From: Anthoceros angustus
Lineage: Eukaryota; Plantae; Anthocerotophyta
Length of the DNA: 64,000 nt
Assembly (NCBI GenBank): GCA_010909165.1
Contig: VJWM01000116.1
Span: forward strand, 682,001-746,000
Reading direction: 5' to 3'
Under the pieces are notes generated by a model, which saw nothing but the letters and a program-made list of their open reading frames with translations, did no database searches and was not told the DNA's origin. This document shows, piece by piece, positions 1 through 64,000 of the stretch; the stretch's first letter is position 1, and each line of letters starts with the position of its first letter. The position numbers and the translations under genes are program-made.

Positions 1-1958
1 TGGACTTTAGGCAAGTGGAAGTTGGAGAAAGATATCCTCGGTTTGAGGATATGGTATATTTAATGAACCCAGATTCTACTCACTGGAAAATCCTATGCTC
101 CAAGGGATGCAGCAGGACTCCTACTAGATCGTTCCCCTCACAGGGTTTATCTGCACCACCAGATTCATCAGAGGCCATACCCAATTCGAAGCTTGAAGGA
201 TGCGAAGAACAGCCACTGTTGGACGTAGTCTTCGTACATGGGTTGTGTGGTGGCCCTTTTAAGACCTGGCGTGTTTCAGATGACAAAACGTCCACAACAG
301 ACAAAAGCGGCCTTGTTGAATCTATTGACAAGGAAGCTGGTAAAGAGGGTACTTGCTGGCCCAGTGAGTGGCTCTCACATGATTTGCCTCACAGTCGTCT
401 ATTCACCTTGAAGTATAAGGTACTACTCTTCCCTGGATGATCCTAGAAGCTGGGAAAGGCTGGGGCCAGAATCTAAAATCTATGGATGTGGTTGCCACAT
501 ACAGACAAATCTATCCCAATGGTCAGGCGCAACTCTGCCTCTTCAGGTACTGCATGCTTTTTTCTCAAAAGGTGGCTTGTGAGGAGAGTGAGGAGATTGT
601 ATTTTTGTGTATTGAGGAAACGTGAACTTGCAGGTAACATGCATGCATGGGACGCTTGCCCAACGTTTCTTTATTTCTTTGTATTTAGAGCCAAACAGCT
701 GTCCTTAGTGGTATTTGTCACATTTGGCTGTGTATTAGAAAATAAATTTGGCTCTCTCACAAGCGTTCCAAATTCCTTAAACAGTTCCCAGTGAGTGATT
801 AACAATCAGTAATGATGTATTTCTGTGCTTCAGGAAGTCAGCTCCATGCTCCTTGACAAGTTGCTTGCAGCAGGTGTGGGGGAGCGACCCACAGTATTTG
901 TAACTCACAGGTTTGTTATGTCACAAACCAACTTCAGCAGCCCTTGTCGCTTTCTATGCTTCAGCAGCCGTTGTGGCTTTGTCTGCTGTTCATCAGGTGT
1001 GTTTTTCACCTGCTGAATCTGTTGTGCCAATGTATCCGTCTCCAGTATGGGGGGTCTTGTTGTCAAGCAAATGCTGTTGCAAGCTGGACAGGATAAGACG
1101 AGGGCTCATTTGGTGCATCAAACACGGGGCATTGTAAGCACCTTGGATATCATTTCTTGGCCTAGTGACCTGACTATTGAATACAATTATTTGGGGATTA
1201 CATGGAGGTGATTAGCTTCGTCCCGTTTTTTCATTGTAACAGGTCTTCTATAGTTGCCCGCATTTTGGCAGCAAACTGGCAGATATGCCGTGGCGCATGG
1301 GTTATGTTTTGCGTCCTGCTCCATCTGTAAGTTCTGCTGCTTCGTGCCTCTACGATTGTGTGCCCAGAGCAGTGAGTGCCGGTCTGTAGTTGAAGGTCTG
1401 TACCAGTGAAATATCTTAGTCACGAGTGGTGCTGGCTAAGGCACAAGTGACCTTATGGTTTCAGATTGGTGAGTTGCGAAGTGGCTCTCCGAGACTGGAA
1501 GAGTTGAATCGATGCATCAGGGTACTACATAGCAAGAACAACCTGGAAGTTCTGAACTTCAGTGAGGTACAACTACGGTTTTCATCACATAGAAAGTGGG
1601 CAAAGTTTGGGTTCTGAAGTCCGTCAAGTGGAGTAAATGTCAAAAGTGCACTGCAGACAAAGGTTACTCCCTTGGTCGAGGGCTACGGAGGGTTGGCACT
1701 TCGAATGGAAGTTGTACCAATCGAATCAGCGTTTCCTGGCTATGGGGAACTCGTGGTAGGGTGATCATGACCCCTCCTCCTCATGATCTCTCGAAGGTGT
1801 TCTTTCCTGTGTTAACAAAGCGCACCGGTGTGCCACAGGTCTTGGACGGTACCGATCATGTGAATTCTTGTAAGCCACTGAGCAGATCAGATCCTGCCTA
1901 TACCAAGACTCTGGAATTTTTGCAGAGGTTAGAAGAGTTAAGTCGGAAGGCACGTTGA
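1..1958 (+). CDS. SERAC1-like alpha/beta-hydrolase, 3' part of a multi-exon gene (5' end outside window)
   Basis: Spliced exons read DVVFVHGLCGGPFKTW...CWPSEWLSHDLPHSRLFTLKYK / TNLSQWSGATLPLQ / EVSSMLLDKLLAAGVGERPTVFVTH / SMGGLVVKQML (HSMGG nucleophile elbow) / VFYSCPHFGSKLAD / ... / VLDGTDHVNSCKP...KAR* (stop 1956-1958). GT-AG introns visible. Confidence 0.88.
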
Positions 1959-2314
1959 CAACTTCAGCAAGTGATAGCACTGAGAATCTTTCATTTGTAA
2001 TATGACAATGTTGGTGTAAGGTATTGACGGTGTCATTTACATCGTTGTACCAATTAGTGATACATAATGTACAGCTGTACAAGATTTCTTTTCCTCATTG
2101 TAGACTCCAGTTACTGAAGTTTACATGCTATTCCAAGGTAATGTACAATGATTGTGTACCTTGCAAAGTATCTTGAAAGATAAAACTTCGAAGAAGGCAC
2201 GCATAGTTACCCAGCAATGCCGGACACGCTGGTTCGAGATTGAGCAGAGTAGCTGCTCGTCTCCACCATACCTTAAGCATGTACATGTTCCACATCCAAT
2301 TCCAGATTCGGAAG

Positions 2315-5300
2315 TTAAAGTTTGGACAGAATTGGAGTTGTCGACCCTGAACCTTTACCATGCCCTTCTTTCACATCCACTTCCGGTTCGCTTGGAGGGA
2401 CATCCACGGCCGGAGAGCAATTGAAGAAACCATGCGGCTGGAAAAGATTCCATCAGGTTAACCATGCACAAGTTCCACCAGGTTAACCATGCACAAGTCC
2501 CATACGTCCATACAATAGGACAGACGGCAATCAAACGCGACATGATGACTCACCACAATAGAGAACCCGATCCGCTCCACTGGCATAACTGGCCAATCCT
2601 CAAGCCGTGGGACGTGGGTAACACCGAAGACATACCTGTACCAAGCACTTGGTTAGATTCAACCCCTCCTCTGAAGACACGGCATGCAAAAGCAAAAGGG
2701 GATGAACGATACCACAAAACAACGTCAGTTTCCTCCAGCTTCCGGTCTTGCTTGGTCCACGTAGGGAGGCCCTCTCCCACCCTTGGGTTTTGATTGGGAA
2801 ATTCGCCACCAGGGAAACGTTCTTCTTTGTGGTACTGCGTTACCCATAGGTTGTGCTTCAGAAAAGCTGCACGTCTGAGAAACTTTGCATCGGGACCCGC
2901 AAGAGGTAAGCAGTTGGACCCAGGCACAAGCTTGTAGCCAGTCGGCTGACCAGTGCGATTCACTGTTCTGGTATTGCGAACCTGCAGAAATGAATTAACA
3001 CGTTAAGCAGGAAGAACGCCAAAAACTCCACAAGGGTCGGCAGAAGTTCACAAGAAGCAGTGAATCAGACACTCACAATCCAATGGCGAGCAGCAAGGGA
3101 GTTACAATCCCTTTGGGCTTGCAGCTCCGACTTCAGGAGGGTTTCCTCAGGATAAAAAGCATTGTTGTGAGGGTTTTCTGGTCCTGGCTCCTCAAGTTTC
3201 ACATCCACTTCTACAACCTGCAGCGAAGCAAACATAAGGCAGCTCAGCACTCCGCTCAGACTCCCACCAAGGTACTCCGAACTGAGGACCAAACAAACTC
3301 ACAACCAAAACCATCCAGCAGATTCTCGGTTCAGTTCACCCCACAGTCCAGCCCACTCCAGTCCGCCGCCTTCTTTCAAGAAGCTAAGCCTAAAATCCGA
3401 CACGTTCTAAATTGTAGTACCTGATTCAGTCCTTCCCCGGGCTTGCAGTCGACAGCCATGTCAAGTCTTGCGACAAAAAAATGCTGATGCACAGGTGCAT
3501 AAAGCCCTGGGGCTATTACAGTCCCATGTCTTCGAACTTCACCTGCTCTGAGGGCACCAAGGCTAAGGATCCCAGTTAACTTCACCTCTGCCTCTATCCT
3601 TCCATCCTGGATCCCGAGCAAGTCAAACAATATATCAAAACCACAACCTGGCGAAGGCAAGGGCAAAGGCAATGTAGTCCACAACTTGGCCGCACATCTA
3701 CCTGGTAGAAATGCCAGAAGAAGCCATACTCGTAGTTGGCCACAGTGCAAAAGAATGAAACTGTGAGCCGCCTTGATCGTCGAACTTCTGTTGAACCTGT
3801 TCTCCAATCTTGATGTTTCCACAGAATACCATGATCCTCTTCATGCATGCAGACAACATTTTCAATGGTCTCAACACCACCATGAAAGTTGGTGAAGTGG
3901 GCATCGAAATATCTGATGTATCCCAGACAGTCACAGCCCTGCCAAACCAAACAGAAACAAATGAGGGAATAGGCGTAGACAAACATCAGATGCAGCTTCA
4001 CAAGCCTTGCCCGGCAAATTGCAAATTTCCAAAGCTCCTACAGATCTTGAACAATGGAATGACTCAACAGATATTAGGACAGGAAGACTGTAGAATACTC
4101 TCACCTTCTTCAAGGAGTGTGCATTTTTGCCTAGCCCATCTTCTCCAGCATCAAAGGCGTTCTTCCGATAATTAGGATCATGTGGATCACCATATGGCAC
4201 GACCATTTCAACAAAACTCAACCGATGCGCAACAGATCTGCGTCCCCTACTGCCATCATCATATGCAACAGTGTGGATCACAAGACCCTCTTTTGGTGTA
4301 AAGCCTAGTCGAAAATTCCACTGTCACCCACAAAAACAAAGGGTCAGAATGCAGGAAAGCAGCCATTGCAGGGTAACGGTCACATGGGAAAACAAGTTTG
4401 TACAGTGGAACAACATGCCATCATATCCCACTTCAGCGACAACACAAACACCCAGGAGTTGCAGAATACTACACGTCATAGAATACCAACCTTCTGCCAG
4501 GCAACAGCATAGCCATTCACTCGGAAGCTTGGACCATCTGGCTGAAGTATATGCAGAGGTTTTATGTCACTGCGGTCTACTCCTCCACGCGACTGACCAG
4601 AGGTATAATTACGAAGAGGATCTGGCGGTGGTAGTGGAACCAGCTGCCTGTCCTCGAACTCTATGATTTGCATTTGGCGCATGTCAACCAGCACATAAAT
4701 ACCCTCCACCGGCCTGGCATAACCGTTCTCAAGAGGACAGTCACTCTCAGCTCTGCAATAAATAAGTGGCCTTGCCAACCTTCTGCTAGGGGCGTCCTGC
4801 TCCCCGTAGTATCCAACACACCTGTAATCACAGAGAAGGAAATATGATTGATGTGCCACAAGACCATAACAACAAACGACTGCAAGAACTCTACTCGGTG
4901 CACCTGCACCGGACACGTTGAAGGGAAGTGGCATACCATGGATCTACCATAACAAGATCCATGTCGTCTATTCCTCGTTTCCTCATAGCGTCAATAAAAG
5001 GAGGGAACTCCTTCACAGCAGCCTCGCACTCTGCATACTCCACGGCATCCTGAAAACCAAAGAGGAAGCTGGGTCTTTTCAAAGAGGAAGCTGGGTCACT
5101 ATCCGGACACCAGCAGCTGTAACTACTTCATCAGAAAATCAGCAAAGACCATGAGCTGCAGTGGGTGGAAAGACCAACCATGGGAGGCTGCACATCCGGC
5201 ACCACTTGGGAGGTGATGACTTTGCCTCGGTGGTGCCCTCCTCGAGCAGCAGCGTGAACCTCCGTCAGCTCCACTGTCCACACACTAGTCTCGTTGGTCA

Positions 5301-6135
5301 GCTTATTGTAGATGACGAGCCTGGCCTGCCTGGGAGGAAGCTGCAGAGGCATAATTGCTCCTCCCTTGCCCTTCGGCAGGATAAGCGTGGGCTGGTAGGG
5401 AGGAAAGAAGTAAGCATCTGCGAGCGCCACCACACTCTTCTCCGGCTCGTTGAGCACCACCTCGATGAAACGCATGCCATCCCGCACCTGCACCAAACCG
5501 CCCCGGCCCACAGAGTGAGAAAACAAACGGAGAACCTGGATCTCCATATTCCTGGAGCCGGAAATTCACACACACAAGAGCCAAACAGGACATCACCTCC
5601 GGCGTCTCGCCCGCAGCTCTGACTGTGGCGATGGCGACAGCAACCTCCGCTGCGCTGAGAGGATCAAGCGGATGCGCCGCTTGCGATCGCAGGACCAGCA
5701 ATCCCGACCCTGGCATCCTCACAAATGAAAAAAAAACAGAAGCATCAACAATTCTTTCCTCTCCACCCCGTGCAGAGACGTGGGACGTGAGACGTGAGAC
5801 GAGTTCAGCCAGCAACCTCCTTTGGCAGCGGATGCGTCGAGAGCAGGCGCGACGAAGGACGTGGTGGCGATGTCAATTGTCTGCTCCGCAGGAGCTGCTG
5901 CGGTGGCGGCGGCGGCGGCGGCGAGCTTCGACGAAGGAGACGGCGGCGGCGCCAAGGAGAGCACTACAGCGCCTCTTCCCTTCCGGTCGAGCCCGACCAC
6001 GGGAGCTGCTGCTGCGGCAGCGGCAGGAGCAGCGCATTTGTGAGGAGCGACGCTCTTAGCCGATGGTGTTGCATGCGTATAATCAATGGCGGGCGCCTTG
6101 CAGCAAAGCGCCGCCTGGTTCGGACGTGTGGCCAT
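2315..6135 (-). CDS. Copper amine oxidase (primary amine oxidase), peroxisomal type, multi-exon
   Basis: [12 protein letters not shown]-terminal motif, TPQ-forming consensus [11 protein letters not shown], Cu-ligand HQH (APVHQHFF), ENPHNNAFY. Last exon [15 protein letters not shown]...TPILSKL* (TAA at 2315-2317) gives a PTS1. Start ATG at 6133-6135 is inferred. Confidence 0.95.
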
Positions 6136-9100
6136 TGGCAGGGATTGGCGAGCGAGGCGAGTCCCGTCCCCTTTGTCCCCCTGGCCGCCCTATCAGACAT
6201 ACAGCGCAATGTCGGAGGAGCCTCAAGAGTTGCAGGCGGCGAGCTCAGCGTGATGGAAGCGCGGAGAGTGAGATGCTCCCGCGTTTATGTAGTCCCCGAC
6301 AGCAGCGTCTATCCTTCGGCCTCGACCACTGTAGCAAGCACTGTTGGAGGCGAAGGAGCAACCGGCTCGGCTCGTGTCGGCTCGTGTCGTCAACGTTCCG
6401 ATTTGCAATTGCGAAGCCCGAGGAAGAGGAAGAAAGCAGCAGACAGAGCAGGGAGCAGCAGCAGGGGGAGGAGGAGGTGCACTCTCTCTTCCTCGAGTTG
6501 CTCGAGGATGGAGCGGAAATTGAAATTTATTTTCAACCTTGCCTTCTTCTTCCCGGGCTGTCCGGATCCAGGGCAGGTATCGGGAGCTGGATGCTGGACA
6601 GGGGAGTAACAACAGGAGGAAGAAGGCGGGCAGGAAACGAGAGGCGGAGGGGGATCAGGGCAGGGGCAGGAGGAGCGGCGGGGGCAGGGGAAGCGATAGC
6701 GGCAGCGGCAGCGGCAGCAGGCAGAACAGAGGGGGGAGAAATCGGCACTGGAGATGGTGGGAGGCGGTGTTGCTGCGTCAAGTGCGTGCGGAAGGAGCAC
6801 TGTAGCGGAGTGGGGCGGGAAAGGTGGCGAAAGCGGGGCATGAGGGCGGCGCAATGGGGCAACCGTTAGAGACAGAGGCAGAGGCGACAGCGCACCGAGC
6901 TGATCGGAGCGCCACTTGTCCGGTGCAGTCGGCCAAGAGGCATGGGCCCTGACCTGGGGACGAGGGGAGCCGGAGAAGGAGCCGGAGGCGCAGGCGGGAG
7001 GAGCAGCCGCAAAATCTTTCAGCATATCATCATCAAAGCTCCCGCCCCGGGAGACCTGCCCAGCCCTGCCCTGCTGTGCCCTGCTGTGCCTGGTGTCGTC
7101 AATGCATGCTGGCCTGGAGGTCGGAGCCGGGCCCCGGCTCCTGATCATGCAGAGCAGGAGCGGCGTCGGTGACGATGAGAGAGGGGTGGGTTCTGGTTGA
7201 TTATCAGAATCCGATTCCTGCTGCTGCTGCTGCTGCTTCTGCTGCGGCCGGGAGCATCGGCGCTGCCACTGCTACTGCTGACCACTGTAGAGGGGGGAGA
7301 CTGGAGTCCTGGACTGTGCAGTCCAGTGCACTGTGCGCAATGCAGAGTGGAAGAGTGGGCGGGAGCAGTGCAGTACAGCAACGCGTCCAGGAGTGTCAGT
7401 GCGAAGAGGGGCCGCATTGTAAGCAGGGTGCAATTAGTTAGGATGGCGGGAGCCAATGGGAGCAGGCGCGCGTGACCATCTCGGGAAGGGCGGGAGGGGG
7501 GACAGAGCTCTGACCACTAAAGCAGAGGTGTCGGGTGTGGAGGAGGCCCACCGACCACCTTCCTTCTTCCTGTCCTTTCCTGCCTTATCTCTCGCAGCTC
7601 GCTCGCCCGCCCAGTGTGTGTATGTACAACTGGACGCAGACGCCGCTTGTTGCCCTTGTGCCGCGTCTTGGCGGCGGCGCCCATGACCTAATTCTCCTTC
7701 CGCTTTCCATTCTTTCCATGGATGCCTTGTTTCTTTCTGTTCAACCGTCCTGCAGGTCAAACAGTTCTCCCCAGGAAGCATGCGGGCTCGGGTTTGGGAC
7801 CGGTTTATGACGAAGGTGGGGATGTGACAAATTAGGGGCGCGGATGCATTGTTGCGTTGGGAGCGGAAGCCGGGGGAGCCAATGGCAGGGCTGCGTCTGG
7901 AGGTGCTAATTCCAGGGGAGGATCCCAGTAAACCGTGGGGAGCACATGCCAAAGCGACGAGCGAAGTGGTGGTTGGGGCAGGGCAAATGAAACGTGGGAG
8001 CGTGGCACAGTGGACAAAAAACATCCGGCGCCGATGAGCAGCGGGCACGCTGGGCCCGGCTGCCGCCTGAGCTTTGGATGGAGTTGGTCGAATCACGAAT
8101 CAGACACCGGGCTGCGGACCACCGAATGTGAATGTGAACGTGAACGAAACGGCTGCGTCTTCCTGTTGCTCCCGGAACCTCCAACGGCCCCACTTGATGC
8201 TGTGCGCACTGCGCACTCAAAAAGCTTTTTTTGGCGAGAAATGGGAATTCCGAATTGGGTGTGTGGCCTGTGAGTCGGGAATTTGGCGTGCTTGTACACT
8301 TGTTTCGGGCAGGCTCTGGGCACGCAGGTCCATTCTTCCAGGGAGATGGGGAGGGTATGTATCCTCATGTACATAAATGTACAGCACCTGCTGTGCTGTG
8401 CTGTGCTCTGCTGTGCTGTGCCCTGCTGTTGCAGGGAGTGGGCTGTTGCGCGGCCCTTTTGCCCTGCTTCCTTCCTTCCAATCAAGGTTGATCGCGCCTG
8501 TCTGCTGGCTGCGATGAGCAGGAGGCAGCATCGTGCTGCCACCACTGCTTTTGCTTTTCTGCTCCCCCTCTTTACCCGTACCCGCTCCTGCATTATTTGC
8601 ATGTGACCACATCCATTTAACTTTTCAACTACTGTTCCTCCCAACTTTCCTATCCTATGCTTTCCGAGTAAGTAAGCAAGCGTTAAATCAACGCCACACC
8701 TACCAAAGTTCCTCAAGCTTCATACACGGTTACATCTATTAGATATAATATCTACAAAATATATATTATATTTTATATATAATATCTATATATTATACTA
8801 TTTAAAACTATATTACTTTCAGAGCTAAAATATTTAAAATGAATTTTTATTTTTTAACGTATTTATTTATTTTTTATTGAATAAAGAGATGGGCTGAAAA
8901 TACATGATTTCCTATGGACCGTAAAGGTTCTATAGAGAGAAGAGTTTGATATTGGTCTTTTCCCCAGCATAAAGTATGTTCTTACTTTGGACTTTGCGCA
9001 GTTAGAGAGTAGGCTTCTTTGGCCTTATCCTCACATGGGTTGAGCCAAGATACTTACTGTGGACTTATACTTGGTAAGATCAATATTCATACTTGAGTTT

Positions 9101-10370
9101 TACTCAATATAAAATCACATTCAAATTATAATACATCTAACAAAGATACTTATACTCAACACAATTGAACTACATGATAGTATGCTTGGTACATATCACT
9201 CACATTTCTACTCATTTCATACACTTGAATTGTCATAACCAAAATATACTTATGTACTTGAAGTCATATCTTTCTCTTCAATAAAATCTCCAAGTTTCCA
9301 CTTGAGGTCATATGAGATACTTGAAATGTCACACTCAAAACATCTTGTTTCATATGCATGGAGGTCATTTTGCAGAACTTCCCGTGAAGAAGATAACTGA
9401 TGAACATTGGACACCCGTGAAGAAGATAAATAAAGCCGTGAACCAAAACAAGTACTATGTAGTAGCGTCCAAAAGCCGCCCAAGTACACTGATTCCTCGA
9501 GTGTTGTCTGTATGCCATATTTGTCATGGATAGAGATGGTCCAAGAGTGTGGGTCATTGCATGAGTACTTTGAAAGCAACTTCTCAACTTTGGGTCCACT
9601 TTGGAATCATCCAAAGGAAGCCCTCCTTCCAAGAGTATAGAAGAACCTGGATAACATGTCAGGCTAGCATATGAAAATTAGCTTTGAAAGGTTTGTATAT
9701 TGTAATTGAATTTATGATATGATACATCTCTATACTATTGTCTAGAAGACCGTGTTTCTTGTAATTGTCCTTGAGTTTTGTATAACACTATAGTAACCTG
9801 ATTGTTTTACAGTACAACAGGTTTTGTCAATGTTCTATAGTTTAGAAAATTCAATTTGTAAGTTATTCCTTGCTTGTACTGCAGGTTTATCAATATTCTA
9901 CAAGTTTAGATGGTTCAATTTATAAGTTATTCCTTGCTAGTACGGAGCCTGCTTTTCATATTACTACTTTACTTGTGATAGCTTACTAAATGGACTTTAA
10001 CATTCTGCATAAGGTTAGACTATACTATATACAAAGAATATTAAAAAAATAAGTACGACGAACCTTTGCCCACATGGCCCTGGAATGCGATGGATGTCGA
10101 GAGGGCGGACCCACTTGTACTTTTGGATCGCTCGAGTCACAGCCTCCAAAACAGACTCGAAAGGTGAGAACTAGTGAGCCGGAGGGAGGGAGGAGTTTCA
10201 CAAGGGGGCTTCGTACCTACCCCATGCAAGATTGGTTGGACAAGGGCCAACAAGGTGTGCACAACAGCCAAGAGGAGGAAGATGGAAGGGCTCAACAACC
10301 TTCACCATCTCGTGGGCGCTGCTGCTGTCCAGGATTCCCACTGCTTATTAGTTCAATTATTCATCTAAGA

Positions 10371-10790
10371 CTAGGAGCCGCCTCTGAGCCTGCATCGCGC
10401 AGCCAGCTGCTCCAGGCACGTGCATGCCGATTGTATCGCACAAAAGGGGTCCCAGTTTGTGGGGAGTGAGGACGATGTCACACTGATCATGCACTCAGGC
10501 CTGCCATGAGCAATCAACCACGCTCTGCATGCCGGCTGGCGTGGGGACAGACAGTCACAGCCTACAACCTCCGTGGCTGTGTGTTCCCACTTCCCCCAAC
10601 ACACAACTGGGCCTCACTCGATGCTCTCGTCCTCGAAAGAGTCGAACTCTGTGTCCATTCCCTTGAGCCGCTCATCGCCGCCCGATCCTTCCTGTACTTG
10701 CTGTTGATTGGAGTCGCCAAATCTTGGCTGGGCTGCTGAATGGCTTGCGGCTACAGATTCTCCAGCCATCGGCTCTGTCGGCTCCTGCTT
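10371..10790 (-). CDS. Putative small spliced orphan gene (unidentified)
   Basis: An exon at ~10618-10790 is flanked by a tgcag acceptor and a gtgagg donor and splices in frame to an exon starting ~10500 (MAGESVAAS...DSFEDESIE/PECMISVTSSSLPTNWDPFC). No recognisable domain. Confidence 0.3.
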
Positions 10791-12388
10791 CCTGCATCCA
10801 CACGTTCTCCCAAGACAGAGTGAAACGGTCACAATTGACATACAGTAGCAATGTAGGCTTAGACTAGAAACAAACTGTCCGTCCGACTTCCTTGCCGTTG
10901 GGTTTCATTGTCTTGTGCCCATGATCCCATGATCGGAGCAGCCATCACCAAACCAGATCTTGGTCTCACTTGTGATGGACAGGCTTCACCCCCTTGTGTA
11001 GACGTACACCTACTAAGCACCAAAGGGAAGCGAGCTTTTGAGCTGCGCTGCAGAAGCTGTTCCCTGTGAACCCAAATACGGCTGGCATTCCAGACAGACC
11101 CAAGTACGATCCAGTCCCAAGGTAAAGCACACAAGCAGAGATTAGCATCCTGGTGGGCCACACAAAGACTAACATCATCTCAAGGAAGCATCCCAGGCTC
11201 ATCCACGTCCTTTACAGCAAAAATAAACCACTCAATCACGACAGAGCTTGCTATTGGAGCTGGGACACACACTCTGCATGTGCAACAAGACGGCAGACAG
11301 CGCCTGGTTGGGCCGTAACAACGTCACGCTTTTGGATCGCCGCCGAATAGTCCTATGCGCGACCCATAAGATTCATGACGACTCAACATGCAGATGTCAG
11401 CATCTCCACAATGTGAAACCTCCAGACGAAAACATTAACAAACCCTGGGGCACGTGAAGGCAACTACATATGGTGGGCACCTTGTGCCGTGCATCTGTCA
11501 TCTGCTGACTGCCACCTCTAAGATAAGCGGAATAGGAGCCCGCTTTCTTCTCATCCAAGATCAGCATTCAGTCAACCACAGTTCAATCAACTCTTACGGC
11601 ACCAACATGACCCAGGGTGAGGGACGTGTGGAGACAAACAAAAAAGGATCCTCCAACCCCAAGACACCGGATTGGGTTGGACGCAGCGATTGTCTTCTTC
11701 GAGCTATTGATGCTGGAGTGTACCTACCTGTGTACAGCAACTATCCAACAAGGGACCACACCCCTTTCTCGCTAAAGCCTGAGATGACAAATTGCTTCCG
11801 GCAGCATAGATGGTGCGCGTAGATACTCGTCCCAAACTTTGACTCCAAGCAGCAGAAACGTCAACAAACACCGTGACTTCAACGCCCTACATCAGCCATG
11901 CCGGCAAATGTTGAACCGTCTCCAAGAACTCCCAGCAAAAATCTTTGGTACTGGAGATAACATCTGCGAGTTACCCACTCAAAGTCTCGTCAGTACCGTC
12001 AGCCTCAAAACAAATTTGGAATAGAAGACAACTCAGCAAAAGGGAATCTCCTCCCGAACTCAAAGCCAGCGTCATTTGGAGGCATCAATAGCCTAAAAAA
12101 TCAATGGCGGCAGCCAAGAACCTTAAGCAAATAAACAGAGGCTCATCTTCAGTGGGAGATGAAAACAGGTTGTTTCAACTAAACTAGACTGCTGAATCTC
12201 ATGCCTGCCGGCTGGAAACTATCTTGCCTAGGCAGATCAAAGAACAATTATAAATCACGTGTACGCTGCGCAATGAAATCCAGCATACAGCCTAACACCT
12301 TCACCCTCGTCAGAAGGTCAAAGGAAAAGGCACCCCACTAAAGTGCCAACCGCATCCCACCCCGAAGTCTACTACTTTACATGAGCTT

Positions 12389-15581
<3,193 letters not shown>

Positions 15582-16350
15582 GGTGCTGCGCCTGCGTTCG
15601 TTCCTCCTCCCGCTTCCCCCTGAAATCCGGCCGCGGCCTCAATGGCGTCGGGCCCTCCGTCTCCCAGCGGCCGAGGCGTCCAGAGCGCGCTCCCACTGCT
15701 GCCTTTGTCAGATGAAAGGTGAGCAGTGACGGTGCGCTAGAGGAACCCAAAGCAGCCCGCCGTTTTCCTGTTTTGATCTCGCCGCGCTAACGCTAACGCG
15801 AACGCGAACCCGAACCCGGTTCCCGAACGCGCTCCTGACGCCTGACAGGCTGGAGCTTGCGGGGCGGGCCGTCCGTGACGGGCTTGACTGGCCAGAGGCA
15901 ACGGCAGGAAAATAGCACGTCTGATTCACCACCGCTCTGTAATAGGCTTCGTCTTCTATTGTCTGCTGTTTAGTTCATATACACATGTGTTTCCATTTCA
16001 ATAGCGTGAAGTTTCACAGACATCCCAGCCATGTAAACTTAGGGCAAACGGTCCCAGGACCGCCTGGTACAGCCCGGGACCAGGCATGCCTGGCATGTCG
16101 TCCTCGATCAGGTGGAAGGTTCCCGTGGAGAAAGCTGCCATATCCTGGAAGGAACACACTTGTTAGCAAAGCTTGAAGTTTCAAAGCTCCTCAAGTGAAC
16201 TATTGCGCAATGTCTTCTGAGCAAGAGGTAGATATACGTCCGCCCCCGGAAATGAAGGTGGTGCTCACCAACTGGGACTCACTGTTGTAATTGAGAGAAC
16301 CACACAGGGAAGCTGCCTCAATCGCAGCTGCCAAGGCACGCCACGGGGCA

Positions 16351-16700
16351 TCAACAGTACCGCGTGGAACCTGGAGACGTTTTCAAACACGAATACCCAC
16401 ATTCCCGAGCATGAGCATGACTCCATCGGCCCTTTCCCAGGTCTTCCACCAAGCTACAAGCTTTCAACAAGGTGACAAAAGTGAACCTGTCAGGCTGCAC
16501 CCCTTCCCCCTGCATTTGCTCATAGCACGAGAGAGCCTCCTGACATCTCCCCGCCTTGACATACCCTGAAATAATGGGTGTCCAGAGAACTGCTCGGCTC
16601 GATAGCTTCTGAAACACACGCAGCCCCTCCTCAATTGTCCAACAGTTCACCAGGGTGGTTACAACAAGCTCACTCAAGCTTCTGTTCCACGCCAACCCAC
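16351..16700 (-). pseudogene. PLS-class pentatricopeptide repeat (PPR) gene fragment
   Basis: EEGLRVFQKLSSRAVLWTPIISGYVKAGRCQEALSCYEQMQGEGVQPDRFTFVTLLKACSLVEDLGKGRWSHAHARECG is roughly one S-P-L motif set. No further repeats or E/DYW domain visible. Confidence 0.8.
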
Positions 16701-19104
16701 GTCGTTCCAAAGGGCCTGCAGTTTCTTGGCCTCGGGAAGGGCCCTCTGTTTCATGCACGCATGCAACAGATTCCTGTACATGTTCACTGACGGCACGCTG
16801 CCCGGCTCGTCCATGTACAGAAGGGAGTCCATAGCTCAGTCCAGACATCCCTCCTTGCTTACTGACTGCTGTGACTTGGGCTCTGCCTTTGCCACTGTAA
16901 CTCGTAACTCTTCTCTGATGGCCGATCGGCCCAGCCGCCGGGCCTCGCTGCGTTTGGAGGCCACCGACCCGAGCTAGAAAAAGGCGAACTGTGACGATTG
17001 GCAGCCACGCTACTGTGTGCGTAGGTACATAAAAAGGACTTCATTTCATTTTGAGCTTCGCCTGCCAGTCTGGTCTTCCCCTTGGCTTCTTGCCCGCTCT
17101 CCTTCGTCTCCGCGCCTGCCCTCCCTCCCTTTCTGTTGGTCACACAGACGTTCGCCATGGCTGCCTGCGTAGATATCAGCCCTCCCACCATCCCTTCTCC
17201 TCTCTGCGACATCGCCGTCGTCAACCCAACCCTGTCCGAGCTGTTGAGTCCGGCAGTCGTCCGCCTCCAACCCGACGTTCCAGCTCCCTTTTCTGCAATT
17301 GGGAAGCTCTTTGATCATTTGCGCTCCGCTCTGGAGGATGGCGCATCTCTCAATTCCGTTTACCCTGCCCGCGGGGTCTCCAAAACAGCCGCTGCAAGAA
17401 TCCTATTTGCGACCAGAAGCGGACGATAGGTCGTTGCCAGGGGCAGGAGCACTTTGGATCATGGTGCCTCTCCTGCGGAATCCAGCTCTCCGGATAAGCC
17501 TGAATCTGGCAGGCGTACAGGATCGGAAATGGGCGTGCAGGATGAGAAATGGCCGTGTGCACCAGGCCCTTGGAGCCCTGGAATCTCTGGAATCCCTGGC
17601 TTTAAGTCCATGATCGCAGTGTCGAACTTGGGCACGAGTCGAATGCATACTTGGGGAACCCTACCCTCCCATGTATTGCATGTGGAGGTAGGCTAGAGGG
17701 AGCCATGGATGTGCACACCAGGGTGGGCAAACCTAAGGAGGCCATACAGATGTACCATGAGATGCGTAGGTCAGAATGAAGGCGAATGCTCGCGCCTTTG
17801 TAGCTGCCCTGTCAAAAATGAGCTGGAGGTGGAACCTGCTCAACTTAGTCGGGTCTTCCAGGTGGGAGTCAATCTTAGTTACGGCGTAGAGGCGAGCGGG
17901 ATTGCAGGGGTGGTTGAGGTGTGATTGTAATTGTTGACTGGCAGAGGGTTCAGGAGTGTGTGGCGGACTTCGAAAACACTGTAGCAGATTGGCTTGCTGC
18001 GAATCAAGCAGGCAGGCACACAGACAATATCGTCACCCTCTGCTGAAGCTGTTACTGCAGTAAAAGGAATGGCGGAAGCTGCAAAAGCAGAGAAAGTCCA
18101 CCTTTGCAATGCACCTACCCATCCTTGAGGGAGTAGCTGAGGAGAGGACAAGATTCCATGTTGCTGTGCAGACCGTCCAGAGCGAATGGAAACCTCAGTC
18201 GATATAGGCGACACTCCGGTGGATGTCTGTTCTCACCACATTCTTGAAGGCCAAGAGTGACCTGGACCTGTCCAATGACCATCCCTTTGTCCAGGTTCGA
18301 TGGGGCCATTGCCTGCTTACACTTGTCAAGAAGTGCCGGAAGAAGCTTGTCTTGAGCATGAGTGGGGGCCCTTGTATGTTCTGCTCCTCAATACTCACTT
18401 CAACAGGCGGCATAGCTATGAGGGTCTGGCCCTGAAGCAGACGCACTTGGAGCTGGTGTCATCGTTGGTGAGAAGCTACCTGCCTTGGAGGACCTCTCTC
18501 ACAATCTGGCGATTGAAGCAGTGGGTTTCATTTCATTGCCTCTCCCCACCAAATCCGCGGCTTCAGGTGGGGACCATAACTTTTTTCACTCCGTAATGGC
18601 TGGCGGACTGTCTCTAGCCATGGTCTGCGATCTCTAACTGCTACCATTGGAATATGCTATGATCCTCCCTGGTGGGACGATACTTTCAGCAATGCGCGCC
18701 TGCTGTTGCTGATTTGGAGCCCGTCATGCCTACTCTCTTCATGCACTTTCTGAGGTCATTCGAGGGACCTGTTGAGAAGGCCAGTGCATCATCGCCCGTA
18801 CAGCGATTTGTTCGGCGTGAAGGTATGCTTGCCTTCAACTCCAATGCTAGGCTGAAAGCTAGGACCACTGCTGGACCACTGCTTTTCTGCTGCATCCCCA
18901 TCAAGGGGGTCAGCTCAGGTCAACTTGAGATTATCAGGCGAATAATTTGTAGAAATTGTTTTAGGTTGATATTTTGATTTAAATTTTTTAAAAATTATGA
19001 CCAAGGTTTTTCAGTCGAATCTGTATCCGACGATCTATGATATGCTTCTTACTAACTATGATATGCTTCTAATACTATGGTAATCGAAACGTTACCAATA
19101 CGCC

Positions 19105-19265
19105 GTTTCATGCCGTCGGAGTGTCCAATTTGAGACCCAATAAGCCATTTCATGCCGTCAAGGCGTCCCAATTTGAGACGCAATAAGCGTTTCATGCCGT
19201 CAAAGCGTCCCAATTTGAGACCCAATAAGCCCTTTCATGCCGTCGAGCGTCTCAATTTGAGACAC
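19105..19265. repeat. Tandem minisatellite, ~41-43 bp unit x ~4
   Basis: Unit TTTCATGCCGTCRRRGYGTCCCAATTTGAGACSCAATAAGC repeated with small variants. Confidence 0.85.
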
Positions 19266-20143
19266 TTTAGGGATTAAGACCTGCACATGGGATGAGAGAT
19301 CTGGTGGTGATGGCTCCTCAAGTGATAACAGGGACGATGATTTTTCTGAGCTTGTGGACTGGAACATGCACTCAACCCCTGGCACCCCCGCTCAAGGGCT
19401 GAATGATCTTATCCGTGCTCCGATGAAGATAGGAGAGCGACATATAATTGGCGCTGATCTGGAGGCTGCCCTCCACACTTTCGCAGACCAGGGAAGTAAC
19501 TTACAAGCCTTTGTGGAGGGGGTGGTGGTGTGGATCATCGTCTCCTTTACCAAGAAGTTGTAAAACATGCTCAACTGTTCTCCCAACTCAGCCTGTGAAC
19601 CAAATGCAATCTGCATCCTCTTTGCAACTGTGCGAACAGCACTGATGCGCTTCAGAGAGAAAGCCATCAAGCCATCCCATTACGCCTATTCTGCAATCTC
19701 AGGTGGATGAGACTTTGAAGCTGTGAGACATTTTCGGGCTGCTGGACAAGTCCACTATGAAGCGAGGTATGGTTGATCTCGATACACTCTTTGCGCCCTT
19801 AGTGGTCATGGAGTCCCCCTGTTCACCCAATAATTGGTCTTTCATGATTCCAACGCCTTCCCCATCTGCAAAGAGGTTTCACTCTCAGCTGTAATGGGTG
19901 GTCTGTCTCTCTAGTAGACATGGCCCGGTTCAGTAGTTTTTATTTTTGCTCTGAGTAGACATGTTCCGTTCAGTAGTTTATTTTTACTCTAATTAGACAT
20001 GTTCCATTCAGTAGTTTTTAATTTTTCTCTGGCTTATGTAAACCAATATCTTGCTATAGGGTTAGCTAGGCCATGTAACCACCTCATCATTTATCAGATT
20101 CTTTTAATGCGAAAATATTTCTACATTAAAAGAGAATGATACT

Positions 20144-22420
20144 ATGACCGTCAAGGACACTCCCTGTCCAGTTTGTGCTCTGCTCTGGTGTGGCATTAAA
20201 GGGGTAAAAACCCACGTTAGGTACATACAAAAAGACTTTGACCAGACTACTTGGGCTGCCCAAGTACGTCTTGCGACCTCCACCAGCTCCGTGGCTTAGG
20301 TTCCAGCGTCCAGTGTCGTCCTTCTAGGGTGCCTCTCTCATCATGGGAATGGTTGCGTGCTTAGCAAGATCACATCCTTGGGTTGTTCGAAACACCTTTC
20401 TTTGGATCACCTTGTGCTCGACTCCCAGGACGAGCTGGCGTAGTGTCTTCTTTTATACACTTGGTGTGTATGCGCGTTATGCGGGACTTGGTCATCGGAG
20501 GTCGCCACCGCCCGCCGCTGGCCAAGAATTGGGCATCTCTTAAAGAAGAGGCATTGGGGCTTCCAAGTTCGAGAGAAATCCGCGCTGCAGGTGGAACAAG
20601 CCCTGCAGCGTTGCAAGTTGTTAGATCAAGCATGTGAATATGCCTGGGCTACCAGGGCTCTCCGCTCCCTTCCTTTGGCCCATGCTTCTGAGGAGACCTT
20701 TGCGGCCCTTCGTGCCCTCCATCTAGCCCCGAAGGATGCCATCCCCCCGGACACGCTCGACTATGTCCCGGAGGATCCCTTCTCCCCGGACCGTGCAGCT
20801 TTTGCTCTGGCTCTCTTTACGGCCCCACGTCTTTCTTCTGCCGAGCTGCCAGGCTGCCAGGCTGTTCAATAAGGTCCCGAAGATGCTCAAACACCATCCC
20901 TACTACTTTCCATCGCCTACTACAGGGCCCTTTCCAGGGCTGCTTGCTCTGCGCGTGACTGTGTCTTCCCGTCGCTGGCAGATGACTCTCACATCCTTGG
21001 GCCTGGCGACAAGGTCAAGGAGACCTTCCAGCTCTTCTCCCATGGGCTGTCTTTGGTTGGCTTAAAAGTCAAGCTCTCCAAGTGCCGCATCTGGTCCCCG
21101 TCGAATATCCTCCCCACTTTGCAGTTCCCTGCTAGGGAGATTGCTCCGGCCTTGGGTCTAGGGATTATGGGGGTCCCCTTTGGCTCCCCTAACTTCATTG
21201 GAAGCTTCCTGGACTAGGCTGGAGGACCTGTCCCATGTTGAGGACCTCCCCTTGTTGGGGGATGCTCATGCGGCCTTTAGAATTCTTTTCTCCTGCTTCG
21301 CTAGGCGCCCTGGTTATTTCATCTGCACTCTCCCCCCGTCTTCGGTTCTCCTGTCTCGACATCAGGGGTTTGACAGGAAGATAATGGATACTCTTAGTGG
21401 TGTCATGGGCCCAAGCGCTTTCGAGTGCCCTGCGGGCGATTTGGCTCGCTGGCAAGCGTCCATGCTAGTGCAGTTTGGGGGCGCTGCCCTCCTCTCACTG
21501 GAGGTTTCTTCCTCGATGGCTTTTTTAGGTAGCTGGGTCCCATGAGCTCCTGCTTCGGCCTTTTGCTTCATCCTCCTGGATAGACCCTTTTTGGAAGATC
21601 TTGTGTCTAGTGTGGAGGAGGGAACCTTCCCTCTTCAAATTTCCTTGAGGCAGGCTAGGGAAATGCTTTTTGCGAATGCTTTGCGGGATTTTCCTCCTTT
21701 CTCGACATTCATCTCCGATGGTTGCAAGGGGTTGCAGGCCTGTGTTGTTGCTTGAGGAGTAACTCGTCCAGGCTTTCTAGTCCGTCCTCTTGGACTCCTC
21801 CATCCTTAGGTCCACGAGAGCTGGGCTTCGATCTTGTTCTGGTAAAGGCGCAAGCGCTTGGCTTCTAGCTCGTCCATGTACACAGGGTTTTGTTGTCAAC
21901 CCAACCACCTTTACCATTGCGATGCGATTCCGTCTTGGCCTGCTTCAGCCTGTGGTGTCTTCTCTTCTTATATGCGAGTGCAGCTTTGTCCTCGATGACT
22001 CTGAGGTATACCTTGCTCGCTGTTCCCATGCGGGTCATCGCATCGCCACCCACGACGCTATCCATGATGTCATGTTTGCCATAGCTCGCGAAAGCAGCTA
22101 CATGACTTGGAGGGAGCGAGGGTACATACTTCAAACAAGTTGTCTCGAGCAGAGTCAGCAACCATAAGATCCGCCACCAAAACCTGGTCACCGCAGACAA
22201 AATACAAGTCAGCCCTAATTGAGCGCACATAGCGAGTCTCCATTGCCCTTCAAAGGGCTCTCTCGACGGCAATCCTTAACAAGGCGACGACGGCAGGTGA
22301 CGCTTCTTCCTCTTTCTTTGTTATTTGTAGGCCATTTGTTCTTCCTGCATATGATGTTCTAGGCGCAGTAGCTAACTTTAGGTAAGGAGCTTAGTCGCTC
22401 CTTTTCACCTTGACCCCCTA
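20144..22420 (+). mobile_element. Degenerate CRE-like (restriction-like-endonuclease class) non-LTR retrotransposon
   Basis: N-terminal Cx2Cx12H finger (CPVCALLWCGIKGVKTH) after ATG 20144. Pre-RT motif EYAWATRALRSLPLAHASEETFAALRALH. RT core FPSLADDSHILG (YADD-like, ~20965-21000), GLKVKLSKC, GIMGVPFGS. C-terminal ASAWLLARP...AMRFRLG...CECx7Yx3C...IATHDAIHD (zinc knuckle plus RHD-like motif). Many stops and frameshifts; 3' boundary approximate. Confidence 0.75.
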
Positions 22421-23231
22421 GGTCAACCTTCATTGTCTCACTATGCAACATAACATATTATGAAAGGGTAATATGTAACATAATAATAAATATGGAATGG
22501 TAAGGATGTAATGTGATAAAAACTATGAAAGGGTAAAAATGTTGTTGCAAAGATTCATTGGTTTTCCTCGTTGGCTTGGCTGATCATATATCTTCTTATC
22601 TTCAAAAACCTTCTTCTTAGAGGGTATGATTTCTAGAATTCTAGAACAAGGTCTCATTATTATAATTATCAAAAAATGTATATTATATAACCTGGTTTTA
22701 GTCATTGTGTTTGGACTTGATAACAATAACACTTAAGTATGTTTTCTTGTTTGACGAAGTAGTCATTGCTCGTTCAAATATAGCTCTGTGTGAAGCTATT
22801 TCCTTTGCTACAGCTCTTGTTCCCTCAATCTCTTATAGTGTACTTTTACTACCTTTAGTGTATGTTGCTATGCAATTCTTTCCAGCCCACCTTTCACCAC
22901 CCCAAGTCTCCTACCCTCTGCCATGTAACTCCTACCACCCACCCCAATCCTATCCACCTGGAGCGCAAGTCTTAAAAAAAGTGAAGGTTTAGTGATGTGG
23001 AATCCAAAAAGAAGTCTCTCCAGATACCAAATATAGAAGAAGAAGAAGTGTATTATAACTGGTGTGCAGAAGCAGCATCACTAGTGTCCGATGAGCTGTG
23101 AGGGGCGATGAGTAGAATCCACGAGAACGGAACGGGCAGTAGAAGGCCAGGAGACCGGTTAACGGATGTACCTGAAAAACGGCAGGCCATAATGCGGGCC
23201 TAACCAGCACCCAGCAGCCATTGATGAGGTC

Positions 23232-25545
23232 GCACGGAACGGGGAACGGGGAGCGGGGAGGCGTGGTGACGGGATCAGGGGCGGGCAGGCTGGTGCAAGT
23301 CGCAACCAACATGAAACATGAATGAACGAAGCAGAAGCAGAAGCAGAAGCAGAAGCGGAACAGAAGCGATGCAGTCTCGGTTCTCGGTTCTCGGTTCTCG
23401 GTGGGTGGTCGGCCTCGGCAGCTAGCGTGTCGGCTGAAGGCGCGGCCCCACACGCTCCCTTATCACGTCAGTCCCTCTCTCTCTCGCCCTCTCCCTCTCC
23501 TCCCCATCCGCGGGGACAGAAGCCACCCGCGCAGGCTGGCTTCAGACATGGCCTCTTGTTTACTCCCTGCCCGCAAATATCCCGGCCCGGCCTTCCGCCT
23601 GCCGCCTGCTGCCTGCTGCCTGCTGCCTGCTCGTACCGCCATACGGCCCGCGGTTAAAGTCGCCACCAACCAGACTGGCCCCAGGCCGCTGGCCGTTGCT
23701 CCCTCCCGCGCCTGTCCCTGATTAATATTAATATTAATATTAATATTAATATTAATATTAATATTAATATTAGTACTAATGCGGGCTGCCGGGCCCGGGC
23801 CGGAAGCCTCAGGCCTCCAGCCTCCGGCCTTGAATCGCTCCTGCCCCAAGTGCCCAACTGTTGAATGCAGCTCCCGCGCCCTGGATCCCGCCGATCCGAC
23901 CCAACGTTAACGCCACGCACACCTCTCTCCACTTCTGTCTCCTTCCCTTCTTCACTCCCGGAGCCGGGGCCGGAGCCGGAGCCGGAGCCGGTGCCAGCCG
24001 TACGATTGTTGCTCCCACCCGCTTCCCGACGCCCTCGCCTCCCAATTCCGGTCGTGAAAGCGGCAATGGACGGCGGGCCCGGGCAGGGATGGGGCGGTGT
24101 GGCCAGCAATTTGGGGCGCTGAGGCGCCCCATGGCGGAATTCGGAGCTGCGGGGAAGCTTCCCCGCCTCCGGCTCCGGCTCGCTGCCCAGAGTTGGAGCT
24201 CGCGAAGGGGAAGAGCACGGCCATTGCGCGGCCCGGCTGTGTGAGGCCGGATCCCAAGCTTGTGGCCATGGGATGGGGATGGTGGTGCAAGATGTTGCTG
24301 CTGGCCTGTGTGCTGCATTGGGCGCTGCTCTCGGTATGACAATGTGGGATGATGCAACATGAGTTTGTTAGTCGCTGGAGGTGTGGCACAGGGGAACGGG
24401 AACGGGGAGCAGGAGGCGTGGTGACGGGATCAGGGGCGGGCAGGCTGGTGCAAGTCGCAACCAACATGAAACATGAATGAACGAAGCAGAAGCAGAAGCA
24501 GAAGCAGAAGCGGAACAGAAGCGATGCAGTCTCGGTTCTCGGTTCTCGGTTCTCGGTGGGTGGTCGGCCTCGGCAGCTAGCGTGTCGGCTGAAGGCGCGG
24601 CCCCACACGCTCCCTTATCACGTCAGTCCCCTCTCTCTCTCTCGCCCTCTCCCTCTCCCTCTTATCCGCAGCGGGGACAGAAGCCACCCGCGCAGGCTGG
24701 CTTCAGACATGGCCTCTTGTTTACTCCCCTGCCCGCAAATATCCCGGCCCGGCCTTCCGCCTGCCGCCTGCTGCCTGCTGCCTGCTCGTACCGCCATACG
24801 GCCCGCGGTTAAAGTCGCCACCAACCAGACTGGCCCCAGGCCGCTGGCCGTTGCTCCCTCCCGCGCCTGTCCCTGATTAATATTAATATTAATATTAATA
24901 TTAATATTAATATTAATATTAGTACTAATGCGGGCTGCCGGGCCCGGGCCGGAAGCCTCAGGCCTCCAGCCTCCGGCCTTGAATCGCTCCTGCCCCAAGT
25001 GCCCAACTGTTGAATGCAGCTCCCGCGCCCTGGATCCCGCCGATCCGACCCAACGTTAACGCCACGCACACCTCTCTCTCCACTTCTGTCTCCTTCCCTT
25101 CTTCACTCCCGGAGCCGGGGCCGGAGCCGGAGCCGGAGCCGGTGCCAGCCGTACGATTGTTGCTCCCACCCGCTTCCCGACGCCCTCGCCTCCCAATTCC
25201 GGTCGTGAAAGCGGCAATGGACGGCGGGCCCGGGCAGGATGGGGCGGTGTGGCCAGCAATTTGGGCGCTGAGGCGCCCCATGGCGGAATTCGGAGCTGCG
25301 GGAAGCTTCCCGCCTCCGGCTCCGGCTCGCTGCCCAGAGTTGGAGCTCGCGAAGAAGAGCACGGCCATTGCGCGGCCCGGCTGTGTGAGGCCGGATCCCA
25401 AGCTTGTGGCCATGGGATGGGGATGGTGGTGCAAGATGTTGCTGCTGGCCTGTGTGCTGCATTGGGCGCTGCTCTCGGTATGACAATGTGGGATGATGCA
25501 ACATGAGTTTGTTAGTCGCTGGAGGTGTGGCACAGGGGGAACGGG
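23232..25545. repeat. ~1.15-kb near-identical tandem duplication of the LRR-RLK upstream/5' region
   Basis: ~23232-24385 matches ~24386-25545 (the ORF track shows duplicated peptides such as MNEAEAEAEAEQKRC). Differences are mostly short indels. Confidence 0.9.
23721..23771. repeat. (ATTAAT)n self-complementary microsatellite (second copy ~24876-24920)
   Basis: 8 units in copy 1 and 7 units in copy 2, embedded in very GC-rich sequence. Confidence 0.95.
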
Positions 25546-28470
25546 GGGAACCAGCGTGCCACCTGCCTGGAGCTTGGAAGTGTGCTGACGTCCTTGTGTG
25601 TGTTTTGCTTCTCTTGTGGCTGGTGCTTGGCAGGCGGCTGGGGCTGGGGCTGGGGCTGCGCTTCCGGCGAGCGAGGCCGCGGCGTTGCGGAGGCTCAAGG
25701 CGTCGCTGCGTATCGGGAACGGGAGCTGGCCGTGGGGGCAGGCCAGGGAAGCGTGCGGGGCGTGGGCTGGGGTGGTGTGTGGGGAGGCACGTTGTGGGGA
25801 TTGGGCTGGCGGGGCTGAGCCTGGGAGGACAGGGGCAGCCGCTGCTGGATCAGAATGCGCTCCAGGCTCAAGTTTCTGGGGAGCTTCAATGCGTCGGGGT
25901 TTCGGCTGGCGGGGGAGGTGCCGGGGTGGCTGGGGAATGTCACCTCGCTGGAGGAGCTGGATTTCACCTCGTCGGACCTGGAGGGCAAGATTCCGGGCTC
26001 GCTCGGGGGGCTGTCGAGGCTGGCAATTCTGGCTTTGGGGGGGAACCGCCTCTCCGGGGGCATACCCGCCACCTTCGGGAATCTCTCCAGCCTGGCTCTG
26101 CTCAACCTGTCCGGGAACATGCTTACCGGCCGCATCCCGAGGACGCTGCGGGACCTGCCCAGGCTGCTTCTGCTGGACGTGTCTGGGAACAACCTCAGCG
26201 GGCCTATCCCCGGGTATGCAGTGGCGCGCCCTCTGCAGCAGCTGCTGCTCAGGAACAATTCTCTCACGGGGGCTATTCCCCGGTCCATCGGCCGGCTCGC
26301 ATCGCTGCGGATTTTGGATGTGGCTTTCAACGGCTTGTCTGGGGGGATTCCGTGGGAGATTGGGGGTTTGGGGAATCTCAGTGCGCTTCACGTGGAGGGG
26401 AATTTGTTGAACGACTCCATCCCTGCAAACATCACCGGGTTGCAGAGCCTGGTGGTGTTGGAGGCTTCCAGGAATGGGCTGTCCGGGATGCTGCCCGAGG
26501 GGATCGGGGATTTGAAGCAGCTGGAGAGGTTGCGGGTGGCGCACAATCTGCTGCTGGGGCCTCTTCCGGAGGGGCTGGCGGGCTTGGAGAAGCTCACGGT
26601 GTTGGATGTTTCGGATAATTTCTTTGAGGGTGTTTTGCCTGCCGGCTTGCTTTCTTCTGCTGATGTCGGGGGGAACTGCTTCAGCAATGGCACGGGGGGG
26701 CAGCAGCAGCAGCAGCTTTCTTCCTGCGCTGCGTTCTACTCGCGGCAAGGGCTCCAGTTTGGTGGAGCTGAACCCAGTGCGAGCCCGGCTTCCGGGCCCT
26801 CGGTTGGGCCCGTTCCGATTCTGATGCAGGGGGTCGGGGGGAGTGGCGCGGGGAGCCATGCCCGGTACAAGCTCATTGCCGCTGCTCTTTTGGGCGGGGT
26901 TGGGGGGCTGTTGCTGGTGCTTCTGGTTGGCTGGGTTGCTCTGTGTGTTCTCACGAGAGCCGGGACAGGAGGAGGAGCGGGAGTAGGTTCTGCTTACAGC
27001 CATGACTGTGCCGATGTTGCTGATGCTGGTAGAGCGGCTCCGGCTGCTCTAGATTTGGCTCACCGGCTGGGAGAGGCGTTTGCGTATGCCATCTTGGAGC
27101 AGGCGACGAGGAAGTTCCATGCTGGGAACTTGATAGTGGCGGGCCATTCGGGAGACCTCTACAGAGGATTGCTGGATGGACATTTAGACGTAGTGGTGAA
27201 GCGGATAGAGACGAGCAGGGTTAGAAGAGGCTCCTGTGCAGCAGAGCTTGATGTCATGTACAGGACTTCGCACATCAGGATAGTCTCGCTCCTAGGACAT
27301 TGCTTGGATAAGGAGGATGTCAAGTTCTTGGTTTACAGGTACATGCCGAATGGGGACCTGGCGTCCTCCCTACACAGGAAGAAGCTCGTCAGTCTGAGCC
27401 CTGGGGGAGCAGAGGTAGCGAACTCTCTAGATTGGATAACTAGGCTCAAGATTGCTATCGGTGTGGCAGAGGGGCTCACCTACCTGCACCACCAGTGCAA
27501 CCCTCCTCTCGTGCACAGGTGATGTCAACTTTCTTGTTGCTTCGTCTGCTGTCCTGCTAGGGTGTGTCAAAACCCTCTTCTCACACTCTCGTCCTCCTCT
27601 GCTTGTTCAGGGATGTTACATCAACCAGCATCTTGCTGGATGACAAGTATGAGGTCAGGATTGGGAGTTTGTGTGAAGTTCATTCGCAGGATGGAGACTC
27701 CCACCATCCCAGTATCATCTCACGTCTTCTTGGACTATCATTGTAAGCTTCCTGTCCTGTCAAGGTTGTGCATTGGCTAGATTTCTTGTTTCTTCTTCAT
27801 GCTGTGGCTGACTATTCAACATGTCCTCTGCAGTAATTCGGAGCAAGTAGAGCAAGGTGGATTCGTACCCGCGGCATCCACCTCACAAGATGTCTACAAC
27901 TTCGGGAAGGTTCTGCTGGAGCTAGTATCTGGACAGATCGGCATCAGCAGCTCCGCAGACTCCAGGGCAGACGCATGGCTAGAATGGGCTCTCCCTCTGG
28001 TCGACATCCACGACAGGGAACTGCTCCCCAGGCTCGTGGATCCCACCCTCACGGTGGACGAGGATCTGCTAGAGGAGGTCTGGGCCGTGGCCATCGTAGC
28101 CAAGCTCTGCCTCAACGTCAGGCCAAGCAAACGACCAAGCATGCGGCACGTTCTCAGAGCCTTAGAGAACCCGCACAAGGTGATCAGAGAGGACAACTTC
28201 AGGGAAACTCTCTCCCTGAGAACATCCTCTCACAGCTCCTGGAACGAGGCTCTCTTCGGCAGCTGGAGGAGCAATTTTTCTTCCCAACGCTTCGGCCCAT
28301 TGCCAGGGTCACTGCGGGAGGAGTACTCGCTCAAGAATGGAATTGCAGGAATTCAGCTGGCGACCGGGCCGGTCCCGCACTCCAGGCGGGTCTCCAGTGA
28401 GATCGTCCCCGAGCCTTTCAAAGAACGCTCTTTCCCGCCTCACCAGGGGGAACTCGAGCTTGTGCACTGA
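25503..28470 (+). CDS. LRR receptor-like kinase, LRR-XIV (At2g16250-like) atypical kinase; apparent frameshifts in the N-terminus
   Basis: Plant LRRs (LxxLxLSxNxLxGxIP) in 25855-26680, TM segment LIAAALLGGVGGLLLVLLVGWVAL, kinase GHSGDLYRG...VVVKR...HR/DVTSTSILLDDKYEVRIGSL, last exon DLLEEVWAVAIVAKLCLN...SSHSSWNEALFGSWR. Signal peptide and LRR-NT cap are spread over three frames at 25503-25870, so the start is inferred. Confidence 0.9.
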
Positions 28471-28795
28471 ACCTCAGGGATCCTTGAAATTTCACGCCAT
28501 CCATGGAAATTCCTGTCCGGTTCCCGGAGCTTTGCACCTACCTCGGTCTAGGTCTTTTGAGGGCATTCAAGGCGCACATGATCCGCTCACATGCATATTG
28601 AATGCAGCGTGAACATGAACGGCCCCTGGTACTGACGGATTCATGTTCATCCTCGTGACCGTTCTGTCCTCCTCTCTGGCAAACACCTTTAACACACCTG
28701 GTTGCTTGACCGAGCGTGTGCCCATCCGGGTCTCCTGCACGTCCAACTGCTCTGGTTAGGCGGACCAGCGGAGACTTCATCAGACCTGGTGTCAG

Positions 28796-30285
28796 ATGGT
28801 GGGCATGGAATCTCTGTTGGTGGAGGGCCTGCGACGGGGGCTTGCTGCCCGGCCGTCGGCCTTCTTCAGAGTCTGCCATTTCCCCTTTTTGCAAGCCCCG
28901 AGGCCCGCTGGGCAGGGCTGGCAGCGTGGGTCGTGGAACCGGAGCCGGGGTTTAGTGCAGCAGCGGCGGAAGCTGAGCTCGGGTGCTGCTGACGCAGCTC
29001 TGGAGATTGAGCTGGTGAGGGATTCTGGGTCTGAATTGGCTGGCTTCTGGATGGTGTGGTGTTGTGTTGTTCCCTGGCTGAGAGAGATGGAGGCATAACA
29101 GGTGCCGTGCCTGGTGGACAATTATGCGTACATCTTGCATGATGCCACCTCAGGTGTGACTGGAGTGGTGGATCCGTCGGCGGCTGGGCCAGTGATCAGG
29201 GCACTGAAAGAGAGGGGTTTGAGCTTGTCCTTCATCCTCAACACGCACCACCACTGGGATCATACTGGAGGGAACGTGGATTTGAAGCGGGAGTACGACG
29301 CTAAGGTTAGGCAGGCTGCTGGTTTGAGGTTTTTTGTGGGTTGAGTCCACGACTGCATGGCCCTGAGTAGGCTGCATGTATTTGTGCGCCGTGTAGGTTG
29401 TTGGCCCCAAGGCTGATGAGGGACGGATACCGGGGATCGACCTGGCTTTACGAGATGGTGAAACATGGAGGTTCGGGACTCAGGAGATGCAAGTGCTGCT
29501 TACACCTGGCCATACTCGAGGTGCAATGCCTTCCTTCCTGTGCCTCTGAACCCTGCTACTGCATTGCTTGGCACTTAGTGAGCGGTACTGAGACGTCGCT
29601 GTTCCAGGCCATGTGAGCTTCTACTTCCCAGAATCCAGAGCTGTCTTCACAGGCGACACGTTGTTCTCCATCGGATGTGGCAGGTTGTTCGAGGGCTCAG
29701 CGGACCAGGTCACTTGTTTTCTCCTTGTGTGCACCCTCTGTACGTTCACGAGTTTCATCACGGAGTGCTCTAATCATGCTTCCTCTGGGCTCAGATGTGG
29801 GCATCCTTATCAAAGATTGCTGCACTGCCAGACGATACCCTAATCTACTGTGGCCATGAGTACACACTGGTGAGCTGCTGTCGTGTACATTTGCCTTCGG
29901 CTTTTGCCTCGTCGGATCTGTATCTTTTCCTTGACCTGGGTGTATGGGTTGATGCAGTCAAATGCAAAGTTTGCTCTGTCGGTGGAACCACAGAACAAAG
30001 CTCTTGCTTCCCATTTTGAGAAAATCAAGGAACTCCGCAACAACAGCCGCCCCACGGTACGTGCACTTCGTCAACCTCTGCTTCCTCACACGCATGTTCT
30101 TCATTGCGTGAGTGACGTGTTTCTTGTGCCCGACACAGATACCCACCACTTTGGAAGAAGAGAAATCGTTCAATCCCTTTCTGAGACCTTCTAGTGTAGA
30201 ATTAAGGAAATCCCTGCACCTGCCTGAAACTGCAAGCGATGCTCAAGTCTTTGCAGCTGTCAGGACTGCCAAGGACAAATACTGA
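28796..30285 (+). CDS. GLX2: Hydroxyacylglutathione hydrolase (glyoxalase II), organellar type, multi-exon
   Basis: Transit-like N-terminus, then [19 protein letters not shown]...[14 protein letters not shown] (metallo-beta-lactamase HxHxDH), [39 protein letters not shown], ending AVRTAKDKY* (TGA 30283-30285). Confidence 0.95.
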
Positions 30286-30490
30286 TCCACTCAACCCATG
30301 TCTAAAAGCTCGTTTTCAAGAAACTGCGTCTCTCTCCTCCCACATTCGTCATACACGGAGGAAAATCTCGATCACCGTGGGGTTGTCAACGTGTACAGAA
30401 ATGGTCGTCCAGGGTGTGCGGCTTCTACTCGTGTAGACGTTGCGTTGTTCACATTTCATCCGGGGAATTAATGCTTTAAACCTTTAAAAA

Positions 30491-30643
30491 ACTGGTCGGT
30501 TGGTTCCTGAAGTTGGTGGGTTGGTTCCCGAAGTTGGTGGGTTGGTTCCCGAAGTTGGTGGGTTGGTTCCCGAAGTTGGTGGGTTGGTTCCCGAAGTTGG
30601 TGGGTTGGTTTCCGAAGTTGGTGGGTTGGTTCCCGAAGTTGGC
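30491..30643. repeat. 21-bp tandem repeat x ~7
   Basis: (GAAGTTGGTGGGTTGGTTCCC)n, almost perfect. It produces the spurious ORF (VGWFPKL)n. Confidence 0.95.
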
Positions 30644-30939
30644 CTGTAAATTCACATTGGTTTCAGGGTTTCTTTATCTACCATATCAGGTACTGTTTGG
30701 TGAAATCTGAAGTAATGCTGAAACGTTGCCTAGGAAGTCGTGTCTTAACGGTACTGGACAGGGATAGAGGATGTGAGGGTGGTAGGAGAAATGCCTCATG
30801 GGTACCTTCAAAGTGTAAGTTGGTTTTTATGCCACTCTCTATATAAAGAGGGGCACAAAAATGAATAGAATATGTGCTGTACTAGGGCTTGGTTCCTGGC
30901 CTGCTACCTTGTTGCCATGTAGTCAGTTTGTGTACGGTA

Positions 30940-31255
30940 TGTTGCAATGTTGACTGTTGCAATGTTGACTGATCTCTGCCTTGCAACGTTGACTGATCTC
31001 TGCCTTGGCTTGTGTACCGTACGTTGCAATGTTGGCTTATGTACCGTACGTTGCAATGTTGACTGATCTATGCCTTGGCTTGTGACTGGAGGGGTGATGG
31101 ACTCCTGAAGTTTTCTTGCTTTCATCATGTTGCTTGCCAGTGACGTTTCCCATGACTTATTTGTGCCTTGGCTTGTGACTGGAGGGCTGATGACCTGCTC
31201 AAGTTTCCTTGCTTTCGTCATATTCCTTGCTAGTGATGTTTCCCTCCAAGGTATC
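30940..31255. repeat. Nested short direct repeats (GTTGCAATGTTGACT motifs and a ~100-bp duplicated unit)
   Basis: Repeated GTTGCAAYGTTGRCT, GTACCGTACGTTGCAATG and two copies of GCCTTGGCTTGTGACTGGAGGG. Confidence 0.7.
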
Positions 31256-34200
31256 ATGATTCTAACGTGCGAACATATGCTGTCTCATTAATCATCTATG
31301 CACATGTTGTGAAACTGATCAGTGCAGATGCTTGAGTGCTCTCTTAAGACCTCCTTAGCTGTGCTACTACAGCCAGCCACAAGAAGCCATGAATACATTC
31401 ACTATCTGTCCATGAAACAGTAGAAGGGTGAAGTCGTGAAGTCTGGACACTACCGGCTTTCATGTCTGCAGATGTCCCCGATAGAAGGCTGACTTGTTTA
31501 TGTGTGTCACCCCGCCTTGTACCTTTTCTCGATCTTTATCAATTATATACCACATATGTGATACATAAGACTTCCTCATGCAAGTTATTATGTGTGAGAC
31601 TACCAGGTTAATGATGATGATAAGAAGAAGAAGAAAATAAAAAGATTGGGCAGAAGAAAATAAAAAGCTAGATTGGGCAGAAGAAAATAAAAAGCTCCTA
31701 TGATTCCAAGTCTCTGTTGCAAAGGTAATATATCCGAATGTCTCTAGGCCGTTGAGGAATTGACCATGTGTCTCTCTCAATCCTAAGGGGATGAGACCTC
31801 ACCCTCTTTTGACCCATGAACATGCTTAGCTTCAAAGATATGTGAAAGCAAAGGTTGTAGGGGGGAACTTATCTCCCAGACTTGGAGACAACATAGAAAA
31901 ATTCTTTGTACGTTTGAATTTTAGGTGGGAAGAGGGAAAGAGGTGGGGAACTAAGGATACGATAAATACCGCGCTTGCGACTTATTTTTGATAAAGTTAT
32001 TAGAGGGAGAGGAGTTACAGGCAACCAATGAATGGGCTAGAAGAGATTACGCAGAAAACCTGAAATTTTCAAGCCGAAGCCGGAGAGTAAGAAGCCGGAG
32101 AGTAAGAACCTTTTTAAAGGCTGACACATGTACAAGAAATAGCTTAAACATGTACATTTGTCCTATGTAGTTATCTCAATTTGGTATTGTTCTCGTGGTA
32201 TTTCTCAAATACCATTTCAAAGAAAGTTTTAAGGTATCCATAATTTAGTTGAGTAAGCTAATAAAAATGTAACATGATCACTCCATTACGTACTATAGTA
32301 AGCAACTCTTTTAATTTCTAATTCACTGATCTGCTCAAACAATTATCTATATTGTATTAAATAACCTTAATTATGTCATATCAATATCTTATAGAAGTAT
32401 AAATTTCTCTTCATGTGAACTTTCTTCTAACAATTACTACCTAAAATTAGGAACAAATAAGTTAGAGTGTATTATTTTTTCGAATCAATGACTAATACTT
32501 GTGTTCATATAGGCCATACACACATACGTATAGAAATAATTTTTATGTTTAAAAAGATTTTAATACAATCGCATGCAATTGCAGCACTCCGCTGTAGAAC
32601 AAATGCAACTTAGTGTAGCAAATGCAACTTGCTGTAGCGAACTATATTGTGCTTTGACACATTCTTCACTCTCTTTTGCTTCAAGTATACAAGAAAATGT
32701 GCTCCTAGATATCCAATATATTTAAAAGTTAATATTTTTCTAGGATACAAATTTTAATGGGATGCACTGCCATCTTTTCCATCTTACATGGAATGTGCCA
32801 TCACTAGTAGTAATGGAATCTAGGTGGAGTATACACCGGCGAATAAATTTATAAATATAGGACTCTAGATTAAACAAACACTGCAAGTCCTTCATTCTAA
32901 AGTTGGAATTACACATTGAAATTGAATTTTTAGTGAGAGACTTGGCGAAATATTCAATTGAGGGAGATGTATCGGACACCAGCGGTTTGCTTGTTGCTAG
33001 GGTTTGAATTATTAAGTTGAAAAATATGTGATTTTGCAACTAAGTTGCTAGAGGCTGTGCTTCTTTAGTTTATTGAAATATAGACAAGGAATGATGCTAG
33101 TGTGCAGCTGCAAGCCAATCTTGTCGCAATGGTAAGAAAGCATGACCTACTTAATGGTTCTCTGGGTTTAGGATGATGCGCTAGGATCCGGCTAACAGAA
33201 TTTGGGAGATTATTCTCGATTTTTAGGACCTTGCACACAGCTAGTTTGCTTCAAACAATGTTATATTTTATCTCCACCTAACAATATTTGGTCTCTCATT
33301 CCTAGTTTTCGCCGATATTGCTTGTTACTTCAGTCTAACCAAAATTGCTTTGAGGTGTGAAGTAAAATTTTGGATGGAGATTTGGTTTTGTTAATGATTT
33401 GTTATTATGAGACTTTTACGGCAATGAGCTCGTCCGGAATGACCACCAGCACATCATCTATAAGTACAATGGATAGATGATGGTGATGCGCCACACAATT
33501 TGCAAACCCTATGGTCCGTATCAGGCCAGCACGTGTGTCTCCTATGCAGTAGCAATAGCTATTTTCATTTCCATTCATTTCGAAATATATGATTATTTCT
33601 ATTCTCAATATTTGTTTGAACATGTGCATGGTGATAATCGAGGTAGTGGCAATCCCTCTCTTTGCTTTCATTTCACTTGCGTTTCTAGTAGATAACACAA
33701 AAGTATTAGGGATTTGTTCTCAAATTGGTGAGGTGGGTGCTTAACTTCAGATTCTTGGAGGGTAGCTTCCACCAGCGCTAGTGAGTTAGGAGGAAGGTGC
33801 ATACATTGCCATTTTTAGAGGATAACATCCACTAGGCAACATTTTTGTCCGTACCAGCACCCAATATCTGGTAATATATGAAGTGGAAAGTGCGCCAATG
33901 GCCCAAAAATAAGAACCAAACACTTGATGCAACGGGGCGGGGTATGGTTGCATTCGTCAACCGGCTCCCTTTCCCACACTTACCATAATATTTGGGCGAG
34001 CATGGGTGATAGGCGGCCAATTGATCAACTGCTTTATGTTTTCAATCAATCAGTTTACTCTATAAATCCACCATGAGAAGTGAGTGCACTTTTTTCACAC
34101 TATACTGCATAATAGCATAATTTGATCCAGACCTTGGTCATGGAAAAATTGTATGGAAACTATACACTATCTTTTTATAAGAAGCAGTATTGATTATCAT

Positions 34201-34559
34201 TAGCCTTTTCCCCGGATGACAATTGTGAGTGTATTAGCAGGCGTGGAAAGTGCGGCAATCATGAATATATCATGACAAATGGTACAATCTTTTTCATCAA
34301 AAAAGTCGTATATACTTTTCTATTAAATTTTCGCTTTAGTCCATGGTTACTAGCATGTTCCGCTGAAGTTTTCAATATCGCCTCATGACTTGAAACTATG
34401 AACGTTACGTACAACAGTTATGAAAAAGATATTATTTATAGAACAGAGGTTCTTAATTATTAGTCAGCCGCTTTCACCAAATCCACAATTCTATTGTTTC
34501 AAATCAAAAGGCTTTACAATTTACTAGGTTATGTCTTTATTCAATAACACATGCGAGTA

Positions 34560-34840
34560 GACACATATATATGCACTATATATCGCTTTAAATCACTCGC
34601 CATTAGCAAACACATATGTATGCACTATATATCGCTTTAAATCACTCGCCATTAGCAAACACATTAGAACCCTTGCTGAAGATTTCTCCCCCGGGGTTGT
34701 TTTGACTTATTTTCAAAATACCAAATTAAAAAAAATTAGCAAACACATATGTATGCACTATATATCGCTTTAAATCACTCGCCATTAGCAAACACATATG
34801 TATGCACTATATATCGCTTTAAATCACTCACCATTAGCAA
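34560..34840. repeat. 49-bp unit, four copies in two pairs separated by a ~70-bp spacer
   Basis: AAACACATATGTATGCACTATATATCGCTTTAAATCACTCGCCATTAGC, near-identical copies. Confidence 0.9.
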
Positions 34841-35639
34841 GGAATCAACATTCCGATAATTCATATGTAGCACATACCAACATGCATATTTATAGACAAT
34901 GTATATCATTTGTTCATATTCTAACCACCAAAGTTAGATAACATGTAGAGATGTAGTATACGTAGCTATGCTATGATCTTGGTTATAGGCATTTGTTGTA
35001 ATTCTTTCTAATAGACAACATATATTACTTGTTCATATTCTAGCCAACATAATTAAATGACATCTAGAGATCTATTATACATGCCTATGCCGTTAGCTTT
35101 GTATATGCTTTTGTTATAATTATTTCTATGTATTATAAAGCCGCGTTGTCTCTAAAAAAAGAGGGACTACATTACACTAGTAGCCAATATAATAATTAAC
35201 GTTAGTCAGAAAAATGACTTTAATTTCTCAGTACACCCAATTTCCTGCCTACACATCGATACCCGATGGAAGTTAATGCTTGCCGTACCGATGCGGTACA
35301 TGCCGAGCCTTACGACGCCATTTCATTTCACCCTCCGCCTTACCGGTTCTCATTCTCCGTGAGTTGAACGCGGTCTTGCGAGCTTCGGGATTGCCGAAGA
35401 CAAAGCGACCGGTATCCCATCTGGCGGCTGGTTATCCGACTGTAATGAAAGAACCAGCGTTACGTAATCGTGCTACCACCGTTATCACGCGATGGTAAAC
35501 CATTCGTGCTTTCATGAACCATGCTTGGATCATGCGATAATAAACCATGCGCTTATCAGCCTGTAGAGTTTCCCGGTTACGATGAACTTAATGTGTTGAG
35601 AGCGGAAGGAACGCTAATGGAACGCTGGCTTTGAGAGCG

Positions 35640-36270
35640 CGTTCATCTTTTGTCTCGCCGTTTCCTCTACAAGAGTTGATTGCTTGTCTCGATGGAAAGC
35701 TTACAACAAGACGGACAAGCCGGTATAAAGCACGCTCGGTTTCAATGAAAGGTGACAGAGATATGAGCAAAGGAAGCCTTTGAAAGGCATGCCATCTATT
35801 TCTCTACCCGCTTTGTCCAGATGAGTCAAATGCTTTCTTATCATACTTCAATGAAAAGCTTACAACAAGACGGACAAGCTGGTATGAAGCATGCTAGGTT
35901 CCGATGAAAGAAGACGGAGATATGAGCGAAAGACGCATTTGAAGGCATGTCATCTTTTTGTCTACCCGCTTTATCCAGATGAGTCAAATGCTTTCTTATC
36001 AGTCTTTGATGGAGAGCTTACAACATGACGGACACGTCGGTGTGCAGCGCGCCTGGTTTCGATCAAAGATGAAGGAGATATGAACCGAAGAAGCTTTTGA
36101 AAGGCAGTTCACATTTTGTCTACCCGCTGTCTCCAGAAGAGTCAAATGCTCCCCTATCATACATCGATGAAAAGCTTACAACAAGACGGACAAGCGGTAT
36201 GCAGGCTACTTGGCTTCGATCAAGGACAACAGAGCTACTACGAGCGCCTTTGAAACAATGGTCACATTTT
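35640..36270. repeat. Diverged ~158-159-bp tandem repeat x4 inside the MULE
   Basis: Core TTACAACAWGACGGACA at ~35701, 35860, 36018 and 36176. Confidence 0.85.
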
Positions 36271-37943
36271 CCAAGTCACTACTTTTTCTTCTTCCTTGGC
36301 ACTTCATCAAACCCTCTCAACCGTTGCAAACTGTTTGAACCTTCATTCGCAAGCAGCTCTTGTACTGGCATTTGTGACCAAGGTCTCTCTCTCTGTGTTG
36401 TAAGTATCCGAATTTGATGTAAGATTTGTTCCATGATAGCAGCAATATCAAAACACAGATCCTTGTGATGGAAAGCAACCTCACAAATCTCCCTACATCC
36501 TGCTTCAATTGTGTCCATCCTTCGCTGCCGAGTTTGCTGGAAACGTGTCTTTGCACTTGTTGCCACCAAACTGCTGTCAGGGATGACAAGTTTCGAGTTT
36601 TCCTGGTCCTGTAGCCAATAGGACATTGCTAAAGTAGACGTTGCTGCCCCATCAGGGCAATATGCAGCAAGAACGGGAGTACACTCCTTCACACACTCCT
36701 TCATAGGTGCAGTTCCATCTTTGCAGACGGCAAGTTTTTGCTGAACCTTAATAATATGCTTGCATATGAACCCTTTCAGGCCCATAGGGCATGTGCACGT
36801 TGCCCATGGTGAATCTGCATGATCTATAACATACCAAGTAGACTCAATGGAGGAAGACAAGCGTTGAGCCGGCAATCCTCCCACCGTAGGGCATGGTAGA
36901 ATTCGAGTTCGGTGGAATCTCCGAGCTTGTAGAACCGCATGCCCCATCGAAACTCTTGTTTCTTATTTGAACATAGCCTCCTTCTTTAGTGAAGTCTGGT
37001 ACCAGTAATGTCGCTACCACAAAAACCAGGTGGTATAGTAACCAATCCAATGGCGTAGTAGCTTTGGAAAAGATACACGTTCTTTCAAGAAGCGGTGAAA
37101 TGCTTCCACCGCCGAGGTAGTATTCTGACATGAGGGAATAGCCGAGCATTACGGATCCACATTTGCAGCAACAATCATTCACTTGTCGGGGTTCACGAAG
37201 GTACAGAGCAAAAACATGAAGTGCGTGAAAATGAACTAACCCATTATGGAATCCGAGCTTTGAAATACGAAACGGGTTGTTTGACCTCCCACTTGGCATA
37301 GAATGCAGATAACATAGACCTTGCAGTGCTCAAACAAATGGCTGCTGTGGTTGCACCTTGGACATACATAATTCCACCTAGTTCTGCCCCAATTGCTTTC
37401 CGGTCATCCATGTCACGTACCTTGCTTAGCAGTTGACGTCACCAAGCTTTACGAACATGCCACAAACACAATATGATCAGCATGTTATGTGACCAAACCT
37501 GTTGGATAGCTGTTATCTCAGCTTGGCAATCATCCACGATGAAGGAGCTCGAATCCATGCGGTCACGTTTGAATACCGCAGGACAACGAAGCCATGGAAC
37601 CATCGAGGCAATTGTTGCCTCCTTGAAATCACCAAGCAACAGTACTCCGTTAAAATGAGGGTCAAACACCATCACAGTAAACAAATTGTACTTGTACTTG
37701 TTCATGCCGAATGTGGCATCCATAGCTAAAACACTATTATTTCCATACTGTACCATAGCCTGCAACATGAATGGGGTCTGAATTCCCAAGCAGAATGGTT
37801 TGTCATCAGGTGCCAAGTAAAATACCAGAGATGCATTTTGCGCAAGCCATATGGAAACAGAGGTGCAATTATCAACATGAAGCTTGTATTCACCTATATC
37901 CAACTGAGTAGCAATGTTCAAAACATCTTGCCGTAACATGTAG

Positions 37944-40900
37944 TGTGGACTACGGACTTCCCTTGGGGGTTAAGAAATAAGTAGGGTTTTGTTTTTTTCC
38001 GTAGGAGCGGAGGATAAAATAAGGCGGAAAAGGGAGGAATAAGCACGGATATACCGGATCGACCGGAGTATACCCGGAGTGGGCAACGTACCCGGACCTA
38101 CTATGGCGCCGGACTACGTCGGGTAGCAGGATAAGTCGGACCCACCTGTGTCCAAGCAGATAAGTACGCCAGGAAAGTAACTTAGAAGTTGAGCCGTGAG
38201 GACTGACCAGGCGGCGCCACGTGGGCCACAGGTGGAGGTCGGCATGCACCGCCAGACGAGCCGCATAAGGGTGTATTCACGCCCGCGCCACGAAGGCCGT
38301 AGTACGCGCGCAAGGCCGCAGGCGGAGGCGTAAGGTCGAGAATAAGCCATGCACCGCGCTACGGATGTGGAAGAGGCGCCTTCCGCCCAGTTACTCCAAG
38401 GCGTGGCGAAGGGAAGGTCATGCCACCGAGACACCGCAGCCTCTTGCGCCCGCAACCCGCTCGGGGCGCTATCTCTTTGAGCGCCCAGCACCTTCGAGCG
38501 TTTCACCGCTGCTGGAGCAGCGAACGCGAGGAGGGCGATCGTGCCGCCGAACTCGGCCAGCCAGCGACAAGGGAGAGAAGGCGATGGCACCCAAAAAGCT
38601 CGGAAGTTTGGGAGCCATGGAACCTCGTGGGCGCAACATTGTGACCCGCGCTATCCGGACTTTGGGCCCGGGCCGGGAAGCGGAGAATTAGTGAGGAGTG
38701 GCACTGGATGTGTTCCATGGTCCGACGCTCGGCTCACCACCGTCCGGAGTTCGCCGGAAGATGTTGGCGGCGGTCAACAAGGAGGTGCGGTCCAAGAACC
38801 TCCGGGAGGACCCGAGGCGATGGACCTTGGAGGTCCTGAGGGCGGCCTACAACCGCCCAAAGGAGGAAGAAGGGGGTGTGGTGCCGGAGCCCCTCAAGGC
38901 GAAGGGAAGATAGGGCCGCCGCGCGGCGAGGCTCGACGCAGAGGACCACCAACGGGTTGATATCCGACCGAGTACGAGTAAGGCGGTAGCCGGATCATTG
39001 TCCATTGAACTCGCCACCAAGGTGGATCACCTTGGTGATAACTCGCTGGTATTCCCGCATGCGCTACATGGGGAAGAGGGCGGACGGGAAGGATTATCTT
39101 CGCCTGCTTAGCGTGAGGCCCGCAAGCCTGGACCGAGAAGCCTCCACTGGGCCGCCCCATACCCGATCCATGTATGGGGACATTTCGAGCTCCTCAAGGA
39201 GGGTGAAGCTCGGGAGGCGGTGAGCGGCGCCCGAAAGGACCGAGGCCCCGCCAAGTGGAGCGGCAAGGGCGCCCGAGGTGAGGCCGATCAAGGCCAAGCG
39301 GACCGGGAGGCGGAGGCGGGAGGTCCGGACTCCATCGTGCAGGCGGACCCCTCACCACCTGTGGAAGTATGGGAGAAATCCCCGCCTCCTCCTCGGTGCC
39401 CCAACCGAGCCAAGCAGAGGCCTGACCCAATAGCCGCCCACCACCACAACCACCAAGGAGCTCACGACCCGTGAGGGAACCAAGAGACGCAAGATGCCAC
39501 AACGCGACCTCGACGGTGCCAAGACTTACCCCCGCCTACCTGAGTGGCAAGAAGGAGGAAGAAGGGGAAGGACGCCTGTGAGTGAGGACACCGGCAGCAC
39601 ACTCGAGCCGGGTCCTGCCTCCCGAAGGGGCAAAAGGGCTTGCTCCGGACCCCTCACCTCCTCCGAGCCCTGTGAGAAAAAGGGGCGAGAAGGGCTCGCG
39701 GCCAAAAGGGCCAAGGAGGGTGAAGCCCCGAGTCAAGACTCAGACCTAAGGGTCTGATTAGGTCCGAGAACCCACCGACTTACTCGGGCTGCGGTATGGA
39801 GGTCCCGGCGATCAGGAAATGCCGGCTCCCACTACGACTTTGTGGGAGCCTCACAGGGCGGCCGTGGAAGAAACACGGCGGTCCCTGCCACCGCCATGGA
39901 CAGATGCTTTGGGGTCTCGGGGATGGCCGAGAAGACCCGGAGGTAGAAGCCACCCGAGGCGCATGGTACTCCTCCGGGAGGCGAGGAGGAGGAGGAGGAG
40001 GAAGGCCAAGCTCGGCCAATTGAGGAAGGAAGCGGGAGGCGGCGGAGATGGAAGACCGCAAGGACCGACTAAATTCCTTCACCGGAGGAGCAAGTGCTAA
40101 GGAGGCCCCTGGGGCCGAGGACCTCCGCAGTGAGAGGGTAGCAGCAGAGGCTAAGAGGCCGGGCAAGTGAGCGGGCGGACCGCGAGGCGCCCGACCAGAC
40201 CAGAGCCGTCGAGAGCCTGTGTGAAGGTGGCCAAGGAGGCGGAAGCCAAGGCCGACCGCGATCACTATCGGCGTGATCGGGCCGGTGGAGGAGGCGGCCG
40301 GGTAGCCACGGCCAATCAAGGCCGAGCAGCAGAAGAGAGCACGACGAGCCGTGCAGAAACACTGAGGCCAGACCCGGAAATCGGGGACCCTGTGGCGCTG
40401 CAGGAGGTAGAAGCCACCGGGAGGCGGAGGCGGAGGCGACAAGAAGGACACCTTGGAGTTACAACCCAAGACGCTGAGCAGCAAGGGTTCTCAACGAGAG
40501 AATCCAAGACTTCGAGGAGATAGAGCGCCCACCGCCTCAAGATGGAGCAGGAGGCGCGGAGCAAGCGCCCAGCCTGTGAAGTTCGCGACAAGGAGATGGA
40601 GGATCTCGGACTCGGCTCCGTGAGGTGGAGCGTGTGGAGATGGAAGACCGCAAGGAGACCTTGGGCTGACTTCAAACTACCATTGAGAGGAATGGTAGTC
40701 TCAGGATGGTCGCGAACGCGAACGGAAATAGAGCGGCCCACCCTGCTGGGACGGAGGCAGACGGGCGATGGAACAGGAGGTGACGCCGCCGATGGAGAAG
40801 GGCTCGGGCCCGCAGCCGCGGAGGTTGCCCGTCTGAGAGGAGATGGCGAATGGTAATGGATGAGAAAGGAAACCGGAAGGCATAAGAAGCCGGTCCAGCT

Positions 40901-42487
40901 TGAGGAAGGCGAAGGGGAACGCGCTATGGCCGGTAAGCCGCGCCGGAGCAAGCGGAGTTGGAGTGGAGCAACAACGGCTGGAGGTGACCGAGGCTGCCTG
41001 CGAAGCCCCTCCCGCCTATCAAACTGGCGGGGAGGTGGTCCAAGGCAAGACGCTCACCCCGAGCACCTATGGCGGGGAGTACGGTGCCCGCACACGTGGA
41101 AGAGCAATTCAACAAGTGGATTCGGACTTTGCCTATTACCACCGAGCTCCCCGGGCGAGAGGCCTCTCACCACGGAGACCGGAAGGCCGGGAGGGAAGAA
41201 GGGCATGGGGACAAAGACGGGACTCTAGTGGCCCCTGCTTGGAGACGACGGCACGGGGAGAAGAGCCTCAAGAGGAGCGAGACGCAACGGACCCTGTGGT
41301 AAGTTCACCAACCCGCCTGGAGAAGGGAGGTGACGGCCCGAAAGGCGCAAGGAGGAGCCAACCCACCCAAGACAAGGGTCGGGGTAGGGATGAGGACCCA
41401 GCAAGACGAGGTCCATGACAAGGGGTCCGGAGCTTGGGGACCGGACTGAATAAGTTCGGACCACGAGGTCCGAACCTAGACGAGGCCGACCCACACCGAC
41501 TCGGGAAATAAGACTGACTCGGAGTTCACTGAGTCGAGACCGACCTCGAGGTCCGACTCCCAAGAAAGGAGGAGCCCCTCGACTTACGCTTAGGGGAGTG
41601 ATCGTGGCCCCACCGAGGGGACCCACGGGAGGCTGTGGGAGGATGACGTGGTAACGGCGGCCGACCGCCGAGCCCAACCCGGCTGTGATTCCGGAGAGAG
41701 GAGGTCGCCTCGCGGATCATCCGATTGCGCGCCGCAATCGCCGACGGAGATTGGACCACCAATCCCAAGGCGGAACCGGGACCTTCCCACCCCACCGCCG
41801 AAGGAGATAGGGGAGGAATAGGATGGTAGGCGGCCGATTAGGTATACCGAAATGGCCATCACCGTAATAGGTGTAATAAAGGCGCCGACTTGGGCGTAGT
41901 ATAAGAGGGTGCTCAATAAATCATCTTTCTCTTGGTGTTGATGCTGCCTGCGCACCTTTGTGTGTCTTCTTGCTAACGTGAGTCCCGAGTCACCGAAAGG
42001 TGCACGATACCCCGGAGAGATTGACTGTGGTCCCGTGACGGACCTAACGTGTTGTGGTGTGTGTGGGAGGACTGGGACCGTGCTCGCTGAGCCGCGCCCC
42101 CGAACGGACCGAACGCGGTGGAGCCGGAGGACTCGGGAGGCGTCTGAGCCGGACGGAGGAGGACTCGGGAGGCGAGGAGGTCGGTGTAACCAGCGTCTTT
42201 CCTAAGACCGATAAGTGTAGTGTGAGTGGAGAGAGGAACGACGAGGTGTGAGTGACGAACGTGAACGATACGGACGCGAACGGGTCCTTAAACGCTTGGC
42301 CACACCGTGTGAACGCGAGTAGTTAGACGTGAATCGATGAATGTGTGCGTTGGGCGAGCGGACGCAAGTAAGGCGAATCGCTCGAACGCCGCAAACGGAG
42401 CCTGTCATTCCCTTGGGAACGGACTCCTTCCTACAACAACACGGGATTGTGCGCGCCCGGCTGGCCGTCAGCGAAAGTCGCGCCACA
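37944..42487 (+). mobile_element. 4544-bp LTR-retrotransposon-derived insert (probable giant solo LTR)
   Basis: Begins TGTGG, ends CCACA, flanked by 5-bp TSD TGTAG (37939-37943, 42488-42492). Removing it restores the transposase frame RDDYMLRQDV. TATAAGA (41900) and AATAAA (41915) lie near the 3' end. No gag/RT/integrase motif or internal LTR pair seen. Confidence 0.85.
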
Positions 42488-42745
42488 TGTAGTCATCTCT
42501 AACGTGTTCGTATGGCTCTACTGAATTATTTACCTTCATGAACACAACATCCTTGTGTCGACGCATAATTTCATTGACGAACACCTTGCAGTACAAGCAG
42601 TGGCGGACCCACTCCTTCTTCTCATGAGAAAGCCAGGCTGCTCGAACATCTCGCGGAACCATTACAAATAGCAGCCCCCAAATTAGTATGATTGTCTTCA
42701 TACAAGCCAATCTCGGCAAACCATGGGCCACAATAATCGCTTTAC

Positions 42746-44950
42746 GAGATAGGCGCCTCCCTGCACGAAGATGGGCGGGGAGGCGGCGGAGCAGCACCGG
42801 ACCAGCCGAGGCCCGAAGCTCGCGACAAGGAGATGGAGGATCTCGGGACTCGGCTCCGTGAGGTGGAGCAGCGGGGAGATGGAAGACCCAGGAGACGGAG
42901 GCTGCGGCTTCAAACTACCATTGAGAGGAATGGTGATGCGGGGCGGCGTGTGGCAGAGCAGGAAATAAGCGGCTCCGGCTACATTGGCGGAGAGTCGATG
43001 CTGGCGATGGAGCAGGGGCGGGGCGTCGCCGAGATGGAGAAGAACTGGCGAAGCCCATGAGCGTTGCCCAATGCAGAGAGGAGATGGCGGAGTTAACGGC
43101 CGGAATGGAAGAGGCGGAAGCGAGACAAAACTGCTGGTCCGATTGAGGAAGGCGGAAGGAGCATGCGTTATGGTGGTAGTGGCGGGGCAGGCAGCGGGAG
43201 TTGGGCGGTGGAGCAACGGCGGTTGCGGGGAGGTGGCCAGGCGGCCTCGGCGTGAGCGGCTCCGGCTATCAAACTGGCGGGGAGGTGGTCCAACAAGCGG
43301 CAACACGCTCGAGCACCTATGGCGAAGGGGTATCGGTGCTCCGGGCACCGTGGAAGAGCAATTCAACAAGTGGATTCGGACTTTGCCTATTACCATCTGA
43401 GCTCACAGGCGGTAGAAGCCTCTCGCCCAGCAAATAAACGGACCTGGAAGGCTCGGAGGGGAAGAAGGGCATGGGGGCGGCCAGGGACTCTAGTGGCCTG
43501 TTTGGAGAGGCAGAGGGAGAAGAGCCTCAAGAGGCGAGACTAGCGGACCCCGAGTAAGTTCACACTTTGCTCGGGAGAAGGAGTGGCGGCCAGAAAGGGG
43601 CGCGGGGAGCCAACCCGACCCAAGACAAGGGTCGGGGTAGGGATGAGGACCTAGCGATGCAGGTCCACAGATAAAGGGGTCGGAGCTTGGGGACGGACCC
43701 GGAATAAGTTCGGACCACGAGGTCCGAACCCAGGCAGGCGGACCCAGTGGCCGGACTCGAGAAATAAGCGGACTCACAGGTTCGGACTCGGTCGAGGCCG
43801 GACCTCGAGGTCCGGACTTGGCGATGAGAGAGCCCCTTCGCTAGGGAAGCGGTGGCGGTGGCCCCAGGAGGACCACAGGAGGCGAGGAGGATGGCGTTGT
43901 AGCGGTCGTCGACCGCCAGCCGTGCGGAGTTCGGGAGGAGGGTCCGCCTCGCGGATCATCCGATTGGGTGCGCCATAGCTGTCGGGGCGGAGATTGGACC
44001 ACCAATCCCAAGGCGGAACCGGACCTTCCAGCCCACCCAGCGAAGGAGATAGGGGAGGAATAGGATGGTAGGCGGCCGATTAGGGTATCTTGGGCGGCCA
44101 TCGGCTCGAGAATAGGGGTGTAATAAAGGCCGACTTGGGCGTAGTATAAGAGGGTGCTCAATAAATCATCTTTCTCTTGGTGTTGATCGCGTTCTTGCAG
44201 ACCTTTGTGTGTCTTCTTGCTAACGTGAGTCTGAGTCAGCGGCGAGCGCAGCCCTCGGAGATTGATCAGGTCGGTGACGGACCTAACGTGTTGTGGTGTG
44301 TGCGGTGGCGTGGGACCGTGCTGCGTCGAGCGGCCCCAGCCGGGGCCGGACGTGTGATGGAGGGACTCGGAGGCGTCTGAGCCGGACGGAGGCGGCGAGC
44401 AGCGGAGGTCGGGGCGCGTAACCAGCTAGGCGATAAGGTGTGTGAGTGGAGAGAGGAGCGGGTGGAGGTGTGAGTGTGGCGAGCGTGAGCGATCTGGACT
44501 TGACAGGTCTTAAGCGTTTGGCCATCGGGCTGTCGGTGACGTTGCAGTAGATGAGCGGTAGTATGAATGTGCGTTGGGGGTGAGCGTAAGTAAGGCGAGA
44601 ATCGCTGAAGCAGCGCAAGCAGACTGTCATTCCCCAGGAGCGGACTCCTTCCTACAACAACACGGGATTGTCTTTCGGTGGCCGTCGTAGTCGCGCCACA
44701 TGTAGTCATCTCTAACGTGTTCGTATGGCTCTCTTGAATTATTTACCTTCATGAACACAACATCCTTGTCGGCATAATTTCATTGACGAACACCTTGCGG
44801 TACAAGCGTGGCGGACCACTCCTTCTTCTCATGAGAAAGCTGCCGGTGCTTTCGAACATCATGAACCATTACAAATAGCACCCCAAATTAGTATGATTGT
44901 CTTCATACAAGCCAATCTCGACAAACCATGGGCCACAATAGCACTTTACA
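42746..44950. repeat. Indel-rich tandem duplicate of ~40515-42745 (3' part of the insert plus adjacent transposase)
   Basis: Repeats GTGGAAGAGCAATTCAACAAGTGGATTCGGAC, the TATA/AATAAA block and the same CGCCACA/TGTAGTCATC junction at ~44700. Confidence 0.88.
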
Positions 44951-46329
44951 CGAAAGTTAGCTTGACATCCATGCTTCACTCTCTCCTCCCAATTTTGCAC
45001 TTCTTGTTTGAACACTTAAGAGGCCTTGAGGACTAGATTGCCGAAAATCCTCGGGCCCATATGAACCCGATGCGCGCGTTGAGCGTGCAGTCAGTTCCTC
45101 ACATGACAGTATAAGTAAGGCTACCCTAAATCCCACAAGTCACTGTCCTGTTCAGTGAGTGCCACATGTAAGATAAGGTGAAGTGAAGACTACCAGTTAA
45201 AGTCAACGGAGAAAAATCAGGATGGTACCTCGTGTAGGAAAGGGCTGTGTGGACAGACTGTGTTATAGGTTTCAAGAGGTTGTTGGGTCCCTTTGAATCC
45301 TTCTTATAGAAATTTGTTGGATGCTCTTTGTTTGCGCTCATACCAGCTACAAAGTCCACCACTCTGTCCATCAAGATGTGAGCAACACGAATCATCCGCT
45401 GATGCCCATGTGCCCATTTCGAATGGCTCTGAGAGGAGCACACCCACTCCAAATATGCAGCTGAGAAGTGTCCAGGTTTAGGCAATTGCACCACGAATGG
45501 TGTATCCCGAGGCCGCTCCTCAAAATTTTTGCACTCGGTACGATCCATGTACACTAAGCTCAATCAAAGCTGCCCTTGACAAGTAAGATCATCGGCCTAA
45601 TCTGAACCCCTTTGGTCGGTATGGCGAAACTTTGAACATAGCAGACGTGAATTTGGGCAATTGCTTGAATGAACATTAGGGTTAATGGTGGTTGCCACGA
45701 AGCTAGGTATTGTAAGCGTAATTGGTGCATGGTTTACTATCGCATGATGCCCGCACCGCCACACCGCGCGGAATAGCCTGTTGGTGTACACAACGGGTTC
45801 AGCTCACGGACGGAGGATGGGAACTGGTAAGGCCGTGTCGTTGGGCGAAACGGAATGGCTTTTGGTACCAGCCGTAAGGCCTGGCACAACCATACCGCAC
45901 GGGCTGTGGCAGGCATTAACTTCCATCGGGTATCAATGTGTAGGCCAATTTCCTTATGTGAGTTCTAACACACACAACCAGCTATATTATAATAATAAAG
46001 ATAATCATCCGACCCATTCTTGTTATTGGGGATAAGCCGCAATTTCCATCCTTGCTTCAGAAATATGTTTCCCAACGCTTTGAGTCTGAAGAATTTCCAC
46101 CGCTTCGAAAGTGGTAACAAAGTAAAAATCTCGAAGTGGTAAATTCGCTGGCTCGCGATTTCTTTGCCTTTATCCAGTGGATGAAATGGGGTTAACTGTT
46201 TTAACTTGGGAGAGAGTAAGCTATGTAGGTCGAAACCCTGGGAACGCTTGAGGTCGCCGCATCGACAGGAAGGAGAAAGGACTTCGTGGTGGTGGCTGAG
46301 GACAAGGGAGCTGCCATCGGTGGGGCGGC

Positions 46330-48533
46330 ATGGCGTACGATAGCTATGGCGGAGGGCGGGGGGATTATGCAGGCGGCTACGACGATACCTACGATGATCG
46401 TCCCGAGTTCCGGGATAGCTACCGGGACATTCAGCAGCAGGATCCTGGGTTCGACAGCCCCAACTACGTGCCGGATGTGGTGAAAACCTTTGTGACCTAT
46501 CTCTACAGGCACATCCGGGAGAAGAATACCTACGAGATTCATCAGATGTACGAGGGCAGCTTCCAGAAGCTGAGCGAGCGCATGTTCAAGCAGTCCTACT
46601 GGCCCTCCGTGGAGGCCATAGCTCCGCTGGTGGACAATGACCATGTCTTTTGCCTGCTTTACCGAGAGATGTGGTTCCGCCACGTCTATGCCAGGCTCTC
46701 TCCCACCCTGGAGCAGAGATGCGAGTCCTGGGACAATTACTGCGGTCTCTTCACTGTCGTGCTGCATGGCAATGTCAACATGCAGCTGCCTAACCAGTGG
46801 CTGTGGGATATGGTAGACGAGTTCATATACCAGTTCCAGTCCTTCTGCCAGTACCGCGCCAAGCTTAAGAACAAGACCGAGCATGAGCTGCAGCTGCTGA
46901 GACAGTACGAGGAGGTAATGTTGTTGATGTGGCTTTTTTGCGGCACTAGGTCAGTTTGGTTCGTGATGAACTCCAAGTCGCAGTCTCAGCCTTGTGTCTG
47001 CTGTTCAGGTGTGGAACGTCTACGCAGTTCTGAACTACCTGCAGGCTTTGATTGACAAGTCCATGATCCTCCAAGTTTTGGAGGATGAAAAGGACGGCCC
47101 TGGCCCTTTCACTATAAACGATGGATATGACTACGAGGGAGTTGGCTCCAACGTGCTCCGGGTTTTGGGATATTTCAGTATCATTGGCCTTCTACGAGTG
47201 CACTGTCTGCTTGGGGATTACCAGAGTGGTCTTCGCTATTTGGCCCCAATAGACTTGGGTCAGTCTAGCGTGTGGAACAACAACATTGGGTCCCACATCA
47301 CCACAATTTACTACTATGGGTTTGCCAACATGATGCTAAGACGGTGGGGATAAAATGTGTTTCGTGCTTGCTGTCGTCCCTGCCTGTGCATGCTTGCTTA
47401 CAGTCTCGTGTTATTTTGTCTGCAGCTACACAGATGCAATCAGGGCTTTCAATCAGATATTGCTGTATCTGATCAAGACGAAGCAGTTTCACCAACGCTT
47501 ATCACAGGCTGACCAGATTCACAAGAAAAACGAGCAGATGTATGCCTTACTGGCAATCTGCCTTTCCCTTTCGCCTCATGGTAAGCTTGTCGAAGAGAAT
47601 GTGAACAACCAGCTCAGAGAGAAGTACGCTGAGAAGATGTTAAGGATGCAGAGAAGTGATGAGACTATTTACGATGAGCTCTTTTCATATGCTTGCCCCA
47701 AGTTCATTACCCCCTCTCCACCTAATTACGATGAGCCGCTGGTGAATTACAACCAGGTTAGTGACACGTCTTTTAGGCCATTCCTGTGACCCCTGTTGTT
47801 TCTCGATTTTCTTTTTCCAGTAGAATGTTTCATCCATGTGCTGTTTGGTATCCAGGATGCGTACAGGTTGCAGTTAAAGCTTTTCCTGTCTGAAGTACGG
47901 CAGCAGCAACTGCTTCCAAGTATTCGTAGCTATCTTAAGCTCTACACCACCATTTCCATTGCCAAATTGGCATCTTTCATGGAAATCGATGAACCCACTC
48001 TGAGGTTTGCAATTGCACGCTGCCTTGCATGACATTCGAATTGTGGTATGCTATGATGAAGTTCACTATCTTGGATTTGTGCTTGTTGAAGGGCTCGCTA
48101 AAGGTAGTTGTTGGGTTGACAGGATGGCATTGCTGACCTACAAACATAAGACACACGTAATCGACGACGATGGCAGTATCTTATCCACTGCGGATGTGGA
48201 CTTCTATATAGATGAGGTAGGGCTTCATGAGTTTTGAGTTTCAAGATTTGCTGTCCCTGTTGCGAGTCCAGTTGCCGAAGCTTTGGTCTTCCTTCTGTTT
48301 GCAGGACATGGTCCACATCGCCGATCTGAAAGTGACCAAGCGTTTTGGTGATATGTTCATTCGGCATATTGCAAAGGTATCCTCTTTGCTGGCTAATGCA
48401 TGTTGGTGCTGTACATCTTGAATTCGTGCCCCTTGTGGACCTTTATACATGAGTCATGTGCCAATGGTTGCAGTGTGAGGAGATAGTGGAGGATGTTGGA
48501 CGAATTCGCTTATCGGAGACAGCAGCATTTTGA
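46330..48533 (+). CDS. EIF3L: Eukaryotic translation initiation factor 3 subunit L, multi-exon
   Basis: [20 protein letters not shown]...[32 protein letters not shown]...[65 protein letters not shown]. Last exon [19 protein letters not shown] (TGA 48531-48533). Confidence 0.96.
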
Positions 48534-48916
48534 CATTGCAGCAACTCTATGCAGTGTCTTCGCGGAGTTTGATCGATGCAGGCATGGTCTCAGTCGCACA
48601 CTGTTATGGTGCAGTGTCTGAACCCGAGGTGTTACGCCCTCAATTGTTTTGTAGGACTAGTCATAAATACAGCGAGGGGCCTGTATTCGTACTGATCCAG
48701 CCAATTAGGCACTTTTACTAGGCGGAACATGTACTTTATTTCCGTAATGGAAATTTGAGTTTATCCTGAATTCCGGCTGTTCCATGACTCGTAAGTTCAG
48801 AACGAGCCGGCAACGAGAATCAACCTTCTAGCAAGCTGTATCTGCCTTTCACTCCAGCCCATTACCACTGGAGACTGCTGGCAAAATCGTCCTACAAAAA
48901 AAAGTTCGTCTCAAAC

Positions 48917-49711
48917 TCAGCTGCGCCGGCTTCCCGCAGAAGCCTTGGCTTGCCTGCTCTTCTTCCATGCATTCAGATACAGCCAAGTCTGCCACACGCC
49001 TCCATTGGCAACGTGTGGAACAATGCAGCGAGCCCAGAACGGGTACCCAGGGCCAGGGAGCTTGAGAAGCAGGAAGAAAACCATGCTGAATACCAAGTGC
49101 CACGGGACAGTGGCGTCCTGCACTCCACGCGTCCGCCCTCAACTCAGTACCCAAACCAGCAGCTGCAGGTGCACAACACAAATCCAAGGCAACAGTTGAA
49201 CAAACAGTACCTGCAGCTGCTCCGAAACCTCCAGCACCGTCTCCTTCACAATGCCGGCCAAAGCGCTCCCCACCACAAGCCCAACAGGGACGAAAATCTC
49301 CTTGTTCTGGGCAAGCGCATAGGTGACCTCGCTCAGCGCGGACACAACCACCACCGGGAGCAGCAGCCACCCGCAAGACGTCCACAGCAGGTCCACCATC
49401 CGCTCCCCCAGCCTCACCACCACCTGCTGCCAGGGGAACGTCCGTACAGCTTCAGGCACGATCTCCGCCACACTCCCCCCCTGCCTCCTCTCCTGCTGCC
49501 TCCCAGCGCCATTTTTGGCCTGCGCCACAACCCCCAGTCTCCCGGGCCTCCGCTCCGCCCGGGTGGCCAGCACCGAGCTCCAGCTCCTCCGAAGTGCACA
49601 TCCCCCTCCCCGGACCTGACGCACACTCCCTCTGGAGCACCGCAAGGGCAGTCTGGGAACTCCGGCAGAGATCGCTTGGCTCGAATACGCGGTGCTCGCT
49701 GCCATCGCCAT
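48917..49711 (-). CDS. Plastid-targeted membrane protein, EMB1273 (At1g49510)-like, two exons
   Basis: Ser/Ala/Arg-rich transit peptide, then FPWQQ...SALSEVTYALAQNKEIFVPVGLVVGSALAGIVKET / PWHL...PHVANGGVWQ. The HVANGG motif is recalled from the EMB1273 family. Confidence 0.75.
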
Positions 49712-49947
49712 TTCCCTTCCCGCGCAGAAAGACTCAGGCTGCCAATCCGTCACCACCGCACCCTCGATGCTCCAGCCTCCATTCCATCGCCATGGCGATC
49801 GTTCCGTCCCGTGCTCGCCTGGATCGATCCCGCAAGGAAGCTTCCGATTTCGGTCTAGGGCTTGAAAGTCTCTGTTTAGAGGGGTTATTATATTAGCTCG
49901 AGGGAGTTGTAGGGGATTTGCGTGTTGCAAAATTTGCTTGTGCGAAG

Positions 49948-51724
49948 ATGAAGATGCAACCAGGGGAAGAGTATGAGGCCATGGCAGCGCAGGCCCGGAA
50001 CTATGTGTGGATGGGAGCCATCCCGCTGTATCTGGAGTTACACAAGGATGAGGTCGTCACTCTCCCGGCACCTGCTCCTTTCATGGTAGGTTCCCTGAGC
50101 AATGCTTTGGTTTGCCGCCGGCTTGTTGAATCTGCTGTGCTGACATTGCTGCCCGGGGTGCAGGTCCTGGCTGCCAGGAACGGATACCTGCCGCTGCTTG
50201 TGGACACAATTCGAGCGCATTTTCAAGGCGCGTTGCCTCCAGGCGCGGAGACCGTGTGGTTTGATTACAACGGGTTGCCTTTGAAGTGGTAAAGTAAGCC
50301 GTGGAGGGATTTTTATCAGCAGGTCGCGGTAGCTGCATGTGTCGTGACTCCTGGATTGATGCTGCAGGCATATTCCAACTGGCGTTCTCTTTGATCTGTT
50401 GTGTGTGGAGCCCCAGAGGCCGTGGAGGCTCACGGTAATTTTGCTGTCATGGGAGTCTGCCGAATTGAGTTGTTTAGGTCTAATGTTGAAAGAGCTGAAT
50501 CTCTGTCCTGATTAGGTGCACTTCCGAACTTATCCTTCAGATGTGCTCACGGCCTGTGATGGGGAAGAAGCTGTCAAGTGGAATTTCATCAACGGACTCA
50601 AAGAGGTGTGCAACCAGCTCTTGGAGTTGAGCTTTTGAGTTTTCAGTAGCTTCATCTGCTGATGAAGGCGCTCTTCATGTAGGCATCCTATATCATGTTT
50701 GGAAACACCAAAAGTGTCATGAACCTGTCTCAGGCAGACCAGGTGGAGCTCTGGCGGTGTGTGTTAAGAGGTCAGTAGAAGCTTTGTGTTTCATGTCATG
50801 CAAACTATGTCCAATTTGATCTTCCATTACCTCTCAGCTATCGTCTGATGTATGATGGAGATGGCAGCTGATGGAGAAGGTTATGATCGCATTTCTATCC
50901 GCCTGAGATCCATTGCACGTCCTTCAACCCGTGGATCTGATGCTTCTGGTACACCAAAGCCGGGTACGCGATTCAAGTACTCGTCTCAGTCTGTTGCCCT
51001 GATCTAGACCATTTAAGCTGACTCCAACAATGGCTTCTCTCAGTGTCGGCATCTGTGTCAAATCCTTCGAAGACTCCACTGCGACTGTACATCAGGGTCC
51101 TGCAAGAAGAGAGTGGAGACTACTTCGATGTGCCGCCTATAACTAGCTGGGACGATGTGGCCTACGCGACAAAGCCCATCGAGATTCCGAAGCCCGACGG
51201 TACCCTGCCACTCCCTTTTTCTTTAGTTACTCGAAGTGAGTAATACAGATGTGAAGAATAATGTTTCTTGTTTTGCAGGAAAGGTTTTCACTCTCAGAGA
51301 CGCGCTCATGAAAGCCGTCCCACACCTCTTCTCCAAGCCACCGGCACAGGACACAGAATCCAGCGACCTTTCAGACGCACAAGAATCCATCTCCAGACTA
51401 GAGCTCGGCGAGTGCGCGTCTGATGCAGCGGAAGAACCGGGCGCGGGCGAGGGCGAGGGCGAGGGCGAAGGCGATTCTTCCACCACCCCAGCCAGCAGGC
51501 CAGAAGATTCCGCCCAGGACGCTGAAGCAGCAGCTGTGGCAGCCAGCTCCGAGTGCAACAAGCCCGCAGCATGTGCGGCAAGTCGCTTCAACGGGATCGT
51601 CAGAATACAAGGTATCGAACCTGACCTGGATTTACCGCTTGACTGGACAGCTCGAAACCTGTCTGGGCCGGAACAGTTTGTTCATGTGACCATCTTCACG
51701 TGGCTAACGCGGCAGAACTTGTAG
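49948..51724 (+). CDS. ATG5: Autophagy protein 5, multi-exon
   Basis: YVWMGAIPL...RNGYLPLL...VWFDYNGLPLKW / HIPTGVLFDLL...PWRLT / VHFRTYP...FINGLKE / ASYIMFG, C-terminal VRIQGIEPDLDLPLDWTARNLSGPEQFVHV. Confidence 0.96.
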
Positions 51725-51971
51725 TCTAGCTATAGCCACAGGGCCTGTTTTATCAAATTAACAAAGGGCTGTACGGCAGTACATGCGCTAATAATCCAAC
51801 TCAAAGTGAAATCTAACTATTAGCTATGTCTATTAGGTACTTTATCAAAATAACAAAGGAATGACAAGTCCTACACAGTTGTGACGTGTGTACATGGAGC
51901 GGCAGGCGGTGGGAATCGGAGCAGCGTGAGCAGTCAGAATCACGGCCGGTCAGAATCGGCCACGAGGCTGC

Positions 51972-53116
51972 CATGGGGAAGACGTCGCATCCCAGCTCGT
52001 GGCTGGGATGGTCCTGGGAATTGGAGGACATGGTGCAGCAGCAACCTCGGGGCAGTGAAGCGAAATCGGACGCCCCGGCTTCGCGCCGGGCCGTGTTCCG
52101 GATCCAGGCCCAGGCCCAGGCGGGGCCGTCTCGAGAGCAGATCCAGGCAGACCGCATCCTGAGCATCGTGCGCAGCATTCCCCCGCCCGCCGCGCTGCAT
52201 TTCCAGGCTCCCGGCGGGGCATTCCGATCGGGGGACGGGGCGGCGTGGCCGTCCGCGGCGGTGCACGGCTTCCCGGCCCAGGCCTGGCTGGAGATCGACT
52301 GGGAGGCGATGCCGGCCAGCGCGGACCCGGCGCGCGGGGCGGGTACAAGCCGGAGCTGGAGCTGGAACTGGAGAAGAGGAGGAGCCGGGTGCGGCACATG
52401 TGCCGGGGAGAGGAAGCAGTGGCAGGTGAGCGGCATCGCGGGAATCCTCAAGTCCCTGGAGCTGGAGGAAGGATCCGTGGTGGCGGACTTCGGTGCGGGT
52501 CCGGCGCTCACGCTGCCGCTGGCGGCCATCTTCCTGGCTTGGTTTTGTCGGAGTGGATCTGAAGCGGAAGAGCGTGGAGCTGCTGCGGCAGCGGGCCGCG
52601 GCGGGGGGATTGCAGAATGTGCGGGCGTGGTGCGGGAGCATCCAGGGTTTCAAGCAGCCGTTCCACGCCTGCGTCGCTCTGCATGCTTGCGGATCCGCCA
52701 CGGACATGGCTCTGGTGCAGGCGCTGGAGCGGGGGTCTGCTTATGTCGTGTCGCCGTGCTGCGTGGGGAAGTTGCAGCTGGAGTGGTGCGGAGTAGGGGC
52801 CCCGGTTGTGTACCCTAGGTCGCGGTGGCTTCGGTCCGCCATCTCCAGGGAGGAGTTTTTGTTTCTTGCTCGGGCCGCGGACTGGAGCAGCTACGACCGG
52901 GATCACACTGACAGCCAGCTGCACGCTCTTTGCAAGGCCGTGGTGGAGCTGGATCGGAACCAGGCGGCCGTGGAGCGGGACTATGTCACTTCCATTTTCT
53001 CGCTACCGAATCAGGGCGCTGGGGTTGTTGGAATCAGCCACATTCTGGTGGGAAAGCCGGATGATGAGTTGCAGAGTCTCTCGGCTAGGACGCGGAGGAG
53101 AAAGCTTTCTCCCTGA
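51972..53116 (+). CDS. SAM-dependent methyltransferase, GSTCD C-terminal / Methyltransf_32-like; apparent frameshift near 52535
   Basis: ERKQWQV...VVADFGAG..LTLPLA in one frame, then FVGVDLK...VALHACGSATDMA...YVVSPCCVGKL...CKAVVELDR in the next. LHACG and PCC are hallmarks of this family. Start uncertain. Confidence 0.8.
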
Positions 53117-53161
53117 CAAAATTGTCTGTGAAGGCCACAACAGGACTTCCTCTTTGGAGCA

Positions 53162-55472
53162 TCAAAGGTCGGCGAAGAAATCTGGCTTTGCGGATTGGGG
53201 AAGATTCCGTCTCTTCCCCTTCTTGGATGCTTTGCTCCTTGCACCTGCTCGGAAAAGACAGGTATTGCAGCAGGTTAGACTCCTTTCCGAAGCCTCTGGA
53301 ACTGTGAGTGAGAAGGAGCGGGACCGGCCAACCTCCTACCTTGCTCTTCCATATTCTCGTCGCTGTCATCTGAACCGGAATCGGCTTGGCCCCCGTTGGC
53401 TGTCTCCGGTTGCTCCTCGGTTTCTTCCTTCTCGTCTTCTTCAAGCAGGTACTTTATGTCCCAAATCTGCAAATGAAGTCCCTCTCTGTCAGAGGAGGGA
53501 GACACCACGTAAAGCGCGCTGATCATCGGAGGGGACGTGAGTCTCGTGGCCTCACCTTTAGCAGATGATCATGCGAGGCACTTCCTAGCATCTGACGGTC
53601 GTGTGAATATGCTGGGAAACACAGGCAGATGATTATGTCAGCAGGTCCACAATCCAAGTTGTCGAAAACAGGAGCAAGTGAGGTGTTGACATTCACATAC
53701 CAAGTCGTTCGATTGGGAACTCAGCATGCTCCCCGACAACCCCGATCATTTTATTTGGCAGAATGGAGACAACTCTACATACGAGAGCACATGCATCGAG
53801 ATTAGACGTCAATGGGGGCCACTGCTTTTGCAATCAGCAGCAATTGCTGCACAACACTTGCCTTATTATACCGTCACTAGACCCTGTCAGTAGGGTGTCT
53901 TCATCAAGCTGCCAAGGATATGAAACGTTAGACATTTTACATTTACACAGCAGAATTGGGTTCAAAAGACAGAACTGGGTGAATTGAATCTGACTAGCTG
54001 ACTGGGTGAATTGAAGACATGACTGCTCACCTTCAGCAAAGCTTCAACAGAAGATGGATGCCCAACAAATCGATCACTGCACACAAGTCCACAAAAGTCA
54101 ATACAGCCCTGCTTGTCCCTCTGCCATGGGAGACAGTGGATGCAGCAACAACCTGCTCCCTAGACTCCGCGAAGGGCGCATGGCACCAGCAGTCATCACC
54201 TGCAATCCCTGAAGTGACCCCATGAATAGAGTAGCAGCACCCCGTCTTGTGATCCACAGATTACTTTCCGCCCATTCTGCATCAGCACAATTTACCCATC
54301 AGCCGCTTGGATGGAAAAGTAAGACTACAACTAATCTTCTGCACCCGAGAAGTGTTGGGATTACCTTAGCCACCACAACAGAGAGCAGCTCGTCCTCAGA
54401 AAACTCAGATTGGGCATCTACCTGCAAACAGCATATCAGGATCCATCCCATCCATACTGATGCTCGGCGCGAACAAAAGTCTCATCACTTACCCGCTGTG
54501 CCCGAACATCGTAAACCGAGAGGGTTCCATCGCCGCTGAACACAAAGTGGACAATGCCATTGTTATTTATGGCTCTACTGCTCTACGGAGCTGACGGCAG
54601 AAGCTCATCAAACGTGAACCAAAACACTGAAAAGGCTGGAATTCCGTGAGAAACTGTACCTCACTCCAAGCAACCGCGTAGAATCTGGTACATATTCCAT
54701 ATCAGTTATAAACTCCTCATGGGCAGTGTAACTGCAGCAACATCTGTTCTGCCTCTCATCCCAAACCTTGACAAGCCAGAGATTGCACCTGTAAATGAAT
54801 CATGCAGCACCAGGGAACCGATTCCAAAACCTTTACCTCAATTCAGATGTACCTTAATCATACCCTCATCATCCCCAGTAGCAATCGTAGTTTCCGCGAC
54901 ATTCACCATGCGATTGATGGCCGTTCTGCAACCCGCAAGACCCAATTTCAAACCTCCTTCGATCCAGAAAGAAAGGAGTTCACAACATAATATAGGGCAA
55001 AGAGAACGAAGTCTTCCACAACATCAGGAAGCTGAGTTACTCACGGATGAGCATCAGATAATCGAGCAGCAGCCTGCCCAGTGCTTGTGTCGGTGGCAAG
55101 GATAGATTTATCCGGCCCTGCAGTCATCACAACTGTATCCCAACCACAACCACAGCCAAAGGTACAGTCCCAGCTCAGCTGGAGCTAAATCACAGTCCTT
55201 CAAAGACCAATAGGAAATTCTTCACTGCTGCAGCGTGCACAAGAAACCCATCACTCACATCGACCCCCTTCTCCAAACCGAACGGCTCTGCATGAACTGC
55301 TGTGCGCACTGACATCCCATTGCCTGTGCACGTCCTCGGACACCGAAGCCCGGTACAAATGGACATGTCCCGTGATAAGGCCCACGGCAACGAGAGGCTC
55401 GGCAGGATGGAATGCCAGATCGAAGGGCACTCCTCCAAGATCCACCTCCTGGCATCCGCTCGAGCCTGCCAT
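53162..55472 (-). CDS. WDR55: WD repeat-containing protein 55, multi-exon
   Basis: PFDLAFHP...VGLITGHV...AHSSSCRAVRF, IATGDDEGMIK / VWDER, GDGTLSV, SEFSEDELLSV, NGRKVICGSQDG...YSWGHF, EHAEFPIERL, acidic linker, terminal DFFADL* (stop 53162-53164). Confidence 0.93.
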
Positions 55473-55833
55473 CGCCTCGCCAGGACCTTTGCCTTCAAAA
55501 ACAACCAACCAGATCAAAATCGACGTTTTGTTTGGCGTCTCTCCCTCACGACTTCGTCACAGTATGTATCTATGCAATAAAGCCCCCCGTTGTTTCGTTA
55601 TAGGTATATATACATATATACCGGTATGTAGAATTGATCAGGCTATACATGTGGTGGGTACATACGCTGTATGATTTGCTCAATCCGACCACGCTTAGGT
55701 TTAGATACTGGGACTGAGGACAGGGAGGGAAACGTACATATGCTAAGCCGACCACGCGCTCTAGCTTTTGGCCTGTCTTGTCGCAAGCAGGCTGCGGGGG
55801 AGCTTCCCGCTGGTGACGTGACGGGGCCTCGAG

Positions 55834-58800
55834 ATGGGGTCCGTCTACATACCTGTGCACAATTCCTCTGAGGAGGTTAGGGTGGCCTTGAACGAATTGC
55901 CCAGAGATGCGGCCGACATACTGGACATCCTGAAGGCGGAGGAGGCGCCTCTCAGTCTCTGGCTCACGTTTGCGGTACTGGCCTCGAGGTTGTTCTCATT
56001 TTGGAATCCGATTCGGTGAGCAGTTGGACTGATGGCGCTCTTATGTGGTTGCTCAGAGAGAGTACTTCAAGCAAGGCAAAGTGAACGAGTTTTTACAAAT
56101 TTTGGAAGAGGGATCCAGTTCAGGTGTGCAGGATTAACTGGCTTCCGGCGTGGAGCCGCACGGAGGTGGTTATGATGCTGACATCCAGTGTTGTGGTGCA
56201 GAGATCGATAACTATTTTAGCGATGTGAAGTATGACCGGATTGCAATTCTGAACGCGTTGGGAGCGTATTACACCAATCAGGGGAAGCAGGAGGTGAAGC
56301 AGAGGGAGAAAGATGATTGTTTTATTCGGGCAACTCACTATTACAACAAAGCTTCAAGAATCGATCAACAAGAGCCGACTACTTGGGTTGGGAAAGGTGG
56401 ATACAGAGTTGCTGTGCTGTGCACGGTGGCTTGAATCGATGGTGGTTTGTCTTTGTCGTTGTGATGTGACTCTGAAGTGTTTCCAGGTCAGCTGCTTCTG
56501 GCGAAAGGTGACCTGGACCAGTCTTTTGAGCTTTTCAAGATTGTCCTGGACGGCCATCCAGAGAACGTGCCAGCTCTCTTGGGGCAGGTATGGGTTGCCG
56601 TTGTATGCAGCGCTTTGGGTACGTTGTTGCTTCTTTAAGTTTTCTAATTCGTTTGAGCTCTCCAGGCTTGCGTTCAATTCAATCGTGGCAAGTTCCAAGA
56701 GGCCTTGAACCTGTATAAAGTATGTCTTTCGATGCTTTGATTGCTAGGTGTGCAATTACTGTGTGTTTGCTAGTGCTTGAGTGGGTATGGGGTGTGGCGT
56801 GGTGGCTCATTGTTTGCGGTATATGTCCTATAGAAAGCTCTGCAAATTCATCCCCAATGCCCGCCGTCTGTGCGGCTTGGGATGGGACTTTGCCGTCTGC
56901 GACTAGGGCAACTAATCAAGGCACGCCAAGCTTTCGAAAGGGTTCTGCAGGTATGCAGCCTGCGTGTTCTTGCTGCTGACAACTGTTGAGGATTTTGTTC
57001 TGCGAGGCATGCAAAATGGATAATGCTGGACCGTGGCAGCTTGATCCTGAAAATGTGGAAGCGCTTGTCGCATTGGGCACTATGGATATCAGCACAAATG
57101 ATCGTGAGTACAACCGTCCTGCCGTTTTTTTTTCCTGTTGTGGGTTGAGTGTGTGTTTGAAGTGTAGTGGAACTGGTTTTCAGTACATGTCTGAGTTTGG
57201 TTCTGGTGACCAGGTGACAACGTGAGAGAAGGGATGGAGAAGATGCGTGCTGCTTATGAGATCTATCCATTTTGTCCTATGGCTTTGAACCATCTGGCAA
57301 ATCATTACTTCTACACTGGTCAGCATTACATTGTGGAGCAACTTATGGAAGCTGCTATTGCGAGTACTGATCATCCTCTGATCAAATCTCAAAGTTATTA
57401 CAACCTTGCCAGATCTTACCACACTAAGGTCTCGGTTCTAGCCATATGCACTTACTTTGTTGTATGCCTCATAGTGCTCCTCAGGAAAGTGTACTTGAAA
57501 TTTCATTGGCACTGACACTTGGTCTGTCATTTCTTGCAGCAAGATTATGAGAAGGCAGCAGCCTATTACAGAGCGGCAATTCAAGATCTAAAAAGCCCTC
57601 GAGACTTTGTGCTTCCTTATTATGGTGAGTTCTTTCAAGGAAAGTTTGGAGTGCAGCTGGTTGCAGGCGAACAGTGGTAAATGGACCTTGACCCCCAAGT
57701 CTGTGGTGAACAGGGTTGGGCCAGGCTCAGTTAAAACTTGGTGATGTAAAATCTGCACTAGCAAACTTTGAGAAAGTCCTGGATGTTCAGCCTGAAAACT
57801 GCGACAGTCTGAAGGTTTGATGCCCCATGGTTACTATGTCTGGATGTTCCTTGGATTATAATGTTTAGATCAACAACCAACACTTTTGCTGGCCTGTAGG
57901 CAATTGGCCATATTTATGTGCAACAAGGCCGGACAGATAAGGGTTTGGAAAATTTTCGCAAGGCCACCAAGCACAACTCTCGTGATGTTGATGTAAGATT
58001 TTATTGTTGAGGCTCTGATGTAGCACAGCATGTGTTTGCCACCGTTTCTGTCTTGTATGCTGAACACTCTTGGTTTTCACTGAACCAGGCGTGGGTGGAA
58101 ATTGGTGATCTTTTGGTTGCAACAGACATAGGCCAAGCTCTTGAAGCTTTGAAAACAGTAAGGCTGGTTTCACATTGTGTAAAAAAGTTTTGGCCAATAT
58201 TTTGCGATGATTGTCTTGAAGCATTTTATTTTATCTTTGTGCCAGGCCCTAAGTCTCCTTAGGAAACAGCAAGAACATATTCCTCTTCAACTCTTGAATA
58301 ACATAGGAGTGCTCTATTTGGAGCGTGGAGAGTATGAGGTACGTTGGGTCACTGGCCTATTTGTCAGCGCAGTGCCTTGCATTTTACTTTGAATGCTGTA
58401 TATTAAATCGATTTCTCTCTCTTGGCAGGCTGCACAGCAGTCATTTAGGGAAGCTTTAAATGTTGGAGAAAGCGATAGTTTCTTCATACGATTAGAACAG
58501 GAAGGGATGGCCTCAGATGTTCCTTTGGAACATGTTACTGTCCTGTTCAACTTGGCAAGGGTGCATGAGCTCTTAAATGAAAATGGCAAGGCAACAGTTC
58601 TGTACGAGCTCATTATATCTAAGGTCTACTGTTTTGCTGATGCTGAGATACATTGAACCCAGTTGGTTGCTTCATCTGGAGTGGATCCTAAAGTGGCGGT
58701 GGCTGTCTTATCATGATCAGCATCCAGGATATGTGGATGCCTACCTCAGGCTGGCTGCCATGGCTCTAGCGAAGAATGAAATAGCACTCAGTACAGAGCT

Positions 58801-61800
58801 GGTATTGTTATTATTCTTGTTTTGGGCCGTGGTTTGCTTTGCATGGCATGGGTAGATTAAATTGGTTGGTAAGTTGCCGAAGCCTGCTGTATGGTTGGAG
58901 GTCTACAGATTTCTTACTGTACCCATCTCCTGCAGGTTTCAAGGGCCTTGGAGAAGAATGAGCGGCATGCTGATGCTCTGACATTCCGAGCGAACCTTGA
59001 GCTAAAAGTGGATGACTGGCTGAAAGCCAAGGAAACGATCAAGGAGGTGCTCCAGTTGTCAGATGCCAAGGATAGCTACGCAAATCTGCAGTTGGTGAGC
59101 AAGCCTGAACGGTGAAACCTAATTGCACGGCAGAGGGTAGGATAATAATGGTGGCATGATACTTGCTATGCCTATTGTGCACAGGGGAACTGGAACTACT
59201 ATGCTGCCGTTCGAGGTGAACGGAAGGATCCAAAGTTGGAAGCAACTCATCTGGAAAAAGCGAAAGAGTTGTATGTGAAGGTTGGTTCGTTGCTTTTTAC
59301 GGCGTTATTGATTATGTCAGTCTCATTTGGCAGTTTACAACTGTGCTGACTCTGCATGGTTGGGCAGGTGCTGAACCAGAAGCCCAACAACATGTATGCA
59401 GCCAATGGGATTGGAATCGTTTTAGCTGAGAAAGGCTTGTTTGATCAAGCCAAGGATATTTTCACTCAGGTATGTGTACCCTCAGGTGGCATGCCTTGTG
59501 TTAAATTTCCTTGGGTGTTCTTCTAAACTGTTTCTTCCTGGTGTCTTGGGCTCATAAAATGTGTCATCTGTGTTGATCTTGTGGGAAACTGAAATTCTTG
59601 GTTTCAGGTTCAAGAGTCAGCCTCAGGAAATATCACAGTCGAAATGCCTGATGTTTGGATTAACCTTGCTCACGTATTCTTTGCACAGGCCAGTTTGCCC
59701 TGGCTGTTAAAATGGTAGTTCTGCCTAACTACTTCTTCTAGTCTTGTTTTGAGTATTAAGTAATTGATCTGGCCCTGAATTTCAGGATGCGTTAACTTGT
59801 TGTACTGCAGTATCAAAATTGCTTAAGAAGATTTTATCACAACACAGACACCCAGATACTGCTGTATCTGGCAAGGACGCATTATGAAGCAGAACAGTGG
59901 CAGGAGTGCAAGCGTGTTCTACTGCGTTCCATCCATTTGCAGCCTTCAAACTACACTCTGAGGTTCGACGCTGCAATTGCGATGCAAAAGTACTCCACTG
60001 CCACATTGCAAAATTGAAGCGCACCGCGGATGAGGTATGTGCAAGTTCCTCTGGTAGGTTGAAAGCAGGCAATGTAGGTATTGCTTGGATCTATTCCTCG
60101 ATCAGGAGATCATGCAGTAATGGTTTCGATATGTAATGCAGGTCCGACAGTCTGAAGGTTTGATGCCCCATGGTTACTATGTCTGGATGTTCCTTGGATT
60201 ATAATGTTTAGATCAACAACCAACACTTTTGCTGGCCTGTAGGCACTGGCCATATTTATGTGCAACAAGGCCGGACAGATAAGGGTTTGGAAAATTTTCA
60301 AGGCCACCAAGCACAACTCTCGTGATGTTGATGTAAGATTTTATTGTTGAGGCTCTGATGTAGCACAGCATGTGTTTGCCACCGTTTCTGTCTTGTATGC
60401 TGAACACTCTTGGTTTCACTGAACCAGGCGTGGGTGGAAATTGGTGATCTTTTGGTTGCAACAGACATAGGCCAAGCTCTTGAAGCTTTGAAAACAGTAA
60501 GGCTGGTTTCACATTGTGTAAAAAGTTTTGGCCAATATTTTGCGATGATTGTCTTGAAGCATTTTATTTTATCTTTGTGCCAGGCCCTAAGTCTCCTTAG
60601 GAAACAGCAAGAACATATTCCTCTTCAACTCTTGAATAACATAGGAGTGCTCTATTTGGAGCGTGGAGTATTGCAAGCACCTTTGGAAGCTGCGAAAGTG
60701 CATTTGGAAGCTGCTGAACGGGAAGAGCAACAGACTCGCCAAAAGCAGGAGGTTGCTCGCCAACTAGCAATGGCTGAAGAAGCGCGTCGGAAGCAGAAGA
60801 AGAGCGTAAGCTTCAGCTGGAGCGTAGGAAACGCGACGACGAGTTCCGGAAAGTACAGGAGCAGGAGGCCAAGTTGACGAGATGGATGGTATGTGCGTGT
60901 AAGATGCAGTGATGTAGGCCGGATTTATTAGAATCCACAGCAGCAGCCTTCGAGCAGGTACAGTAAACAGATCCTTGCGCGTAGTAACCAGTTTTAGTAC
61001 CTTGTGGCAGGATTCGTGGAAAGAAAAGAAGCGCAGAGAAAAGCCGGCGGCTGACGAAGATGATGGCTTCATCGCTCCTGAGAAGAAAGAGAAGAAGAAG
61101 GAAAGAAAAGGAGAAAGCGAGAAAAGAAGCAACGCGATGAATACGAAGAAAGAACTCAAGACGAACCAGAGGAGGAACCTGTTTCTGACGACATGGCTGC
61201 TGCTGGGCTGGACGACAGTGACGACGGCTTGGTGAGAAACGCCGATGTTTTCATGGTGTCTCAGGAGTGTCTATCGGGCCACCAGCAACTGATCAACCTT
61301 TTCCTGTTCAGGTACAGGAAGATAGACATCGTCACAAGCGAGGGCGAAGGCAAGCGTTGTCCGAGTCGGACGAGGATATGCCCCGGCGGGAGGATGACGC
61401 CTCTCAAAGACGAAAACGATATGTCGAGAGTGACGAAGACGGCGAAGAGGAAGGGGCGATCGAACATGACTCCAATGGTCATCACTGGGACAGGAATCGC
61501 AAGTACAAAAAGGGAGATGGCCACAGTGACTAATTCGTAAACGCGACTCAATTCTTGGAAGCACAGTAGTCATTTAGGGAAGCTTTAAATGTTGGAGAAA
61601 GCGATAGTTTCTTCATACGATTAGAACAGGAAGGGATGGCCTCAGATGTTCCTTTGGAACATGTTACTGTCCTGTTCAACTTGGCAAGGGTGCATGAGCT
61701 CTTAAATGAAAATGGCAAGGCAACAGTTCTGTACGAGCTCATTATATCTAAGGTCTACTGTTTTGCTGATGCTGAGATACATTGAACCCAGTTGGTTGCT

Positions 61801-64000
61801 TCATCTGGAGTGGATCCTAAAGTGGCGGTGGCTGTCTTATCATGATCAGCATCCAGGATATGTGGATGCCTACCTCAGGCTGGCTGCCATGGCTCTAGCG
61901 AAGAATGAAATAGCACTCAGTACAGAGCTGGTATTGTTATTATTCTTGTTTTGGGCCGTGGTTGCTTTGCATGGCATGGGTAGATTAAATTGGTTGGTAA
62001 GGTCAAGCCTGCTGTATGGTTGGAGGTCTACAGATTTCTTACTGTACCCATCTCCTGCAGGTTCAAGGGCCTTGGAGAAGAATGAGCGGCATGCTGATGC
62101 TCTGACATTCCGAGCGAACCTTGAGCTAAAAGTGGATGACTGGCTGAAAGCCAAGGAAACGATCAAGGAGGTGCTCCAGTTGTCAGATGCCAAGGATAGC
62201 TACGCAAATCTGCAGTTGGTGAGCAAGCCTGAGCGGTGAAACCTAATTGCACGGCAGAGGGTAGGATAATAATGGTGGCATGATACTTGCTATGCCTATT
62301 GTGCACAGGAACTGGAACTACTATGCTGCCGTTCGAGGTGAGCGGAAGGATCCAAAGTTGGAAGCAACTCATCTGGAAGCGAAAGAGTTGTATGTGAAGG
62401 TTGGTTCGTTGCTTTTTACGGCGTTATTGATTATGTCAGTCTCATTTGGCAGTTTACAACTGTGCTGACTCTGCATGGTTGGGCAGGTGCTGAACCAGAA
62501 GCCCAACAACATGTATGCAGCCAATGGGATTGGAATCGTTTTAGCTGAGAAAGGCTTGTTTGATCAAGCCAAGGATATTTTCACTCAGGTATGTGTACCC
62601 TCAGGTGGCATGCCTTGTGTTAAATTTCCTTGGGTGTTCTTCTAAACTGTTTCTTCCTGGTGTCTTGGGCTCATAAAATGTGTCATCTGTGTTGATCTTG
62701 TGGGAAACTGAAATTCTTGGTTTCAGGTTCAAGAGTCAGCCTCAGGAAATATCACAGTCGAAATGCCTGATGTTTGGATTAACCTTGCTCACGTATTCTT
62801 TGCACAGGGCCAGTTTGCCCTGGCTGTTAAAATGGTAGTTCTGCCTAACTACTTCTTCTAGTCTTGTTTTTGAGTATTAAGTAATTGATCTGGCCCTGAA
62901 TTTCAGGATGCGTTAACTTGTTGTACTGCAGTATCAAAATTGCTTAAGAAGATTTTATCACAACACAGACACCCAGATACTGCTGTATCTGGCAAGGACG
63001 CATTATGAAGCAGAACAGTGGCAGGAGTGCAAGCGTGTTCTACTGCGTTCCATCCATTTGCAGCCTTCAAACTACACTCTGAGGTTCGACGCTGCAATTG
63101 CGATGCAAAAGTACTCCACTGCCACATTGCAAAAATTGAAGCGCACCGCGGATGAGGTATGTGCAAGTTCCTCTGGTAGGTTGAAAGCAGGCAATGTAGG
63201 GTATTGCTTGGATCTATTCCTCGATCAGGAGATCATGCAGTAATGGTTTCGATATGTAATGCAGGTCCGACAGTCTGTTGCGGAACTGAAAAATGCCTTG
63301 CGGCTTTTCAGCCAGCTGTCTGGCATCAGTTCCCACCATCTACATGGGTTTGACGAGAAAAAGATTGATATGCATGTGGAGTATTGCAAGCACCTTTTGG
63401 AAGCTGCGAAAGTGCATTTGGAAGCTGCTGAACGGGAAGAGCAACAGACTCGCCAAAAGCAGGAGGTTGCTCGCCAACTAGCAATGGCTGAAGAAGCGCG
63501 TCGGAAAGCAGAAGAAGAGCGTAAGCTTCAGCTGGAGCGTAGGAAACGCGACGACGAGTTCCGGAAAGTACAGGAGCAGGAGGCCAAGTTGACGAGATGG
63601 ATGGTATGTACGTGTAAGATGCAGTGATGTAGGCCCGGATTTATTAGAATCCACAGCAGCAGCCTTCGAGCAGGTACAGTAAACAGATCCCTTGCGCGTA
63701 GTAACCAGTTTTAGTACCTTGTGGCAGGATTCGTGGAAAGAAAAAGAGAAGCGCAGAGAAAAGCCGGCGGCTGACGAAGATGATGGCTTCATCGCTCCTG
63801 AGAAGAAAGAGAAGAAGAAGGAAAAGAAAAGGAGAAAGCGAGAAAAGAAGCAACGCGATGAATACGAAGAAAGAACTCAAGACGAACCAGAGGAGGAACC
63901 TGTTTCTGACGACATGGCTGCTGCTGGGCTGGACGACAGTGACGACGGCTTGGTGAGAAACGCCGATGTTTTCATGGTGTCTCAGGAGTGTCTATCGGGC
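55834..64000 (+). CDS. CTR9: PAF1 complex subunit CTR9 (VIP6/ELF8), TPR protein; exons shuffled and duplicated in this assembly
   Basis: MGSVYIPVHNSSEEVRVALNELPRDAADILDILKAEEAPLSLWL, REYFKQGK, ALNHLANHYFYTGQHYIVEQL, NWNYYAAVR..KDPKLEATHLEKAKELY, NMYAANGIGIVLAEKG, HGFDEKKIDMHVEYCKHLLEAAKVH. A copy of the final exon ends at TAA 61531-61533. Confidence 0.95.
60145..64000 (+). repeat. Scrambled near-identical duplications of CTR9 segments
   Basis: 60145-60668 matches 57802-58328; 60663-61275 matches 63376-64000; 61561-63277 matches 58432-60154. Confidence 0.9.

Follow-up and report, generated by a model that had tools for sequence, protein, structure and literature searches.

A dead Mutator-like element of the hornwort Anthoceros angustus and its probable kinship with seemingly domesticated SWIM genes

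Several SWIM-domain proteins of angiosperms, such as At1g60560 and At4g13970, are usually treated as the products of host genes. Does the transposase of a mobile element belong to the same family? The question is raised by a locus of Anthoceros angustus, which we studied in a window of 64,000 nucleotides (contig VJWM01000116.1, positions 682,001 to 746,000; coordinates below count from the first letter of the window). A preliminary description of this DNA had proposed a Mutator-superfamily element with long imperfect terminal inverted repeats (TIRs) and a perfect 9-bp target-site duplication (TSD), encoding a mobile, free-living relative of a domesticated gene family. Our analysis indicates, with high but not complete confidence, that the element is a dead Mutator-like transposon and a mobile-form relative of seemingly domesticated transposase genes.

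Termini and Internal Structure of the Element

Mutator elements are characterized by a TSD of ~9 bp (8–11 bp) and by TIRs that are often at least 100 bp long. At 35247–45945, imperfect TIRs and a perfect 9-bp TSD delimit a Mutator-like element of 10.7 kb. The left terminus, GCCTACAC..., begins at 35247, and its reverse complement finishes at 45945. By alignment and pattern search, the left TIR occupies 126 bp on the plus strand (35247–35372), the first 38 bp of which are best conserved, and the right TIR occupies 152 bp on the minus strand (45794–45945). Over the outer 38 nt, the two ends show 95% complementarity, and the two TIRs as a whole are many indels apart. The TSD, CAATTTCCT, lies at 35238–35246 and again at 45946–45954, identical in 9/9 positions and directly adjoining both termini. 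A subterminal tandem repeat with a 158-bp unit (3.2 copies, 81% matches) is located at 35689–36201. The element lies in an AT-rich region, ~300 bp upstream of an eIF3L-like gene. Together with a MULE-domain DDE transposase that carries a C(2)H motif, the 9-bp TSD and the TIRs of more than 100 bp place the element in the Mutator superfamily, as had been proposed.

The element is interrupted by a GC-rich, LTR-like insertion of 4,547 bp at 37944–42490, apparently of the solo LTR type to judge from its ends: it has TG...CA ends (TGTGG...CCACA), short inverted termini, and a 5-bp duplication, TGTAG, at 37939–37943 and 42491–42495. Excising 37944–42490 restores the reading ..HVRDDYM|LRQDV.. in the transposase. 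The second unit of a ~2.2-kb tandem duplication follows at ~42746–44950, in which the 3' portion of the insertion recurs together with a transposase piece (copy B, 44689–44950, frameshifted); besides this tandem duplicate, no further copy of the LTR-like insertion was found within the window. The preliminary layout (insertion at 37944–42492, duplicate at 42746–44950) was thus right within a few bases, the insertion ending at 42490. The window copy is a dead transposon: besides the 4.5-kb insertion and the 2.2-kb duplication, it contains frameshifts and an in-frame stop and has lost zinc ligands.

These features are consistent with the following history. A once-autonomous, cut-and-paste Mutator-like transposon would have integrated through a 9-bp staggered cut, which is the known mechanism of the superfamily and would account for the CAATTTCCT duplication. 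An LTR-type element would have entered the open reading frame, a 2.2-kb piece spanning the insertion junction would later have been tandemly duplicated, and point mutations would have ruined the frame and the zinc ligands; all three changes may have occurred after integration or already in a parent copy. For annotation, three nested events account for the 10.7 kb: the Mutator transposon, an LTR-like insertion within it, and a tandem duplication.

The Transposase and Its Relatives

We traced the transposase in seven collinear minus-strand pieces, which span positions 12–767 of an 854-position family profile; the pieces were searched and placed in trees separately. All peptides quoted in the preliminary description (RVVDFVAG..ANKEHPTNF, YGPED, RDD, FCLGIQT, DATFGMNKYKY, FIVDD, and LWHVRKAW) were located on the minus strand. 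The N-terminal signature VQ.P...FS...IRVAHI..RVVDFVAG...PTNF is encoded at 45207–45506 (family profile, 8.3e-12). Then, at 44887–44985, comes a zinc-finger strand of the N-terminal DNA-binding domain that has decayed to GCQANF (GCxCHF in the family); the piece at 42496–42745 (copy A) links this domain to the core. The MULE DDE core at 37442–37943 (family profile, 2.3e-58) contains both aspartates (MDATFG and IVDDC) and, after the second of them, the C(2)H motif (CLWH). An in-frame TGA stop after LWHVRKAW (37439–37441) falls within a conserved stretch, and the piece immediately past it, at 37256–37438, continues the match (family profile 404–459, 5.4e-6). The third catalytic residue lies in the piece VEAFHRFLK at 37074–37127, which matches the family profile in a frame that differs from that of the core, so that D, D, E, and the C(2)H motif (MDATFG, IVDDC, CLWH, and VEAFH) are all retained. 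The C-terminal piece at 36291–36857 (family profile 574–767, 7.5e-12) carries the SWIM finger at ~36744–36803. The Pfam matches in the window are MULE (PF10551, 9.3e-8) and the ZSWIM1-3 RNaseH-like domain (PF21056, 1.2e-6), both in the core, and SWIM (PF04434, 1.7e-5) in the C-terminal piece.

A single minus-strand gene would have encoded a transposase that began with a WRKY/GCM1-like zinc finger, continued with an RNase H-like DDE core, and ended in a SWIM finger, and the N-terminal domain may have bound the TIRs. In the window copy, mutations have hit the zinc ligands of this domain, and a frameshift is present. For the N-terminal domain, the model of a fern relative had a mean pLDDT of 78, and WRKY DNA-binding domains were its best, weak PDB matches; the top one, 7z0u, had an E-value of 0.01, a probability of 0.99, and a TM-score by target of 0.59, and no Foldseek E-value fell below 0.001. 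A sequence search of solved structures with the family profile gave no match.

Among 1.84 billion representative proteins, the best matches were SWIM proteins of fern, conifer, liverwort, and angiosperm origin, and the At1g60560 representative was match number 20 (5e-16). A profile built from 119 angiosperm orthologues of At1g60560 only matches the N-terminal, core, and SWIM pieces in that order along the gene, at profile positions 11–97, 235–392, and 568–606 (E-values of 4.8e-26, 4.6e-5, and 5.8e-5, the last being that of the N-terminal piece). These comparisons support homology of the transposase along its whole length to At1g60560-type SWIM proteins (P0020; P0277, named 'like AT1G60560', which shares 73% identity with P0020; and ~640 relatives), in which the N-terminal signature, the DDE core, and the SWIM finger follow in the same order and the core is ~31% identical. 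The signature VQ.PP..FS...IP..R..DF..GE...PT.F is common to the window family and all three angiosperm groups: the At1g60560 type, the 'zinc ion binding' group (P0026), and a group of ~690 aa (P0441 and relatives). The P0026 group is probably the At4g13970 type, the only link being a shared annotation phrase (PMC6265505). Hence the proposed layout of At4g13970/At1g60560 rather than of MuDR/FAR1 is sustained for At1g60560, by the three pieces in order and by the absence of FAR1 and MuDR Pfam DNA-binding domains, and extends to At4g13970 through the annotation phrase only.

There are clear differences between the element and its angiosperm relatives. The P0026 and P0441 groups belong to the same family as the window transposase, but they are conserved host-like genes, not elements. 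Within-group identity is 62–88% in the At1g60560 and 'zinc ion binding' types, and the At1g60560 type is 72–88% conserved across angiosperms. In both of these groups the histidine of the C(2)H motif is lost, changing to arginine while D, D, and E are retained. A Hibiscus At1g60560-type gene is 2.6 kb long and lies between ordinary genes, and a search of its flanks for inverted repeats found none. In contrast, the window copy has TIRs and a TSD, keeps CLWH, and is broken by decay, which sets it outside the seemingly domesticated orthogroups.

The nearest relatives by identity are fern proteins (Adiantum P0001, P0002, and P0011, and the P0010 group in Adiantum and Ceratopteris), at 38–45% in the core. 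The P0010 group differs in resembling a conserved single gene. In a quick tree, the N-terminal and core pieces fall within the fern clade (SH-aLRT 97), and the full-length quick tree unites the three angiosperm groups in a single clade (SH-aLRT 99). In the core-only tree, the window sequence stands in an unsupported polytomy. The likelihood favours the fern sequences as its neighbours, but the AU tests reject no alternative (p = 0.39 for a clade with ferns, 0.30 with the angiosperm groups, and 0.32 with a transposon-like clade of Riccia). The proposed relationship to a domesticated family is thus upheld as kinship with the angiosperm genes, and the element is not their demonstrated sister. The full-length family tree mirrors plant phylogeny, and the fern group is single-member and 72–89% conserved; therefore, some of the nearest relatives may be host genes rather than transposons. 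The transposase probably belongs to a green-plant Mutator lineage that also includes the At1g60560 type, the 'zinc ion binding' group, and the third angiosperm group, conserved orthogroups that appear to lack TIRs.

Animal ZSWIM1/ZSWIM3 also resemble the core, which matches PF21056 in the window and in 27/35 relatives, and the MULE/ZSWIM1-3 clusters were the nearest by features in a protein atlas. However, these proteins belong to another kingdom, and the resemblance is one of domains, not of orthology.

Mobility of the Family and Alternative Readings

The multi-copy evidence comes from contigs of sequencing runs and not from the assembly. In run X6, five contigs stop exactly at 45945 and then continue into unlike sequence, and the contig depth of the element is 24–283 (>100 over most of the right half) versus 12.6 for the flanking gene. 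Runs X3 and X1 also contain repeat-end contigs with other flanks, and the ends in X6, X3, and X1 fall at 45920–45945, at the terminus or within ~25 bp of it. Three variant contigs in run X1 are an indirect sign of copies within this genome. Elsewhere in the family, copies at least 90% identical are present on three chromosomes of Cryptomeria, and a Riccia relative is flanked by 44-nt inverted repeats with a 98% match; a clean 9-bp duplication was looked for around the Riccia relative and not found. The family has moved, given that contigs of related species carry many copies that share the terminus but run into different flanks. Of the "mobile, free-living" relative first described, mobility is thus borne out for related-species copies, whereas the window copy is dead and not free-living.

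The TIRs and the flanking 9-mer might match by chance and enclose decayed coding fragments of unrelated origin, since just one pair of such ends occurs in the window, but the probability of this is negligible. The terminal 33-nt pattern has exactly two occurrences in the window and none in 100 shuffles, the local alignment of the TIRs scores 105 versus 19.5 ± 2.6 for shuffles (maximum 31), simple arithmetic gives a chance of ~4e-6 for a 9/9 match at a fixed position, and the identical terminus is found with different flanks in other sequencing runs; a chance origin was ruled out by the shuffles, the alignment score, and this shared terminus. Mutator elements often capture fragments of host genes, and the open reading frame could accordingly be a host SWIM gene taken up by a non-autonomous element (a Pack-MULE) instead of the element's own transposase, a reading to which the resemblance of the nearest fern relatives to conserved single genes lends some weight. 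It is very improbable, as the protein has D, D, E, the C(2)H motif, and the MULE Pfam domain; the gene spans the element between the subterminal regions and is collinear with full-length relatives; Cryptomeria, Riccia, and the X6 species have relatives that occur in several copies or lie between inverted repeats; and the window keeps the C(2)H histidine that the At1g60560 and 'zinc ion binding' groups have lost.

Given an element with its own transposase, the resemblance to At1g60560 could still reflect general Mutator transposase similarity in an ordinary member of a MuDR or FAR1/Jittery clade. MuDR (MURA), Jittery, FAR1/FHY3, and MUSTANG share with the element the 9-bp TSD, long TIRs, the C(2)H motif, and the overall layout of DDE core and SWIM finger behind a WRKY-like domain, which is putative in the element, and the family member P0060 is labelled 'Protein FAR1-RELATED SEQUENCE' in UniRef. 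Nevertheless, we consider this unlikely. The trees cover the SWIM-family relatives, and the separation from the MuDR, FAR1, MUSTANG, and Jittery clades is judged from domain tests and from the ranking of the search matches. The window N-terminal domain is missed by the Pfam models of the FAR1 (PF03101) and MuDR (PF03108) DNA-binding domains, which are absent from the window pieces at E-values up to 1, from all 35 long relatives at up to 0.001, and from all seven N-terminal parts at up to 10; compared with MuDR, the window element is also without a second, mudrB-like gene. The N-terminal signature common to all three angiosperm groups and the rank of the At1g60560 representative point the same way. 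Only 454 of the 1.84 billion representatives reach an E-value of 0.001, versus the 18,744 FAR1 genes in 80 species given in PMC8599713, which suggests that most FAR1 genes fail to match. A further possibility concerns the age of the insertion, which could be recent and still polymorphic among accessions, a defective copy having been moved by transposase from an intact copy elsewhere. The perfect TSD is in its favour, as is run X1, where the flank is near-identical (1 other letter in 1,847), the contig stops at 45953/45954, and no contig covers 44951–45235 or 45331–45805 at 80% likeness. We regard a recent insertion as possible but doubtful: contigs reveal presence and not absence, so that the coverage gap proves nothing; no contig connects the left and right flanks; a contig break at the outer edge of the TSD is poorly explained by either a filled or an empty site; and the two TIRs differ by many indels.

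Implications for Mutator Domestication in Plants

FAR1 and MUSTANG are the precedents of Mutator domestication (PMC4948706). The three angiosperm SWIM-gene groups could, with about even chances in our judgment, represent a third large and ancient domestication in plants beside FAR1/FRS and MUSTANG, marked in two groups by a C(2)H motif that has lost its histidine, with mobile relatives bearing TIRs and TSDs surviving, and perhaps moving, in non-seed plants. We found no paper in the literature that describes such a third domestication. A full-text search turned up At1g60560 or At4g13970 in two papers only, each time as a mention in passing, and the supplements of a paper on plant transposon-derived genes include neither; almost nothing is published on these two genes, yet their angiosperm groups are conserved. 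A relative with TIRs and a TSD supports a Mutator transposase ancestry of the At1g60560-type and 'zinc ion binding' genes, and the element provides a natural comparison for the changes that accompany domestication, such as the replacement of the C(2)H histidine by arginine with D, D, and E retained.

Termini and remaining pieces of the transposase gene

The preliminary description placed a minus-strand transposase between long terminal inverted repeats and a perfect 9-bp target-site duplication, and this is borne out by the termini, the alignment score of the repeats and the 9/9 match of the duplication. The element (35247-45945) opens at 35247 with GCCTACAC and ends at 45945 with its reverse complement; over the outer 38 nt the left and right ends show 95% complementarity, and the 33-nt terminal pattern occurs exactly twice in the 64 kb and in 0 of 100 shuffles. 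A gapped alignment of the terminal repeats, 126 bp on the left and 152 bp on the right, contains 108 identical positions and scores 105 vs 19.5 ± 2.6 for shuffles. The duplication CAATTTCCT lies immediately outside both termini and is identical at all nine positions.

We ran a profile of 49 relatives on the window and used each transposase piece singly in searches, folds and trees. Seven collinear minus-strand pieces cover profile positions 12-767 of 854: the N-terminal signature (45506-45207, E 8e-12), a zinc-finger strand (44985-44887, E 7e-4), a linker (42644-42489, E 2.6e-5), the DDE core (37948-37442, E 2.3e-58), a piece after a stop (37438-37256, E 5.4e-6), the third catalytic residue (37127-37074, E 4e-4), and the SWIM finger with the tail (36857-36291, E 7.5e-12). 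The family profile searches found no further match beyond the element in the 64-kb window. The Pfam domains in the element are MULE, ZSWIM1-3 RNaseH-like, and SWIM, and all peptides quoted in the preliminary description were found on the minus strand. The catalytic signature is kept: MDATFG and IVDDC carry the two aspartates, CLWH is the C(2)H motif, and VEAFHRFLK has the glutamate, the third catalytic residue. No second gene was seen within the element; a subterminal tandem repeat with a 158-bp unit occupies 35689-36201.

The transposase gene of this copy is broken in several ways. A GC-rich insertion of 4,547 bp (37944-42490), which begins with TGTGG, ends with CCACA and is flanked by a 5-bp duplication (TGTAG), interrupts the reading, and its removal, as had been advised, restores ..HVRDDYM|LRQDV... 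The duplicate proposed at 42746-44950 is indeed present as a tandem copy of ~2.2 kb, comprising the right part of the insertion and 250 bp of transposase. Furthermore, an in-frame TGA directly follows LWHVRKAW, and the DNA-binding domain contains a frameshift and has lost zinc ligands (GCQANF vs GCxCHF and ICNGS vs CHG in the family). The duplication units (37944-42490 vs 42746-44688) are uneven, the transposase piece being 97-98% identical between them and the GC-rich LTR-like part ~75% overall with many indels.

Protein family and placement of the element

The 166-aa core was compared exhaustively with 1.84 billion representative proteins, of which 454 match at the cut-off of E ≤0.001. The top matches are fern proteins of Adiantum (45% identity, 4.5e-29), followed by proteins of Cryptomeria, the liverwort Riccia, and angiosperm "SWIM-type" proteins. 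The angiosperm proteins include the P0020 group, 72-88% conserved across angiosperms with one member annotated "like AT1G60560"; a second conserved group, P0026, repeatedly annotated "zinc ion binding"; and a third group of ~690 aa. The kinship proposed with At1g60560 and At4g13970 holds for the former, as a profile built from 119 At1g60560-type orthologues only matches the N-terminal piece (5.8e-5), the core (4.8e-26), and the SWIM piece (4.6e-5) of the window in order. For At4g13970 the data are consistent with kinship but are no proof, through the annotation phrase shared with its published description, "zinc ion binding" (PMC6265505).

Pfam scans detected no FAR1 or MuDR DNA-binding domain in any of the 35 long relatives, nor in seven N-terminal parts scanned up to E 10. 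The N-terminal signature common to the family is clear in the family alignment. The best PDB matches of an AlphaFold model of this region in a fern relative (mean pLDDT 78) are WRKY DNA-binding domains, a weak match (E 0.01, probability 0.99). From the blank domain scans and the WRKY-like fold matches, the protein appears to have the customary Mutator layout, in a lineage whose putative DNA-binding domain escapes current Pfam models. In green-algal relatives of 1,420 aa (P0091 and P0112, from Ostreococcus tauri and marine metagenomes) the transposase is fused with a Ulp1 (Peptidase_C48) protease domain, and such proteins have many near-identical metagenomic copies. The 90% cluster of P0008, which contains Cryptomeria transposase-like proteins, also includes a 37-aa protein of a Pseudomonas phage, probably through a clustering artefact.

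The branching of the full-length quick tree, with the window left out, mirrors plant phylogeny: the outermost branches are those of the algae and Riccia, and further in come ferns, Cryptomeria, Amborella, and finally the three angiosperm groups, which form one clade (SH-aLRT 99). With each window piece entered on its own, those of the N-terminus and the core join the fern clade (SH-aLRT 97), and that of the C-terminus adjoins it; a more careful tree of the core alone leaves the window in an unsupported polytomy. In AU tests, p is 0.39 for a grouping of the window with ferns, 0.30 for one with the angiosperm groups, and 0.32 for one with the Riccia clade, and none of the three is rejected. Judged from these placements and tests of sequence, the element is kin of the angiosperm SWIM genes and may belong to any of these branches.

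Insertion site and flanking genes

The right end of the element lies upstream of an eIF3L-like gene (46240-47757, plus strand), ~295 bp from the point where the transcript begins; we take this gene, from the look of its translation, to encode a protein like eIF3 subunit L. A spliced contig of run X2, an RNA run by guess only, begins at 46240 and has two short GT..AG introns (46913-47006 and 47343-47424); no X2 contigs cover the element. On the left, the nearest long reading frame (25855-28470, plus strand) is GC-rich and, by the look of its translation, presumably an LRR receptor-like kinase gene. The AT-rich left flank holds a 49-bp tandem repeat (34561-34840, 6 copies, 65% matches) and a pair of direct repeats of 92 nt (34892-35102).

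Run X1 matches the flank best, with 1 differing letter in 1,847. Its flank contig ends at 45953/45954, and no X1 contig covers the unique inner parts of the element at 80% likeness, a pattern that could stem from an insertion varying among accessions or from an assembly hole.

Mobile members and host-like genes

The window copy has both terminal repeats and a target-site duplication. In X6, a run from a related species with a flanking gene 92-96% alike, ~100 contigs lie over the right end of the element, and the summed contig depth is 24-283 on the element vs 12.6 on the flanking gene. Five X6 contigs match up to exactly 45945 and then run into differing sequence; X3 and X1 likewise have repeat-end contigs with other flanks. 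Cryptomeria has copies ≥90% identical on three chromosomes. The relative in Riccia sorocarpa (DNA record L001) lies between 44-nt inverted repeats with a 98% match (9635-9678 and 15917-15960), and no clean 9-bp duplication was found around it. The 9-mer AGTTAATGC stands ~26 nt from the end in these repeats and about equally far from the end in the terminal repeat of the window, which may be chance or a candidate shared binding site.

Unlike the window element, the At1g60560-like gene of Hibiscus, 2.6 kb long and situated between proteasome-lid and ESCRT-II genes, has no flanking inverted repeats. The C(2)H position is an arginine in the At1g60560 group, the "zinc ion binding" group, and an Amborella protein, all of which keep D, D, and E, whereas it is a histidine in the window; the transposon-like members and the third angiosperm group also have histidine.

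Mutator elements are well known, as are FAR1/FRS and MUSTANG, the genes domesticated from them (PMC4948706, PMC6446971), and the literature searched for a link between SWIM genes and MULEs yielded FAR1 and MUSTANG work only. At1g60560 and At4g13970 are mentioned in just two papers among the searched full texts, each time in passing, and are absent from the supplements of a study on transposon-derived Arabidopsis genes. Pfam already tags these proteins with a transposase-derived domain. The fern P0010 group (P0010 and P0435-P0439, from Adiantum and Ceratopteris) shows 72-89% conservation and has one member in each species, and so may be a host-gene branch, perhaps a separate one, of the same family.
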